Source of the DNA: an uncultured delta proteobacterium
Lineage (GTDB): Bacteria; Desulfobacterota; Binatia; Binatales; Binataceae
Direction: 5' to 3'
Assembly (NCBI GenBank): GCA_963765675.1
Contig: CAVXXK010000001.1
Span: 256,001 to 320,000 of the forward strand
Length of the DNA stretch: 64,000 nucleotides
The position numbers and the translations under genes are program-made. Positions 1 to 64,000 of the stretch are shown here, piece by piece (positions within the stretch are counted from its first letter, which is position 1; every line of letters begins with the position of its first letter). The notes beneath the pieces were generated by a model. The model was not told the DNA's origin. It did not search any database and saw only the letters and a program-made list of their open reading frames with translations.

Positions 1-39
1 TCGTCATGTTTGGTATATTCATGACGATCGTAATCAAAT
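1..39. promoter_or_regulatory. Putative TetR operator(s)
   Basis: Near-palindrome ttcATGACGATCGTAATcaa (18-37). TCGTCATG(1-8) and CATGACGA(20-27) form an inverted pair directly upstream of a TetR gene. Confidence 0.55.
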
Positions 40-81
40 GTGTCAAGAGAGTTCAAAGGTCGGAGGGCCACGAAAGAGCTG

Positions 82-690
82 ATGCGGGTATCGAAAGAAA
101 CCGCCGCGCACAACCGCGAACAGATCCTGGCAGCCGCCGCTCGCATGTTTCGCGAACAGGGCATCACGGCGACCGGGGTCGACTCGATAACCAAAGCGGC
201 CGGACTCACTCACGGCGGCCTCTACAGCCAGTTCGGATCAAAACAAGCGATCGCCGCCGAGGCGATCCACTATGCGGCCGCGCGATCGGAACGGCGATGG
301 CAGCGCGCCGCCGAGCGTAGCACCGGCGCGCGAATCTTGCCCTCGATCATAGAGACCTACCTCGCGCCGGCGCATCGCGATGCTCCGGGCCATGGCTGCG
401 TGATCGCGTCTCTTGCTACGGACGTTGCCCGGCAACCGAAGGCGGTGCGCAAGGCGTTTACGAGAGAGCTAAGAAACACGCTTGAATTTCTGGCTCATCA
501 AATGCCGAGTAAGAGTTCCTCGCGGAGATTCGAGAGCGCTGCGGCCGCATTTTCGACGATGGTCGGCGCACTGATTCTTGCGCGCGCAGTGAGTGACAAT
601 GAGCTGTCAGGGCAAATATTGAATGCTGCGGCAGCTCGCACTGCGGATCTCGCCCAAGCGCGAAAACGATCGCGCCGAAACATCAGGTGA
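82..690 (+). CDS. TetR/AcrR family transcriptional regulator
   Basis: N-terminal HTH (AARMFREQG...AAGLTHGGLYSQFGSK); ATG at 82 (MRVSKE) chosen as typical start. Confidence 0.93.
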   Translation: MRVSKETAAHNREQILAAAARMFREQGITATGVDSITKAAGLTHGGLYSQFGSKQAIAAEAIHYAAARSERRWQRAAERSTGARILPSIIETYLAPAHRDAPGHGCVIASLATDVARQPKAVRKAFTRELRNTLEFLAHQMPSKSSSRRFESAAAAFSTMVGALILARAVSDNELSGQILNAAAARTADLAQARKRSRRNIR

Positions 691-1457
691 ACCCTGCGCA
701 CGGAGGATCGTCTTTGGAACCAAGGAATGCCACTGTCGCCGTGATTGGCGCCGGAGACTATATCGGCGGCGCTATTGCCAAACGATTTGCGGCCGAGGGT
801 TTTACGGTCTTCGCTGGGCGCCGAACCGCGGATAAGCTGGCGCCGCTGGTTGCGGAGATCGAGGCCGCGCACGGACGCGTTGTCGCGCGAGCCCTCGATG
901 CGCGCAAGGAAGATGAGATAACTGCTTTTCTAAAAGACGCCGACGCTCACGCTCCGCTAGAGGTCTGCATCTTCAATGTCGGGGCCAACGTCAATTTTCC
1001 AATCCTCGAGACGACCGATCGCGTCTTTCGCAAGGTTTGGGAGATGGCCTGCTATTCGGGCTTTTTGGCTGGTCGCGAAGCTGCGCGGTTGATGCTTCCG
1101 CGCGGACGCGGATGCATCTTCTTTACCGGCGCCACCGCGAGCATTCGCGGAGGAATCGGCTATTCGGCATTCGCCAGTGCGAAATTTGGCCTGCGCGCGG
1201 TGGCACAGAGTATCGCCCGCGAACTCGGACCCAGGAATATCCACGTCGCCCATCTCATCATCGATGCGGGAGTAGATACCGCATGGGTACGGGACCGAAT
1301 CAAAGAGCGAGAAGGCGACGCCGCTGTCAACAATCTTGATCCAGGTCGTCTGATGCGGCCGGCTGCGGTCGCGGAAGCATACTGGCAGCTATACCAACAA
1401 CCGCGCGATGCCTGGACTTTCGAGCAGGAAATTCGTCCGTTCGGAGAGAAGTGGTGA
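687..1457 (+). CDS. Short-chain dehydrogenase/reductase
   Basis: Rossmann motif VIGAGDYIG, TGATAS, FASAK; overlaps the TetR stop (GTGA). Confidence 0.9.
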   Translation: MNPAHGGSSLEPRNATVAVIGAGDYIGGAIAKRFAAEGFTVFAGRRTADKLAPLVAEIEAAHGRVVARALDARKEDEITAFLKDADAHAPLEVCIFNVGANVNFPILETTDRVFRKVWEMACYSGFLAGREAARLMLPRGRGCIFFTGATASIRGGIGYSAFASAKFGLRAVAQSIARELGPRNIHVAHLIIDAGVDTAWVRDRIKEREGDAAVNNLDPGRLMRPAAVAEAYWQLYQQPRDAWTFEQEIRPFGEKW

Positions 1458-1461
1458 ACTC

Positions 1462-2067
1462 ATGATCAAGGTAGAATTCCATTTCGATTTTGGCAGCCCC
1501 AATGCATACCTCAGTCATCTGGTTATTCCTGAGATCGAGAAGCGGACCGGCGTAAAGTTCGAGTACGTGCCGGTTCTGCTGGGCGGCGTCTTCAAGATGA
1601 CCAACAATCGTTCACCAGCCGAGAGCCTGGCGGGAATCAAGAACAAGCCCGATTATGAGCGTCTCGAAACCGCGCGCTTCATCCGTCGTCACGGCATAAA
1701 GCGCTTCACCTCCAATCCGTTTTTTCCTGTAAATACATTAGTGTTGATGCGTGGAGCGATCGCGGCTCAATCACTCGGTATATTCGAGCGATACGTTGAC
1801 GAAGTGTATAGACACATGTGGGCCGAACCCAAGAAAATGGACGATCCCGCGATACTGCGTGCCGCGTTCAGCGAGTCGAGCTTGCCGACGGACAAAATTC
1901 TCGAATTGGCGCAAGCTCAGAACGTTAAGGACAGATTGCTCGAGAACACTCGGCGCTCCGTCGAGCGCGGCACCTTTGGGTCACCGACGTTCTTTGTCGG
2001 CGACGAGATCTTTTTCGGAAAGGACCGCCTGCGCGACGTCGAAGAGTTGATAACCGCCTCAAAGTAA
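1462..2067 (+). CDS. 2-hydroxychromene-2-carboxylate isomerase / GST-kappa (DsbA-like)
   Basis: FDFGSPNAYL and GTFGSPTFFV...FFGKDRL motifs. Confidence 0.9.
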   Translation: MIKVEFHFDFGSPNAYLSHLVIPEIEKRTGVKFEYVPVLLGGVFKMTNNRSPAESLAGIKNKPDYERLETARFIRRHGIKRFTSNPFFPVNTLVLMRGAIAAQSLGIFERYVDEVYRHMWAEPKKMDDPAILRAAFSESSLPTDKILELAQAQNVKDRLLENTRRSVERGTFGSPTFFVGDEIFFGKDRLRDVEELITASK

Positions 2068-2302
2068 TTGCCCAGCTGGTGTCCGCCAGAGCGCCACCCT
2101 CGCGACGGTGATGCCGTTATCGAAAAGAGCACGGCCGCCGACCGGCGACCTCGCATCTACGGAACTTCTTGTTCCGTCGAGCCTGCGCGTTAGGTATTCA
2201 GCGGATTTCAAATTGCAATCCGACATTTGATTTTGCAGCGCGACTCATTTCGCAGCCTCGGGAATGAGAAATGATTCAGCCTTGATCTGACAAAGGTTCT
2301 GG

Positions 2303-2318
2303 TTGGTCCGGGAATTGC
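2303..2318 (+). promoter_or_regulatory. Putative sigma54 promoter
   Basis: TTGGTCCG-GGAA-TTGC, GG-N10-GC spacing. Confidence 0.45.
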
Positions 2319-2332
2319 CTTGGATCCCGATC

Positions 2333-2767
2333 GTGAACCTCTGGAAAAAGCGTTCTCCGTCTCCTTCGCCCGCTCGCAGAACCCTAAGACATGAGTTTGT
2401 CATCGGTCCGCCTCGCGAGAGCCCGATGTTTCAGCGAAAGGCCAGGCTATACTACTGCATTCGCTGCAAATGGAGCTTTCTGGTCTGTGAGCGGCAGGTA
2501 ATCGTTCTCGACGAACACGGCCAGCCTCTAGCTGGAACCAAGGGCGCGGAGCGTTTCGATACGTTCGACGAAGGGCCGTGTCCCGGGCTTGAAGTACTCC
2601 GATCGAGCAAGCCCATCACGGTCTACGTCGTCCACCTTAGATCGGTGAGGAAGAACGACGAATCAAATAGTCCGTTTATTTCCAACATTCCTGCTCGGAC
2701 TTCAGAGCCTCGGCCTGTGCTGCGCCTCCTTACTTGCGCCCGAAAAGATATAGAAGCATCTCCGTGA
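2333..2767 (+). CDS. Hypothetical protein with CxxC (possible Zn-binding)
   Basis: ORF with YYCIRCKWSFLVC and GPCP; GTG start inferred downstream of the sigma54-like site. Confidence 0.55.
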   Translation: MNLWKKRSPSPSPARRTLRHEFVIGPPRESPMFQRKARLYYCIRCKWSFLVCERQVIVLDEHGQPLAGTKGAERFDTFDEGPCPGLEVLRSSKPITVYVVHLRSVRKNDESNSPFISNIPARTSEPRPVLRLLTCARKDIEASP

Positions 2768-3119
2768 TTTATCTGACCGCGAGCGCGAATACATCTCGCG
2801 GGTGTTGGCCGAGAGTTCGACGCTAGATCAGGTGGCGGCCGCGCAGCAAGTTCGCCGCCGCGCACCTCTTTGAGCAGCGGCTCGATTCGCTTTAGGTATT
2901 GGCGATCGCGGTCAGCGTCAGCCTGCGCCTGCCGCTGACGTGCGTCCTCGCGGACTTCATTCAGTTTGATCAAGATCGATCCGGTAAACGCGTCCGCGCA
3001 GGCGTATAGTTTGAAGAAATGAGACCGGCCGGACTTTTTGTCGTGGCATAACCCAGCGGCTCTGCGTCATTATTGGATCATATCGATCCGCATGCCCCCA
3101 AAGAGGTCAAAGCTGAATT

Positions 3120-4775
3120 ATGAAAGTTAGCGAACTCGCGGGAAAGCCGGCTCCCGCTTCGATGCTCGTGAACGTCCCGAGGCTGGTGACCGCGTATTTC
3201 GCAGAGCATCCCGATCCGAAGCTCGCGGCCGAGCGCGTCTCGTTCGGAACCTCGGGGCATCGCGGTAGCGCGCTCGAGCGCAGCTTCAACGAGGCCCACA
3301 TCCTCGCGATCAGCCAGGCAATCTGCCTCTATCGCAAGAAGCATCAGATAGATGGTCCGCTCTTTCTCGGAATGGATACTCATGCGCTCTCAGAGCCGGC
3401 GCTTGCCAGCGCGCTCGAGGTGCTGGCCGCCAATGGTGTCGAGGTGATGATCGACAGTGTGTCCGGCTACACGCCGACGCCGGTCATCTCGCACGCGATT
3501 CTCACCTACAACCGCGGCCGCACCAGTGGCCACGCAGACGGGATCGTCATCACGCCGTCGCACAATCCGCCCGCCGATGGCGGCTTCAAATACAATCCAC
3601 CCAACGGCGGTCCCGCCGACACCGATGTCACCAACTGGATCGAGCAGACTGCCAACTCGCTCCTGGCCGACGGCCTTCGCGCGATCGAGCGCATCCCATA
3701 CGAGCGCGCGATGCGCGCCACCACCACCCATCGACATGACTACATCAACGCCTACGTGAGCGATCTCGGAAACGTCGTGAATATGGAGACAATCCGCTCG
3801 GCTGGCGTCAGGATCGGCGTCGATCCCCTGGGCGGCGCGGCCGTTCACTACTGGGAGCCGATTATCGATCGTTACAAAATCGCCGCGACCGTCGTCAACA
3901 ACGCGATCGATCCAACCTTTCGCTTCATGACCGTGGATTGGGACGGCAAGATCCGGATGGACTGCTCGTCGCCCTACGCGATGGTGCCGGTAGTGGCGAT
4001 GCGCGATCGATTCGACGTCGCATTCGGCAATGACACCGACGCCGACCGCCATGGAATAGTCACTCCTGCCGGCTTGATGAATCCGAATCACTATCTGGCG
4101 GTCGCGATATCGTACTTGTTCAAGCATCGCGAGCGCTGGCCGAAAAATGCCGCGGTCGGCAAGACCGTCGTGAGCAGTTCGCTTCTCGATCGCGTTGCCA
4201 CCGGACTCGGGCGGCGTCTGTTCGAGGTGCCCGTCGGTTTCAAATGGTTCGTGTCCGGTCTCCTGGACGGAAGCCTCGGCTTCGGCGGCGAAGAGAGTGC
4301 CGGAGCCTCGATGCTGCGGATCGACGGCAGCGTCTGGACCACCGACAAGGACGGCATAATCCTGGGCCTTCTCGCCGCGGAGGTTACCGCCGCGACTGGT
4401 CGCGATCCGGGAAAGCACTACGAGGCGCTGACCCGCGAATATGGCGCGCCGGTTTACGAAAGAATCGACGCGCCAGCGACGGTCGCGCAAAAAGATATCC
4501 TGAAGAAGCTGACGCCCAATCAGATACACGCGAAGGATTTGGCAGGCGAAAAGATTGCCGCGATGCTGACCAACGCGCCCGGCAACAACGCCCCGATCGG
4601 CGGACTCAAGGTCGCCACCGAGCACGGATGGTTCGCTGCGCGCCCCTCCGGCACTGAGGAGGTGTATAAAATTTACGCCGAGAGCTTCCGCGACGCCGAC
4701 CATCTAAAGCAAATCCAGAAGGAAGCCCAAGCGATCATCCAACGCGTTTTTGAACAAGCCTCGAATCAGAATTAG
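3120..4775 (+). CDS. pgm: Phosphoglucomutase (alpha-D-glucose-1,6-bisphosphate dependent)
   Basis: [14 protein letters not shown] (catalytic Ser), DTDADR, GEESAG, RPSGTE motifs. Confidence 0.97.
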
Positions 4776-4850
4776 CGATTAATCAGAACGCTCGGTCACT
4801 ATGAATCCCTACTATCAACACGCCTTACTCACGGTTGCCGATCCAATACT

Positions 4851-7211
4851 ATGTCGGTAGTGGCAATTCCGTCCGAAGGCTCACTGAGTAGTGATCAGGG
4901 CGCCAACTCGCCCGGCCTTGCCGTTGACGAGGCCGCCCGGCGTCTGGTTCAGTTCGGACCCAACTCGGTAACCGACACCTCCGTCAGTGCATTGTGGTTG
5001 GCGATAGGCAAGTTCTGGGCGCCGGTGCCGTGGATGCTCGAGGCCGCGATCCTGCTCGAACTCATGCTCGGAAAATTTGTCGAAGCAGCGATCATCGGGT
5101 TCCTTCTCCTGTTCAACGCCGCTCTCGGACTTTTCCAGGAGTCGCGCGCGCAGGCGACTCTCGAGGCGCTGAAGTCGCGTCTGGCGCTCAATGCCTCCGT
5201 GCACCGCGGAGGTGCCTGGATTGTCGTACCCGCCGCCACGCTCGTGCCGGGCGATATCGTCAAGCTCTCGCTCGGATCGGTGGTTGCCGCTGATGTTCGG
5301 CTGCTCGGCGGATCGGTCCTTCTCGATCAATCGACGCTCACCGGCGAGTCAGTCCCGATCGAAGCTGGCGCTGGAACCCAAACCTGGGCCGGAGCGCTGG
5401 TGCGCCGCGGCGAGGCGCTCGCCGAAGTTACCGCCACCGGATCGCGCACGAAGTTCGGGCGCACCGCCGAGCTCGTTCGTGTCGCGCACGTGGCCAGCTC
5501 TCAGCAAAAGGCCGTGCTGCGCGTGGTGCGCAACCTCGCGATATTCAACAGCGTGATCATCATGATGCTGGTGGCGTATGCCTACGCGATCGCGATGCCG
5601 ATTGCCGAAATCATACCGCTGGTGCTGACCGCCATTCTGGCGACTATCCCGGTCGCCCTTCCCGCCACCTTCACTCTCGCCGAGGCTCTCGGCGCACGCG
5701 CCCTGGCTCACTTGGGCGTCTTGCCGACGCGGCTCTCCGCGGTGGACGAAGCCGCGACCATGGATGTCCTGTGCTCGGACAAAACCGGCACGCTGACCCG
5801 CAACGAGCTGAAGGTTACCGCGATCCGGCCGATGCCCGGCTTCGACGAACCACAGGTGCTCGCGATGGCGGCGCTGGCCAGCGACGAAGGCGGACAGGAT
5901 CCCGTCGATGCGGCGATTCGAGCCGCGGCAGTCCTCACTCCGGTGTCCGCTCCACTCAAGGCCGTCAGTTTTATCCCGTTTGATCCTTCGACCAAGCAAT
6001 CGGAGGCGACCGCGATGGATGCGAAAGGAGTTACGTTGCGAGTCGTCAAAGGCGCATTCGCCGCCGTCGGCATCCTTGCACCGGCGTCCGCGGAGGCGGC
6101 GCAGGCGGCGCGGGAGCTCGAAGGGAAAGGTTTCCGCGTTCTGGGCGTCGCAGTAGGACCTGCGCAGGGAAAACTCTCAATATGCGGGTTGGTCGCCCTC
6201 AGCGATCCGCCGCGCGATGATTCCGCGACGCTTATCGCGGCGCTGCTCGCCTCCGGCGTGCGTACCGTAATGTTAACCGGCGACGCGCCTGCCACCGCTG
6301 CGATCGTCGCGCGTGCGGTGGGTCTTGATGGCCCCGTATGCCCTCCCGGCGCGATTTCGCCAACGGCGCGGCCCGACCAGTTCGCGGTCTTTGCGGGAGT
6401 CTTGCCCGAAGGCAAATATCAGCTCGTCAAGGCGTTTCAGGCCGGAGGGCACACCGTCGGCATGTGCGGTGACGGCGCAAACGACGCGCCTGCCCTGCGC
6501 CAAGCGCACATGGGAATAGCGGTATCCACCGCCACCGACGTCGCCAAATCAGCGGCCGGCATCGTACTGACCGAGCCTGGACTGGCCGGTATAGTCGCCG
6601 CGGTCAAGGAAGGCCGCACCACCTTTCAGCGTGTTCTGACCTATACCTTGAACTCGGTAATCAAAAAGCTGGTTCAGGTGCTGTTTCTGGCAGTCGGGCT
6701 TGTGATGACTGGACGTGCAATACTCACTCCGATGCTTATGGTCATCATCATGATCACCGGAGACTTTCTGACTATGTCGTTGACCACGGATAACGTGGTG
6801 CCCTCGCCGACGCCCAACATATGGCGAATCGGCCGACTGACTATTGCCGGCGCTGTACTGGCTATCAGCGAGCTTATATTTTGCTCCGCCGTTCTGGCGA
6901 TCGGAAAATTCCGGATGGAAATGAGTACGCAAACGCTGCAAACTCTCTCCTTCGTGGTACTGATGTTCGCCAGTGAAGCGGCCTTATATGCGATTCGCAT
7001 CCGCCACCGCCTGTGGTCGCGGCCGAGTACCTGGCTTATTCTGTCCTCGGTCGGCGATCTGCTGATAATTGGTACGCTCGCCGTCGGCGGAATCGCGATG
7101 GCCCCGCTACCCATTTACGTCGTGGCAGGCGTGCTCGCTGGTGCAGTCCTATACGGACTCGCGGCGGACGTGATGAAGCTCTGGCTGTTCGCGCGCCTCC
7201 GAATCGCCTGA
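4851..7211 (+). CDS. P-type plasma-membrane H+-ATPase (P3A-like)
   Basis: TGES, IPVALP, CSDKTGTLT, TGD, GDGANDAPAL motifs; Asp in TM6 (ITGDF); short N-terminus. Confidence 0.85.
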   Translation: MSVVAIPSEGSLSSDQGANSPGLAVDEAARRLVQFGPNSVTDTSVSALWLAIGKFWAPVPWMLEAAILLELMLGKFVEAAIIGFLLLFNAALGLFQESRAQATLEALKSRLALNASVHRGGAWIVVPAATLVPGDIVKLSLGSVVAADVRLLGGSVLLDQSTLTGESVPIEAGAGTQTWAGALVRRGEALAEVTATGSRTKFGRTAELVRVAHVASSQQKAVLRVVRNLAIFNSVIIMMLVAYAYAIAMPIAEIIPLVLTAILATIPVALPATFTLAEALGARALAHLGVLPTRLSAVDEAATMDVLCSDKTGTLTRNELKVTAIRPMPGFDEPQVLAMAALASDEGGQDPVDAAIRAAAVLTPVSAPLKAVSFIPFDPSTKQSEATAMDAKGVTLRVVKGAFAAVGILAPASAEAAQAARELEGKGFRVLGVAVGPAQGKLSICGLVALSDPPRDDSATLIAALLASGVRTVMLTGDAPATAAIVARAVGLDGPVCPPGAISPTARPDQFAVFAGVLPEGKYQLVKAFQAGGHTVGMCGDGANDAPALRQAHMGIAVSTATDVAKSAAGIVLTEPGLAGIVAAVKEGRTTFQRVLTYTLNSVIKKLVQVLFLAVGLVMTGRAILTPMLMVIIMITGDFLTMSLTTDNVVPSPTPNIWRIGRLTIAGAVLAISELIFCSAVLAIGKFRMEMSTQTLQTLSFVVLMFASEAALYAIRIRHRLWSRPSTWLILSSVGDLLIIGTLAVGGIAMAPLPIYVVAGVLAGAVLYGLAADVMKLWLFARLRIA

Positions 7212-7307
7212 GTCTCAGCGCGATGTTCGACCAGCGTCCGCGCTGTTGAAAAGACCGTTAGCTTGGCCTAAGGCTGCAAGTTGACCCTGCGGCGGAGCGA
7301 AACCCTG

Positions 7308-8771
7308 ATGGCAATCGAATTAACCCAACTTGCTGAGATGGACGCCACGGCACAGGCCGAACTCGTCGCCACCGGCCAGGCGACGGCGTCCGAACTGGTC
7401 GAAGCAGCTATTCAGCGAATCGAACGTCTCAACCCGCAAATCAATTGCGTCGTCTATCCGCGCTTCGACCAGGCGCGCGACGAGGCTGCCAAGTTACGAG
7501 ACCATCCGGCGCGCGGAATTTTTCGCGGCGTGCCTTTTCTGTTGAAAGATTTGTCCGAGACGGTCGCGGGCGAGCCGATGAGCTGGGGATGGAAGCCGCT
7601 GAAGGACGCGCAGCTCCGTGCGCGATCGACGGCAAACGTCGCCGCCAGGTTTCACGCCGCCGGATTGATCGTACTCGGACGGACTACCGTCCCCGAATGG
7701 GGTCCCTCGATCGCGACTGAGACGCGCGCCTGGGGCGCGACGCGCAATCCGTGGAACCTCGAGCGCGGCGTCGGCGGCTCAAGCGGCGGCGCCGGTGCGG
7801 CAGTAGCCTCGCGGATGGTCGCAATCGCCCATGGCAACGACGCCGGCGGCTCGATTCGGATTCCCGCGTCGTTCTGCGGAATCGTCGGCCTCAAACCTTC
7901 GCGCGGCCGTACTTCGATCGGACCCCTCCACGCGAATATCTGGCACGGACTCGGCGAGGAAGGCGCTCTCGTCCGCTCCATTCGCGACGCGGCTGCGGCG
8001 CTCGACGTCGTGGCTGGTTACGAGTCCGGTGATCCTTATACCGCGCCCGCTCCGCGGCGCTCTTTTCGCGCCGAGGTCGGCCAGTCTCCTGGACGGCTTC
8101 GGATTGGGTTCATGGACCGCGCCCCCTCATTTCATCCCGGAATCGAACCCGAGTGCGCCGCCGCAGTTCGAGCCTGTGCGAAGCTGCTGGGTTCGCTCGG
8201 GCACTCGATGGAACAAACCCATCCTGCCGCGCTCGACGACAACCGTGTTGGCGACCCGATCGGCGTGCTGGTCGCCACCAGCGAAGCGCTCGCCGCGGTT
8301 GAGGCCGAACAAATTCTCGGCCGCCCTTTAAGTGCCGAAGATTTCGATCCGTGGACCTGGTTTCTTATCGAACGAGGCCGCCGATTCTCCGCCCTCGATT
8401 TGCTCCGTGCGACCGAGTGGGTCAACGAGTTCACCCGCACCACCGCGAAGTGGTGGACCGATGGGTTCGATATTCTCGTAACTCCGACGCTCGCGACCGC
8501 AGCGCCGCCGATTGGAATTTTTCAGCTACGTCCCAACGAGCATCCTGCCGATATTGGCCGGCGGATGGCTTACATCAGCCCGTTCACGATTCCGTGGAAC
8601 GTCGCCGGCAATCCTGCCATCTCGCTGCCGCTGCACACGACACCTGACGGCATGCCGGTCGGCGTTCAACTGGTCGCCGCGTACGGCCGCGAAGATTTGC
8701 TCCTGCGCCTGGCTGCCCAGATCGAGGATGCGGCCCCGTGGTCCGGACGCCAGCCGGTCTTGTCCACTTAA
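7308..8771 (+). CDS. Amidase signature family protein
   Basis: GVPFLLKD, GGSSGG, DAGGSIRIPAS (Ser-cisSer-Lys triad). Confidence 0.93.
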   Translation: MAIELTQLAEMDATAQAELVATGQATASELVEAAIQRIERLNPQINCVVYPRFDQARDEAAKLRDHPARGIFRGVPFLLKDLSETVAGEPMSWGWKPLKDAQLRARSTANVAARFHAAGLIVLGRTTVPEWGPSIATETRAWGATRNPWNLERGVGGSSGGAGAAVASRMVAIAHGNDAGGSIRIPASFCGIVGLKPSRGRTSIGPLHANIWHGLGEEGALVRSIRDAAAALDVVAGYESGDPYTAPAPRRSFRAEVGQSPGRLRIGFMDRAPSFHPGIEPECAAAVRACAKLLGSLGHSMEQTHPAALDDNRVGDPIGVLVATSEALAAVEAEQILGRPLSAEDFDPWTWFLIERGRRFSALDLLRATEWVNEFTRTTAKWWTDGFDILVTPTLATAAPPIGIFQLRPNEHPADIGRRMAYISPFTIPWNVAGNPAISLPLHTTPDGMPVGVQLVAAYGREDLLLRLAAQIEDAAPWSGRQPVLST

Positions 8772-8809
8772 TCCATCCTTGCGCCGCTGAATTGACGGAT
8801 ACGCGATGA

Positions 8810-9583
8810 TCAGCCGGCCACGAACCCAAGCGGCGCGGGTGCCTGCGGGATTGTTTGCCACAGCTCGGGATCGTGCCCCGTGACGATCATCATCCCCGCG
8901 TCGCGCATCGCACGCAGCCGTCTAAGCGACTCGAGCATCTGCTCGCGATTGTACATCGCGGTCGGCAGATGCATCGTGTCCAGCGTACGGCGCAAATAAC
9001 ACGCGTCTCCCGTCAGGACGACGTGGCCGGAGCCGATCTGCAGCCGCAGCGACTGATGCCCCGGCGTATGCCCGTGCGTCGGAATGCATACCACCGAGCC
9101 GTCGCCGAAGACGTCGTGCTCGCCGTCAATCGTCCGCACCCGATGCCCGTGGTCGTAGTCATTCGGGTTGTAATAGACGCTCTCGATCAGGTCGGCGTCA
9201 TGAGCAGCTTCCCATTCGCGGCGCTGAATCAGCAGCGTCGCGTTCGGTAGCTGCTGATTGCCGCCACAGTGATCGAAGTGCAGATGCGAGTTGATAATCA
9301 GATCGATATCCTCCGGTTTGCGCCCGAGCGCCCCCAGCCGCCCGGCAATCTCCTCGCCGGGTTTGAATCCGACTGTGTGAATCGAAGCCAAACGTCCCAG
9401 ACGCCGATCCGGTTCGGTCTGCGTCTCTACATGAAGTCCGGTATCGAAAATCACGCGGCCTTTCGGATGCTCGATCAGATAGGAGGGAACCGGCACCTTC
9501 AGCTTCCCCTTCTCGCCCTGGAGCAAAAGTCCCATCGGCAGAGTCAGCCATCCGCACGTGAACGCATAGACATTAAGAGCCAT
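8810..9583 (-). CDS. N-acyl homoserine lactonase-family metallo-beta-lactamase
   Basis: HLHFDH, GHTPGH, GDACY, GHD motifs. Confidence 0.88.
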   Translation of the reverse strand: MALNVYAFTCGWLTLPMGLLLQGEKGKLKVPVPSYLIEHPKGRVIFDTGLHVETQTEPDRRLGRLASIHTVGFKPGEEIAGRLGALGRKPEDIDLIINSHLHFDHCGGNQQLPNATLLIQRREWEAAHDADLIESVYYNPNDYDHGHRVRTIDGEHDVFGDGSVVCIPTHGHTPGHQSLRLQIGSGHVVLTGDACYLRRTLDTMHLPTAMYNREQMLESLRRLRAMRDAGMMIVTGHDPELWQTIPQAPAPLGFVAG

Positions 9584-9706
9584 CTATTTCCTCGCTCGCT
9601 TCAATCATCGTGACGGGCCGCTCCGCAATCCTAGTCAATCTCGATATCGATAGCGTAACGCGAAGATCAGTTGCAGGCCCGAGGCGCTTGGGATTGCGTC
9701 AGGTAC

Positions 9707-9720
9707 TAAACGATCGTTTA
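9707..9720. promoter_or_regulatory. Perfect 14-bp palindrome, putative repressor operator
   Basis: TAAACGATCGTTTA in the divergent lactonase/LLM intergenic region. Confidence 0.55.
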
Positions 9721-9782
9721 ATCAGGTTGACCCTCCCGCAGCCGTTGGCAAATTCCATCCGGAGACAGGTCGAGGACGACAT

Positions 9783-11057
9783 ATGGCCGCAACCAAGCTT
9801 CGCTTCGGCGCGTTTATCGCGCCCTTCCATCCCCTTAACGAAAACCCCACGCTCGCGATCGAGCGCGATTTGGAGCTCGTGCAGTGGATGGACCGGCTGT
9901 CCTACGACGAAGCCTGGATCGGCGAGCATCACTCCGCCGGCTACGAGCTGATCGCGAGCCCCGAAATTTTCATCGCAACCGCCGCCGAGCGCACCCGCAA
10001 TATCCGCCTCGGCACCGGCGTGTCGTCGCTGCCGTATCATCATCCGCTGATGCTCGCGGACCGGATTAACCAGCTCGATCATATTACCCGCGGACGCGCG
10101 ATGTTCGGAGTCGGACCGGGCGCGTTGCCATCTGACGCCGCGATGATGGGAATCGAGGTCGCCAAGCAGCGCGACATGATGGACCAGGCGCTCGAGGTGC
10201 TGGTGCCATTGCTGCGCGGCGAAACCGTCACGAAGAAAACCGACTGGTTCACGCTGAAAGACGCGCGCCTCCAGATGACGCCATACTCGCGCCCCTCGGT
10301 CGAGGTCGCCGTCGCAAGCCAGGTCTCACCGACCGGATCGCGCGCTGCAGGCAAACATGGCGTCGGACTTCTCTCGCTCGGCGCAACTTCGGCGGGCGGG
10401 TTCAACGCGCTCTCGTCCAACTGGGCCATCGCCGAAGAAATGGCGCGCGACAACGGGACCGTGATGGATCGCGCGCGATGGCGTCTCGTGGGACCGGTGC
10501 ATGTCGCTGAGACGCGCGAGCAGGCACGCGCCAACGTCCGCTTCGGACTCGAGAAGTGGCTGTTCTATTTCCGCGAGGTCGCCGCGCTTCCGGTCGCGCC
10601 TGACGATGGTTCCGATCCGGTCGATGCGTTGATCGCTTCGGGGCTCGCTGTCGTCGGAACGCCCGACGATTGTATCGCGCAGATCGAGCGGCTCCAGAAG
10701 CAGTCGGGAGGCTTCGGCTGCTTTCTTCAGCTCGCGCACAACTGGGCGAACTGGGAAGCGACCAAACACTCCTACGAATTGATCGCGCGCTACGTGATGC
10801 CGAAGTTCCAGGATTTGAACCTCAATCGCGAGACTTCGCTCAACTGGGCGAAACAAAATCGCGAGAGCTTCATCGGCGCCGCGACCGCCGCCGTCGCTTC
10901 TCGCATCGCCCAGCACATTTCAGAAAAGGGTTCGGAAAATATCCGCCCCGAGATTCTCGAATCGATGGGGATGACGAAAAGCGCGGACGGTCACCCGGAC
11001 GCGCCGTCGGTCTTGTCCGCGATTTCTCCGCTGCCGGGCAAAGCGAACGGAAGATGA
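9783..11057 (+). CDS. LLM-class flavin-dependent monooxygenase (limonene 1,2-monooxygenase-like)
   Basis: RFGAFIAPFH, AWIGEHHS, GVGPGALPSDA motifs of luciferase-like monooxygenases. Confidence 0.88.
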   Translation: MAATKLRFGAFIAPFHPLNENPTLAIERDLELVQWMDRLSYDEAWIGEHHSAGYELIASPEIFIATAAERTRNIRLGTGVSSLPYHHPLMLADRINQLDHITRGRAMFGVGPGALPSDAAMMGIEVAKQRDMMDQALEVLVPLLRGETVTKKTDWFTLKDARLQMTPYSRPSVEVAVASQVSPTGSRAAGKHGVGLLSLGATSAGGFNALSSNWAIAEEMARDNGTVMDRARWRLVGPVHVAETREQARANVRFGLEKWLFYFREVAALPVAPDDGSDPVDALIASGLAVVGTPDDCIAQIERLQKQSGGFGCFLQLAHNWANWEATKHSYELIARYVMPKFQDLNLNRETSLNWAKQNRESFIGAATAAVASRIAQHISEKGSENIRPEILESMGMTKSADGHPDAPSVLSAISPLPGKANGR

Positions 11058-11174
11058 ATCGCGGAACGATCGCGCCGCTTGAATAGTTGCCACGCTCTGC
11101 CTTAAGAGACAATTGGCCGTCATCAGCCTGCGCGGACTGGGCGCTGAACTACGGCATCAACAGGAGGAATTTTC

Positions 11175-12473
11175 ATGAGCTGGGATTTTGAAACGGAACC
11201 GGAGTTCCAAAAGGAACTCGACTGGATCGATAAATTCGTGCGCGAAGAAGTCGAGCCGCTCGACTACGTGCTGGGCCATCCGTATGACGTGAAAGACCCA
11301 AAGCGCAACGCTCTCGTGCGCCCGCTCCAGGCCGAGGTCCGCAAGCGCAAGCTCTGGGCCTGCCATCTGGGCCCCGACCTCGGCGGACCGGGTTACGGCC
11401 AAATCAAGCTCGCGCTGATGAACGAGATTCTCGGCCGCTCACGCTTCGCTCCGATCGTGTTCGGATGCCAGGCGCCCGACTCCGGCAACGCCGAGATTCT
11501 CGCGCATTACGGCACCCCCGATCAGAAGAAGCGTTTTCTCCAGCCGCTGCTCGACAATGAAATTGTTTCTGCATTCTCGATGACCGAGCCGCAGGGCGGC
11601 GCCGATCCCAAGGTCTTCACCACCAAGGCCGAGCTGCGCGGCGACAACTGGGTGATCAACGGTGAGAAGTGGTTCTCGTCGAACGCGCATCTGGCTTCGT
11701 TTCTGATCGTGATGGCGGTGACGGACCCCGACGCCAAAGAATACAACCGGATGTCGATGTTCATCGTGCCGAAAGAGACGGCCGGAGTGAAAATTCTGCG
11801 AAACATGGGCGTCGGCATGCACGAGGCCGAGGGCAGCCACGCCTATATCCGCTATGAAGACGTGACCGTTCCCAAGGATCACATGCTCGGACCCCGCGGC
11901 GGCGCGTTCGTCGTCGCGCAGACTCGTCTGGGCGGCGGCAGGATTCATCATGCGATGCGCACGATCGGGCAGGTGCGCAAGGCGTTCGACATGATGTGCG
12001 AGCGGGTGCTTTCGCGCACCACGCAAGGCTCGCGGCTGGCCGACAAGCAGATGGTGCAGGAAAAAATTGCCGACTCGTGGATGGAGATCGAGCAGTTCCG
12101 GCTATTGGTGCTGCGCACCGCGTGGAAGATCGATCGCTACAAAGATTATCTGAAGGTGCGCAAGGATATCGCCGCCGTGAAAGCCCTGATGCCGAAAGTT
12201 TTTCACGATGTCGCCGCCCGCGCGCTGCATCTGCACGGCTCGCTCGGCGCGACCGGCGAGATGCCGTTCGTCGAGCAGGTCATCCAGAGCTTCCACATGG
12301 GTCTCGCCGATGGACCGACCGAGGTCCACAAGGTGACGGTCGCGCGCCAGGTGCTGCGCGAATACAAAGCCACCACCGGACTTTTCCCGAGCCAGCATAT
12401 TCCGAAGCTGCGCGAAGCCGCGATCAAAAAGTACGCGGACCGTATCGAACACGAGGTTCGCGCCCAGTCATGA
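11175..12473 (+). CDS. Acyl-CoA dehydrogenase (ACAD10/11-like subfamily)
   Basis: CQAPDSGN, FSMTEP, RLGGGRIHH, ADGPTEVH motifs. Confidence 0.93.
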   Translation: MSWDFETEPEFQKELDWIDKFVREEVEPLDYVLGHPYDVKDPKRNALVRPLQAEVRKRKLWACHLGPDLGGPGYGQIKLALMNEILGRSRFAPIVFGCQAPDSGNAEILAHYGTPDQKKRFLQPLLDNEIVSAFSMTEPQGGADPKVFTTKAELRGDNWVINGEKWFSSNAHLASFLIVMAVTDPDAKEYNRMSMFIVPKETAGVKILRNMGVGMHEAEGSHAYIRYEDVTVPKDHMLGPRGGAFVVAQTRLGGGRIHHAMRTIGQVRKAFDMMCERVLSRTTQGSRLADKQMVQEKIADSWMEIEQFRLLVLRTAWKIDRYKDYLKVRKDIAAVKALMPKVFHDVAARALHLHGSLGATGEMPFVEQVIQSFHMGLADGPTEVHKVTVARQVLREYKATTGLFPSQHIPKLREAAIKKYADRIEHEVRAQS

Positions 12474-12503
12474 TAGCGGGCGCGCGATAAATCAGCACGG
12501 GAG

Positions 12504-13410
12504 ATGCCAGTGGCTTACGAACAGATTCTCTACGACGTCAAGGACAATATCCTGACGATCACACTGAACCGGCCCGAGAAGTTGAACGCGTTTACCGGCG
12601 TGATGATGACCGAAATGATCGACGCGTTCGATCGCGCCGACAAGGATGACGAGATTCGCGCGATTATCGTGACCGGCGCCGGACGCGCGTTTTGCGCCGG
12701 CGCCGATCTTTCATCGGGTCCAGATACCTTCAACTCTTCGCGCTCTGATCGCCCCGAGCGCAAGAGCGCAATCCGCGCCGACGGCTCGATCGATTGGACC
12801 AATGACGCGACTCGCGACGGTGGCGGACGTCTGACACTACGAATCTTCGAATGCCTGAAACCAGTCATCGCGGCCGTCAACGGACCGGCGGTCGGTGTCG
12901 GCGTTACGATGCAACTGGCGATGGACGTGCGGATCGCGTCGGAAAACGCGCGCTTTGGGTTCGTTTTCTCGCGCCGCGGAATAGTTCCCGAGGCCTGCTC
13001 GAGCTGGTTTCTGCCGCGGATCGTCGGAATTTCGCAGGCGCTGGAATGGGCATTTTCTGGCCGGGTCTTTTCCGCAAAAGAGGCGCTCGAGGGGCGGCTT
13101 GGTCAGCAAAATCTACCCGCCGAGCGAACTTGTTCCGGCCGCGCGCGCCCTCGCCCGCGAGATCGCCGACAACACCTCGCAGGTCTCGGTCGCACTGATT
13201 CGTCACATGATGTGGAAGATGCTGGGCGCGGACCATCCGATGGAGGCGCACAAGGTCGATAGCAAGGGAATCTTCGTGCGCGGCGCGTCCGCCGATGTCA
13301 GAGAAGGTGTGGCTTCGTTTCTCGAGAAGCGACCGGCCAAATTTCCGGAGAAAGTCTCGAAGGACATGCCGTCGTATTTTCCCTGGTCGCCGCCCCGAAA
13401 ATACAGCTAA
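12504..13410 (+). CDS. Enoyl-CoA hydratase/crotonase, frameshifted at the G-run 13091-13094
   Basis: ORFs 12504-13262 and 13099-13410 join into one crotonase (EALEGGLVSKIYP) if one G is removed. Confidence 0.88.
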
Positions 13411-13473
13411 TGGGGCCTTAACGCGCGCCGAACCTGGGCCCTGAAGCCAGCCGGCGCGCGACAATCCTCAAGC

Positions 13474-13872
13474 TTACGCTACGCTCTCACCGCGCATCGC
13501 GGGAGTGATGCGCGCTGAAGATGCTGCTCTGTGCGCCGAACGGATTCGCCCATGCTGGCGCCTCAGGCCGACGCGCAATGAGTCGGGCTCGATATCCAGG
13601 TTCTCGCACACGCTGACGAAGCTGAATGGACCGCGATCTTTTACCGAAAAGATCCAGTCGTGAGCCTCAACGTACTGGATTCGCTTGAGCGCCGTCCGGT
13701 CGTTGCAATTATCCAGGTAGCACCGGACCGCGTCCTCGAGGATCGCGAACAGGAGGTTGCGCTCGCCTTCAAACCGATGGTCACGGCGAGCGCTATGGAA
13801 CTGCTCGGGCAGAATCGAAGCTCCGGAGAAAACGCTTGGCGATTCGTCTGAGGGATTAAGTGCTGCCTTCAT
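13474..13872 (-). CDS. Conserved-looking hypothetical protein (PEQF...GERNLLFAILEDA...W...PFSF..VC..L type)
   Basis: Compact helical ORF of 132 aa with a sigma54-type site upstream. Confidence 0.75.
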   Translation of the reverse strand: MKAALNPSDESPSVFSGASILPEQFHSARRDHRFEGERNLLFAILEDAVRCYLDNCNDRTALKRIQYVEAHDWIFSVKDRGPFSFVSVCENLDIEPDSLRVGLRRQHGRIRSAHRAASSARITPAMRGESVA

Positions 13873-13918
13873 GCTCTTGGTACTCCGGTGTTTGGTTACG
13901 TTGGGTTCGGGTTACAAC

Positions 13919-13934
13919 GCAAAGTTGATACCAA
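13919..13934 (-). promoter_or_regulatory. Putative sigma54 promoter
   Basis: Minus strand TTGGTATC-AACT-TTGC (GG-N10-GC), about 47 bp upstream of the ATG at 13872. Confidence 0.6.
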
Positions 13935-14229
13935 CGTAAAGTCCTTCATCTTCGTGGCACGCAGGCGATCTTGAGAGAGAAAATTCTACACGGTCATCAA
14001 TCCCGAAAATCGAACTAACGCATCTGCCAGGCGAGCCTTAGTATCTCTCCGGCTGGCGATAGTGCATACGGCCGAGAGGGCCGTATCGGTTCTCTAGAGC
14101 ACGGTTATGTGGGGAACGGATGAAAAATTTATGATGGTCCGAAAAAGGCTATGGTTCGCACCTCAGCATCGCCGCGTCGCGGTTTATCCGCGTGAAGTGG
14201 TACCATCGATGCTCGGGATCGTAGGCGAC

Positions 14230-15570
14230 TCACCCTTGCGATCGAGCTGACCGCGACGGCAGCGTCAAGGCGAGCGCGCCCGCAATTCCCACCGAGAGCG
14301 CCAACACCGCGAGGCCGCTCTTGAAACTGTGCGTCGAACCTTTCATCAGGCCGACCACGTACGGGCCGAAGAAGCCACCCAGGTTTCCTAGCGAGTTGAT
14401 TAGCGCGATTGCTCCTGCCGCCGCAGTGCCGCCCAGGAACTCGGGCGGTATTGCCCAGAAGGGACCGCACGCGCTGAAGATTCCAGCGGCGCCAAGCGCG
14501 ATCGCCGCGAGCTCAACGGCAGGCACGCGCGTGATTGCCGAGAGAATAAATCCGCATGCGCCCGCGAACGCGCATATCGCCAGCACGCGCCGGCGATCTC
14601 CGCCGCGGCTCGAAATTGCGTCGGAGATCGCTGCGACCCAAACCATCGCAAACGCGGCGACGATAAAGGGAATCGCCGTGATTAGTCCGATCACGAAATC
14701 GCTGCTGGCGCGAAACCCCTGCACGATTTGCGGCAGCCAGAAACTCACGCCGTAAAGTCCGAACACAATTCCGAAATAGATCAACGCCAGCAGCCACACT
14801 CGCGCATCCTTCAATCCGTCGGCGAGACGATACTCGGATCGCGCTGCGACGCTCTGCTCGCGCGCATTCATCTCCAGCAGCGCATTGCGTTCGTCTTCGG
14901 AAAGCCAGTCGGCGTCCTCCGGTCCGTCGGGCAGCCGGAATGCCACCGCGATTCCGAGCACGATCGCAGGCGCGCCTTCAAGCAGGAACAGCCATTGCCA
15001 TCCTGCGATGCCGAGCGTGTCGTGCATCATCAGCAGTGCTCCAGACACCGGACCGGCAACGATCCCCGCCACAGCGGCGGCGGTCATAAACAAAGCCACC
15101 GCACGCGCCCGCTGCCCCGCGGGGAACCATCGCGTCAGGTACAGAATCACGCCGGGAAAAAATCCGGCTTCCGCCGCGCCGAGCGTGAAGCGCAAGGCGC
15201 AGAAGCTCGCGGGGCCGCGCACCGCCGTCATCGCAATCGCGACTGCGCCCCAGGTGAGCATGATCCGCGCGATCCATCGCCGCGCGCCGACTCTCTCAAG
15301 AATCAGGTTGCTCGGAATTTCAAAGATGAAATATCCGGCGAAGAATAAGCCCGCGCCAAAGCCGAAGACCGCATCGCTCAGTCCGAGCGCGCGATTCATC
15401 TGCAGCGCCGCGAACCCGACGTTGATTCGATCCAGGTAGGCAACGATGTAGAGCACGAACAGAAACGGCAGCAGCCGGCGCCTGACCTTCGCGAGCGCGG
15501 CAGCCTCGAGCGCGGCCGCGGCTTCCGTGATCGCGCTTGGGTTTGAAATCTCGTCGCCGGGAATTCTCAC
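14230..15570 (-). CDS. MFS transporter, anion:cation symporter family (tartrate/hydroxyphenylacetate-like)
   Basis: AYLDRINVGFA, FEIPSN, GAAEAGFFPG, GWQWLFLLEG motifs; GTG start with AGGAG RBS. Confidence 0.9.
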   Translation of the reverse strand: MRIPGDEISNPSAITEAAAALEAAALAKVRRRLLPFLFVLYIVAYLDRINVGFAALQMNRALGLSDAVFGFGAGLFFAGYFIFEIPSNLILERVGARRWIARIMLTWGAVAIAMTAVRGPASFCALRFTLGAAEAGFFPGVILYLTRWFPAGQRARAVALFMTAAAVAGIVAGPVSGALLMMHDTLGIAGWQWLFLLEGAPAIVLGIAVAFRLPDGPEDADWLSEDERNALLEMNAREQSVAARSEYRLADGLKDARVWLLALIYFGIVFGLYGVSFWLPQIVQGFRASSDFVIGLITAIPFIVAAFAMVWVAAISDAISSRGGDRRRVLAICAFAGACGFILSAITRVPAVELAAIALGAAGIFSACGPFWAIPPEFLGGTAAAGAIALINSLGNLGGFFGPYVVGLMKGSTHSFKSGLAVLALSVGIAGALALTLPSRSARSQG

Positions 15571-15610
15571 CCGCCTTCTCCTAGCAGGAGAGCTTCGCAT
15601 AACCAATCGG

Positions 15611-15830
15611 AGGAGTGTGCCCGTGCGCGAGGGCGAGATTCCTCGCGGCATCTGCCGGGCACATTGCGCACACGAATCGTACGCGCTGCCTGCTCGCGCT
15701 CGGAATGACACGAAGCCGGAGAAAATTGTCATTCCGAGCGCGCACGGGTAATGCGTATGGCGGCGTGCGTAATACCTGGAGCGGCAGAAGTCGCGAGGAA
15801 TCTCGCCCTTGCGCATTGGCACACTCTCCT
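15611..15830. repeat. ~220-bp imperfect inverted repeat (REPIN/MITE-like, GTCATTCCGAGCG...GAGGAATCTC type)
   Basis: Arms of about 100 bp: GGGCGAGATTCCTCGCG/CGCGAGGAATCTCGCCC and CGCGCTCGGAATGACA/TGTCATTCCGAGCGCG. Confidence 0.85.
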
Positions 15831-15978
15831 GTCCCGGAGGAGCTACTCGACATTCTTCCACCAGGCGCGTCCGCTCTCGCCAATCATGGCCGCGGGTTTT
15901 CGTTTATCGCGCGCGGTCGGGTAGTCTCGAAGCGCGGATGCGATGCGTTCGCGAAACGAACCCAAGGGAGAACAGGAC

Positions 15979-16674
15979 GTGGCTTCAGATCAGGTGGTGT
16001 TTTTGCTCGATGTCGACAACACGCTGCTCGATAACGATGGGGTGGTCGCGGACCTGATGCGCCATCTGGAGAAAGACGTCGGCCCCGAGCAGCAGAAGCG
16101 TTACTGGACCTACTTCGAGCAGCTCCGCACGGAGCTCGGATACGCCGACTACCTGGGCGCGCTGCAGCTCTACCGGATTCACTATCCACGCGATTTCCGG
16201 ATTTTTTCAGTCTCGCTGTTCCTGGTTGACTACCCGTTCGCCAACCGGTTGTTTCCTAACTCGCTCGACGTGATCGAGCACGTGAAACAATTCGGCCGCA
16301 CCGTGGTTCTGTCCGACGGCGACGTCGTGTTTCAGCCGCACAAGATTCAGCGCTCGGGACTCCACGACGCTGTCGACGGCGAGGTGCTGATCTATATTCA
16401 CAAAGAACAGGAGCTCGACGACATCACGGCGCGCCTGCCCGCCGCGCATTACGTGATAATCGATGACAAGGTACGGATTCTGGCCGCATTGAAGAAGGCG
16501 TGGGGATCGAAGGTGACGACTGTATTCCCGCGCCAGGGCCATTACGCCGCCGACGCGGCGGAGGTCGCGAAATATCCCGCGCCCGATATTACGATCGCGC
16601 GGATCGGCGACCTGCTCAACTACGATCTGGAGACGATCAGAAAAGCCGCGGTCGCCGGTTCAGCGCAAACCTGA
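15979..16674 (+). CDS. HAD-superfamily hydrolase
   Basis: DVDNTLLD motif I, LSDG, IDDK. Confidence 0.88.
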   Translation: MASDQVVFLLDVDNTLLDNDGVVADLMRHLEKDVGPEQQKRYWTYFEQLRTELGYADYLGALQLYRIHYPRDFRIFSVSLFLVDYPFANRLFPNSLDVIEHVKQFGRTVVLSDGDVVFQPHKIQRSGLHDAVDGEVLIYIHKEQELDDITARLPAAHYVIIDDKVRILAALKKAWGSKVTTVFPRQGHYAADAAEVAKYPAPDITIARIGDLLNYDLETIRKAAVAGSAQT

Positions 16675-17079
16675 GTCCCGTTGGCGGCTGACCGCTTCGG
16701 CCTGACCCAGCGCCTGCGGCAGAATCAGCCGGACGCGTTTGGCTTCGCTTTCGAGCGCCGACAGCAGATCCTCCATCGCTTCCGGCGCCGCCGCCCGATC
16801 TCCGATCGACTCGAGTTCGCCGCAAATTCCGGCGAGGCGGCTCGCGCCGATAAGCGCCGAAGATCCCTTCATCCGATGCGCGGCGCGCGCGAGTTCGCTG
16901 AAATCCGGCACTTGCGCGAACGCGCGCAGCGCGACAATCCGCGCGGGTAATTCTTTGAAGAACATTTCCAACAGAACCGGAATTACGTCGTCGGTCGGAT
17001 CGGCGCTGATGTCCTTCAGATCTTCGATTACTTCGTGATCGAGACCGTCGTCACTAATCTGCATAACGTCACTCGGCAT
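16660..17079 (-). CDS. Stand-alone Hpt (histidine phosphotransfer) domain protein
   Basis: AAHRMKGSSALIGASRL motif. Confidence 0.88.
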   Translation of the reverse strand: MPSDVMQISDDGLDHEVIEDLKDISADPTDDVIPVLLEMFFKELPARIVALRAFAQVPDFSELARAAHRMKGSSALIGASRLAGICGELESIGDRAAAPEAMEDLLSALESEAKRVRLILPQALGQAEAVSRQRDSGLR

Positions 17080-17320
17080 AACACCCCTTTAGGCAGCACT
17101 TTCCGTGCCCAAATGAGGATCCCGCTGCGCCAACCGCAGGTCCCGAATTCGCACATCCGGATCGCGATCGCTATCGATCAGATTGTCGCAGTTTCAGTAG
17201 CGAGCAATGCCAATTTTGTGACACATCTTTGCGCCGCACGGTCTGAGGCAATCGTGGTCTTTACCTTGCCTCGGCAACTTTTGATTTTCTGCTGATGCCA
17301 TCGATCGCGCGGCACGCCTG

Positions 17321-18190
17321 TTGCGTTTGGAAGTGGTGGCGCAGCTTTCTCCCTCGGATCGCGCGCAAAGCGAGGCGCACGTGATCAACAATCTCGGAGC
17401 CGTGCTCAGCGGCAAACGGTTCGCGCTGATCGGGTTCGATGCGGAAGAAAGTGGCACTATAGTGTCGGTTTTGGCCGCGATGCACGCATTCGGGCAGCCG
17501 GTTACGGGAGGCGCGACGATCCCCGGCCTCAATCCTTTCGCGCGTTTTGACGGCTGCATCATCGACGCGGGCGTGGGCGCGAACAACTCCACCGCGCCCG
17601 AAGAAACCATCGCGAGAATCCATAAACCCGCGCTGCTAATCGGCAGCGGCGAGCAGATGATGAAGCATGCGCTCGCGGTCGCCGACAACCGCCACGACTT
17701 CCTGGTGCGGCCGTATGAAACCGAGGAGTTGCTGCTGCGCGTGTTCCGGATCGTGCGCAATGCCGGCACCGAAAACGACGTGGTCCGTCCGACGCAGCGC
17801 TCCGCCGGCAGGCGGGTGCTGGTCGCCGACGACGATCAGGCGGCGACGATCCTGATCTCGACCGTGCTGCGCCACGCGGGTTTTATCTGCGAGTTCGCGC
17901 GCGACGGCCGGAGCGCGCTGAAACTCGCGCGCGAGTCGGTTCCCGATCTTCTTCTGCTCGACGTTGGCCTGCCGGAGATGGACGGATTCGCGGTGCTGAG
18001 CGCGGTGCGCAACGATCCGGCAATCTGCAAGCTGCCGATAATCGTGGTCACCGGCCGCAACAACGAGGACGACATCGTCAAGGGATTCGCGCTCGGCGCC
18101 GACGATTACATCACCAAACCCTTCATCTCGGGCGAGATGACCTCGCGGGTGAATCGCGCGCTGCGCCGCGAACACCCGGCAGGCGATTGA
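17321..18190 (+). CDS. Response regulator (degenerate receiver plus intact receiver, no output domain)
   Basis: C-terminal VADDD...LLDVGLPEMDG...VT...ADDYITKPF; N-terminal region has the receiver-like DFLVRPY. Confidence 0.85.
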   Translation: MRLEVVAQLSPSDRAQSEAHVINNLGAVLSGKRFALIGFDAEESGTIVSVLAAMHAFGQPVTGGATIPGLNPFARFDGCIIDAGVGANNSTAPEETIARIHKPALLIGSGEQMMKHALAVADNRHDFLVRPYETEELLLRVFRIVRNAGTENDVVRPTQRSAGRRVLVADDDQAATILISTVLRHAGFICEFARDGRSALKLARESVPDLLLLDVGLPEMDGFAVLSAVRNDPAICKLPIIVVTGRNNEDDIVKGFALGADDYITKPFISGEMTSRVNRALRREHPAGD

Positions 18191-18253
18191 TCGCCTGATC
18201 CGCGGCTGCACAACCAGTTGTCATCGGACGATGCGGTGTCCTACTGTTGCCGC

Positions 18254-19024
18254 GTGTTTCGACTCGATGGAAAAACCGCAATCGTAACCGGCGCGGGCTC
18301 TGGAATCGGACGCGCGATCGCGATCACTTTTGCTGCGCAGGGCGCGCGCGTATTTATTCTCGAACGCGAACGCGACAGCGCAGCGGCGGTCGCGGCGGAA
18401 ATTGCCGCGGCGGGCGGCGCCGCAGTGCCGATCGAATGCGACGTCACCAGCGCCGCCTCGGTCGCGGCCGCATTCGCGAGCGTCGATCGCGAGGCGCCAC
18501 GGCTCGATATCCTGATAAACAATGCCGGCATCGCGCACGTCGGCAATGTCGAAAATACCGCGGAGGCCGACCTCGATCGCGTGTACGCGGTCAACGTCAA
18601 AGGGGTCTATCTGTGCGCGCAAGCGGCGGTCACGCGAATGCGCAAGGCGCACGCCGGTGTGATCCTGAACCTCGCGTCGATCGCCTCGCTCATCGGTCTC
18701 ACCGACCGCTTCGCCTACTCGATGAGCAAGGGCGCGGTGCTGACGATGACCCGCTCGATCGCGGTGGATTACATCCGCGACGGAATCCGATGCAACTGCG
18801 TGTGTCCGGCGCGCGTGCACACACCGTTCGTCGATGGATTCCTCAAGGCCAGCTATCCCGGACGCGAGGCCGAGATGTTCGCGCAGCTCTCCGCCTATCA
18901 ACCGATCGGCAGGATGGGCACGCCCGAGGAAGTCGCTGCGCTCGCACTCTACCTGTGCTCGGACGAGGCGTCGTTCATAACCGGACAGGCCTATCCGATC
19001 GACGGCGGAGTGCTGGTGTTCTGA
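18254..19024 (+). CDS. SDR, probable 2-keto-3-deoxy-L-fuconate dehydrogenase
   Basis: TGAGSGIG, NNAG, YSMSK, CPARVHTPFVDG; adjacent to a mutarotase and near a fuconate dehydratase. Confidence 0.8.
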   Translation: MFRLDGKTAIVTGAGSGIGRAIAITFAAQGARVFILERERDSAAAVAAEIAAAGGAAVPIECDVTSAASVAAAFASVDREAPRLDILINNAGIAHVGNVENTAEADLDRVYAVNVKGVYLCAQAAVTRMRKAHAGVILNLASIASLIGLTDRFAYSMSKGAVLTMTRSIAVDYIRDGIRCNCVCPARVHTPFVDGFLKASYPGREAEMFAQLSAYQPIGRMGTPEEVAALALYLCSDEASFITGQAYPIDGGVLVF

Positions 19025-19044
19025 AAGCGCGCGCGGAAGCGGCG

Positions 19045-19392
19045 ATGAAGATTTACGGCCAGACGATCAATCTCAAACCCGGCGCCGAGATCGAGCGCCG
19101 CTACGTCGCGATGCATCGGGCGGCGTTCCCGGAGGTCGAGCGCGGACTCAAATCTATCGGAATCAGAAGGATGCTCATCTGGAAGCTCGGCCGCCAGCTT
19201 TTCATGATGATGGAAACCGAAGACGGCTTCGATCCTGATCGTGATTTCCCGCGCTACGAGCAAAGCCATCCGCGAATCAAGCAATGGCAGGATACGATGG
19301 CCGCGATGCAGGAGCCGGTCGCCGACGCTCCCGCCGGACAATGGTGGGCGCGGATGGAGCTGGTGTACGCGCTCGGCGACCGCCGCGACTAG
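19045..19392 (+). CDS. L-rhamnose/L-fucose mutarotase (RhaM-like)
   Basis: MKIYGQTINLK...YVAMH...PEV...LFMMME...WQ..M...WARMELVY; lies at the end of ORF 18247-19392. Confidence 0.85.
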   Translation: MKIYGQTINLKPGAEIERRYVAMHRAAFPEVERGLKSIGIRRMLIWKLGRQLFMMMETEDGFDPDRDFPRYEQSHPRIKQWQDTMAAMQEPVADAPAGQWWARMELVYALGDRRD

Positions 19393-19394
19393 AC

Positions 19395-20177
19395 CTACTC
19401 GCGCGTTGCTCCGACGACAGCGATCGGCTCGCGGCGGCGCCGAAACGTGGCGCGCACCAGGTCGTGATTCATATTGCCGATGAACTCGATCGGAATTTCC
19501 TTGGGACAGACCGCCTCGCATTCGCCGTGATTGGTGCAGCTTCCGAACAGCTCCCGCGACATCGCCTCGACCATGTTCAGCGTCCGCTGATCGCGCTGCG
19601 GCTGGCCTTGCGGCAGAGAATTGAGATGCGTGATCTTTGCCGACGTGAACAGCATCGCCGAGGCGTTGGGGCACGCGGCCACGCACGCGCCGCATCCGAT
19701 ACACGCGGCAGCGTCGAACGCGGTGTCGGAGGAACTCTTGGGAACGAGAGTCGCGTTCGCCTCGGGCGCGCTGCCGGTCGAGGCGCTGATGAACCCGCCC
19801 GCCTGGATGATGCGATCGAAAGGCGAGCGATCGACGATCAAATCGCGCAGGATCGGAAACGCCCGCGCGCGCCACGGCTCCAGCGCAACCGAATCTCCGT
19901 CTTTGAAGAACCGCATCGAGAGCTGGCACACGGTCGTGCCCGGGCGTCCGCCGTGCGCAACGCCATTGACCAGAAAGCCGCACGAGCCGCAAATTCCCTC
20001 GCGGCAGTCGTGCTCGAAGGCGACCGGCGCCTCGCCGCGCGCGGTCAGATCTTCGTTCAGCACGTCGAGCATCTCGAGAAACGACATGTCCGGTGTGATC
20101 CCGCTGACCTGGTAGTCCTTGAACTCGCCTTTGGCGCTGGCGTTCGCCTGCCGCCAGATCTTGAGCTTGAGATTCAT
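19395..20177 (-). CDS. sdhB: Succinate dehydrogenase/fumarate reductase Fe-S subunit
   Basis: CREGICGSC, CIGCGACVAACP, CTNHGECEAVCP. Confidence 0.95.
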   Translation of the reverse strand: MNLKLKIWRQANASAKGEFKDYQVSGITPDMSFLEMLDVLNEDLTARGEAPVAFEHDCREGICGSCGFLVNGVAHGGRPGTTVCQLSMRFFKDGDSVALEPWRARAFPILRDLIVDRSPFDRIIQAGGFISASTGSAPEANATLVPKSSSDTAFDAAACIGCGACVAACPNASAMLFTSAKITHLNSLPQGQPQRDQRTLNMVEAMSRELFGSCTNHGECEAVCPKEIPIEFIGNMNHDLVRATFRRRREPIAVVGATRE

Positions 20178-20192
20178 CGCTACTCCGTCGCC

Positions 20193-22103
<1,911 letters not shown>

Positions 22104-22115
22104 CTTTTCGTATCC

Positions 22116-22877
22116 TTAGTGAATCCAACCCGCCATTACCGCGACCGGTACCGAAACGAACCCAAGAAAAATCACCGCCGCGATCACCCGCGACGCAAGG
22201 CGCAGCTTCACCTGGTGGCGCGCCGTGTTCCAGCCGAGCGTCTGCAGCATGCTCCACATACCGTGGTCGAGATGAAAGAACAGCGCGATCATCGCGATGA
22301 TGTAAAACACCGAAACCGGCCAGACCGAGAATCCGATGATCACGTTCGAGTAAACGTGCAGGTCCCGGTACTGGCCCGGCGCGAAGCCGACCGCGCCGAA
22401 CGTGAAATGCGCGATGTGGAACACGATGAAGATCGCGAGCAGCAGGCCGCCCCAGCGCATCGATCGCGCCGCAAACGAGGTCTCGACATCCTTGCGCTCC
22501 CGGTAGCCGATCGGACGCGCCTGCCAGTTCATGCGCGTGAGCTGTATCGCTGCGATAATGTGCAACGTCGCGCTGACTAGCAGCACAATCCTGACGATCC
22601 AGAGCGCGTCGCCATAGCCGAGCTCCGGCATCCCGACCGTGCGCAGAAACCGCGAGTAAGTATTAATTTCGTCGGGACCGGCGAAAATCTTCAGATTTCC
22701 CAGCATGTGCGCGATCACGAACAACACCATGATCACGCCCGTGACCGCCATCACGACTTTCTTGCCGATGACCGTGCGCCACAGCAGCGTCAGCGGATTC
22801 GATCCAAACACCGCAGGGCGTTCGGCCATCTGGAGGTTTTTCGCGGCGCGCTCGCTTGCCGCACTCGACGATGCCAT
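22116..22877 (-). CDS. sdhC: Succinate dehydrogenase cytochrome b558 subunit (single five-TM anchor type)
   Basis: GKKVVMAVTG, HMLGNL and conserved His residues in TM helices; upstream of sdhAB. Confidence 0.92.
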   Translation of the reverse strand: MASSSAASERAAKNLQMAERPAVFGSNPLTLLWRTVIGKKVVMAVTGVIMVLFVIAHMLGNLKIFAGPDEINTYSRFLRTVGMPELGYGDALWIVRIVLLVSATLHIIAAIQLTRMNWQARPIGYRERKDVETSFAARSMRWGGLLLAIFIVFHIAHFTFGAVGFAPGQYRDLHVYSNVIIGFSVWPVSVFYIIAMIALFFHLDHGMWSMLQTLGWNTARHQVKLRLASRVIAAVIFLGFVSVPVAVMAGWIH

Positions 22878-23003
22878 GTCAGGGCTCCTGCCTTTCTCCT
22901 GCTTCTATCAGTGCGGCTTATTCGGAAGTCAAGTCACGCGCTGATTTTCTTATCTCACTCATAGCGCTTGTGCAATCCCGAGAACAGCGTCCGATAAACC
23001 GTC

Positions 23004-24305
23004 TCATGCGCGCCATACCGAGCCGCCGGGAAACTCGAGCTGATCCAGCGAATGCGGGAATATCTCGGCGCTGTAGCCTGCGTCGGTCGGCAGCAGGTAG
23101 CGTCCACGGCGCGCCTTCACCGGATGCTTGAAGTACTCGTGCCCGTGATCGGCGAACTCGGTCATGCGATTTTCGAGACTCGCACTCACGCAGATATAGT
23201 CAATCAGCGAGATGTGCTGCACGTACTCGCACAGCCCGATTCCGCCCGCATGCGGACAGACCGGCACTCCGAACCGCGCCGCGAGCAGCAGCACCGCCAT
23301 GACTTCGTTCAGTCCGCCGAGCCTGCACGAGTCGAGCTGGCAAAAGTCGATCGCGCCCGCCTGCATCAGTTGCTTGAACAGTACGCGGTTGGCGCAATGC
23401 TCGCCGGTCGCGACGCCGATCGGCTTGATCGCGCGGCGAATCGCCGCGTGGCCGAGGATATCGTCCGGACTGGTCGGCTCCTCGATCCACAGAAGATTGA
23501 ACGGCCGCAGAGCCTGGATATGCTCGATCGCCTCGCCGACATCCCAGACCTGGTTGGCGTCGGCCATCAGCGTCGCCCCGGCGCCAATCTCCTCGCGCAT
23601 CAGCTTGGCGCGATGGATATTCTCCTCGCGATTCAGCCCGACCTTCATTTTGAACCGCGTCCATCCCTGATCGAGCGCCTCGCGGCAGAGCGCGCGCACC
23701 TTATCGTCGGGATAACCCAGCCATCCCGCCGACGTGATGTATGCAGGATAACCGTCGCGGCGCATCTCGGCCTCGCGCGCGGCACGGCCCGCAAGATTGC
23801 GGCGCAGGATTTCGAGCGCCTGCTCGCGCGTGAGCGCGTCGGAGAGGTAGCGGAAGTCGACGCACGCGACGAATTGCTCCGGCGTCATATCAGCGACCAG
23901 CTTCCACACCGGCTTGCCTTCGCTCTTCGCGTAGAGATCCCAAACCGCGTTGACGATCGCGGCGGTGGCGAGATGCAGCACGCCCTTTTCAGGACCGAGC
24001 CATCGGAGCTGGCTCTCGTTGGTGAGACTGCGCCAGAAGCCGTTGAAGTCGGCGGTGATCTCTTCGAGCGTCAACCCGACGATCAGATGGCGCAGAGCCT
24101 CGACCGCCTTCAGCACCACTTCGGTGCCGCGCCCGATCGTGAAGGTGAGGCCGTGGCCCTCGAGTCCGTCGTCCGCGTCGGTCCTGAGCACGACGTAGGC
24201 CGCCGAATAGTCGGGATCTTTGTGAACCGCGTCGGAGCCGGCAAGCGTGCGCGAGGTTGGCGTACGGATGTCGCGGGCGACGAGTTCGATGATCCTGCGG
24301 GCCAT
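23004..24305 (-). CDS. L-fuconate dehydratase (enolase superfamily)
   Basis: GSDAVHKDPDYSAAY, AYITSAGWLGY, KMKVG, DANQ, WIEEPTSPDD, CPHAGG. Confidence 0.92.
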   Translation of the reverse strand: MARRIIELVARDIRTPTSRTLAGSDAVHKDPDYSAAYVVLRTDADDGLEGHGLTFTIGRGTEVVLKAVEALRHLIVGLTLEEITADFNGFWRSLTNESQLRWLGPEKGVLHLATAAIVNAVWDLYAKSEGKPVWKLVADMTPEQFVACVDFRYLSDALTREQALEILRRNLAGRAAREAEMRRDGYPAYITSAGWLGYPDDKVRALCREALDQGWTRFKMKVGLNREENIHRAKLMREEIGAGATLMADANQVWDVGEAIEHIQALRPFNLLWIEEPTSPDDILGHAAIRRAIKPIGVATGEHCANRVLFKQLMQAGAIDFCQLDSCRLGGLNEVMAVLLLAARFGVPVCPHAGGIGLCEYVQHISLIDYICVSASLENRMTEFADHGHEYFKHPVKARRGRYLLPTDAGYSAEIFPHSLDQLEFPGGSVWRA

Positions 24306-24349
24306 TGTCGATGCCTCCGCGCGGCATGGTAGCATCCTCGCGACGCGCG

Positions 24350-25426
24350 ATGGCAACCGAATCCGCACCGCTCGACGATCTGCGCCAGCGTTGGCCGCTG
24401 CCGCGCGCGCCGCGTCCGATCGTCGTTATTGGAGCAGGCAGTATCGTGCGCGATGCGCATCTGCCGATTTACGCGCGGCTCAATTTTCCCGTTGCCGGGA
24501 TTTTCGATCTCAGTCGCGACGCGGCGCGCGAGCGCGCCGAACAATTCAAGCTTCCGCGCGTGTTCGATTCTCTCGAGCAGGCGGCCGCGGTCCCCGGCGC
24601 GGTGTTCGACCTCGCGGTTCCTCCCGGCGCGATCGCGGCGATCCTCGCAAAGCTACCTCCGCGTGCTGCCGTCCTGATGCAGAAGCCGATGGGCCGCAAC
24701 CTGGAAGAGGCGCGCGCGATCCTGGCGCTCTGCCGCAATCGCGAGCTTGCCGCTGCGGTGAATTTCCAGCTTCGCTTCGCGCCGAACATGCTCGCACTGA
24801 AGGACGCGATCGCGCGCCGCGTCCTCGGCGACATCACCGACATCGAGGTGCGCATCGTTCTGCATACCCCCTGGGAGTATTGGGCGTTTCTGCGCGGAGA
24901 ACCGCGGCTCGAAGTGTTGATGCACTCGATCCACTACCTGGACCTGATCCGTTCGATTGCGGGCGAGCCGCGCGGCGTCTATTGCAAAGGCGCGCGGCAT
25001 CCGGCGACGCCCGGCTACGCGGACGCCCGCACCTCGATCATCCTGGATTACGGCGACGCGATTCGCGCGAGCCTCACGATGAATCACGCGCATCGCTTCG
25101 GCTCCAAGCATGCCGTCTCCGAAATCAAGCTCGAAGGAACCCGTGGCGCGGCGATCGCCAAGATGGGCGTGAACCTGAACTATCCGCACGGCGAGCCCGA
25201 TGCGCTCGAAATCGCTGCCGACGGAGAACCATGGCGATCAGTCCCGCTTCGCGGCTCATGGTTTCTGGAGGCATTCGAGGGACCGATGGCAAACGTCCAA
25301 CGCTTCGCCGCCGGCGAGGACACCGCGCTCGTCTCCGGTGTCGAGGACGCGATCCACACGATGGCGCTGGTCGAGGCCTGCTACGCCTCGAGCGCAAGCG
25401 GCGCCACGCCTATCCCGCGCCCGTAA
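24350..25426 (+). CDS. Gfo/Idh/MocA family oxidoreductase
   Basis: IGAGSIVRDAHLP, MQKPMG, NFQLRF, HSIHYLD. Confidence 0.88.
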   Translation: MATESAPLDDLRQRWPLPRAPRPIVVIGAGSIVRDAHLPIYARLNFPVAGIFDLSRDAARERAEQFKLPRVFDSLEQAAAVPGAVFDLAVPPGAIAAILAKLPPRAAVLMQKPMGRNLEEARAILALCRNRELAAAVNFQLRFAPNMLALKDAIARRVLGDITDIEVRIVLHTPWEYWAFLRGEPRLEVLMHSIHYLDLIRSIAGEPRGVYCKGARHPATPGYADARTSIILDYGDAIRASLTMNHAHRFGSKHAVSEIKLEGTRGAAIAKMGVNLNYPHGEPDALEIAADGEPWRSVPLRGSWFLEAFEGPMANVQRFAAGEDTALVSGVEDAIHTMALVEACYASSASGATPIPRP

Positions 25427-25430
25427 AACG

Positions 25431-26681
25431 CTACGCGCGGGCCGAATTCAGCTTCATCTTGATCGGCATGTGCTTGATTCCGCCGACGAAGCTCGAGCGC
25501 AGCCGCTCGATCGGTCCCGCCATCTCCGCGAACTCCATCCGCTCCATCAACTGGCGGAAGATCACTTCCAGCTCGAGGCGCGCCAGATTCGCGCCGAGAC
25601 AGAAATGCTCGCCGATCCCGAACGCGATGTGCGGATTCGGATCGCGCCCGATGTCGAACTTGAACGGCTGGTCGAACACTTCTTCGTCGCGGTTCGCCGA
25701 GGGATAGAACAGGCACACCGATTCGCCAGCCTTGATCTTCTGGCCGCGAATCTCCGTGTCCTCGGTCGCCGTGCGCGTGAACTGGATGACCGGCGTGGTC
25801 CAGCGCACGATCTCCTCGACCGCCGGCTTGATCAGTGCGGGATTTTTCTTGAGCCGGTCCCATTGATCGCGATGCTCGATCAGCGCCATCAGGCCGCCGG
25901 TCGTCGCGTTGCGCGTGGTCTCGTTGCCGGCGACCACCAGCAGCAGAAAATACGAAAGCATCTCGAACTGCGGCATCAAGGTGCCGTTGAGTTTCGCCGA
26001 CGCGACGATACTGGTGATGTCGTTGGTCGGATGCTTGGTGCGCTCGTTGACCAGGTCGGTGAAGTACTGGAACAGTCCCAGCCGCGCGCGCTCGAAGGTC
26101 TCATCCGAGCTGGCGCCGTCCTGAAATTCGGGGTCGCCACCGCCGATCGTTTCGTTGGTCCAGCGAAAGAGCTGATCCCAATCCTTGCGCGGCACTCCGA
26201 GCAGCTCGGCGATTACGGCCAGCGGAACGCGCGAGGAAACGTCGGTCACGAAATCGCACTCGCTCTTGCCGGTCACGCCGTCCAGGACCTCGCGCGCGAT
26301 CCGTTCGATCTCGGGCTGCAGGTCGCGCACCGCGCGCGGCGTGAAGCGCCGGCTGATGATCGAGCGGTACTCGCCGTGCTCGGGCGGATCCATGTTGAGC
26401 AGATGCCGAAACGGCGGGACCGGATCGGGATCGGCCGGGCCGTCGGGCACGAACACCAGCAGCCGCTTGACGATCGAAAACAGCTTGGGCTGCTTGGCGA
26501 CCTGAACGATATCCGCGTATTTGGTCAGCGCCCAGAACGGATCGGTGTGCGGATATTCGGTCCAATGCACCGGATCGTGCTTGCGCAGCCAGGTCCACTC
26601 GGCGTGCGGGTATCCGTTTTTGGCGTAATGATCCGGGCCGATGATGTTGAGGTTCTCGAGCGAATGTTGCTGCTGTTCCAT
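25431..26681 (-). CDS. Cytochrome P450
   Basis: AGNETT I-helix, EEIVR (ExxR), FGIGEHFCLG heme motif. Confidence 0.96.
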   Translation of the reverse strand: MEQQQHSLENLNIIGPDHYAKNGYPHAEWTWLRKHDPVHWTEYPHTDPFWALTKYADIVQVAKQPKLFSIVKRLLVFVPDGPADPDPVPPFRHLLNMDPPEHGEYRSIISRRFTPRAVRDLQPEIERIAREVLDGVTGKSECDFVTDVSSRVPLAVIAELLGVPRKDWDQLFRWTNETIGGGDPEFQDGASSDETFERARLGLFQYFTDLVNERTKHPTNDITSIVASAKLNGTLMPQFEMLSYFLLLVVAGNETTRNATTGGLMALIEHRDQWDRLKKNPALIKPAVEEIVRWTTPVIQFTRTATEDTEIRGQKIKAGESVCLFYPSANRDEEVFDQPFKFDIGRDPNPHIAFGIGEHFCLGANLARLELEVIFRQLMERMEFAEMAGPIERLRSSFVGGIKHMPIKMKLNSARA

Positions 26682-26751
26682 GGATTGTTTTGCCTCGGCG
26701 GAAATGCCGCGTAGTTGAATTGCGCGGCGCCGGTGCGCCGATAGATCAAAT

Positions 26752-26943
26752 CTAGTCTTCCAAGGTGATCGCCTGTCGCGGGCACATCTTGATTGCGAGC
26801 TTCACCTTCTCGCGCAGCGACTCGGGCGGCTTTTCGATCAGTAGGTGCGCCTTGTCGTCATCGCGGACTTCAAACACCTCGGGCGCAGATTCCTGGCAGC
26901 GCTGATTCCCTTCGCAAAGCTTCAAATCGATGACAACCTTCAT
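26752..26943 (-). CDS. [3Fe-4S]-type ferredoxin (P450 partner)
   Basis: CEGNQRC...CP motif; directly upstream of the P450. Confidence 0.9.
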   Translation of the reverse strand: MKVVIDLKLCEGNQRCQESAPEVFEVRDDDKAHLLIEKPPESLREKVKLAIKMCPRQAITLED

Positions 26944-27170
26944 GGCATCTCCTGGCTAACTCATCTGGCGCTGAACACGGCTCCGAGACTAGCGCAGCGG
27001 CATAAATCGAACCAGCCAAGACGGCATTGGGCAATCGCCATCAATCCAACCACCGAGACACCAAGGCACAAAGAAACAATCCATTTCCGCGCGCCGCGCG
27101 CTTGACCCATCGCTATGCTCCGATCTCTGATAGGTTCGCAACGTCACCATTCCTCCAAGGAGAAAGCGCG

Positions 27171-28013
27171 ATGGTAAAGTTCGGAGTCTCGATGTTCCCG
27201 ACCGATTACGCAATTCAGCCGATCGAGTTGGCGCAGGCCGCAGAGGCGCGCAACTTCGAGTCGCTCTGGTTTCCCGAGCACACCCATATCCCGACCTCGC
27301 GCAAGACTCCGTTTCCGGGCGGCACCGAACTGCCCAAGGAATATTGGCATACGCACGATCCGTTCGTGGCGCTCGGCGCCGCTGCGGCGGCGACGAAGAA
27401 GCTCCGGCTCGGCACGGGCGTGTGCCTGGTGATCGAGCGCGATCCTATCGTGCTCGCCAAGGAAGTCGCTTCACTCGACATGATCTCCGGCGGACGCGTC
27501 GAGCTTGGAATCGGCGCGGGATGGAACGTCGAGGAGATGGAGAATCACGGCGCGCAGTTCAAGAAGCGCTGGAAGATCGTGCGCGAGAAAATCCTCGCCA
27601 TCCGCCAAATCTGGACCAAGGAAGCCGCCGAGTTTCACGGCGAGTTCGTCAATTTCGATCCGATCTGGTCGTTCCCCAAGCCGGTTCAGGCCGGCGGCCC
27701 GCCGATTCTGCTCGGCTCGCAATCCAAGCGCTCGTTCGAGCGAGTGGCGGAGTACTGCGACGGATGGATGCCGATTAACTTTCCGCGCGCCGATTTCGCG
27801 GGCAGCGTCAAACAACTTCGCGACGCCGAGAAGGCGGCAGGCCGAAAGAAACTCGGCATCTCGCTGTTCGGGTCGTCCGCAAAGGAAGACGAGATCAAAC
27901 GCTTCGCCGACCTGGGCTTCGACCGGCTGATCTTTTCGCTGCCCGCGGCTCCGCGCGAGACCGTGCTGCCGCTTCTGGACAAATACGCGGGGGTCGCCGC
28001 CAAAATGCATTAG
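27171..28013 (+). CDS. LLM-class probable F420-dependent oxidoreductase
   Basis: WFPEHTHIP, DPFVAL, GIGAGWNVEEM; AAGGAG RBS. Confidence 0.9.
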   Translation: MVKFGVSMFPTDYAIQPIELAQAAEARNFESLWFPEHTHIPTSRKTPFPGGTELPKEYWHTHDPFVALGAAAAATKKLRLGTGVCLVIERDPIVLAKEVASLDMISGGRVELGIGAGWNVEEMENHGAQFKKRWKIVREKILAIRQIWTKEAAEFHGEFVNFDPIWSFPKPVQAGGPPILLGSQSKRSFERVAEYCDGWMPINFPRADFAGSVKQLRDAEKAAGRKKLGISLFGSSAKEDEIKRFADLGFDRLIFSLPAAPRETVLPLLDKYAGVAAKMH

Positions 28014-28145
28014 GCGCGCGCGCGGAGGCGCGGTAATCCGCGAGCGTGTCGCTTGCGTATCTAGTGCGGAAGGAGCTGCCGCGATCGGCACCTTTGCGGC
28101 GTCGCGGCAGCTCTTCAGATATACTGATACCGCGCGAGGCGAACG

Positions 28146-28784
28146 TTGATGAATCTCAAATCACAGACCAACCTCGATCGCATCGGATCGTTCAGCCGCC
28201 GCAGCTTCGTCGCGATCGCGATAGCGACGCCCGCGATCGTCGCGATGCGGCTCGCGGTCGGGCGCGCCGCCGACGGCAATTCAACCGGCGGCATTCTGCG
28301 CACGGCTATCGCACCGGTTCCGAAAGTAGAAATCGTCGAGTTCGATGACGACGGCCAGCGCAAGGGCGTCGTGTCCGTGGACAAAGTGATTAAGACCGAC
28401 GCCGAGTGGCGCAAGATTCTCACGCCCGAGGAATACGAGGTCACGCGGCAGAAAGGCACCGAGCGCGCCTTCACCGGCCGCTACGCCGAATCACACGACA
28501 AGGGACTCTACCGATGCATCTGCTGCGGCACGGCGCTCTTCAGCTCGGATACGAAGTTCGAGTCAGGAACAGGATGGCCGAGTTTCTGGGAACCGATCGC
28601 GCCCGAGAACGTCCGCAACAACACCGACAAATCGTTTTTCATGACCCGCACTGAAGTCACCTGCGCGCGATGCGACGCGCACCTGGGCCACGTCTTCAAC
28701 GACGGCCCCAAGCCGACGGGCCTGCGCTATTGCATGAACTCGGCCTCGCTAAAATTCGTAAAGCCCAACGGCGAGAAGGCTTAG
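28146..28784 (+). CDS. msrB: Peptide-methionine (R)-S-oxide reductase with Tat-like signal
   Basis: [30 protein letters not shown]; N-terminal SRRSF. Confidence 0.93.
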
Positions 28785-28786
28785 CG

Positions 28787-29263
28787 CTAACCCACGAGGC
28801 GCCACTGAATCAGGGTGTGGCCGGCGGGATGGTCCTCGAACACCGCTTCGACTTTCGCGTCGAAACGGACTTCCTGCATCGGATCGCCGAGCAGATTACC
28901 GACCATCCGGACGCCGCCTGCCTCCTCCAGCTCCACCACGACTACGAGGTACGGGCACGCGCCCTTTAGCGCGGGATGCGCCGGATGCCAGACGCGCTCC
29001 CAGCTATAAATCCGGCCGCGTCCCGACACGCGATGCCACTGCGGGTCGAACGTATGGCACTTGTGGCAAATCCATTCGGCGGGAAACTGGAACGCCGCGC
29101 ATCGCGCGCATCGCTGGACGACGATCTCGTGGCGCTTTGCCGCTTCGTAGAATTCGTGATCGAGTCCGTCGCGCGCGGCCGCCGGCGCCGGCATCCCCTC
29201 AGGCAAGTAGGTTTTCGATTTCGCGCCGCTCTGTTCGTCCATCGCCGATTCCTTCTTCTCCAT
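28787..29263 (-). CDS. DUF35 Zn-ribbon/OB-fold protein
   Basis: CARC...CHKC, SGRGRIYSW; ATG overlaps the stop of the thiolase-like gene. Confidence 0.9.
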   Translation of the reverse strand: MEKKESAMDEQSGAKSKTYLPEGMPAPAAARDGLDHEFYEAAKRHEIVVQRCARCAAFQFPAEWICHKCHTFDPQWHRVSGRGRIYSWERVWHPAHPALKGACPYLVVVVELEEAGGVRMVGNLLGDPMQEVRFDAKVEAVFEDHPAGHTLIQWRLVG

Positions 29264-30444
29264 TATCGATGCAGCAGCAGATCGCTGACCGGCGCGACCA
29301 TCGGACCCGACGCGACCAGCGCGATCTCGGCGTCCTTCACCTGGCAGGTCGAGGTTCCGCGCACCTGCCGCGCCGCCTCGATGATCAGTTCGAGTCCGTG
29401 CATGTAGCACTCGGCCAGATTTCCGCCGCTGGTGTTGATCGGCAAGCGTCCGTTAGGGGTCGTGAGATTCTCGAAGGTGCAGAACTTCATCACTTCATCG
29501 GGATGACAGAAGCCGTGCTCGACGATACTGGTCATCACGGCGCCGGTGAAATTTTCGTACACCTGCGCGACGTCGACGTCCTTCGGCTCGATCCCCGCCA
29601 TCGCGTAGAGCCGCGGCGCGAGGGTCTTGAAGTTCGAGGTCTCATAGTCGGGCAGATTCTCCGCGCCCGCGCCCTGCCGATAGTCCGAACCCTGCGCCGA
29701 CGCCATCACCCACGCGGGCCGCTGCTTCAAGTCGCGCGCGCGCTCGCGGCTGGTGAGGATCACCGCGGCGGCGCCGTCGTTCTCGAGGCAGCAATCGAAC
29801 AGATGAAACGGCTCGACGATCCATCGCGACTGGTCGTACATCGCGCGGGTCAGCGGATGCCCATACATGATCGCGCGCGGATTGGATTGCGCGTGGTGAT
29901 AGCAAGCCATCGCGATCGCCGCGAGCGCGTCCTGAGTCACGTGATGCTCATGCATGAAGCGGCGCGTGCGCAGCGCGATCCATTGCGCCGGCGTGGACAT
30001 CCCGTACGGCCACGTGTAGGCGATCGGTCCGGAGATCGTATTGACTGCCGGCGTCTGGCCGAAGCGCCCGAACTGTCCCTGCGCCAGCGCGCGATACACG
30101 ATCACCGTGTTGGCGAACCCGGCGACGATCGCCGCTGCCGCGTTGCCGATCGCGCCCGAGCCTCCGCCGCCACCTCCGCCCCAGAACATGTTCGAGAAGC
30201 GCAGCTCGGGCAGTCCCAGCGCGGTCGCGACGCGAACCGAATCGTTGCGATCGTTGCTGTACGACGCGATTCCGTCGATCTCGGTCGGCCGGATACCCGC
30301 GTCGTCGCACGCGCGGATTATCGCTTCGAGCGCGAGGCGGAACTCGCTCACCGGCGCTTGCCCGCGCTTGTAGTACGCGGTCTCGCCGAGTCCGACGATC
30401 GCAACCTTGTCCTTAATCGTATTTTCGATTTTAGTTTCGCTCAT
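29263..30444 (-). CDS. SCP2-thiolase-like protein (Ltp2-type)
   Basis: DCCLENDG, VYENFT, NTSGGNLAECYMHG; a Gly run replaces the usual catalytic Cys loop. Confidence 0.88.
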   Translation of the reverse strand: MSETKIENTIKDKVAIVGLGETAYYKRGQAPVSEFRLALEAIIRACDDAGIRPTEIDGIASYSNDRNDSVRVATALGLPELRFSNMFWGGGGGGGSGAIGNAAAAIVAGFANTVIVYRALAQGQFGRFGQTPAVNTISGPIAYTWPYGMSTPAQWIALRTRRFMHEHHVTQDALAAIAMACYHHAQSNPRAIMYGHPLTRAMYDQSRWIVEPFHLFDCCLENDGAAAVILTSRERARDLKQRPAWVMASAQGSDYRQGAGAENLPDYETSNFKTLAPRLYAMAGIEPKDVDVAQVYENFTGAVMTSIVEHGFCHPDEVMKFCTFENLTTPNGRLPINTSGGNLAECYMHGLELIIEAARQVRGTSTCQVKDAEIALVASGPMVAPVSDLLLHR

Positions 30445-30560
30445 CGCACCTGCCCGCTGCTCCTTCGCTGTAGCGCAGGCGCGGCTCGGATCACAACCGC
30501 GCCCGCGTCTGCCTCAAGCGGATGCGATTGCGATGGCGCTGTAGTAATTCTTTTATCGAG

Positions 30561-31154
30561 ATGCGATCCGAAGACATTCCCGCCGAGCTCCGCGCCTATA
30601 CCGCGCATGAAACTTTGCGCGACGGCGAAAGGATTCTCGTGCGCGCTATCCGCCCCGATGACAAGGCGCGCCTGCTCGAACACTTCCATGCGCTGAGCCC
30701 GGCGTCGATCCATAGCCGGTTCTTTTCCATGCGACGGAACTTGAGCGACGCCGACCTCGCGAAGCTGACGGAGCTCGACTTTCAGATTCAGGTGGCCGTT
30801 GTCGTCACAACCGGTGAAGGAGATGGCGAACGCTTCATCGGTGTCGGCCGCTACGTTCGCGAACCCGATCTCAAACGCGCCGAGGTCGCCTTCGCGGTCC
30901 GCGATGATTATCAAGGCCACGGCGTCGGTACGATCCTGCTCGAGCATCTGGCAAAGATCGCGCGCGCACAGGGCGTCGAAATGTTCGAGGCCGACGTGCT
31001 CGCCGAGAATCGCCAGATGCTGGGCGTCGTCGAGCAGAGCGGCTTTAAGGCTCATCGCACGTCCGACTCTGGCGTCGTTCACCTGGTGATGCCGATCGCC
31101 GAAACTCAAGAATCGATCGCGGCCCACGCGGATCGCGAGAAGCCGCGGAAATAA
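30561..31154 (+). CDS. GNAT acetyltransferase (Pat-type GNAT domain)
   Basis: LRDGERILVRAIRPDD, AEVAFAVRDDYQGHGVG, VLAEN. Confidence 0.88.
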   Translation: MRSEDIPAELRAYTAHETLRDGERILVRAIRPDDKARLLEHFHALSPASIHSRFFSMRRNLSDADLAKLTELDFQIQVAVVVTTGEGDGERFIGVGRYVREPDLKRAEVAFAVRDDYQGHGVGTILLEHLAKIARAQGVEMFEADVLAENRQMLGVVEQSGFKAHRTSDSGVVHLVMPIAETQESIAAHADREKPRK

Positions 31155-31184
31155 TTCGCGCCCGCGTACGAGGAGAATTTCACC

Positions 31185-31949
31185 ATGAGCAATGTCAGTT
31201 TCGAGACCGATGGAGCGATCGCGATCGTCACGATCAACCGTCCCGCCGCGCGCAATGCCGTCGATCGTCCGACCGCCGCCGCGCTGGCCGAGGCGTTTCG
31301 CCGCTTCGACGCCGACGCCTCGCTCGCAGTCGCGATCCTGACCGGCGCGGGAGGATTCTTCTGCGCGGGCGCGGATTTGAAGGCGGTCGCGACCGAGCGC
31401 GGAAATCGCGTCAGCGCCGACGGCGACGGGCCTCTCGGATGCTCACGGATGCTGCTCGGCAAGCCTGTAATCGCCGCGGTCGAGGGCTTCGCGGTGGCGG
31501 GCGGTCTCGAGCTCGCGCTGTGGTGCGACCTGCGCGTCGCGGCTCGCGATGCGGTGTTCGGCGTCTATTGCCGCAGATGGGGCGTGCCGCTGGTCGATGG
31601 CGGCACGATCCGGCTGCCGCGTCTTATCGGGATGAGCAATGCGATGGACATGATTCTGACCGGACGCGGTGTTGCGGGCGAAGAGGCGCTCAGGATGGGG
31701 CTTGCGAATCGAATCGTCGAAAAGGGCGGCGCGCTCGCGGCCGCCCGCGAGCTCGCATCACAGCTCGCAGCGTTTCCGCAGCGATGCCTGCGCTCGGACC
31801 GGATGTCGGCGTACGAGGCATGGACGCTGCCGCTCGAAGGCGCGCTCGCGAACGAATATCGTCACGGAATCGCGACCATTAGCTCGGGCGAAACGCGCGA
31901 GGGCGCCGCCCGCTTCGCCGCCGGCGCCGGCCGCCACGGAAAATTCTAG
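31185..31949 (+). CDS. Enoyl-CoA hydratase/crotonase
   Basis: FCAGADLK, AGGLELAL, GVPLVDGG. Confidence 0.93.
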   Translation: MSNVSFETDGAIAIVTINRPAARNAVDRPTAAALAEAFRRFDADASLAVAILTGAGGFFCAGADLKAVATERGNRVSADGDGPLGCSRMLLGKPVIAAVEGFAVAGGLELALWCDLRVAARDAVFGVYCRRWGVPLVDGGTIRLPRLIGMSNAMDMILTGRGVAGEEALRMGLANRIVEKGGALAAARELASQLAAFPQRCLRSDRMSAYEAWTLPLEGALANEYRHGIATISSGETREGAARFAAGAGRHGKF

Positions 31950-31983
31950 GGGGCACTCTACATTGACAGACGGTGGATTTCCA

Positions 31984-32157
31984 GTGGTGGCCGACGGCTC
32001 GTCGGCCGACGCGAAGCGTCATCTGGGTACGAGAGAAATCGCAGAGCGGCTTCTCACCCGCACGGTCATCGGCATGCGAAGACGGGCGCGTCGCGACGCG
32101 CCCCTACGAATTGAATCTGTTTTAATAGGGGCGGCTCTCGAGCCGCCCGCTCGCATG
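31984..32157. repeat. GTAG-type REP cluster
   Basis: GTAGGGGCGCGTCGCGACGCGCCC (minus, 32084-32107) back-to-back with TAGGGGCGGCTCTCGAGCCGCCC (plus, 32126-32148); also GGCCGAC-N5-GTCGGCC at 31989-32007. Confidence 0.7.
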
Positions 32158-32249
32158 GCCTCGATCAACATCGGTCAACCCTGTCCGTCATCCTGCCATG
32201 AAAGTCGGTGGAGCGATGAGTATCGTAATCTGAGCCAAGCCCTCCGGCC

Positions 32250-32362
32250 GTCATTTCGAGCGCTGCGGAGAAATCCCGAGGCGGCCATGCTCGACGCGAA
32301 CATCACGTGCTGCGACTCTTCGATCGGGATTCCTCGCGCGGCAGCCACGCGCGGGAATGACA
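32250..32362. repeat. GTCATT...GAATC type REP doublet
   Basis: GTCATTTCGAGCG..GAGAAATCCC and GGGATTCCTCGCG..GGAATGACA; same family as 15611-15830. Confidence 0.7.
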
Positions 32363-32554
32363 ACCGCAGAGACGGGAGAGCGTATCATCCACCTACTTGT
32401 TTCGCTTGGCGATCACCTGTAGCATCTTCGCCTGAAGCCAATGACGGCTCTCACGCGCGTCGGATTCCGCGACGCCACACTCCAATCGCTCGACCCAGTA
32501 TTCTGGCCTTCGCGCCAGACTCGAATCCGGGGGTTTTGCACCTGAGGTACTCTT

Positions 32555-33772
32555 TTGTCCTTTTCCGATTTTAACCTTTCACCCGAAATTCTTCGCGCGC
32601 TCGCCGACCGCGGGCATCATGACCCGACCCCGATCCAAGACGGCGCAATTCCAGCCGCCCTCGAAGGACGCGATATCGTCGCCACTGCCGAGACCGGCAG
32701 CGGAAAGACTTGCGCCTTTTTGGCGCCGACGCTCGACCGGTTGCATCGCAAGCACACCAATCATCTGGCCGCGATCGTTATTACTCCGACACGCGAGCTT
32801 GCCGCGCAGGTCGGCCGCGAATTCCAGTTACTCGCGCGCCATCTGAAACTGCGCGCGGCAGTCGTGGTCGGCGGGGAATCCGAAAAACGTCAGATCGACG
32901 AAATCCGCAAGGGCGCCCATGTTCTGATCGCGTGCCCGGGCCGCCTGATCGACTATCTCGAGCGCCACATCGTGAAGCTCGACCGGGTCGAGATCGTGAT
33001 CATCGACGAGGCCGACCGCCTGCTCGACATGGGTTTTCTGCCTCAGTTGCGCCGGATCATGAAGATGGTGCCGAAGCAGCGGCAGACCTTGATGTTCTCG
33101 GCGACGATGGCCTCGGGACCCGAGATGATCGCGCGCGAATTCCTGCACGAGCCTACGCGCGTGACGATCGGCTCCAAGCCCGCGCCACCCGCGAGTATCC
33201 GGCAGGCGATCTATCCGGTCGCGCTCGAAGACAAATCCAAGATGCTGCTGGAAATCCTGAAACGGCCCGAGATCGAAAGCGCGATCGTCTTTACTCGCAC
33301 CAAGAGCCGCGCCGATCGGGTCGCCAAGCTCCTCCAGCGCAACGACATCCGCGCGGTCCAGATTCATGGCGACCGCTCGCAGAGCCAGCGCAACGCCGCG
33401 CTGGCGGGATTCAAAGCGCGCCGCTACCGCGTGATGGTCGCGACCGACGTTGCGGCGCGCGGACTCGATATTCCCGACGTCTCGCACGTGATTAATTTCG
33501 ATCTTCCCGACGAGAGTGAGAATTATATCCATCGCATCGGCCGCACCGCCCGGATGGGCAAAGCGGGCGAGGCGATCTCGCTGGTCACGCCCGAAGAGCG
33601 GGTCACGCTGGCGCGCCTGGAGCGCACGCTCGGCGGCGAGCTCGATCGCGAGCACGTCGAGGGTTTCAACCGACTCGAAATCGCGCCGGCCAAACCGGTC
33701 AAGCTGTTCCGATCGGCGGGAGCGGGACGCAATCGTTCGCCGCGCAATCGCACACGTTCACGCTGGGCCTGA
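32555..33772 (+). CDS. DEAD-box ATP-dependent RNA helicase (RhlE-like)
   Basis: TGSGKT, PTRELA, DEAD, SAT, HRIGRTAR. Confidence 0.95.
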   Translation: MSFSDFNLSPEILRALADRGHHDPTPIQDGAIPAALEGRDIVATAETGSGKTCAFLAPTLDRLHRKHTNHLAAIVITPTRELAAQVGREFQLLARHLKLRAAVVVGGESEKRQIDEIRKGAHVLIACPGRLIDYLERHIVKLDRVEIVIIDEADRLLDMGFLPQLRRIMKMVPKQRQTLMFSATMASGPEMIAREFLHEPTRVTIGSKPAPPASIRQAIYPVALEDKSKMLLEILKRPEIESAIVFTRTKSRADRVAKLLQRNDIRAVQIHGDRSQSQRNAALAGFKARRYRVMVATDVAARGLDIPDVSHVINFDLPDESENYIHRIGRTARMGKAGEAISLVTPEERVTLARLERTLGGELDREHVEGFNRLEIAPAKPVKLFRSAGAGRNRSPRNRTRSRWA

Positions 33773-33793
33773 AAAACCTGACTGACAGACAAG

Positions 33794-33830
33794 AGCGCGG
33801 CGCGCATAATGCGCGCCACGCTTATTTTTT
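33794..33830 (+). terminator. Intrinsic terminator after the helicase
   Basis: AGCGCGGCGCGCA...TGCGCGCCACGCT followed by TATTTTTT. Confidence 0.7.
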
Positions 33831-33847
33831 GCCCTCGAAATCGCCGC

Positions 33848-34567
33848 TCAATCTTTCGGAATCGCACCGACCAGCGACGCACGCTGCGAAATCTCGATCC
33901 AGTTGCCGTCGGGATCGCGGATAAACGAAATCCGCGCAACTGTGCCGAGCGTCACCGGCGCAGCGCCCTCCCGCACGCCCATCGACAGGAATCGCCGATG
34001 CTCCGCGTCGCAGTCGCGCACCTGGATCGTGATGTACCGGAAGCCGATCGCGCGCATCCCGGCGATCACCTGCGCGGCTGGAGCCGAGGGCGCATCTTCG
34101 GCGCGGCGCGCGGCGGAGTCGTGCGCAAAGCTGATCATGGTTTCGCCGATCTTGTAGTGACGCGCATCGATCTTTTCGCCGCCCAGCGCTTCGCCGTAAA
34201 AGCGCGCGAACGCGGCTTCATCGGTCACCGCGATATGGATCTCGATCTGATTGATGCCGCGCTGACCGGTCGGCACCAGCTCGATCTCGTTGCCGTCGGG
34301 ATCAGCCATGCGCATCGGAATCGGCGTGCGCGAATCCGCGATCGTGACGCGCGAGTATCCACCCGCGACGCGCGCGGGCAGCGCCTCGCGCGATTCGTTC
34401 AGCTTCAGCACCGAGCCATGCAGGCCCATGCGATGCTGCCGCATGCCGCCACCGAGCGGCAGGATCTCCTCGAACGGCAGCCGCAATCGCTCGGTGTAAA
34501 ACGCGCGCAGCTCTTCTACCCGGTTGGTAAAGAAGCCCACATCGACGAATCGTTTGGCCAGTTCCAT
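33848..34567 (-). CDS. VOC/glyoxalase family protein
   Basis: Two repeats ending DPDGNEIEL and DPDGNWIEIS. Confidence 0.85.
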   Translation of the reverse strand: MELAKRFVDVGFFTNRVEELRAFYTERLRLPFEEILPLGGGMRQHRMGLHGSVLKLNESREALPARVAGGYSRVTIADSRTPIPMRMADPDGNEIELVPTGQRGINQIEIHIAVTDEAAFARFYGEALGGEKIDARHYKIGETMISFAHDSAARRAEDAPSAPAAQVIAGMRAIGFRYITIQVRDCDAEHRRFLSMGVREGAAPVTLGTVARISFIRDPDGNWIEISQRASLVGAIPKD

Positions 34568-34624
34568 AGATTATCTCCGCTACCATATCGCGCCGCCGCG
34601 GCGCCATCGCATGACGCGCCGTCC

Positions 34625-37600
34625 TCACGCGCGATGCGGCCGTAGGGTGCCACGCCTCAGCGCGCGTTCCTTCATCATCGCGAAGAATACCGGCACCAGG
34701 ATCAGCACGTGAATCGTTGACGTGACCATCCCGCCAACGATCGGCGCCGCGATCGGCTTCATCACGTCGGCGCCGATTCCCGACTCCCACAGTATCGGCG
34801 CCAGGCTCAGCATCACCACCGCGACCGTCATCAGCTTCGGGCGCAGGCGATGCACCGCGCCGTCGATCGCGGCCTCTTCGATCGCGGCGTGATCGACGGT
34901 GCCCGCGGCAAGCCGACGGTCGAGCGCTTCGTCCAGATAGATCACCATCACGACTCCAGTCTCGACCGCGATTCCGAACAGATCGATATAGCCGATCGCG
35001 ACCGCGACGCTGAAGTCGTAGCCGAGGAACCATTGCAGCAAGAGTCCGCCCGTCAGCGCGTACACGCATGGAAACAACAGGACCAGCGTCTCCGCCACAG
35101 AGCCGAACAGCATGTAGAGCAGCACGAAAATCGCCGCGAACACTATCGGCAGAATGAGCGTCAGGCTTCGGCGCGCACGCAACTCGAACTCGTACTCGCC
35201 CGACCATTTGAACGAGTAACCGGGCGGCATCTTGAGGTGCTGATCGAGCAGGCGCTGGGCGTGATCGACGTAGCCGCCGTAGTCGCTGGTCGAGAGATCG
35301 ACGTACACGTAGCCGGTCAGCTCGCCGTCCTCGTCGCGGATCATCGTGGGTCCGGGAGCGACCGCGATCGACGCGACCTCGCTCAGTGGAACCTGCGCGC
35401 CAGACGGGGTCGCGAGCAGCACCGCACCGAGCGCCTCAGGATTCGAGCGATAGTCACTCAGGTAGCGCACGCTGATCGGAAACCGCTCGCGTCCGTTGAT
35501 AACGGTCGAGATATTGTCGCCACCGATCGCCGACCTGACCGCCGTCTGGATGTCGTCGACCGTCAATCCGTAACGCGCCGCAACCGCGCGGTTCGGCGTG
35601 ACGTTGATATAGAAGCCCTGCGACACGCGCTCGGCGAATACTCCGCGCGTGCCCGGCATACTGCCCAGAATCTCCTCCATCGCGAGGCCGATTCGCTGAA
35701 TCTCTTCTAGGTTTGGACCCTGGATTTTCAGCCCGACCGGAGTTTTGATTCCGGTAAGCTCCATGTCGAGACGATTCCCGACCGGCATCGTCCAGGTGTT
35801 CGCGAGCCCCGGGAAATGAAGCTTCGCGTCCATCGCTGCGACCAGGCGATCGTAAGTCATACCGGCAGGCCACTGGTTGCGCGGCTTCAGCATCACCGTC
35901 GTATCGAACATGTCCATCGGCGCGTTGTCGGTCGCGCTGTCGGAGCGACCCACGGTGCCGAACACGCTTTCGACTTCCGGGAACGCGCGGATAATCCGGT
36001 CCTGCTGCTGCAACAGCGCCGTCGCCGACGTGATCGAGAGGCCGGGCAGAGCAGTAGGCATATAGAGCATCGAGCCCTCGAACAACGGCGGCATGAACTG
36101 GCTTCCGATCTTGAGCACCAGCGGCAAGGTCAGCGCGAGGAAGGCCAGGTTGGCGACGATCGTTATCGCGCGATGCCGCAGGCACCACTTGATCACAGGC
36201 CGGTAGAGCGCCTGAAAAAATCGCGAGAGCGGATTTTCATTCTCGGGACGAATCCGCCCGCGAATCAGCCACAGCATCAGGATCGGAACGATCGTCACCG
36301 CCAGGATCGACGACGACGAAATCGCCAGCGTCTTGGTCCAGGCCAGCGGCCGGAACATCCGCCCCTCCTGCGCCTCAAGCATGAACACGGGCAGAAACGA
36401 GACCACGATTATCAGGAGCGAGTAGAACAGTGGGCGGCCGACCTGCTTCGCCGCGCCGAGCAGCACGCGATCGCGCTCGCCCGCTTGGGGAGCCGTCATG
36501 CTGTCGCGGCCGTGGTTTGCAATCCAGTCGCCCAGATGGCGATGCCCGTTTTCCACCATCACGATCGACGCATCGACCAGCACCCCGATCGCGAGTGCGA
36601 ATCCGCCGAGCGACATGATGTTCGAGCTCACGTGCAGGAAGTACATCGGGATGAACGACGCGAGCAGCGCGAGCGGGATCGAGGCGATCGGGATCAGCGC
36701 CGAGCGGAAGTGCCACAAGAACACGATGATCACCAGGCTCACGATGATCGCTTCCTCGACCAGGGCGCGGCGCAGGGTCTGGATCGAATCGCTGATCAGG
36801 CCCGCGCGATCGTAGCCCGCGACGATCTCGACGCCCGGCGGGAGCGTCTTCTGAACCTCTGTGATGCGCTGCTTGATGCCGTCGATAACGCGGAGCGCGT
36901 TTTCGCCGTCGCGCATCACGACGATCCCGCCGACCACTTCGCCCTGGCCGTCATAATCCGCCGCGCCTTCGCGCAGGTCGGGACCGAAGCTCACGACGCC
37001 AAGGTCGCGGATCAGGACCGGAGTGCCGCCATGATCGGCGACCGGAATATTTTCGAGATCGGCGAGCGACTTGATATAGCCGAGCCCGCGAATCTGGTAG
37101 TCGGCGCCCGACATCTCGAGCACGCGGCCGCCGACCTCGTTGTTGCTCGCGCGGATTTTGTCGATCACGGTCTGGAGCGGCACCTTTAGCGCCAGCATCC
37201 GGTTCGGATCGAGTTTGACCTGGTACTGGCGCACGAATCCGCCGATCGTGGCGACCTCGGCGACGCCGGGCACGGTTTCGAGCGCGTAGCGGATCTTCCA
37301 GTCTTGCAGCGCACGCAAATCCGCCAGGCTCTGGCTGTGCCCGCGATCGACCAGCACGTATTCGTAAACCCATCCGGCGCCGGTCGCGTCGGGGCCAAGC
37401 GTCGGCGAGACCCCGGCTGGGAGGCGCCCGGCGAGTTGCTGCATATATTCCAGCACGCGCGAGCGCGCCCAGTAGAGATCGGTGCCGTCCTGGAACACGA
37501 CGTACACGTACGAATCGTTGGCCATTGTCTGCGCGCGAACCGCCTTGACCTTCGGCGCCGCCAGCATTGCGGTAACGATCGGATAGGTCACCTGGTCCTC

Positions 37601-37783
37601 GATCAACTGCGGCGGCTGTCCCATCCATTGCGTGTGGATGATCACCTGCACGTCGGAGATATCGGGCAGCGCGTCGAGCGGAGCATGCTCGATCGACCAT
37701 CCGCCCCCGAGCACGATCACCAGGACGGCGAGACCGACCAGAAAGCGGTTGCGATTGCACGAATCGATTATATGTTCGATCAT
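34625..37783 (-). CDS. cusA: Heavy-metal RND permease, CusA type
   Basis: DALPDISDVQVI, GPDATG.GWVYEY, MPPL.EG..LYMP, AP..MFDT, RLRPKLMT. Confidence 0.93.
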   Translation of the reverse strand: MIEHIIDSCNRNRFLVGLAVLVIVLGGGWSIEHAPLDALPDISDVQVIIHTQWMGQPPQLIEDQVTYPIVTAMLAAPKVKAVRAQTMANDSYVYVVFQDGTDLYWARSRVLEYMQQLAGRLPAGVSPTLGPDATGAGWVYEYVLVDRGHSQSLADLRALQDWKIRYALETVPGVAEVATIGGFVRQYQVKLDPNRMLALKVPLQTVIDKIRASNNEVGGRVLEMSGADYQIRGLGYIKSLADLENIPVADHGGTPVLIRDLGVVSFGPDLREGAADYDGQGEVVGGIVVMRDGENALRVIDGIKQRITEVQKTLPPGVEIVAGYDRAGLISDSIQTLRRALVEEAIIVSLVIIVFLWHFRSALIPIASIPLALLASFIPMYFLHVSSNIMSLGGFALAIGVLVDASIVMVENGHRHLGDWIANHGRDSMTAPQAGERDRVLLGAAKQVGRPLFYSLLIIVVSFLPVFMLEAQEGRMFRPLAWTKTLAISSSSILAVTIVPILMLWLIRGRIRPENENPLSRFFQALYRPVIKWCLRHRAITIVANLAFLALTLPLVLKIGSQFMPPLFEGSMLYMPTALPGLSITSATALLQQQDRIIRAFPEVESVFGTVGRSDSATDNAPMDMFDTTVMLKPRNQWPAGMTYDRLVAAMDAKLHFPGLANTWTMPVGNRLDMELTGIKTPVGLKIQGPNLEEIQRIGLAMEEILGSMPGTRGVFAERVSQGFYINVTPNRAVAARYGLTVDDIQTAVRSAIGGDNISTVINGRERFPISVRYLSDYRSNPEALGAVLLATPSGAQVPLSEVASIAVAPGPTMIRDEDGELTGYVYVDLSTSDYGGYVDHAQRLLDQHLKMPPGYSFKWSGEYEFELRARRSLTLILPIVFAAIFVLLYMLFGSVAETLVLLFPCVYALTGGLLLQWFLGYDFSVAVAIGYIDLFGIAVETGVVMVIYLDEALDRRLAAGTVDHAAIEEAAIDGAVHRLRPKLMTVAVVMLSLAPILWESGIGADVMKPIAAPIVGGMVTSTIHVLILVPVFFAMMKERALRRGTLRPHRA

Positions 37784-37798
37784 TTGCGTCGCTCCCGG

Positions 37799-39280
37799 TT
37801 ACATCGCCATCGGTCCGCTGACCGTGATGCTCATCCGTCTGGTCGCGATCGTGCGGCCGGCTTTTTCCGCGGACACCGTGACGGTAAAGGTCCCTCCGCT
37901 GGCGAGCGTTATCTCTGCGCCGTATTTGCCGCTGCCCTGATCGGCAAGAGCGGACTCGGCGCGGATCGCCGCCATCCCCATCGAGGGCATTGCCGGCATG
38001 AAGAAGACCACCTGCACCTTCGCGCCGGTGATCGGAGCGCCGCTCGGATTCGAGAGCGTTACCCGCACCGCGTTCTTACCTTTCGCTGGCGGGGACGGAT
38101 CGGTGGTGATAGCGAGCATCGCTGGGGGCGTGGCGCTTTGACCAGCGTTTGCGACCGCCTGTTGAGTCGAACCAGGCGGAGGCGGAGTGTAGCCGCCAAT
38201 CGCGGCCTGGAGCTGGCTTTCGGAATCGATCAGGAAATTCGCCGAGCTCACGACGCGATCGCGCGCGCGCAGACCTTTGCGCACGACAAAGTTGTCGCCG
38301 ACGCGCGCGCGCAGCTCGACCTCGACCGGAGTCAGATAGCCGTCGCCCTGATCGACGAACACGATATTGTGCGTCCCGGTCTGCAGCACTCCGGCGGCGG
38401 GAATCACCAACGCGCGTCCTAGCCTCGGCGTGAGCGCGACCTGCACAAACATCCCAAGCTTCAGCGCGGCATCGGGGTTATTGAGCACGGTGCGCACCCG
38501 CGCGGTGCGCGTGACCGGATCGATCGAGGGCCAGATGGAATCGACCTTGCCGCTGAAGATTCTGCCCGGATACGAATCGACGGTGATCGCAGCCGGGTCA
38601 CCGATTTTGATCTCGCCCAGACGATCTTGAAAGACCGCGGCGTAGACCCAAATCGTGTCGAGATTTGCGATCGTGTAAAGACGCGTCGAAGGATCGGCGT
38701 ACATATTCGGCAGCGCGGCGCGATCGGTGATATAGCCGGTCGCAGGCGAATCGATTTCGATTTCGCTATGGACAGTGCGCTCGCGTTCGAGGCGGCGAAT
38801 CTCGCGTTCGGGAACGCCGAACAGGCGCAGCCGATCGAGCGACGCCGCGACCATCGTGTTGGCTCCTCCCGCTACGCCCTCGACGGTGCTGTCCTTCACG
38901 CCGGCTCGCTCGCCAAGTGCGATCAGATATTCGTTCTCGGCGTTTACGAGGTCGGGACTGTAGATCGTGAAGAGCGCCTGGCCGCGACGCACGAGCTGCC
39001 AGTTCTGATTGGCGAAAACGCTGCGGATCCATCCCGGAAACCGCGTCTGGACATAGCTTTCGCGCTGCTCGTCGGCCTCGACGGTGCCGGTTGCATCGAT
39101 CCGGTCGGTAAGTGCGCGCTCCTCCACGGTCGCGAATTTGAGACCAATCATCTGGCGTCGCTCGGGCGGCACTTCGATCGGGACCAGGTGCGGGGCTCCC
39201 GCGCCTTGCGCGCGCGGGTGGCGTGGCGGCGTGACGAGCGCGATCCACAGAATCGCGAAGGCAAATATTGTGCGCTTCAT
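37799..39280 (-). CDS. cusB: RND periplasmic adaptor (CusB-like) with C-terminal YtkA/FixH-like Met-rich domain
   Basis: IYSPDL, LKLGMF, FLIDSES; C-terminal FFMPAMPSMGM. Confidence 0.88.
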   Translation of the reverse strand: MKRTIFAFAILWIALVTPPRHPRAQGAGAPHLVPIEVPPERRQMIGLKFATVEERALTDRIDATGTVEADEQRESYVQTRFPGWIRSVFANQNWQLVRRGQALFTIYSPDLVNAENEYLIALGERAGVKDSTVEGVAGGANTMVAASLDRLRLFGVPEREIRRLERERTVHSEIEIDSPATGYITDRAALPNMYADPSTRLYTIANLDTIWVYAAVFQDRLGEIKIGDPAAITVDSYPGRIFSGKVDSIWPSIDPVTRTARVRTVLNNPDAALKLGMFVQVALTPRLGRALVIPAAGVLQTGTHNIVFVDQGDGYLTPVEVELRARVGDNFVVRKGLRARDRVVSSANFLIDSESQLQAAIGGYTPPPPGSTQQAVANAGQSATPPAMLAITTDPSPPAKGKNAVRVTLSNPSGAPITGAKVQVVFFMPAMPSMGMAAIRAESALADQGSGKYGAEITLASGGTFTVTVSAEKAGRTIATRRMSITVSGPMAM

Positions 39281-40572
39281 GAATTTGCTCCGATGATCCG
39301 CTCGACATGCGCGACCGCAATCTCGTGGTCCGCGATCGCACGCAGGTAGCCCTCGCGCAATTCGAGTACCGCGGTCACCGCCGAGAGCATCGTCTGGAAA
39401 TCGACTTTGCCGGTGCGATACGCGGCGCGCGCCGAGTTCATCGTCGCCTCGGATTGCGGAATCAGCCCGTCGCGGTACATCGCGATAATCCGGGTCTGGG
39501 TGCGAATCGAAACGAGGCTCGCCTGCAGGTCGGATAGCGTCGCCAAGCGCGCCGCGCGCAGCGCACTTTGGGCAGAGTGCTTTTCAAGCGCGGCCTGCTC
39601 GACCGCGGGAGTCTGCTTGCGCCAGAAGTAAAGTGGAATCTTCGCGCCGATCGAGAACATGTAGTAGTCGGCGAAGCCCGGCCCGGTCTTCTCGTACGTG
39701 TAGCCGACGTCAAAGTCGGGCCAGTAATCGTGACGCGCCAGCTCGAGCGCATTTTCGCTGCGCGCGACCGCGGTTTGCGCCATCTTCAGCTCCGGAGAAT
39801 CGGCGTCCGCGGCGGCCACGATTTCCGTTTCGCCGAGCTTGAGCGTGGTCGGTGTGATGTCGCCGATCTCGATATTGCGCGAATCCTGCTCGCGCCCGAG
39901 CATCGCCTTGAGATTCGCCTCGGCCACCTGGGTATCGTCGTGATTCAGCTCGAGCTGCTTGAGTATCGCGGTCGCCGCGAGCTGCGCCTTGAGCACGTCC
40001 TGCTGCTGCGCGCTGCCGGTGCGATATTGTGCCGCGGTAGCGCCGGCGATCGACGCGAGATCGACGCGCGTCTGTTCGAGCAGGCTGCGCGAGCGCGTCA
40101 GAAGGAAGAGATTGAACGCGTCGTCGCGGACCTTCTCGGCGACGTTGCGCTCTGCGGCGACGACGCTCTCGCCGGCGGTCTCGGCGTCTTTCTTCGCCTG
40201 CTCCGCGCGGAGCCTCAACTTTCCGGGTCCGGGAATTTCCTGCGAGAAGCCGAATCCGGTGTAGTAGAAATTGCTCGATTCATAGCCGGAAAACGGCTGT
40301 GGACTGCCGACCGTAAAATGCTGGAGCGAGATTTCCGGGTCGGGCAGGGTCGCGGCCTGGACCGGCACGCGCGTGGTTGCCTGCCAATGGCTTTGCGCGG
40401 CGGCGATCTCCGGGCTCGCGCGCATCGCCTCGCTCACCAGCGCGTCGACGGTAACTGGTGCGTCGCTTTGATCCGCCGATCCGCGCCCTGCGGAAAGTCC
40501 GATCCCGATCACGACTGCAAGCGCAAGCTGTGCGGAAACCCTTTTTCGCCGCGCCTTATGTTTCGGCTCCAT
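39277..40572 (-). CDS. TolC-family outer membrane factor
   Basis: Signal peptide, LPDP, QEIP.PGKL, YRTG repeats; first gene of the RND operon. Confidence 0.9.
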   Translation of the reverse strand: MEPKHKARRKRVSAQLALAVVIGIGLSAGRGSADQSDAPVTVDALVSEAMRASPEIAAAQSHWQATTRVPVQAATLPDPEISLQHFTVGSPQPFSGYESSNFYYTGFGFSQEIPGPGKLRLRAEQAKKDAETAGESVVAAERNVAEKVRDDAFNLFLLTRSRSLLEQTRVDLASIAGATAAQYRTGSAQQQDVLKAQLAATAILKQLELNHDDTQVAEANLKAMLGREQDSRNIEIGDITPTTLKLGETEIVAAADADSPELKMAQTAVARSENALELARHDYWPDFDVGYTYEKTGPGFADYYMFSIGAKIPLYFWRKQTPAVEQAALEKHSAQSALRAARLATLSDLQASLVSIRTQTRIIAMYRDGLIPQSEATMNSARAAYRTGKVDFQTMLSAVTAVLELREGYLRAIADHEIAVAHVERIIGANS

Positions 40573-40718
40573 CTCGATTCACCCATCGCGTAAGTCTGAT
40601 TCGCCACGCACGATCGTGCGCGAGCGAGATTCCTCAACTGCGATTCGCGGCTCGGTGCGCGCAGGGGCGCATCGGCGCGAGTGATCGCGCTCAAAGAGTC
40701 ATTAACAATTTGGCGAAA

Positions 40719-41074
40719 TCAGATCTGGAACGAGCAGAGCCGCACCGGCGAAGGCGATTCCACGGGCGGAGATTCATCCGCGCGAGGATCGTCACCGCGA
40801 TGTCCCTTAGGGGAGTCAGGACGGCGAACCAGGACGCGGGCACGTGGCGATGCGCACTCGGCTCTTGAACCGACGACTTGGCAGACGCGACGGTAGCATC
40901 GTGCGGCGCGACGCGGCAGCACCGCGTGGCGTCGCGGCTATTCGGCGCAGGCGCCGGACAGGAAGTCGAGCAGCAGGTGCGCGCCGCGGAGGCGTTCAGC
41001 CCTGCCGTCGCGATCCCGCCGCTAGAGGCGAGCATCGCAAACGCAAGCAGGAACATGGCTGCACGCCGGAGCAT
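40719..41074 (-). CDS. Cys-rich exported leader protein (DUF2946/CutF/CruR-like), apparently frameshifted near 40804-40813
   Basis: Signal peptide plus CCSTSC and RCCR in one frame; SPPVESPSPVRLCSFQI* in the adjacent frame. Confidence 0.65.
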
Positions 41075-41206
41075 CGCACCTAGGCTAAGGCGCGCGGCGA
41101 TCTTGCGCAATACCGTCAATCCATTCGGTTTCTGCGCGCGCTTCTATTTTTTTCCTATCTGGGTTATGTCTAGCCTGATCAATCACCATACCCGCGAGGA
41201 TGAGAG

Positions 41207-42397
41207 ATGGACTTTTCGCTTAGCCCGAAGACCGAAGATTTGCGCAAACGCGTTTCCGCCTTCATGGACCAGTACGTCTATCCGGCCGAGAAGGTCGTGA
41301 TTACGCAGGAGCGCGCCGATTCCCACGAAGAACATCCGGTAATGAAAGACATCAGGAAGAAGGCCAAGGCTGAAAAGCTCTGGAACCTTTTCCTGCCCGA
41401 CGAGAAGTGGGGCGCCGGCCTCAAGAACTACGAATACGCCCCGCTGTGCGAGGTCATGGGCCGCAGCCCGCTCGGCGCGCGTGCGTTTAACTGCATGGCG
41501 CCCGACACCGGCAACATGGAAATCCTGACCGAGTTCGGCACCGACGAGCAGAAGCAGAAGTGGCTTAAGCCTCTGCTCGAAGGCGAGATGCGCACCTGCT
41601 TTTCGATGACCGAGCCCGACACCGCGGGCTCCGATCCGACTCTGCTCAAGACCCGCGCCGTGCGCGACGGCGACTACTACGTGATCAACGGCCACAAGTG
41701 GTTCACCTCGAACGCGATCGGCTCGGCCTTCGCGATCGCGATGGTGGTGACCGACCCCGAGGCGGAATCGCATCGCCGTGCGAGCCAGATTATCGTCCCG
41801 ACCGATACTCCCGGATTCAATATGGTTCGTCCGGTGCCGGTGATGGGCCATACCGGGGGCGGCGGACATTGCGAGATCATCTATAAGGATTGCCGCGTGC
41901 CGATCACCAACGTGCTCGGGCGCGAGGGCGACGGCTTTGCGATTTCGCAGGCCCGTCTCGGACCGGGCCGAATCCATCATTGTATGCGCACGATCGGAAC
42001 CGCCGAGCGCGCGATCGAGCTGATGTGCAAGCGCGCCAATGTACGCTTTACCCACGGCAGCCTGCTCGCCGACAAGGCGAATATCCAGGAATGGATCGCC
42101 GACTCGCGAATCGAGGTCGACTCCGCGCGACTGATGGTGATGAACGCGGCGTGGCAGATGGACACTCTCGGCAAGAAAGAAGCGCGCCAGCAGATCTCGA
42201 TGATCAAAGTGCAGTGCGCGAACATGGTGATGCGCGTGCTCGACCGCGCGATCCAGCTCTACGGCGCGGCCGGGGTGAGCGACGATTATCCTCTGGCGCG
42301 GATGTGGCGCGAGGGCCGCGCGCTAAGGATCGCCGACGGTCCCGACGAAGTGCATCGCCAGACGATCGCGCGCCGCGAGCTGCGCAAATGGAAGTAG
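41207..42397 (+). CDS. Acyl-CoA dehydrogenase (ACAD10/11, LvaC-like)
   Basis: NCMAPDTGNME, FSMTEP, RLGPGRIHHCMR, ADGPDEVH. Confidence 0.94.
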   Translation: MDFSLSPKTEDLRKRVSAFMDQYVYPAEKVVITQERADSHEEHPVMKDIRKKAKAEKLWNLFLPDEKWGAGLKNYEYAPLCEVMGRSPLGARAFNCMAPDTGNMEILTEFGTDEQKQKWLKPLLEGEMRTCFSMTEPDTAGSDPTLLKTRAVRDGDYYVINGHKWFTSNAIGSAFAIAMVVTDPEAESHRRASQIIVPTDTPGFNMVRPVPVMGHTGGGGHCEIIYKDCRVPITNVLGREGDGFAISQARLGPGRIHHCMRTIGTAERAIELMCKRANVRFTHGSLLADKANIQEWIADSRIEVDSARLMVMNAAWQMDTLGKKEARQQISMIKVQCANMVMRVLDRAIQLYGAAGVSDDYPLARMWREGRALRIADGPDEVHRQTIARRELRKWK

Positions 42398-42499
42398 TCA
42401 ATTAGCCAGCTACTATACTGGGCGCTCGTTCCTCGGGGGCGGGCGCCCGTTGCTTTGCATCTGAGTAATGAATTTGGCGGCAACTGAGACTGACCCATC

Positions 42500-43608
42500 A
42501 TGGCGGAAGCGATAGAAATCCTGCCCGAGTACGGCGAAGTCCGCGACGAGGAACAACTCGACTGGGCCAAGCTCCAAGCCTTCCTGAACGGACAAGCTGC
42601 CCGGCGCGGACCGCGAGCTCACCGTCAAACAGTTTCGCGGCGGACATTCCAATCTCACCTACCTGCTGCGCTTCGGTGACGGCGCGCAGACGCAAGAATG
42701 GGTCATGAGGCGGCCGCCGTTTGGTCCGCTGCCCGTTGGCGGACACGACATGGCGCGCGAGTACAAGGTGCTCTCGCGGCTGTGGCAGGCGTTCGAACCG
42801 GCGCCGCGCGCGATGCTGTTCTGCGACGACGTGTCGATTATCGGCGCGCCGTTTTTCGTGATGGAGCGGCGCAACGGAATCGTGATCAAAAATCGCCAGC
42901 CGCTCCCCGACGAGCTGCCGCAGGATCCTGACGTCGCTGCGCAAGCTCTCGGCGGGATTTATCGATACCGCCGCCGACCTGCACGGCGTCGATTACCGCA
43001 AGATCGGGCTCGAGACGCTCGGCAAGCCGGAAGGGTTCCTGGTCCGCCAGACCAACGGATGGATGAAAAGGTGGGAGGCCGCAAAGACCCGCGAAGTGCC
43101 GCTGATGGAAAAGCTCGGCGCGTGGTTCGTCGAGAATCTGCCGCCCGCGCAACCGCCCGCGATTATCCATAACGATTTCTACCTCCACAACGTGATGATC
43201 GACTCGCACGACCCGGGAAAAATCGTCGGTGTCTTCGACTGGGAGATGTCCACGCTCGGCGATCCGCTGGTCGATGTGGGGATCGCGCTCAACTACTGGC
43301 GCGACAACACCGACCCGCCCGAGCTGCTGGACACAAGCCAGGGCGAAGTTCACACGCTGCGCAAAGGCTTCATGACCCGCGATGAGCTGATCGACCGCTA
43401 CGCCAAACGGACGGGGCGCGATCTGAGCCGCATCGCCTACTACTGGGCATGGGCGCATTGGAAGAACGCCACGGTGGTCGAGCAGATCTACGTCCGCTAC
43501 GTGCGCGGCCAGACCACCGACCCCCGCTTCGCCGCGATGGGCACCCACGCCCCGGCTCTTGCAATCGCATCGGCCAGGGTCGCCTCGCGAATGGGATTTC
43601 GAGCCTGA
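42500..43608 (+). CDS. APH-like phosphotransferase (ACAD10/11 kinase, LvaA-like) with two frameshifts
   Basis: GGHSNLTY, RRPP, HDMARE, HNDFYLHN, DWEMSTLGDP found across three frames; shifts at about 42590 and 42930. Confidence 0.85.
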
Positions 43609-43723
43609 TACCCCGACTCCGTGACGCCCGGGCGCTCCCTTTCAGGAAATCCGGAAGTAGGCTATCTACAGGGTAGGCGAGTGTCACAACCCCGCCGAAA
43701 GCAATTGCGGAGGACTTCCACGC

Positions 43724-44593
43724 TTGCAGGCATTTAACTTTGACTCACCTACCAGCCTCGATGACGCGCTTAAGGTTCTTGCAGCGCATGGAGAGAAGGC
43801 GCGTCCGCTATGCGGCGGCACCGACCTGATTATCCAGATGCGTGCGGGAGTACGCCGTCCCGAGCATGTTGTCGATATCAAGCAAATCAAGGAGCTGCGC
43901 GAGCTCAAGTTCGACCCGAAAAGCGGCCTGCGCCTGGGCGCCGCGGTTTCGTGCATCGAGATTCACGAGAATCCTCTGATGCGCAAGCATTACCCTGGAC
44001 TCACCGAAGCCGCGCATCTTATCGGGTCGCTGCAGATTCAGAATCGCGCGTCGGTCGGCGGAAACCTGTGCAATGGATCGCCCGCCGCCGACTCAACTCC
44101 CGCGCTGATCGCGCTCGGCGCACGCGCGCGAATTGCCGGTCCCAAGGGCGAGCGCGAGGTCCCGGTCGATAAGTTCGTGCTCTCCCCGGGCCGCACCGTC
44201 CTCGAGCCGGGCGAGTTGTTGGTCCAGCTACTGATCGCTGCTCCGGCGCCCCACTCTAGCGACGCCTATCTGCGCTTCATTCCGCGCAACGAGATGGATA
44301 TCGCGGTGGTCGGCGTGGGCGCGTCGATTACGCTCGATGCCGGCAAGATCACGGCCGCGCGTATCGGTCTGGGCGCGATTGCCGCGACCCCGCTGGTCGC
44401 CGTCAAAGCCGCCGAATCGCTCATCGGCAAAAAGCTCGACGACGCGGCGCTCGCACTTGCGGGACGCCTCGCGTCGGAGGCCGGGTCGCCTATTGACGAT
44501 ATGCGCGGCACCGCCGAGTATCGCCGTCACATCACCGGCGTGCTGACCACGCGCGCACTCACGATCGCAGCCGAGCGCGCAGCGAAAATCTGA
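43724..44593 (+). CDS. Xanthine dehydrogenase family FAD-binding (medium) subunit
   Basis: GGTDL, IGSLQIQNRASVGGN, PIDDMRG. Confidence 0.92.
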   Translation: MQAFNFDSPTSLDDALKVLAAHGEKARPLCGGTDLIIQMRAGVRRPEHVVDIKQIKELRELKFDPKSGLRLGAAVSCIEIHENPLMRKHYPGLTEAAHLIGSLQIQNRASVGGNLCNGSPAADSTPALIALGARARIAGPKGEREVPVDKFVLSPGRTVLEPGELLVQLLIAAPAPHSSDAYLRFIPRNEMDIAVVGVGASITLDAGKITAARIGLGAIAATPLVAVKAAESLIGKKLDDAALALAGRLASEAGSPIDDMRGTAEYRRHITGVLTTRALTIAAERAAKI

Positions 44594-44621
44594 AACCGCG
44601 CAAAGGAATCGAGAGAAGAAC

Positions 44622-45129
44622 ATGTCCAGAAAGACATTGGTTGACGCGATCATAAACGGCGAGCCGACCGAGTTCCTGTGCGAGCCGCGCCAGAGCCTGC
44701 TCGAATGCCTGCGCGACGTCCTCGAGCTGACCGGCAGCAAGGAAGGATGCCTCACCGGCGATTGCGGCGCCTGCACCGTCATGATCGATGGTCGCGCGGT
44801 ATGCTCATGCCTGGTGCTCGGCCCCGAGGCCGCAAGGCAAGCGGATCACGACGGTCGAGGGTCTTGCCGACGCGACCAGGCTCCACGAGCTGCAGCAGCA
44901 ATTCCTCGAGCACGCGAGTCTGCAATGCGGAATCTGCACGCCGGGATTCCTGATGTCGGCCAAGGCTCTGCTCGAGCGCAATCCAAATCCGACCGAGCCC
45001 GAGATTCGATACGCGCTGGCGGGGAATCTCTGCCGATGCACCGGGTACGACAAGATCGTGCGCGCGGTGACCGACGCGGCCAAAACCCTGCGCGAAGGCG
45101 GACATGACCGCGCCGCGGCGCGGAGCTAG
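44622..45129 (+). CDS. Xanthine dehydrogenase family 2Fe-2S (small) subunit, frameshift at ~44830
   Basis: GCLTGDCGACTV then QCGICTPG and CRCTGY in the next frame; removing one C gives EAQGKRITTVEG. Confidence 0.88.
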
Positions 45130-45169
45130 AATTACTAACGGAACTGCTTACCGACGAGGTAATTGAACG

Positions 45170-47461
45170 ATGGCAGCAGCAACGAGTAACGGACATTTCA
45201 AGGTGATTGGCACGCGTCCGATCCGCCACGACGGAATTGACAAAGTGATGGGCCGCGCCAAGTACGGCGCCGACTACGCTTTCCCCGGGATGCTGCATGG
45301 CAAGCTCTTGCGCAGCCCGCACGCGCACGCCCGGATCAAATCGATCAATCTCACCAAGGCGCTCGCGCTGCCCGGCGTCAAGGCGATCGTCACCGGCAAG
45401 GATCTCCCCAAGGCTGCGAACAAACTCGAGCAATCCGGAGAGATGACGGTCAATCCGTACTACCTGTCGATGAACATCCTCGCGCACGACAAGGTGCTCT
45501 ACGACGGCCATGCGATCGCCGCGGTCGCCGCGACCAGCCCGCATATCGCCGAAGAAGCGGTGCGCCTGATCGAGGTCGAGTATGAAGTGCTGCCGCCGGT
45601 GATGACGGTTGACGCCGCGATGAAACCAGGCGCGCCGATCCTGCTGCACGACCTGCGCAACAAGGAAGAAGGTAACAAGGAAACCAACGTCGCCCAGCAT
45701 CACCTGTTCAAGCGCGGCGATATCGAAGCAGGCTTCAAGGCCGCCGATTTTATTATCGAGCGCGAGTTCAACACCGCGATGGTGCATCAGGGGTATATCG
45801 AGCCGCACAACGCCGTCGGCATCTACAATACTGACGGTCAGGCCACCATCTATTGCTCGACCCAGGGCGCCTTCGATGTGCGATCGCTCAGCGCCCAAGT
45901 GCTCGGTATCGAGGTCGGCAAGATCAAGGTCGTACCGGCGGAAATCGGCGGCGGCTTTGGCGGCAAGACCACCATCTATCTCGAGCCGCTCTCGGTGCTC
46001 CTCTCGAAGAAGACCGGCGCGCCGGTCAAACTGGTGATGACGCGCGGCGAAGTGCTGCGCGCGACCGGACCGACCTCGGGCTCGAAGATCAAAGTGAAGA
46101 TGGGCGCGACCAAGGACGGCACGATCGTCGCCGCTCAGGTCTGGATGGCCTATGAAGCGGGCGCATATCCAGGTTCGCCGGTCGGCGCCGGCGCGATGTG
46201 CGTGATCGCGCCGTACGCGATCGAAAATCTCCAGATCGACGGCTACGACGTCGTCGTTAACCGGCCCAAGACCGCGGCCTATCGCGCACCCGGCGCGACC
46301 AACGCCGCGTTCGCGTCGGAAACGATCATCGACGAGCTGGCCGACAAGTGCGGGATGGACCCGATCGATTTCCGGATCAAAAACGGAGTCAAGGAAGGTT
46401 CGCCGCAAGTAGTCGGCCCTCCATTCAAGCGGATCGGATTTGTCGAGACTTGCGAAGCGATCAAGAACAGCGAGCACTACAAGTCAAAGCTGACCGGCAA
46501 GAACCGCGGACGCGGCGTCGCCACCGGCTTCTGGTTCAACGCCGGGATGCAATCCTCGGCGACGGTGAATATCCATACTGACGGCACCGCCAGCGTCGTC
46601 ACCGGCTCGGTCGATATCGGCGGCTCGCGCGCTTCGATGGCGATGATCGCCGCGGAGGTTCTGGCGCTGCCGATCACCGACGTGCGCCCTCTCGTCGCCG
46701 ATACCGATTCGATCGGACATACCGACGTGACCGGCGGCAGCCGGGTGACGTTCGCAACCGGGATGGCGGTGTACGAGGCCGCGCAGGACGCGATCAAGCA
46801 GCTCACGGAACGCGCGGCGAAGGTCTGGGAAATCAAACCCGACCAGATCGAATTTCGCGATGGCGCATTCCACGCCAAGACCGGCGACAAACCTCCCATG
46901 GCAATCAAGGAACTCGCCAAGCGCCTGGCGCGCACGGGCGGACCGATCACGGGGCGCGCGAGCGTCAACGCGCGCGGCGTAGGACCGGCGTTCGCCGCGT
47001 TGTGCGTCGATGTGGAAGTCGATCCAGATACCGCCAAGGTCAAGTTGCTGCGATGCACTGTCGCGCAGGACGCCGGGCGCGCGATTCATCCGAGCTACGT
47101 CGAAGGCCAGATGCAGGGCGGCACCGCGCAGGGGCTCGGATGGGCGCTCAACGAAGAATATTTTTACGACGAAAAGGGCACGCTCAGGAACACCGGCCTG
47201 CTCGACTACCGGATGCCGACTTGCCTCGATCTACCGATGATCGAAACGATAATCGTTGAGGTTCCCAACCCCGGCCATCCGCTGGGCGTGCGCGGAGTCG
47301 GCGAGGTATCGATCGTCCCGCCGCCGGCCGCGGTCGCCAACGCGATCTTCGACGCGGTGGGCGTCAGGATGACGGAGACGCCGATGTCGCCGCCGAAGCT
47401 GATGAAGGAAATTCTGAAAAAGCGCGCCGCCGAAAATGCGCAATCCGCGGCCGCTGACTGA
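45170..47461 (+). CDS. Xanthine dehydrogenase family molybdopterin-binding (large) subunit
   Basis: RSPHAHA, GGGFGGK, AYRAPG, GGSR, RGVGE. Confidence 0.93.
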   Translation: MAAATSNGHFKVIGTRPIRHDGIDKVMGRAKYGADYAFPGMLHGKLLRSPHAHARIKSINLTKALALPGVKAIVTGKDLPKAANKLEQSGEMTVNPYYLSMNILAHDKVLYDGHAIAAVAATSPHIAEEAVRLIEVEYEVLPPVMTVDAAMKPGAPILLHDLRNKEEGNKETNVAQHHLFKRGDIEAGFKAADFIIEREFNTAMVHQGYIEPHNAVGIYNTDGQATIYCSTQGAFDVRSLSAQVLGIEVGKIKVVPAEIGGGFGGKTTIYLEPLSVLLSKKTGAPVKLVMTRGEVLRATGPTSGSKIKVKMGATKDGTIVAAQVWMAYEAGAYPGSPVGAGAMCVIAPYAIENLQIDGYDVVVNRPKTAAYRAPGATNAAFASETIIDELADKCGMDPIDFRIKNGVKEGSPQVVGPPFKRIGFVETCEAIKNSEHYKSKLTGKNRGRGVATGFWFNAGMQSSATVNIHTDGTASVVTGSVDIGGSRASMAMIAAEVLALPITDVRPLVADTDSIGHTDVTGGSRVTFATGMAVYEAAQDAIKQLTERAAKVWEIKPDQIEFRDGAFHAKTGDKPPMAIKELAKRLARTGGPITGRASVNARGVGPAFAALCVDVEVDPDTAKVKLLRCTVAQDAGRAIHPSYVEGQMQGGTAQGLGWALNEEYFYDEKGTLRNTGLLDYRMPTCLDLPMIETIIVEVPNPGHPLGVRGVGEVSIVPPPAAVANAIFDAVGVRMTETPMSPPKLMKEILKKRAAENAQSAAAD

Positions 47462-47488
47462 GCGATCGAAACTGACTGATGCTGTCCA

Positions 47489-47525
47489 ACGGGGCCGGGC
47501 CGATTCGGTCCGGCTCCGTTTTTTT
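47489..47525 (+). terminator. Intrinsic terminator after the large subunit
   Basis: ACGGGGCCGGGCCG-ATT-CGGTCCGGCTCCGT followed by a T-run. Confidence 0.75.
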
Positions 47526-47528
47526 CCG

Positions 47529-47795
47529 ATGCCCACCGCAATAATTCCCGCGCTGCTCCGCAAGCTCACCGCCGGCCGCGAACGCGTCGCGGTAAAAGGC
47601 CGCACCGTGCGCGCAATAGTCGCCGACCTCGAGCGCCAATTTCCCGGTCTCGCCGATCAACTGCTCGACGCCGGCGAGATCAAACCCTCGATTGCAATTT
47701 CGATTGATGGCGAAGTCGTGCCCGGCGGAGTGCTCGAGCCGGTCGGCGAAAACAGCGAGGTGCATTTTCTGCCGGCGCTCGGCGGAGGCGCGTGA
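47529..47795 (+). CDS. MoaD/ThiS family sulfur-carrier
   Basis: IPALLRKLTAG...TV...LERQFPG...LPALGGGA ubiquitin-like pattern. Confidence 0.82.
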   Translation: MPTAIIPALLRKLTAGRERVAVKGRTVRAIVADLERQFPGLADQLLDAGEIKPSIAISIDGEVVPGGVLEPVGENSEVHFLPALGGGA

Positions 47796-47949
47796 TCCTC
47801 GAACGCAGGGCGTTCTAGGAAGTACGACGCGGCCAAGATCGATGCAGAGCGCGAACCGGATCCGGTCACGATGCACTCAAGCTGCCAATAAGCACTGTCA
47901 GGACTAACTAAGTTATAGCTTGCGCTTGCCACGCCGCCATCATTTTCGA

Positions 47950-47977
47950 TTGCAACAGTGTAGCAGTCGCGTAGAAT
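47950..47977 (+). promoter_or_regulatory. Putative sigma70 promoter
   Basis: TTGCAA-16bp-TAGAAT with no plus-strand gene downstream. Confidence 0.5.
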
Positions 47978-47983
47978 GTGGCT

Positions 47984-48057
47984 GCTGGCCGGGGTTTGCC
48001 CCCCTTTTCCCGGTTGGCTACGGGTCAGGCGGAGCAATTCGTCTGGCCCTATTTCTT
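47984..48057 (+). ncRNA. Candidate small RNA (two hairpins, C6 loop)
   Basis: Upstream promoter, G-U-rich stems that are valid only on the plus strand, GCAA-capped terminator hairpin plus U-tail. Confidence 0.5.
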
Positions 48058-48064
48058 GAAGAAC

Positions 48065-48110
48065 AAATCCGGCGCGTGGTTTCGATCTCGCGCCGGATTT
48101 CAATTTTTTC
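48065..48110. terminator. Hairpin/terminator
   Basis: AAATCCGGCGCG...CGCGCCGGATTT followed by CAATTTTTT. Confidence 0.65.
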
Positions 48111-48184
48111 TGAGCTTCAAATGCTCTGAACGGTCGTTCGACTTTTCCAAACGATCGTTCATCGCGCGCGTTCCCCAACGGTCT

Positions 48185-48583
48185 TCAGCTCATGAAAACC
48201 TCGCGCACGTGATTGGTATCGTTGTACTCGCGCGCCAGCGCAATCCGGTCGCCGTCGAAACGGAAATAGAAATGGTACCGATTCTGATATTTCTTCCCGT
48301 TGGCCGCGATCGTGTCCGACTCCGCCTGGATCGCCACGTGCGGTCCTTCGGAGATGGTGGTGTGGAATTTCATATTGAGCCCGTTGGGAAACATCGCCTT
48401 GAGCGTCGACGGCATCGCCTTCAAGAACGCGGCCTTGCCGCGAATCGCGCTGAAGCCCGGTAGCCGCGCCATCATCTCGAACTCGAAATCGTCGGTAAGC
48501 AGATCTTCATAGACCTTCGGATCAGGCCTCTCGAACCCCTTGAGAAACATCAGTGCGCGTTCTTTCTGTCCTGCGGAATCCAT
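48185..48583 (-). CDS. SnoaL/NTF2-like protein
   Basis: GKKYQNRYHFYFRFDGDRI...EYNDT; GGAGG RBS. Confidence 0.87.
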   Translation of the reverse strand: MDSAGQKERALMFLKGFERPDPKVYEDLLTDDFEFEMMARLPGFSAIRGKAAFLKAMPSTLKAMFPNGLNMKFHTTISEGPHVAIQAESDTIAANGKKYQNRYHFYFRFDGDRIALAREYNDTNHVREVFMS

Positions 48584-48618
48584 CGGCGGCCTCCAACTGT
48601 ATTGATGCGATCTGACGC

Positions 48619-49062
48619 CTAGCGCTGCGCCTTGCGATACACCAGTACCGAGCATGGGGCGTTGCGCGCGATCTTCTCGGCGACCGACCCGATCGTTAGA
48701 AACTCGGAGCCGGTATGGCCGTGCGTCGCCAGCATGATCAGATCGATCTGGTTCTGCTGCGCGTACTCGCACAGCCTGACCACTGGCGGTCCGGTAAGCA
48801 CCGCTGTGACGATCTTGGGCGAGTTGGCAAAGTCGACCTTCTTGATCCGCAAGAGCTCCTCTTCGGTCCCCTCTGCAATCGAAGCCTCACGGGCCATTTC
48901 GGTGGATTTCTGCTCGAGGAAACTGTGATGCACCGCCACCACGTTCACGATATGCATCTCGGCGCCGAGCTCGCTCGAGAGTTCCCACGCCGAGAGCATC
49001 GCTTCCCTCGAGTTCTCCGAAAAGTCGATCGGTGCCAGCACCTTCTTTACATTTTGAATCAT
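48619..49062 (-). CDS. Universal stress protein
   Basis: VLAPIDFS, IDLIMLATHG, GSVAEKIARNAPCSVL. Confidence 0.92.
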   Translation of the reverse strand: MIQNVKKVLAPIDFSENSREAMLSAWELSSELGAEMHIVNVVAVHHSFLEQKSTEMAREASIAEGTEEELLRIKKVDFANSPKIVTAVLTGPPVVRLCEYAQQNQIDLIMLATHGHTGSEFLTIGSVAEKIARNAPCSVLVYRKAQR

Positions 49063-49183
49063 CGCTGCCTCCGGAACCCTTGCAATTATCACGGCTTTCG
49101 CGCGGGCTGCAAACCCTTGCGCTTGTGTGCAATCATCGCGGCACCAGAACCCGCGCCAACCGCGCGGCATGGAGTCACCGCTG

Positions 49184-50239
49184 ATGAAGGCAACCATCTT
49201 CCACGGCCCCCGCGACGTGCGCGTCGAGCGCGTCGCCGATCCTGAAATCACCTCGCCCTCCGACGCGATCGTGCGCATCACCCGCGCCGCGATCTGCGGC
49301 TCCGACCTGCACTTCTACCACGGCCAGATGCCGGTCGAGCCTGGTTTCGTGCTCGGACATGAAGGCGTCGGCATCGTCGAGGAAGTTGGCAAGGGCGTAA
49401 CGCAGCTTCACAAAGGCCAGCGCGTCGTAGTCTCGGGACTGGTCGCCTGCGGCAACTGTTTCTATTGTCGGCGCGGCCAGCCCTCGCAGTGCTCTATCGC
49501 CGGCTCCGCGGTTTTCGGCTATGGCAAAAACGCGGCCGGCAAGCTCGGCAACCTGGGCGGCGAGCAATCCGAAGCAATCCAGGTTCCGCTGGCCGATTAC
49601 ACCTGCTATCCGCTTCCGGAAGGAGTTGACGACGATGCGGCGGTGTTCCTGGCCGATATCCTGCCGACCGCGTTCTTCGGCGCGTTAAACGGCGAGATTC
49701 GCCCCGGTGACACGGTTGCGATCTTCGGATGCGGCCCCGTCGGCCTGTGCGCGATCCTCGCGGCGCATCTGTTCGGCCCCGCAGAGGTGATCGCGGTCGA
49801 TAGCGTGCCCTACCGGCTCGAGCTCGCTCGCAAACTCGGCGCGACTCCCGTCACTCTGGCCGAAGCGAAGCAGAAGATCCTCGACCGCACCGACGGCCGC
49901 GGCGCCGACGTCACGATCGAGGCGGTCGGCAACCAAGGCGCGCTCGACGCGTCGTTCGAAAACGTGCGCGGCGGAGGCACCGTCTCAATGATCGGCGTGC
50001 TCGGCCAGCCGACCTATAACTTCCCGATGATGCTCGCGTTCCAGCGCGATCTGACCTTCCGCGTCGGCCTTGCCAATATCCGCGCGCACATTCCGCAGCT
50101 CGCGACGCTGATCGAGCACCATCGGATCGATCCGCGCCCGATCATCAGCCACACGCTCAAGCTCGAAGAGACTCCGCGAGGCTACCAGATTTTCGACGCG
50201 CGCGCCGAAGGCGCGATCAAAATATTGATCAAGCCGTAG
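49184..50239 (+). CDS. Zn-dependent alcohol/aldehyde dehydrogenase (FDH-like MDR)
   Basis: CGSD, GHE, CGNCFYC, ADILPT, GCGPVG. Confidence 0.92.
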   Translation: MKATIFHGPRDVRVERVADPEITSPSDAIVRITRAAICGSDLHFYHGQMPVEPGFVLGHEGVGIVEEVGKGVTQLHKGQRVVVSGLVACGNCFYCRRGQPSQCSIAGSAVFGYGKNAAGKLGNLGGEQSEAIQVPLADYTCYPLPEGVDDDAAVFLADILPTAFFGALNGEIRPGDTVAIFGCGPVGLCAILAAHLFGPAEVIAVDSVPYRLELARKLGATPVTLAEAKQKILDRTDGRGADVTIEAVGNQGALDASFENVRGGGTVSMIGVLGQPTYNFPMMLAFQRDLTFRVGLANIRAHIPQLATLIEHHRIDPRPIISHTLKLEETPRGYQIFDARAEGAIKILIKP

Positions 50240-50285
50240 CGCGCCAATCGCGATCTCGAATCACATCCAAACGAGAGGAATCACA

Positions 50286-51095
50286 ATGGCGGACGAACTC
50301 ATCAAGATAAAAGTCGAAGGTGAAATCGCATATCTCGGACTCAACCGCCCCGACAAGCGCAACGCGGTCAGCGGAGCGATGCTCGAGGCGTTGCCGCGCG
50401 CGCTGCAAGAGGTCAATCGGCCCGAGGTCCGCGCGATCATCCTCTATGGCGAGGGTCAGGTCTTCTCCGCCGGAATCGATTTCATGTCGCTTTCAAACGA
50501 CACCGGCGCAAGCGGCGGCTCGGGCGGAGGTCCCGACCTTGCGCGCTTTCGCCATTTCGTCGGCGAGTCGCAGGCCGCGCTGTCGCGGATGGAATCGATC
50601 GAGAAGCCAGTTATCGGCGCGCTGCACGGCTACGCCGGCGGACTCGGACTGGAAATCGCGCTCGCCTGCGACGCGCGAATAGCGGCCAAGGGCACGCGCC
50701 TCGGAATGCCGGAAACGCGCATCGGTCTTGTCCCCGACGTGGGCGGCACTACGCGGCTGACCCGCACCGTCGGCTACGCGCTCGCAAAGGAACTGATCAT
50801 GACGGCAAGGCTGATCGACGCCGATGAAGCGCTGCGCATCGGGCTGGTGAATCGGGTCGTCGAGCCGGGAAAGCATCTCGCCGCCGCCGAGGAACTCGCG
50901 AGAGAAATTGCTCGCAACGCACCGGTCGCGGTTGGTCTGGCCAAACGAATCATCGATCGCGGCCACAGCCTCGACAAGCAGACCTTCATGGAACTCGAAG
51001 TCCTCGCGCAAAGCTCCCTCTTAACGACCGAGGATTTCCGCGAGGGCGCCCGCGCGCTGGCCGAGCGCCGCGACCCAAAGTTCAAGGGCAGATAA
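50286..51095 (+). CDS. Enoyl-CoA hydratase/crotonase
   Basis: FSAGID, GLGLEIALACD, PETRIGLVPDVGG. Confidence 0.92.
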   Translation: MADELIKIKVEGEIAYLGLNRPDKRNAVSGAMLEALPRALQEVNRPEVRAIILYGEGQVFSAGIDFMSLSNDTGASGGSGGGPDLARFRHFVGESQAALSRMESIEKPVIGALHGYAGGLGLEIALACDARIAAKGTRLGMPETRIGLVPDVGGTTRLTRTVGYALAKELIMTARLIDADEALRIGLVNRVVEPGKHLAAAEELAREIARNAPVAVGLAKRIIDRGHSLDKQTFMELEVLAQSSLLTTEDFREGARALAERRDPKFKGR

Positions 51096-51212
51096 CGCCA
51101 CTCTGCCGCGAGTTCCACGATCGTGAGACCGATCGAAGAGTTGACGCTGGTTGCCACTATCGAGCAGTCGGACAAGAATTTCAGCCGAAATAAATGTTGA
51201 AGGAGATATGCG

Positions 51213-52268
51213 ATGGCGGTCGACGAGGCGAAGCTAAACGAATTGCTCGGGAAGATGCTCGGCGAGGTCGGCGCCGCGATGGCGATCGGACTGGTCATGC
51301 TGGGCGACAAGTTCGGATTGTACAAGGCGCTGGCGGCCGCCGGTCCCTTGACCTCCGACGAGCTCGCGGCGCGCACTGGCACTGCGCCGCGTTACGTGCG
51401 CGAGTGGGCGGCGGCGCAGGCGGCGGGCGGCTTTATCAACTTCGACGCGGCGAAGGAGCGATATTCGATCTCATCCGAGCAGGCGCTGCTCCTTGCCGAC
51501 GAGAACGGTCCCGCGTTTTTCCCCGCGATGTTCGAGATTGCCGCCGCGGCCGCGCGTGATCTTCCCAAGCTCGAAGCGGCGTTCAAAACCGGTGGCGGAG
51601 TTGGATGGCATGAGCACGACGCCTGCCTGTTCCGCGGCACCGAGAGATTTTTCCGCCCGGGCTACGCGATACATCTCGTGGCGGAGTGGATTCCCGCATT
51701 GGAGGGCGTCAAAGAAAAGGTCGAACGCGGCGCGCAGGTCGCCGATGTCGGATGCGGTCATGGCGCATCGACCATTTTACTGGCCAAGGCGTTTCCAAAG
51801 TCAAAGTTTACCGGCTTCGACTATCACGAACCGTCGCTCGTGCGTGCGCGCGAGCTGGCGCGAGAGGGCGGCGTCGCCGACCGCGTGACCTTCCAGCGCG
51901 CGTCGGCAAAGGAATTTTCCGGCTCCTACGATTTGGTTGCATTCTTCGATTGCCTGCACGACATGGGCGATCCTGTCGGCGTGGCTCAGCACGTCAAATC
52001 AACTTTGAAACCTGGCGGAACCTGGATGATCGTCGAGCCTTTCGCCGGCGATCGAATCGCGGACAATCTGGGTCCGATCGGCCGCATATTTTATTCGGCA
52101 TCGATGCAGATTTGCGTGCCAGCGTCATTGTCGCAGGAAGTCGGTCTGGCTCTCGGCGCCCAAGCCGGTGAAACCAGATTACGGGAAGTGATCTCGAGCG
52201 GAGGATTCTCGCGTGTTCGGCGCGCCACCGAAACCCCGTTCAATCTGGTGATGGAAGCGCGTCCCTGA
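51213..52268 (+). CDS. Class I SAM methyltransferase with N-terminal wHTH (Rv2258c-like)
   Basis: GDKFGLY, RYVREW, DVGCGHG, FDCLHDMGDP, LGAQAGE. Confidence 0.92.
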   Translation: MAVDEAKLNELLGKMLGEVGAAMAIGLVMLGDKFGLYKALAAAGPLTSDELAARTGTAPRYVREWAAAQAAGGFINFDAAKERYSISSEQALLLADENGPAFFPAMFEIAAAAARDLPKLEAAFKTGGGVGWHEHDACLFRGTERFFRPGYAIHLVAEWIPALEGVKEKVERGAQVADVGCGHGASTILLAKAFPKSKFTGFDYHEPSLVRARELAREGGVADRVTFQRASAKEFSGSYDLVAFFDCLHDMGDPVGVAQHVKSTLKPGGTWMIVEPFAGDRIADNLGPIGRIFYSASMQICVPASLSQEVGLALGAQAGETRLREVISSGGFSRVRRATETPFNLVMEARP

Positions 52269-52285
52269 GCGCTCGGCGCGTTGCG

Positions 52286-52714
52286 CTATTTGCGCCACGG
52301 CGCTGGATATTCGCCGCGCTCGAGGAAGCGTATGTAATCGGCCAGAATCTCCGCATGATCGAACGCGAGCGGCGTCGGCGGATTGCGCGGGTCGCATAGC
52401 GTGGCATTTTTCGCGTCGTCGTCGCCGCGCGGCGTGCCGCTTGCGCGCGCGACGTACACAACCGTGATTGTCTGACCACGCGGATCGCGTTCGGGCCGCG
52501 AATAGACGCCCAGCAGCGCGCGAATCTCGACCTCGAGCGAGATCTCCTCGCGCGCCTCACGCACCGCAGCCTGTTCAACCGTTTCGCCAAAATCCACAAA
52601 GCCGCCCGGAATCGCCCATCCGAGCGGGAAATTGCGCCGCTCGATCAGAACGATCTTGTCGCCTATTTCGGCGATCACGTCGGCGGCGATTGGCGGGCAC
52701 TGCGGACGCGGCAT
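52286..52714 (-). CDS. NUDIX hydrolase
   Basis: GGFVDFGETVEQAAVREAREE Nudix box; LAFDH. Confidence 0.92.
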   Translation of the reverse strand: MPRPQCPPIAADVIAEIGDKIVLIERRNFPLGWAIPGGFVDFGETVEQAAVREAREEISLEVEIRALLGVYSRPERDPRGQTITVVYVARASGTPRGDDDAKNATLCDPRNPPTPLAFDHAEILADYIRFLERGEYPAPWRK

Positions 52715-52882
52715 AACCGGAATTTATCACCTCGGCCGATATCACGCATTCCAAAAAAATGGTACTGCGCTCGTGTTTTCTAGCGAGCGCATACCAATGC
52801 TGTAAGGTGTTTGCGATTACTTGGCTAAACAAGTAACGTCACGCGCTAACTTCAAAAACTGACTGAACGCAGGTGTCATCGG

Positions 52883-55132
52883 ATGCGAATGCTTGAGACT
52901 CTACGTCAACACTGGATCGCCGGCCTTTTAACCGTCATAGCTCTCTCAATCTCGCTTCCCGTATCGATAGCATGTGCCGAGGACCAAATGGTTCCGATCG
53001 CCGGCAACCATTCCCCCACGGTTGACAAGCTGATCGCGCCCAAGCCGGCGCCCGGCAATACGATCCTTACGATGGGCATCAATTTGAATCCGACCAATCG
53101 TGCGGAACTCGACCGCCTGATCGCGGCCCAGCAGGACCCAACATCGCCCGACTATCATCGATGGCTCAAGACCGGTGAATTCGATAGCCGCTTCGGTCCT
53201 GATCCGGCCGTGCGCGCCGCGATCACACAGTGGCTCGAGCAAAAGGGATTCAAGCTCGCCGCTCCGGCCAGCGACCATCGCGTGATCAGGTTTCAAGGCA
53301 CTATCAGCCAGGCGCAGGATGCGTTCGGAGTGGCGATCTATTCGTCTGACGAGGGCAGGCATTACGGCAACCTGGGCGATCCGTCGATCCCGTCGCAATT
53401 CGCCGACGCGATCGGATTTATCGACGGACTCGACAACTTGCGCGGCTCCAACACTCCTCTTCACACGTCGCCGGGTTCTCCAGCCGCGCTAGCGCAAGCG
53501 AGTCCATTCGCTTCGCCAAAGGGATCCAGCGTGGGGCAGCCACAGGTGACGCGCGGTGATCTGACCGGATTCGCGCCGTCTGATCTCTATACGTTCTATG
53601 ACGAGACGCCGCTATTGAATAAGAACATCAACGGCACCGGCACAGGATGTATCGGAGTGATCGAGATTTCGGATTATTCCCCAACCGGCATGACTAACTT
53701 CGATAACGCGTTCAGCCTTCCTGCCGCCAACATCACCGACATAGTCGCTTCCGACAGCACCAACCCGGGACTGACGGACAGCCGCGCCGGCGAGACGATG
53801 CTGGATATCGAGTACTCGCACGCGATGGCGCCCGATGCTCCTATACACGTCTATATTTCGAATCCCGCCACATTCGGTGGCGACGTAATCGAAGGCACCG
53901 TCGATGCGCTCAACACCGCGGTCAACGATAACTCCTGCAGCGCCTTGAGCATCAGTATCGAGTCGTGCGGGTTTCCACCGACATACTACACCGGGGCGCT
54001 TCATACGACCTACATGCAAGCCGCTACCCAGGGACAAACGGTAATTATCGCGGAAGGGGATCAGGGTGCCGCGGAATATGACGTCGATACAGACACCAAC
54101 ACTTGCGTAGTCGGGACTACCCAGAACGTCAATGAACTTGCCTCGGATCCTTTGGTGACAGCGATCGGAGGGACCCAGTTCACGCCTAAGTACAAAAACG
54201 GCAATGATGTCGGCTTTGTTCCCGAATCGGTCTGGAATGAAGGTACTACCGATGGTGGCGACATTGGCTCCGGTGGTGGCGGCAAAAGCGTGGTGTTTGA
54301 CAAGCCCGATTTTCAGAATACCGGCACACCGGACGACGGCGCACGCGACGTTCCCGACATCTCGATGGAAGCGGCGTGCCATACTCCCGGGGTTTTCTCC
54401 GTATTTCCCACCCAGAGCAGCGGCACCGCCGTCTCTTGCTGCGCCTGCGGAACCAGCCTCGGCGCTCCCATATGGGCGGGAATCACCGAGCTGTTGGTGC
54501 AAAGCAACAGCGACACGCGGGTTGGTACTCTCAACACGCAGCTCTACAAGCTTGGAAATGAGCACAACACGGCGGCGACCGGAATCCGCGATGTCACCTC
54601 GGGCAACAACGATTTCAATGGCGTGACCGGATACAGCGCGGTGACCGGATTCGACCTTGCATCCGGATGGGGAACTCCCGACATCGCTACCTTCGTGCCG
54701 GCGTATCTCGGACAACCGGTGCCGACCCCGACGCCGAGCGGCACTCCCACCCGGACTGCAACTCCGACGGCCACGCCCACACCGGGAATGGCAAAGCTGA
54801 CCGTTACCGCCGCGATCAACTTCGGCAAAACCACGATCGTCGGTGCGACCAGCAAGCCCAAAGACGCGACGGTTAAAAACGCGAGCCCGAAAAAGGGCGG
54901 CGCGAGCGCCACGATCGGATCCGCGACCAGCAACAATTCGGTATTCGTGGTTACCGAGCAGTGCTCGCCCGCGACTCTCGCGCCGGGTAAGAGCTGCAAA
55001 ATAGCAGTAACGTTCAAGCCGACCGGCACCACGGCCGAAACCGGCGAGCTGACCATCACCGATAACGCGGCCGGTTCGCCACAGCACGTAGCTCTATCGG
55101 GGACCGGCAAAGCCCCGAAGGTGAAGAAGTGA
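52883..55132 (+). CDS. Secreted S53 (sedolisin/kumamolisin) peptidase with prodomain, PT linker and C-terminal Ig-like (ASH) domain
   Basis: ETMLD, GDQG, RDVPD, GTSLGAPIWAG, D..SGNN...GFDLASGWGTP; PTPTP linker. Confidence 0.9.
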   Translation: MRMLETLRQHWIAGLLTVIALSISLPVSIACAEDQMVPIAGNHSPTVDKLIAPKPAPGNTILTMGINLNPTNRAELDRLIAAQQDPTSPDYHRWLKTGEFDSRFGPDPAVRAAITQWLEQKGFKLAAPASDHRVIRFQGTISQAQDAFGVAIYSSDEGRHYGNLGDPSIPSQFADAIGFIDGLDNLRGSNTPLHTSPGSPAALAQASPFASPKGSSVGQPQVTRGDLTGFAPSDLYTFYDETPLLNKNINGTGTGCIGVIEISDYSPTGMTNFDNAFSLPAANITDIVASDSTNPGLTDSRAGETMLDIEYSHAMAPDAPIHVYISNPATFGGDVIEGTVDALNTAVNDNSCSALSISIESCGFPPTYYTGALHTTYMQAATQGQTVIIAEGDQGAAEYDVDTDTNTCVVGTTQNVNELASDPLVTAIGGTQFTPKYKNGNDVGFVPESVWNEGTTDGGDIGSGGGGKSVVFDKPDFQNTGTPDDGARDVPDISMEAACHTPGVFSVFPTQSSGTAVSCCACGTSLGAPIWAGITELLVQSNSDTRVGTLNTQLYKLGNEHNTAATGIRDVTSGNNDFNGVTGYSAVTGFDLASGWGTPDIATFVPAYLGQPVPTPTPSGTPTRTATPTATPTPGMAKLTVTAAINFGKTTIVGATSKPKDATVKNASPKKGGASATIGSATSNNSVFVVTEQCSPATLAPGKSCKIAVTFKPTGTTAETGELTITDNAAGSPQHVALSGTGKAPKVKK

Positions 55133-55152
55133 TCTGAGGGCGCGATCCAGAC

Positions 55153-55173
55153 GGCGGGTTAAACCCGCCCTGC
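55153..55173 (-). repeat. GTAG-like REP hairpin
   Basis: Minus strand GCAGGGCGGGTTTAACCCGCC. Confidence 0.55.
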
Positions 55174-55348
55174 TGAATTCTGCCGAGACCGCCGCGCGGC
55201 GCGATGCTTGCGTTTTCTAGCAAGCATCGTGAGCCGCCGCGCGACGAGAGTGTCTGATCCGGCGCCATTTCAGGGCGAGGGATCAGAGCGCGGGACCGCT
55301 TCGAGCGGTTGACAAGTATCCGTGCGCCACACAAAGTTCGATTCCATC

Positions 55349-56371
55349 ATGCGAGTTGCACGTCTTTACGATTTCGGCGATATCCGGGTCGAGGAAGCGG
55401 CGCGGCCCGAGCCCGGTCCCGAGGAGATCGTGGTGCGCGCCACCGCCTGCGGCATCTGCTCGGGCGATATCATGCCCTGGTACATCAGGCGCAAGGCGCC
55501 ACTGGTCCTCGGACACGAGCCGGTCGGCGTCGTCGAGGCGGCGGGTGCGTCGGTGCGCGGTTTCAAACCCGGCGACCGCGTCTTCGCGCATCATCATGCG
55601 CCCTGCTTCCAATGCGCCGCATGCCGGCGCGGCGAGTACGTGCAATGCGCGACCTGGCGCGCATCGAATCTGCGTCCGGGCGGGATGGCGGAATATTTCC
55701 TGGTCGAGGCGCCCAATCTGCGCGACACACTCAAGCTTCCCGACCAGATCGACGACGCGAACGGCGTGCTGATCGAGCCCGCTGCATGTGTGGTGAAATC
55801 GCTTGGGCGCTCGGGGCTGAAACGCGGCGAATCGATCCTGATAATCGGGCTCGGGATCATGGGCATGATGCACGTGAAGATCGCGCGCGACCTCGGTGCG
55901 GGATTTATCATCGGCGCCGACCTGTTCGAGCGCCGCGCCGCGCGTGCGCGCGAGCTCGGCGCTGACGCCGCGATCGTGGTCGTGGGCGACAACCTGGCCG
56001 AGCAGGTGCGCGAGGTAACCAACGGCGCGATGGCTGACGTGGTGATCGTCGGACCCGGCACCAGCAGGGCGATCGCGACCGGAATCGCGTGCGCGGGCAA
56101 GGGCGCGACCGTGGTGCAGTTCACCGCGACCCCGCCGGAAGACGAGCTGCTGGTGCGCCCGCACGATTTGTATTTTAACGAGACCCGGCTGGTGCCGAGT
56201 TACTCCTGCGGGCCGGATGAAACCCGCGCGGCGCTAAAGCTGGTCGAGCGCGGGGTTATCAACGCCGCAGAACTGGTGACGCATCGGTTCGCGCTCGCAC
56301 AAATCACGCAGGCATTCGCCGCCGCGCAGAAGCCCGAGTCGCTCAAGGTGATTGTAACCTTCGACGAATAG
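55349..56371 (+). CDS. Zn-dependent dehydrogenase (sorbitol/threonine DH-like)
   Basis: CGICSGD, GHE, CFQCAAC, EPAAC, GLGIMG. Confidence 0.9.
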   Translation: MRVARLYDFGDIRVEEAARPEPGPEEIVVRATACGICSGDIMPWYIRRKAPLVLGHEPVGVVEAAGASVRGFKPGDRVFAHHHAPCFQCAACRRGEYVQCATWRASNLRPGGMAEYFLVEAPNLRDTLKLPDQIDDANGVLIEPAACVVKSLGRSGLKRGESILIIGLGIMGMMHVKIARDLGAGFIIGADLFERRAARARELGADAAIVVVGDNLAEQVREVTNGAMADVVIVGPGTSRAIATGIACAGKGATVVQFTATPPEDELLVRPHDLYFNETRLVPSYSCGPDETRAALKLVERGVINAAELVTHRFALAQITQAFAAAQKPESLKVIVTFDE

Positions 56372-56386
56372 GTTTCGCGGGAATAG

Positions 56387-56418
56387 AAAAAGGGCGGATG
56401 CTTTCGCATCCGCCCTTT
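56387..56418. terminator. Bidirectional terminator
   Basis: AAAAAGGGCGGATGC-TTTC-GCATCCGCCCTTT between convergent genes. Confidence 0.85.
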
Positions 56419-56441
56419 GCTTCAAACCGTTTTAAACTAAA

Positions 56442-56864
56442 TTACGGAGTGGCTGGCGAAGCGCCTGCGTCTGGAGCTGCCGGAGGAGCTGCTGCGCCTG
56501 CGTCCGCACCGCCTGCTGCCGCACCCGAGTCGGACGCTGCGGCCGCGTGGTGGTGATGATGATAATGGCGCACTACATGATGCGGTGCCGAGGACATCGT
56601 CTTTGCCGCGATTGCCTCTGCGCGATCCGCAGCCGCCTTGGCATCGCTGGCCGCCTGCTCGACGCGGCTTGCAGCAGCCTGGGCCGAAGCCGACGCCTGC
56701 TGAGCCTTCTGGCTCGCCGCTTCTGCGCGTGACGCGGCCTGGTCAGCGCGGTTCGCCGCGTTGACTGCGCGCTGCGCCGGATCCGGCTGGTTCGAGCAGC
56801 CCGCCACCAACGCAAGGGCCAATGCAGCCCCGGCCAGAGCAACCAGTTTCGAAGATTTTCTCAT
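56442..56864 (-). CDS. Alanine-zipper lipoprotein with His-rich and Ala/Pro tail
   Basis: Lipobox VAGC, Ala heptad coil, HHVVRHYHHHHH. Confidence 0.8.
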   Translation of the reverse strand: MRKSSKLVALAGAALALALVAGCSNQPDPAQRAVNAANRADQAASRAEAASQKAQQASASAQAAASRVEQAASDAKAAADRAEAIAAKTMSSAPHHVVRHYHHHHHAAAASDSGAAAGGADAGAAAPPAAPDAGASPATP

Positions 56865-57107
56865 TAACCCTTCCATTTTTTCCTCCTGGGAAATTGCGCG
56901 GCGTCCCGAAGTCCACAGGATCAGACAACCGCCGTACGACCTTTGATTTCTCTCACCCAACCGGAGCTTCTGGGTAACTTTACACTAAGGACTGCCGCCA
57001 CTGCAACGACATTCCTTTGATAAGTGCCCTAAAGAACCCCACATTTCCTCGCAGATTTATTATTAACGATCGCCGTTCGGCGGTAAACCCCCAATTATGG
57101 TTTGCGT

Positions 57108-58829
57108 CTAGAAGTCATCGCCGCCGCCGAAATCGTCCATTCCGCCCATTCCACCCATACCTCCCATACCTCCCATTCCACCCATGCCTCCCATTCCACC
57201 CATCCCGCCCATGCCTCCCATTGCGCCGGGCATCGCGGCAGCGCGCGCCGGTTTCGCGGGGGCGTCGGCGATTGCCACTTCGGTCGTCAGCATCAGCGAG
57301 GCGGCGCTCACCGCGTTCTCGAGCGCGCTGCGGACCACTTTGGCCGGATCGATAACGCCGCTCGCAACCAGGTTCTCATACTCCTCGGTGCGCGCGTTGA
57401 ATCCGAAGTCGCCTTTGCCTTCCTTGACCTTGTTGAGCACGACGCTGGGCTCGTGACCGGCGTTGCGCGCGATCTGGCGGAGAGGATCGCTCATCGCGGC
57501 TGCGACCAACTTCGCGCCCTGCTTGCGCTCCTCGGGCAGACGCAATGATTCGACCGCGCTGATCGCGCGTACCAGCGCGACACCGCCGCCGGCGACTATT
57601 CCTTCTTCGACGGCGGCGCGCAACGCATGCACTGCATCATCGACGCGCGCCTTGCGCTCCTTGAGCTCGACCTCGGTCGCGGCGCCGACCTTGATCACGG
57701 CGACGCCACCGGAGAGCTTCGCCAATCGCTCTTGGAGTTTTTCCTTGTCGTAGTCCGAGGTCGTGTCCTCGATCTGGCGGCGAATCTGCGCGACGCGCGC
57801 GTCGATGTCGGACTTCTTGCCAGTGCCGCTGATGATCGTCGTGTTGTCCTTGTCGATTATCACGCGGCGGCATCGCCCCAGGAGCTTCGAGTCCACATTC
57901 TCGATCTTCATGCCCAGCTCTTCGGCGATAACCGTGCCGCCGGTCAGAATCGCGATATCCTCGAGCATCTCTTTGCGTCGATCGCCGAAGCCGGGCGCCT
58001 TGACCGCCGCGACTTTGAGCGTGCCGCGCAGCTTGTTCACCACCAGCGTCGCAAGCGCTTCGCTCTCGACATCCTCGGCGATGATCAGCAGCGGACGTCC
58101 GCCCTGCACGATACTTTCGAGCAGCGGCAGCATCTCGCGCAGGTTCGAGAGCTTCTTGTCATGCAGCAGGATAAGCGGCTCTTCGATCTCGCAGGTCTGT
58201 CGCTCCGGATTGGTGATGAAATAAGGCGACAGGTATCCGCGGTCGAAACGCATTCCTTCGGAATGTTCAAGGACGGTCTCGAGCCCGCGCGATTCTTCCA
58301 CGGTGATGACGCCTTCCTTGCCGACTTTGTCCATCGCATCGGCAACGATCTTGCCGAGCTCTTCGTCGCCGTTGGCGGAAACCACCGCGACCTGCTGCAT
58401 CGTCGCGTGATCCTTGACCGGCCGCGCGCTGGCCGCAATCGCCTCGACCGCTTTGGCCGCGGCCGCTTCCATCCCGCGCTTCAGATCGATCGGCGCAAAG
58501 CCCGCCGCAAGCAGCGCGACGCCTTCGCGCACCATTGCTCGCGCGAGGACGGTGGCGGTCGTGGTGCCGTCGCCGGCCACGTCGGAAGTTTTCTGCGCGA
58601 CTTCGCGGATCAGCTTCGCGCCCATGTTCTCGAAATGATCTTCGAGTTCGATTTCCTTGACCACCGTGACGCCGTCCTTGGTGACAACCGGCGCGCCGAA
58701 GCTGCGCTGGATCATCACATTGCGGCCTTTGGGTCCAAGGGTGACGCGCGCGGCGTCGGCGACAATATTTGCGCCGGCGACGATTCCGGCGCGGGCGCGT
58801 TCGTGCAGCTCAACCGTTTTGGCTGGCAT
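57108..58829 (-). CDS. groL: Chaperonin GroEL (no adjacent groES)
   Basis: [25 protein letters not shown]-terminal GGM repeats. Confidence 0.97.
57138..57218 (-). repeat. 9-bp coding tandem repeat (GGM x9)
   Basis: Nine CATNCCNCC units on the plus strand. Confidence 0.9.
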
Positions 58830-59015
58830 CGGATTTATTCTCCATCGAATAATGCATCATGTAGCAAGTTTGAACGCGGACCCGATTTGTCCCTATGCAG
58901 CGGGTACGCGGCCATCACAAAATTAAGCAGCCTCCGGCGCATTGCAAGGGTAGTTCTGCGTGTATGTTCCCTTTATGTGCTCCGCCGGGCATGCAAGGAT
59001 GACTGTTGGAGGGTC

Positions 59016-59417
59016 ATGGTGTTGGCAAAAGTATCAGCAAGACGTCTGAAATTTCCTCGCCGCAGCGCGATGCTCGCAATCTGTTTATGCGGCGGTCTGG
59101 GCGCCGCGGCGATGGTCTCGGCGCATGCCGCGTCCGCAGCCCAGTTCACTCCGCAACTCCATCTCCGCCTGGCGCAGGACGATTCCTCATCCGCAGATCA
59201 GTCCGAAGTTCCGCCCGAGCAGGTTGAGAAATACATCGCGATCTATAAAGCGACGCAAGCCAATCACAGCCTGACGGTCGAGCAGGCCGCCACCCAGCAG
59301 GGGCTAACGGTTTCGCAGTTCCGCACGCTCGAAGGCAAGATCGAGCGCGACGACGCGTTGCGCGCGCGAGTTCGCAAGGCGCTCAGAAACAGCACCAGCA
59401 AGACTACCGAGCCTTGA
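59016..59417 (+). CDS. Exported hypothetical protein (DUF4168-like)
   Basis: GGAGG RBS, signal peptide, VPPEQVEKY...QGLTVSQF pattern. Confidence 0.7.
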   Translation: MVLAKVSARRLKFPRRSAMLAICLCGGLGAAAMVSAHAASAAQFTPQLHLRLAQDDSSSADQSEVPPEQVEKYIAIYKATQANHSLTVEQAATQQGLTVSQFRTLEGKIERDDALRARVRKALRNSTSKTTEP

Positions 59418-59475
59418 TCCCCGGATCGCCGCCGGCGCGCGCGGCGTCGGATCGATCAGAGTGAAGTCGCGCAAA

Positions 59476-59512
59476 GTGAAGTGGCGGAAGGACTATCCTT
59501 CCGCCACTTCGC
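59476..59512. terminator. Hairpin between convergent genes
   Basis: GAAGTGGCGGAAGGA-CTA-TCCTTCCGCCACTTC. Confidence 0.7.
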
Positions 59513-59529
59513 ACTCAAACGATCTAAAA

Positions 59530-59811
59530 CTACTTGGTGACCGAGGTCGAGAAAGCCGCTTCGAGCCGCGACACCGCGTCATTGGCCCGGCGCACCGAAT
59601 CCTCGGCGCCGCTGGCCGCGTCCTCAGCCTTCTTGGCGGCGGCGTCGGCCTGAGCCGCCGAAGCCTCAGCCGAGTTGGCCGCTGCTTCTGATTGGGTCGC
59701 GTCCGCTTCAGCCTTGTCACTGGCCGCGTTGATGGTCTTCATGTCCGGTCCGCAAGCGCTCAAGAACGCCACGGCTGCCAGAACTCCGAGCACAGTTGCC
59801 AACCTTTTCAT
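59530..59811 (-). CDS. Lpp/OprI-like alanine-zipper lipoprotein
   Basis: AGGAGG RBS, lipobox LSAC, Ala-rich heptads, C-terminal Lys (STSVTK). Confidence 0.85.
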   Translation of the reverse strand: MKRLATVLGVLAAVAFLSACGPDMKTINAASDKAEADATQSEAAANSAEASAAQADAAAKKAEDAASGAEDSVRRANDAVSRLEAAFSTSVTK

Positions 59812-60121
59812 TCAGAAATCCTCCTACCAGTTCCAGTCCAACCGCCAGTCCCGGTTTTATTCCGCTGTCGAACGCGTTGGAAAAATCCTAGGGTCCATCA
59901 AACACACCCTGAAATAGTTACAAATCGTTTTGACCAACGCAAGACTGAAAGATCCCTGGGGGACAAATGCCGCCGGATTAGCCAACCTGTTTCAACAGCG
60001 GTTGACAGACAAAACCTGCTACAGTTATCGTTCGATTGGTGAGCCTTAATGGCTTCGAGACTTCGGTAAACCTTCACAGTGATTTCATCGAAATTGAGAG
60101 ATTGAGGTTGGGGTCCAGCGG

Positions 60122-61573
60122 ATGTCAACGACTATCACCAGCGAATGCATCAATTGCGGCGCCTGCGAGCCCGAATGCCCTAATACCGCGATCTACGCGG
60201 GCGGAGTCGAATGGGAGCTCAACGGTGCGGTAAGCCCCGCGATCGCGCAGGATATTTTCTATATTGTGCCGTCCAAATGCACCGAATGCGTGGGCTTTCA
60301 CGATCATGAAGCCTGCGCCGCCGTATGCCCCGTAGATTGCTGCGTGCCTGACCCGGCCAATCCTGAGACTGAGGCTGTGTTGCTGGCCCGCGCACGCGAG
60401 CTTCATCCTGAAGAGACTTTTCCCGACGACGCGCCTTCGCGCTTTCGCAAAGAAGGCGGCGGCGCGGCGGCGCCCGCAGCGGCACCTGCCGCGGCGTCAA
60501 CGGACGGTGCGGGCGCATCGGCAAATGGCGCGGCGGCGGCACCTAAGCCTGCGGCAGCGCCGGCACCTGCCAAAGCGGCCCCGGCGCCTGCGGCCGCGAT
60601 GGCGCCCGCAATTGCAGCGCCGATTGCGATGGTGAATCTGCCGAAGGATATCGGCGCGCTGCCCGGTCCGCTCGGCGAGAAGCACTTCTCCGGCGAACTC
60701 GAAGAAGATTTCGACACCGTCTTGGGATGGGTCGATACCGCGCCGGTCCTTCGCGCTCCGCTTCCGGTACGAATCGCACTCAGGCTCGGCGAGCCGATCC
60801 TCGGCGCGATGCCCGACGGCGTCAAGGCGTCGCTCGAAGAGGCGGTCGGAACGACGGCGGCCTTCTCGCGCGCACGCTCGACCGCGCTCAACATGATCTT
60901 CAACCTGATTCTTTATCCCGCAATCTTCATTGCGATCTCGGTCCTCCTGATCGGCGACCCGCTGTTTTCGCTCCACACCCGGGGATGGATTCTGCTCGGC
61001 GTCCTGATCGCGGCGGCCGAAGCCGCTTGGCGCCTGCGCGAGGGCGTCGTGCATGCAAAGCCCGCGTCGGAACTGACCTATCGCGGATGCTGGTACGGTC
61101 TGGCGCTCGCTCCCATCGGCAGCCTGCTCACTCGAGGCGGCAAACGCAAAACCGAGCGCAAAGTCGCCTTCGACGGCTTCGAAACCGATATCCACGACGA
61201 CAAGACCGAACGCGACCGCCGCTACGGCACGGTTTATACCGTGCGCGAGTTTGCGAACGCATACATCGTGCGGCTCGAGATGCCCCGCAAGATGCCGGCG
61301 TCGTCGCTCAAGCGGATTTGGAACCTGCCCGACGAGATGCCCGACTACGATTACAACATGGTTCTCGGCGACAGCGTGCTGGCGATAAGCGCGAGCGTCC
61401 GCGGCGAGGCGATCCGCAAGCTGTCGTACGTGTCGTCGGCGTTTCCGGCGGATTTCCTGACCCGGATTGAGTTCGGCACGCCAGTCGCCACGTTCAAGCA
61501 TCGGATGCAGAACAAGATCCTCGACGTGATCGTGATGAAAGGCGAATCCGACCAACTTCGCAGCGCCGCTTAA
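60122..61573 (+). CDS. YfhL-type 2[4Fe-4S] ferredoxin fused to a membrane domain and a C-terminal beta-rich domain
   Basis: CINCGACEPECP and CTECVGFHDHEACAAVCP, then an Ala/Pro linker and 2-3 TM segments. Confidence 0.85.
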   Translation: MSTTITSECINCGACEPECPNTAIYAGGVEWELNGAVSPAIAQDIFYIVPSKCTECVGFHDHEACAAVCPVDCCVPDPANPETEAVLLARARELHPEETFPDDAPSRFRKEGGGAAAPAAAPAAASTDGAGASANGAAAAPKPAAAPAPAKAAPAPAAAMAPAIAAPIAMVNLPKDIGALPGPLGEKHFSGELEEDFDTVLGWVDTAPVLRAPLPVRIALRLGEPILGAMPDGVKASLEEAVGTTAAFSRARSTALNMIFNLILYPAIFIAISVLLIGDPLFSLHTRGWILLGVLIAAAEAAWRLREGVVHAKPASELTYRGCWYGLALAPIGSLLTRGGKRKTERKVAFDGFETDIHDDKTERDRRYGTVYTVREFANAYIVRLEMPRKMPASSLKRIWNLPDEMPDYDYNMVLGDSVLAISASVRGEAIRKLSYVSSAFPADFLTRIEFGTPVATFKHRMQNKILDVIVMKGESDQLRSAA

Positions 61574-61645
61574 GCTCGCCACAAGCAGTTTCGGCTTTTC
61601 GGCGGCAGCCGCCGGAGCTATGCTTAGGCAGGCAGGTGGTTTGCG

Positions 61646-62101
61646 ATGACGCCCCAGATTCGCGACGCAACGCATCGCGATCTTCCAAGGATCGTCGAGA
61701 TCGAACGCGTCGCCTTCCCAACACCTTGGAGCCTGAATTCATTTGAGCGCGAACTTACGCTTCCGTTTTCGCGCCTGACCGTAGCGGCGTCAGGTGACAT
61801 TGAATCTGCGCCGATATCGGGCTTCTTGTGCCGATGGATCGTCGCCGACGAATGCCACGTGCTCAATATCGCCGTCCATCCTGACTCCCGGCGCGCGGGA
61901 ATTGGCGCCAAACTCTTGAACGTCGCGATCGCGGACGCGAGAACCAAAAAAGCATCGGTAGTTACGCTGGAAGTCCGCCGCTCCAACCTGCCTGCGCGAT
62001 GCCTATATCGGAAGTATGAATTTGAGGAACGGCGTTTGAGGAAGCACTATTACGGACCCGGCGAGGACGCGATCGTGATGGAACTGCGCCTCGGCCAATG
62101 A
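61646..62101 (+). CDS. rimI: Ribosomal protein S18 alanine N-acetyltransferase
   Basis: FPTPWS, HVLNIAV, LEVRRSN, RKHYY..EDAIVM. Confidence 0.92.
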   Translation: MTPQIRDATHRDLPRIVEIERVAFPTPWSLNSFERELTLPFSRLTVAASGDIESAPISGFLCRWIVADECHVLNIAVHPDSRRAGIGAKLLNVAIADARTKKASVVTLEVRRSNLPARCLYRKYEFEERRLRKHYYGPGEDAIVMELRLGQ

Positions 62102-62169
62102 TTTTTGGCGTCCAAAATCTAACGATGTTCGATTTCATAGATGCCCGATTTCTATTGAAAACTACGGGG

Positions 62170-62198
62170 TTACAAATCGCGTTCAAATGTGGCATAAT
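62170..62198 (+). promoter_or_regulatory. Putative sigma70 promoter for carD
   Basis: TTACAA-17bp-CATAAT with extended -10 TG. Confidence 0.5.
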
Positions 62199-62230
62199 GG
62201 CGTATGCTGCCCAGGCGAAATCAGAAGGTG

Positions 62231-62800
62231 ATGAACACGCCGTCGTCAACCGCGCTGAAATCCAAGTCCGCCGTTCGCGCGCCCGCGCGCAGCGCCAAGG
62301 CCGAAATGAGTTTGCCGTTCAAGAAAGGTGAGAAGGTAGTTTATCCCGCCCACGGCGTTGCCGTTATCGACGACATCCAGATGCGCGTGATTTCCGGCAC
62401 CGAGCGTAGATTTTACATGCTGCGGATTCTCGGAGCCGAGAAAATGACGATCATGATCCCGACCGAGAACGTCGAGCAGGTCGGGTTGCGCCGCGTAATC
62501 GGCAAGGACATGGTCGATAAGATTTATAGAATCCTGCGCCAGCGCAAAGTCGAGGTCGACACTCAGACCTGGAACCGGCGCTACCGGGAATACACCGAAA
62601 AAATCAAAACGGGGTCACCGCTCGAGATCGCCAAAGTTTTGCGTGACCTGTTGGTGCTCAAGAGCGATAAGGAATTGTCGTTCGGCGAGCGCAAGATGCT
62701 CGACACGGCGCGAAGTTTGCTCGTCAAAGAGCTGTCGATTGCCAAGGCTCATCCAGAAGAGCAGATCATGGAAGAGTTGCGAACGATCTTCGCCAACTGA
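62231..62800 (+). CDS. carD: CarD/CdnL family RNA-polymerase-binding regulator
   Basis: FKKGEKVVYPAHGV, WNRRYRE, LSFGERKML; start uncertain (62231 or 62306). Confidence 0.93.
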   Translation: MNTPSSTALKSKSAVRAPARSAKAEMSLPFKKGEKVVYPAHGVAVIDDIQMRVISGTERRFYMLRILGAEKMTIMIPTENVEQVGLRRVIGKDMVDKIYRILRQRKVEVDTQTWNRRYREYTEKIKTGSPLEIAKVLRDLLVLKSDKELSFGERKMLDTARSLLVKELSIAKAHPEEQIMEELRTIFAN

Positions 62801-62824
62801 ACGGCAGGTGCCAATAAGATCTCG

Positions 62825-62858
62825 AAAAGGGCCGACATCGTTCGGCCCTTTTTCTTTT
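62825..62858 (+). terminator. Intrinsic terminator after carD
   Basis: AAAAGGGCCGA...TCGGCCCTTTTTTCTTTT. Confidence 0.85.
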
Positions 62859-63090
62859 GGACGCGCGCATCACCATGACGACGCTCTGGCGATTCCGAAC
62901 CCGATGGACTCTCGTGGTGCTCTACCTGGTCGCCGCGATCGTCCTGTTTCATCGGGCGATGACGTAACGGTTCGTTTCATTTAACGAGTATCAAACTGTT
63001 TTTGTTGGCGAGCACGCTTTGACAGAGGCGAGCCGTACCTTACCGATGGACGGTCGAAGCGCGGAAGCGGGCGGGCTATAACTGTCAGCG

Positions 63091-63777
63091 ATGCGGGCGT
63101 CGGCGATCATTGTCGCGGCTGGAAGCGGGTCGCGCCTGGGACGGGCGGAGCCCAAGGCGTTCGTGCCGCTGGGCGGCCATCCGATGCTTTACTATTCGCT
63201 CGCCGCGGCCGCGCGCGTCACCGGAATTGCTGAAATCATCGTTACCGTTCCGGCCGGGATGGAAGCTGGGGCGCGCGCGTGCGGAGTCGCCGCAGGCGCG
63301 GCGCATCTACCGATCAAGATAACCCCGGGCGGCGCCGAGCGGCAGGATTCGGTGCGGATCGCTCTCGCGCTGGTCAGTGCCGAAAGCGATCTCGTGATCG
63401 TGCACGACGCCGCACGTCCTCTGGCGCGTCCGGAGTTGTTCGCGGCGTGCCTTGCCGCCGCCGAGCGCGCGGGCGGCGCGATCGCGGCGATACCGGTGGC
63501 CGACACGCTTAAGCGCGTCGCCGAAGGCGCGATCACCGCGACGATCGCACGGGCCGGGCTATGGCAGGCGCAGACGCCGCAGGCATTTCGCCGCTCGATT
63601 CTGATCGCGGCGCACGAGCGTGCGGCCAGCGAAAAGACCGCCGCGACCGACGACGCCGACCTGGCCGAGCGTATCGGCGCGACGGTCGAAGTGGTCGAGA
63701 GCGCCGCGCCCAATCTCAAGATCACGACTGCGGCGGATCTCTCGATGGCAGAAGCGATTCTCGCCGCGCGCGCGTGA
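63091..63777 (+). CDS. ispD: 2-C-methyl-D-erythritol 4-phosphate cytidylyltransferase
   Basis: AAGSGSR...PKAF, GGAERQDSV, HDAARP, QTPQAF, TDD, NLKIT. Confidence 0.95.
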   Translation: MRASAIIVAAGSGSRLGRAEPKAFVPLGGHPMLYYSLAAAARVTGIAEIIVTVPAGMEAGARACGVAAGAAHLPIKITPGGAERQDSVRIALALVSAESDLVIVHDAARPLARPELFAACLAAAERAGGAIAAIPVADTLKRVAEGAITATIARAGLWQAQTPQAFRRSILIAAHERAASEKTAATDDADLAERIGATVEVVESAAPNLKITTAADLSMAEAILAARA

Positions 63778-63800
63778 ATCGCACAGAGCTGGACCTCCCC

Positions 63801-64000
63801 TCAGGAGGGGTCCTTCTGCACCTTGATTCCCGCCTTTTCTAGTTGTGCGACAGCGTCGTCAAGCGCGGCTTGATCAACCTCGATCACGGCATATCTAGTG
63901 AGCAGTTTTGTGCCGGGTAGCATCTGAATTCCCGCGTCGGCGAGGATGTTCAGCGCGGTCCGGAACGAATTCGACAGATCGCCGCCGCTTGGAATGATGA
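63801..64000 (-). CDS. Partial (C-terminal) small protein, ACT-domain-like
   Basis: Own translation: IIPSGGDLSNSFRTALNILADAGIQM...YAVIEVDQAALDDAVAQLEKAGIKVQKDPS*; truncated by the window edge. Confidence 0.55.
   Translation of the reverse strand, partial: IIPSGGDLSNSFRTALNILADAGIQMLPGTKLLTRYAVIEVDQAALDDAVAQLEKAGIKVQKDPS

Follow-up and report, generated by a model that had tools for sequence, protein, structure and literature searches.

Metal efflux pumps are usually credited to two-component or MerR-type regulators. What, then, controls a Cus-type pump operon of an uncultured member of the Binataceae that has no such regulator gene beside it, and what is the small, apparently broken open reading frame that precedes this operon? 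We addressed these questions in a stretch of DNA of 64,000 nucleotides, here called the window, in which the leader and the pump genes lie on the minus strand. The statement of the initial annotation that no CusRS, CueR or CsoR gene is adjacent holds for the open reading frames scanned over approximately 10 kb on each side. As judged by sequence comparison, the operon is a CusCBA-type HME-RND copper/silver efflux system. Its first gene (39277..40572) encodes an outer-membrane efflux protein of the TolC/CusC type (431 aa; Pfam OEP, 1.8e-40), and the second (37799..39280) a CusB-like membrane-fusion protein of 493 aa with a C-terminal YtkA-like domain (Pfam HlyD_D23, 1.1e-69, and YtkA, 1.1e-12), whose match to the NCBIfam CusB subfamily (2.1e-41) lies under that family's cut-off. 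The third gene (34625..37783) encodes a CusA-type heavy-metal RND pump of 1052 aa (TIGR00914, 1091.9 bits with a cut-off of 701). Compared with the PDB, the pump scores 1031 bits with E. coli CusA and 520 bits with ZneA, and by this measure it is much nearer to CusA than to ZneA. A tblastn search of plasmids with the outer-membrane factor (OMF) returned distant TolC genes only, and an Rfam search of 40300-41300 at E<=1 gave no match.

The split leader gene

The open reading frame ahead of the tolC-like gene begins with the ATG at 41074 and runs in frame A (40778..41074, minus strand) to the Arg codon CGG (40778-40780). Its product has a hydrophobic N-terminus that reads as a signal peptide, then CCSTSC and RCCR, and a linker as far as ...TILAR. 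The neighboring frame B (40719..40778, minus strand), which is -1 relative to frame A, ends in DESPPVESPSPVRLCSFQI followed by TGA (40719-40721), and comparison with relatives identifies this end as the C-terminal motif that is conserved in the leader family described below. The initial annotation had recognized both pieces and had suggested that one added base would fuse them. This is borne out: the fused product would have 118 aa, and two homologues, P0001 of 121 aa and P0002 of 118 aa, follow frame A as far as ...ILAR and frame B from there on, the two parts of the window being 77% and 89% identical to P0002, respectively. Relatives carry both parts, in that order, in a single protein of 115-131 aa. 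The break does not, however, fall within the C/G runs (40804-40813) where it had been placed, because frame A is conserved through 40781. DNA alignment with the four closest relatives (L066, L058, L047, L024) places one missing G at 40778-40780, where the window has GG instead of GGG, reading GCGC-GGATGAA against GCGCGGGA(T/C)GAA, and the missing G shifts the reading frame by one base. As the window reads, frame A continues through 40691..40777 (MNLRPWNRLRRCGSARSRSDFAKLLMTL, stop at 40691-40693), and this continuation is 29% identical, yields no real alignment and is conserved in no relative. An in-frame TTG upstream, at 41119, is a possible start; the homologues begin at the MLRR/MFRR position.

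Is the break a property of the genome or of its assembly? Two more genes within 4.4 kb are frame-split, an APH gene (42705-43608) and a CoxS-like gene (44622-45129), a pattern of indel errors that points to an assembly indel in the leader as well, and a 1-base deletion of this origin in the G run is the most likely explanation of the sequence. If instead the mutation were real, the leader would be a pseudogene, or would give a 127-aa frame-A product, and control of the pump would be lost or changed. The window as given does have GG, and the frame-A reading frame stays open for 28 more codons in which third-position GC is still high. Nevertheless, the relatives are intact in 45 of 45 cases, and the frame-B codons downstream of the break have kept their 89% identity to P0002 at the protein level; we therefore hold a real mutation to be unlikely. 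Programmed -1 ribosomal frameshifting at CGG-G would also link the two frames, and re-reading the last G of CGG (40778) would yield the exact ...AR-DESPP... junction of the homologues. The site, however, lacks a slippery X XXY YYZ heptamer and every relative encodes the protein in a single frame, with the extra G, so that frameshifting appears exceedingly improbable and was rejected.

A family of small exported proteins

A degenerate DNA pattern search of species-representative genomes gave 66 matches, 45 of which are open, in-frame reading frames with signal-peptide-like N-termini; in all 45 the protein lies in one frame. Inspection of the other 21 showed that they match by chance and are not damaged family members. 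The family is present in 45 genomes, mostly of Binataceae, and in at least 110 protein clusters, and it is unannotated: none of the 110 clusters that a profile search recovered at E<=0.01 has a Pfam domain. An exhaustive HMMER search gave 9 matches at E<=1e-3, including one spurious protein of 784 aa. P0001, P0002 and the 8 small proteins found by HMMER all end in LC[S/C]xQI.

Comparison of these sequences establishes the family, its motifs, their spacing and the operon context. The members are 107-131 aa long and share a layout of signal peptide, CCxxxC, about 11 aa, CC, an unconserved linker of about 47-50 aa, usually PP, and LCS[R/F/L]QI-stop. Signal peptides were called by eye and from the helix in the AF2 model; the N-termini are basic and then hydrophobic, and small residues precede the Cys cluster. 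The model as a whole has a pLDDT of 59.9 and a pTM of 0.21, and its confident parts are the signal helix (residues 2-17, pLDDT 77-92) and a short C-terminal helix only. Conservation of CC..C/CC, which the initial annotation proposed to check, applies to both CC pairs, which are invariant, and not fully to the third Cys of CCSTSC, which creates CxxxC in at least 90% of 50 members and is missing in P0002 (CCSTAG). Likewise, of the PP-x-LC-x-I terminus proposed there, the LCS[R/F/L]QI end is family-wide, whereas a PP run is found within the last 25 residues in 41 of the 50 members and is missing there in 9.

How much weight does the conserved end carry? The search pattern itself required L, C, Q, I and the stop, and their occurrence in 45 of 45 loci is therefore not independent evidence. 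Position -4 was left free and is Ser in 44 of 45, written with the codons TCG, TCC, TCT, TCA and AGT, and position -3 is R, F or L. The C-terminal Cys is encoded by TGT in 27 loci and by TGC in 18, and the Gln by CAG in 30 and CAA in 15. Such varied codons for kept residues suggest that selection acts on the leader peptide. To our knowledge, LCS[R/F/L]QI matches no known arrest motif. A literature search for the strings LCSRQI, LCSFQI, LCSLQI and HCCFRI did not find them, and the ten top-ranked of 3,184 matches for Binatota or Binatia together with copper or CusA include no treatment of a leader ORF. The spacing between the motifs is constrained as well. From the second CC to the end there are 63-67 residues in the 45 loci, where the pattern allowed 61-70, and 63-66 in nine proteins from the HMMER and word searches that were chosen independently of the pattern. 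In 40 of 41 scored members the distance from CC to PP is 46-53 residues, with a mode of 47; one member has 42. The linker of about 47 residues is unconserved in sequence and fixed in length. In 28 members, 14 residues follow the PP, placing it at -16/-15, just outside the Pro filter for CutF-like proteins given in PMC9973294, and in the clade of the window the PP stands at -15/-14.

The gene next to the leader carries Pfam OEP in 40 of the 44 loci that have downstream sequence; in the other four it is ACR_tran in one, and nothing was recognized in three. The gap between leader and OMF gene is 146 nt in the window and mostly 135-185 nt across loci. That the leader heads a CusCBA-type operon, as first annotated for the window, is supported by these 40 of 44 loci. 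The leader stop codon is TGA in 37 of 38 loci (18 of 19 clusters). We draw no claim from this, since TGA likewise terminates every OMF gene at these loci (35 of 35), even though only 19 of 39 genes in the window use it.

Predicted pairing between the leader stop and the pump start site

The initial annotation had described a helix between the stop region of the leader and the spacer that would close the whole intergenic region. A helix with this effect is predicted, but its conserved partner is the Shine-Dalgarno (SD) site and ATG of the tolC-like gene and not 40595-40606. In the RNAalifold consensus of eight relatives, the 5' arm of this closing helix (40721..40745, minus strand; columns 10-34) comprises the last 8 leader codons and the first base of the stop codon, and the 3' arm (40560..40584, minus strand) comprises an SD-like GGGUGA (40579-40584), a short stretch after it, the ATG (40570-40572) and the first tolC-like codons. 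Of 168 cells in this helix, 95.2% pair. The interior (40585..40690, minus strand) is predicted to form hairpins at 40675-40690, 40656-40671 and 40601-40627, and a helix of 40639-40644 with 40585-40590. The whole intergenic region is, by this prediction, closed by a helix that runs from the leader stop region to the SD and start codon of the pump operon.

Comparison across loci supports the predicted pairing between stop region and ribosome-binding site (RBS). In a duplex-energy test of 19 sequence clusters (39 loci), the stop-proximal 24 nt pair with their cognate SD/start at a mean of -18.1 kcal/mol and with non-cognate ones at -12.9, and 0 of 20,000 permutations reached the cognate value. 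When the whole downstream stretch is scanned, the best partner centres on the SD/start in 14 of 19 clusters, where chance predicts 12% (binomial 7e-10), as compared with 2 of 19 for a control segment located 36-60 nt upstream; in 5 of 19 clusters, including that of the window, the best duplex partner lies elsewhere. RNAalifold recovers the same outer helix in two clades of differing sequence, each with pairing sequences of its own. Compensatory changes are present in 5 of the 48 pairs predicted for the eight relatives. Within the closing helix they affect 1 of 21 pairs in the window-side clade and a few in the second clade, and covariation inside a clade is weak because both arms are nearly invariant within each clade. 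The closing helix did not exceed its shuffle control (95 to 101 of 500), and the minimum free energy fold of the window spacer has a z of only -1.9.

What becomes of the helix that was noted first? Its arms, the stop codon with the 10 nt after it (40711..40723, minus strand) and a site about 25 nt before the ATG (40595..40606, minus strand), form 12 pairs with one bulge, so that the complementarity is present; across the eight relatives, 80.2% of its cells pair, with 0 compensatory changes. An ungapped inverted-repeat search of the plus strand listed no inverted repeat, having missed this helix because no gaps were allowed and the helix is bulged. By estimate, a 7-nt seed within about 260 nt is near chance level. 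The helix is retained in the 5 closest sequences, and in the cluster of the window (L024) it is the lowest-energy partner, at -18.3 as compared with -16.4 kcal/mol for the SD site. On the other hand, its 3' arm varies while its 5' arm is constant, three of the eight relatives (L004, L057, L027) lack five columns of the 5' arm, the helix falls outside the RNAalifold consensus, where its 3' arm sits within a local hairpin, and in other clades the partner is the SD/start. We consider it very unlikely that this helix closes the spacer as the working element of the switch; 40595..40606 is possibly an alternative partner in the clade of the window only.

The pairing bears also on the level at which a leader of this kind would act. 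A leader could act on transcription, like CruR, with release of the ribosome allowing Rho to terminate in the spacer and RNA structure playing a secondary role. The spacer is long (146 nt, and mostly 135-185 nt in the family), resembling the 162-nt cruR-bfrG spacer described in PMC9426467 and unlike most spacers of CutF-like genes, which according to PMC9973294 are under 100 nt. However, the conserved, clade-specific pairing aims at the SD/start and so indicates control of initiation, and a scan of 40400-41300 for promoters and terminators found none, intrinsic terminators included. Regulation through Rho appears to us improbable.

A candidate translation switch and its relation to known copper leaders

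How might these elements act together? We favor, with moderate confidence, the reading that the window encodes an exported, Cys-rich leader peptide of the CusCBA-type operon and that the stop-to-RBS helix is a translation switch governed by metal-set arrest. The intact leader would yield a 118-aa exported peptide with a Sec-type signal, the Cys cluster, a linker of fixed length, PP and LCS[R/F/L]QI-stop. The mRNA at the leader stop (last codons, stop and next bases) would pair with the OMF SD/start about 146 nt downstream, and the closed helix would hide the pump RBS. A ribosome on the last codons or the stop of the leader, especially a paused one, would melt the helix, and a second ribosome could then initiate on the pump genes; the leader probably switches the pump on in this way, via translation. 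Metal binding, the arrest and the direction in which regulation works are inferred by analogy with CutF, CruR and SilD: the C-terminal peptide may be an arrest or slow-termination sequence, and its dwell time may be set by binding of Cu(I)/Ag(I) at the Cys cluster. This cluster lies about 65 residues back and would just be leaving the Sec channel when the ribosome is at the stop. More tentatively, PP with LCS[R/F/L]QI-stop may be a new arrest or slow-termination peptide, either independent of RAPP in origin or no longer recognizable as related to it. With the nascent chain reaching through the ribosome tunnel and SecYEG, CCxxxC...CC would read periplasmic Cu(I)/Ag(I) and set how long the ~150-nt helix over the cusC RBS stays open, which would amount to a regulator-free copper switch at the level of translation for an RND pump in Binatia. 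In SecM, VemP and MifM, too, a nascent chain undergoing export arrests at the leader end and thereby melts a stem over the next RBS, yet these leaders sense secretion activity and not metal, and their arrest sequences are unrelated.

If the proposed switch is real, an uncultured soil lineage, the Binataceae and relatives, controls a Cus-type pump through a translated leader. The CutF/CruR principle would then reach a family that domain databases do not recognize, gain a new candidate arrest peptide and cover long spacers that a stop-to-RBS helix closes. It would also provide an annotation rule for reading frames of this family, which are now labeled 'hypothetical protein' or missed and which indel-prone assemblies easily break, as in the window.

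A question remains, could the small protein itself be the functional product? It may be a periplasmic Cu(I)-binding protein, a store or chaperone like CusD that feeds the pump, the helix being ordinary translational coupling with neither arrest nor sensing. CusD of C. metallidurans is interpreted in this way in PMC10304878, the coupling helix is explained equally well, and at least five conserved cysteines, one of them near the C-terminus, could make a metal site; the Cys conserved near the C-terminus might just as well ligate metal in a mature protein. Against this stand a linker of about 47 residues that is fixed in length without conservation of sequence, the absence of a confidently predicted fold, and conservation that extends to the final residue before the stop. 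Moreover, expression of cusD alone without metal, reported in the same source (PMC10304878), fits a leader. We give the chaperone a minor share of the probability and retain the translation switch as the preferred reading.

The general idea, CutF-like reading frames that most often precede the OEP genes of RND systems, is already in print in PMC9973294, which sorts CutF-like proteins into 29 SSN clusters and also names SecM, VemP and MifM as arrest leaders. Its definition of a CutF-like protein is a length of less than 150 aa with an N-terminal Sec signal, a Cys motif such as CxxxC or CXXC, a fixed Cys-to-Pro spacing, and a metal-homeostasis gene on the same strand less than 1000 nt downstream. 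The present family has 107-131 aa with a signal judged by eye and AF2, such a Cys motif, a spacing with mode 47, and an OEP gene next in 40 of 44 loci. An SD-hiding RNA of the CutF type, within reach of a ribosome at the leader end, is likewise predicted. CutF of Rhodobacter capsulatus, the DUF2946 leader of cutFOG, resembles the family in its Sec signal, in CxxxC within CCxxxC and in Pro residues close to the C-terminus; in its case, a stem hides the SD of the next gene and a ribosome at the leader end opens it (PMC9973294; bioRxiv 10.1101/2025.02.05.636593). CutF has been tested experimentally, whereas the present family is described from sequence; CutF also differs in its target, a multicopper oxidase instead of an RND pump, and in its arrest at PPP near the end and its short spacer. 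CruR of Bordetella pertussis, also a DUF2946 protein, is likewise encoded upstream, with a constant 45 residues between its Cys motif and a C-terminal arrest motif; it has a long spacer (162 nt) and needs no dedicated regulator (PMC9426467). It differs from the present family in that its motifs are CXXC and, three residues from the end, RAPP, that its signal peptide is dispensable, and that it works via Rho-dependent termination to repress an uptake transporter in the presence of copper.

Is the family then part of DUF2946? The initial annotation had called the leader CruR/CutF-like, and the export signal, the Cys motif and the Pro-containing invariant end agree with that description; membership in DUF2946 (PF11162, which includes CruR, CutF, CopL, CzcI and SilD; gathering score 23.7 bits) is undetectable. 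In Pfam searches DUF2946 matched neither the frame-A reading frame nor the frame-B piece of the window, and among 50 family members it matched one (E = 3.1, 9 bits); Pfam and NCBIfam together assign the leader to no family. By hhalign, the family aligns with the SilD family at a probability of 4.1%, through the signal peptide alone, and with SilD at 1.1%. The family thus appears to share the CutF/CruR/SilD design without detectable DUF2946 homology. In the ESM Atlas the nearest clusters are unnamed (0.97), and a cluster with 23% DUF2946 members scores 0.93, which we take as a lead only.

The closest counterparts in layout are SilD and CusD of Cupriavidus metallidurans (silDCBA on pMOL30; cusDCBAF), which are labeled CutF-like in PMC9973294. 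Like the leader of the window, each is small and lies immediately ahead of the OMF gene in a Cus/Sil RND operon (L067). The encoded proteins have a hydrophobic export segment at the N-terminus, a Cys motif and a short conserved tail in which position -5 before the stop is Cys and position -1 is Ile, a likeness of the tails seen by eye only. The motifs differ, being LCxxHC and (RA)PPPP-LAILHCCFR[I/T/N] in the SilD family and CCxxxC...CC and PP-x8-LCS[R/F/L]QI in ours, and DUF2946 touches 15 of 33 SilD-family members (best 4e-6) as compared with the 1 of 50 given above. The spacing nevertheless agrees: Cys-to-Pro is 46-50 residues (mode 47) in 28 of 29 scored SilD-family members, and the mode is also 47 in the family of the window. 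The silD-silC spacer of pMOL30 is shorter (72 nt, compared with 135-185 nt) and has the same layout, with the silD stop region pairing with the SD/AUG of silC (z = -2.98).

A copper-type efflux operon and the split frame of its leader

The small ORF that starts at ATG 41074 heads a minus-strand operon and is followed by three pump genes, encoding an outer-membrane efflux protein (OMF; 40572-39277, -; Pfam OEP, 1.8e-40), a CusB-like adaptor with a C-terminal YtkA-like domain (39280-37799, -) and a CusA/CzcA-family RND pump (37783-34625, -; TIGR00914, 1091.9 bits). In a comparison with solved structures, E. coli CusA matches the pump at 1031 bits and ZneA at 520 bits; with CusA the higher, the pump's sequence assigns it to the Cu/Ag type. 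The YtkA-like (Ig-like) domain of the adaptor (window 37799-39280, -) covers residues 394-469 and, by Pfam matches, is an extra module C-terminal to the CusB barrel-sandwich part. Neighbours of the operon are metabolic (a glyoxalase-fold protein, a DEAD-box helicase, an acyl-CoA dehydrogenase, an APH-family kinase and CoxSML-like genes). Among the ORFs scanned within about 10 kb of the operon there is no two-component, MerR/CueR or CsoR gene, and over that range the initial annotation was right that no CusRS, CueR or CsoR gene is adjacent. At a distance of 27 kb the window also carries a P-type ATPase (4851-7211, +) that has a Cation_ATPase_N domain and does not resemble CopA-type copper pumps. 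Scans found no promoter or terminator near the leader and spacer, and no Rfam family for this region.

As written, the leader reads M-LRRAAMFLL...CCSTSC...RCCR... in frame A and stops at 40691, 127 aa from its ATG, and the neighbouring frame B ends ...DESPPVESPSPVRLCSFQI-TGA (stop at 40719-40721). Word-indexed searching across 5.8 billion clusters returned only two relatives, hypothetical proteins from Candidatus Binataceae that are 121 and 118 aa long. Both are colinear with frame A to ...ILAR and with frame B thereafter, bearing out the fused 118-aa protein proposed from the sequence. Identity to the 118-aa homologue is 77% for piece A and 89% for piece B; the continuation of frame A is unrelated. 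The frame switch had been placed at 40804-40813, wrongly, as frame A is conserved through 40781; in the DNA alignment the window has GCGCGGATGAA where the four closest loci have GCGCGGGA(T/C)GAA, and the missing base is one G of the GGG run at 40778-40780. Programmed frameshifting is very unlikely, since the site is without a slippery heptamer and every relative lies in one frame. Most likely the break results from assembly indels, given that two further genes are split between frames on the plus strand, making three breaks in 4.4 kb: the APH gene (profile positions 36-136 in 42705-43172, 137-228 in 43063-43608) and that of a CoxS-like [2Fe-2S] subunit (Fer2 in 44622-45107, Fer2_2 in 44788-45129). 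On the sequence as written, a ribosome would still cross this RNA, now in frame A, and stop 28 nt later, and the conserved tail would not be made. The OMF genes after the leader in three metagenome-assembled records (L003, L006, L012) are two-frame or truncated, pointing to frequent indel errors in assemblies of this kind.

Conservation of the leader peptide and its context

With the two homologues as query, HMMER was run exhaustively over 1.84 billion representatives and gave 9 matches at E<=1e-3, eight small proteins (115-160 aa) and one spurious 784-aa Calx-beta protein. Each of the eight begins with a hydrophobic N-terminus, continues with CCxxxC, 8-12 residues, CC and a variable middle, and ends exactly in LC[S/C][F/L/R]QI. 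Back-translated to a DNA pattern, the family motifs matched the window once against 0 expected, and species-representative genomes 66 times. Open in-frame ORFs with signal-peptide-like N-termini make up 45 of the 66; the other 21 are chance matches, interrupted by stops or frame breaks and lacking every family feature that the pattern did not force. The loci are labelled Binataceae (15), old 'Deltaproteobacteria' (25), 'Proteobacteria' (3), Acidobacteriota (1) and Thermodesulfobacteriota (1). The cysteine motif and the LCxxQI end, whose conservation the initial annotation had proposed to check, recur in the eight proteins and in the 45 loci, where the search pattern partly imposed them. A profile of 50 members reached 110 clusters at E<=0.01; each of these is unnamed or 'hypothetical', and Pfam domains are absent from all of them.

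Several features left free by the pattern are nonetheless kept: Ser at position -4 in 44/45 loci, in five different codons including AGT; R, F or L at -3; and PP at -16/-15 (34 and 33 of 45). As the Cys, Arg, Gln and Ile codons also vary synonymously among loci, these sequences argue that the leader peptide itself is under selection. The second CC lies 63-67 residues from the C-terminus in the 45 loci (61-70 permitted) and 63-66 in 9 proteins chosen independently of the pattern, so that the stretch between them keeps its length; its sequence is not conserved. An AlphaFold2 model from the 50-sequence alignment (pLDDT 59.9, pTM 0.21) is confident only in the signal helix and a short C-terminal helix. 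Leu -6 is CTC in 42/45 loci (19/19 clusters), although any YTN was permitted and adjacent codons differ synonymously, an apparent and unexplained nucleotide- or codon-level constraint.

Of the 44 loci with downstream sequence, 38 have a Pfam OEP as the first large ORF after the leader, a count that rises to 40/44 once ORFs are re-called in the misses; of the remaining four, one has an RND pump fragment and three nothing recognisable. The leader-OMF spacer is mostly 135-185 nt. Two loci, L008 and L013, lie ~2.6 kb apart on opposite strands of one contig (CAVWMQ010000003.1). One heads an OMF gene and the other, like locus L055, precedes ORFs without a Pfam match, and the leader is therefore not tied only to RND operons.

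Predicted pairing of the stop region with the OMF start

The helix first proposed, between 40711-40723 and 40595-40606, is present in the sequence, with 80.2% of cells paired in the 8 closest loci. It shows no compensatory change: the 3' arm drifts against a fixed 5' arm, five columns of which are missing from three loci. From this alignment RNAalifold instead predicts closure of the spacer through the Shine-Dalgarno (SD) and start region, which corrects the partner. Its 5' arm (40745-40721) comprises the leader's last eight codons and the first stop base, its 3' arm (40584-40560) GGGUGA-spacer-AUG-GAGCCG of the OMF gene, and 95.2% of cells are paired, versus 33-45% with a slid partner. Covariation is weak within the window clade (1/21 pairs), both arms being nearly invariant. 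In other clades the post-stop sequence is quite different and each fits its own SD region: AACCUUCC with GGAAGGUU, UUCUCGUCCCG with CGGGACGAGAA, UUUCCCUC with GAGGGAAA, and AUCCUCGA with UCGAGGAU. We regard these clade-specific matches as decisive comparative evidence for the predicted stop-to-SD helix.

Over 19 sequence clusters (39 loci) the cognate duplex energy averages -18.1 versus -12.9 kcal/mol for non-cognate pairs, a mean reached by 0/20,000 permutations. When the stop-proximal 24 nt were scanned against everything from the stop to +80 of the OMF gene, the best partner centred on the SD/start in 14/19 clusters (chance 12%, binomial 7e-10), compared with 2/19 for a control segment farther upstream. 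In the largest clade (16 loci) RNAalifold recovers this outer helix too, and a few of the pairs there are compensatory. Another site is the best partner in 5/19 clusters. In the window's own cluster the site first proposed scores -18.3 versus -16.4 for the SD site, and in this clade it may serve as an alternative partner or lengthen the stem inwards. The window spacer folds only marginally better than its shuffles (z = -1.9). The last two codons and stop, CAG AUC UGA (40719-40727, -), contain the palindrome CAGAUCUG, and (UC)AGAUG stands just ahead of several OMF starts in other clades; all clades therefore have some of the pairing in common, which inflates the non-cognate scores.

A putative translated switch and known CutF-like systems

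It follows from this predicted anatomy that a ribosome at the leader's last codons or stop would cover the 5' arm, and so would have to open the helix hiding the pump ribosome-binding site. The invariant C-terminal peptide may prolong its dwell there, and the Cys cluster may make that dwell dependent on Cu(I)/Ag(I). This cluster lies ~65 residues upstream of the leader's end, roughly the length that spans the ribosome tunnel and the Sec channel. We infer the arrest-like dwell and its metal dependence by analogy with CutF and CruR, as described in PMC9973294, PMC9426467 and bioRxiv 10.1101/2025.02.05.636593. That metal would switch the pump on is assumed from the pump's role. The putative CutF/CruR-like sensor proposed in the initial annotation is plausible and well supported by comparison, and the observation behind it is largely right, with its indel site and helix partner corrected.

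The translated leader would be a variant of the already known CutF-like principle. According to PMC9973294, what most often lies downstream of CutF-like proteins is an OEP gene of an RND system. The window's family may already belong to one of the 29 clusters of that paper; the filter applied there, which asks for PP in the last 15 residues, would pass over most members, since most have PP at -16/-15. The family's terminal motifs were not found in the literature searched, and none of the Binatota/Binatia copper or CusA papers among the top-ranked matches listed treats a leader ORF.

SilD and CusD are labelled among the CutF-like proteins in PMC9973294. CusD has also been read as a periplasmic copper-binding lipoprotein, in PMC10304878, which reports as well that without added metal only cusD is expressed. 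The SilD family (80 matches; 33 aligned) ends in (RA)PPPP-LAILHCCFR[I/T/N], the pMOL30 product in ...PRPPPRPLAILHCCFRI, and in either family the Cys motif and the Pro run are most often 47 residues apart. In contrast, homology between the two is not detectable. Pfam DUF2946 touches 15/33 SilD-family members and 1/50 members of the window's family, at E = 3.1 only, and hhalign against the SilD profile gives a probability of 4.1%; because of these values we file the family outside DUF2946, even though by analogy it would work like CutF/SilD. The two share one further likeness. In the 72-nt silD-silC spacer of pMOL30 (locus L067, 9930-10060, -), a pairing of which the literature searched, in the parts consulted, makes no mention joins the silD stop region to the GGAGG/AUG of silC, in a fold with an MFE of -41.4 kcal/mol (z = -2.98).
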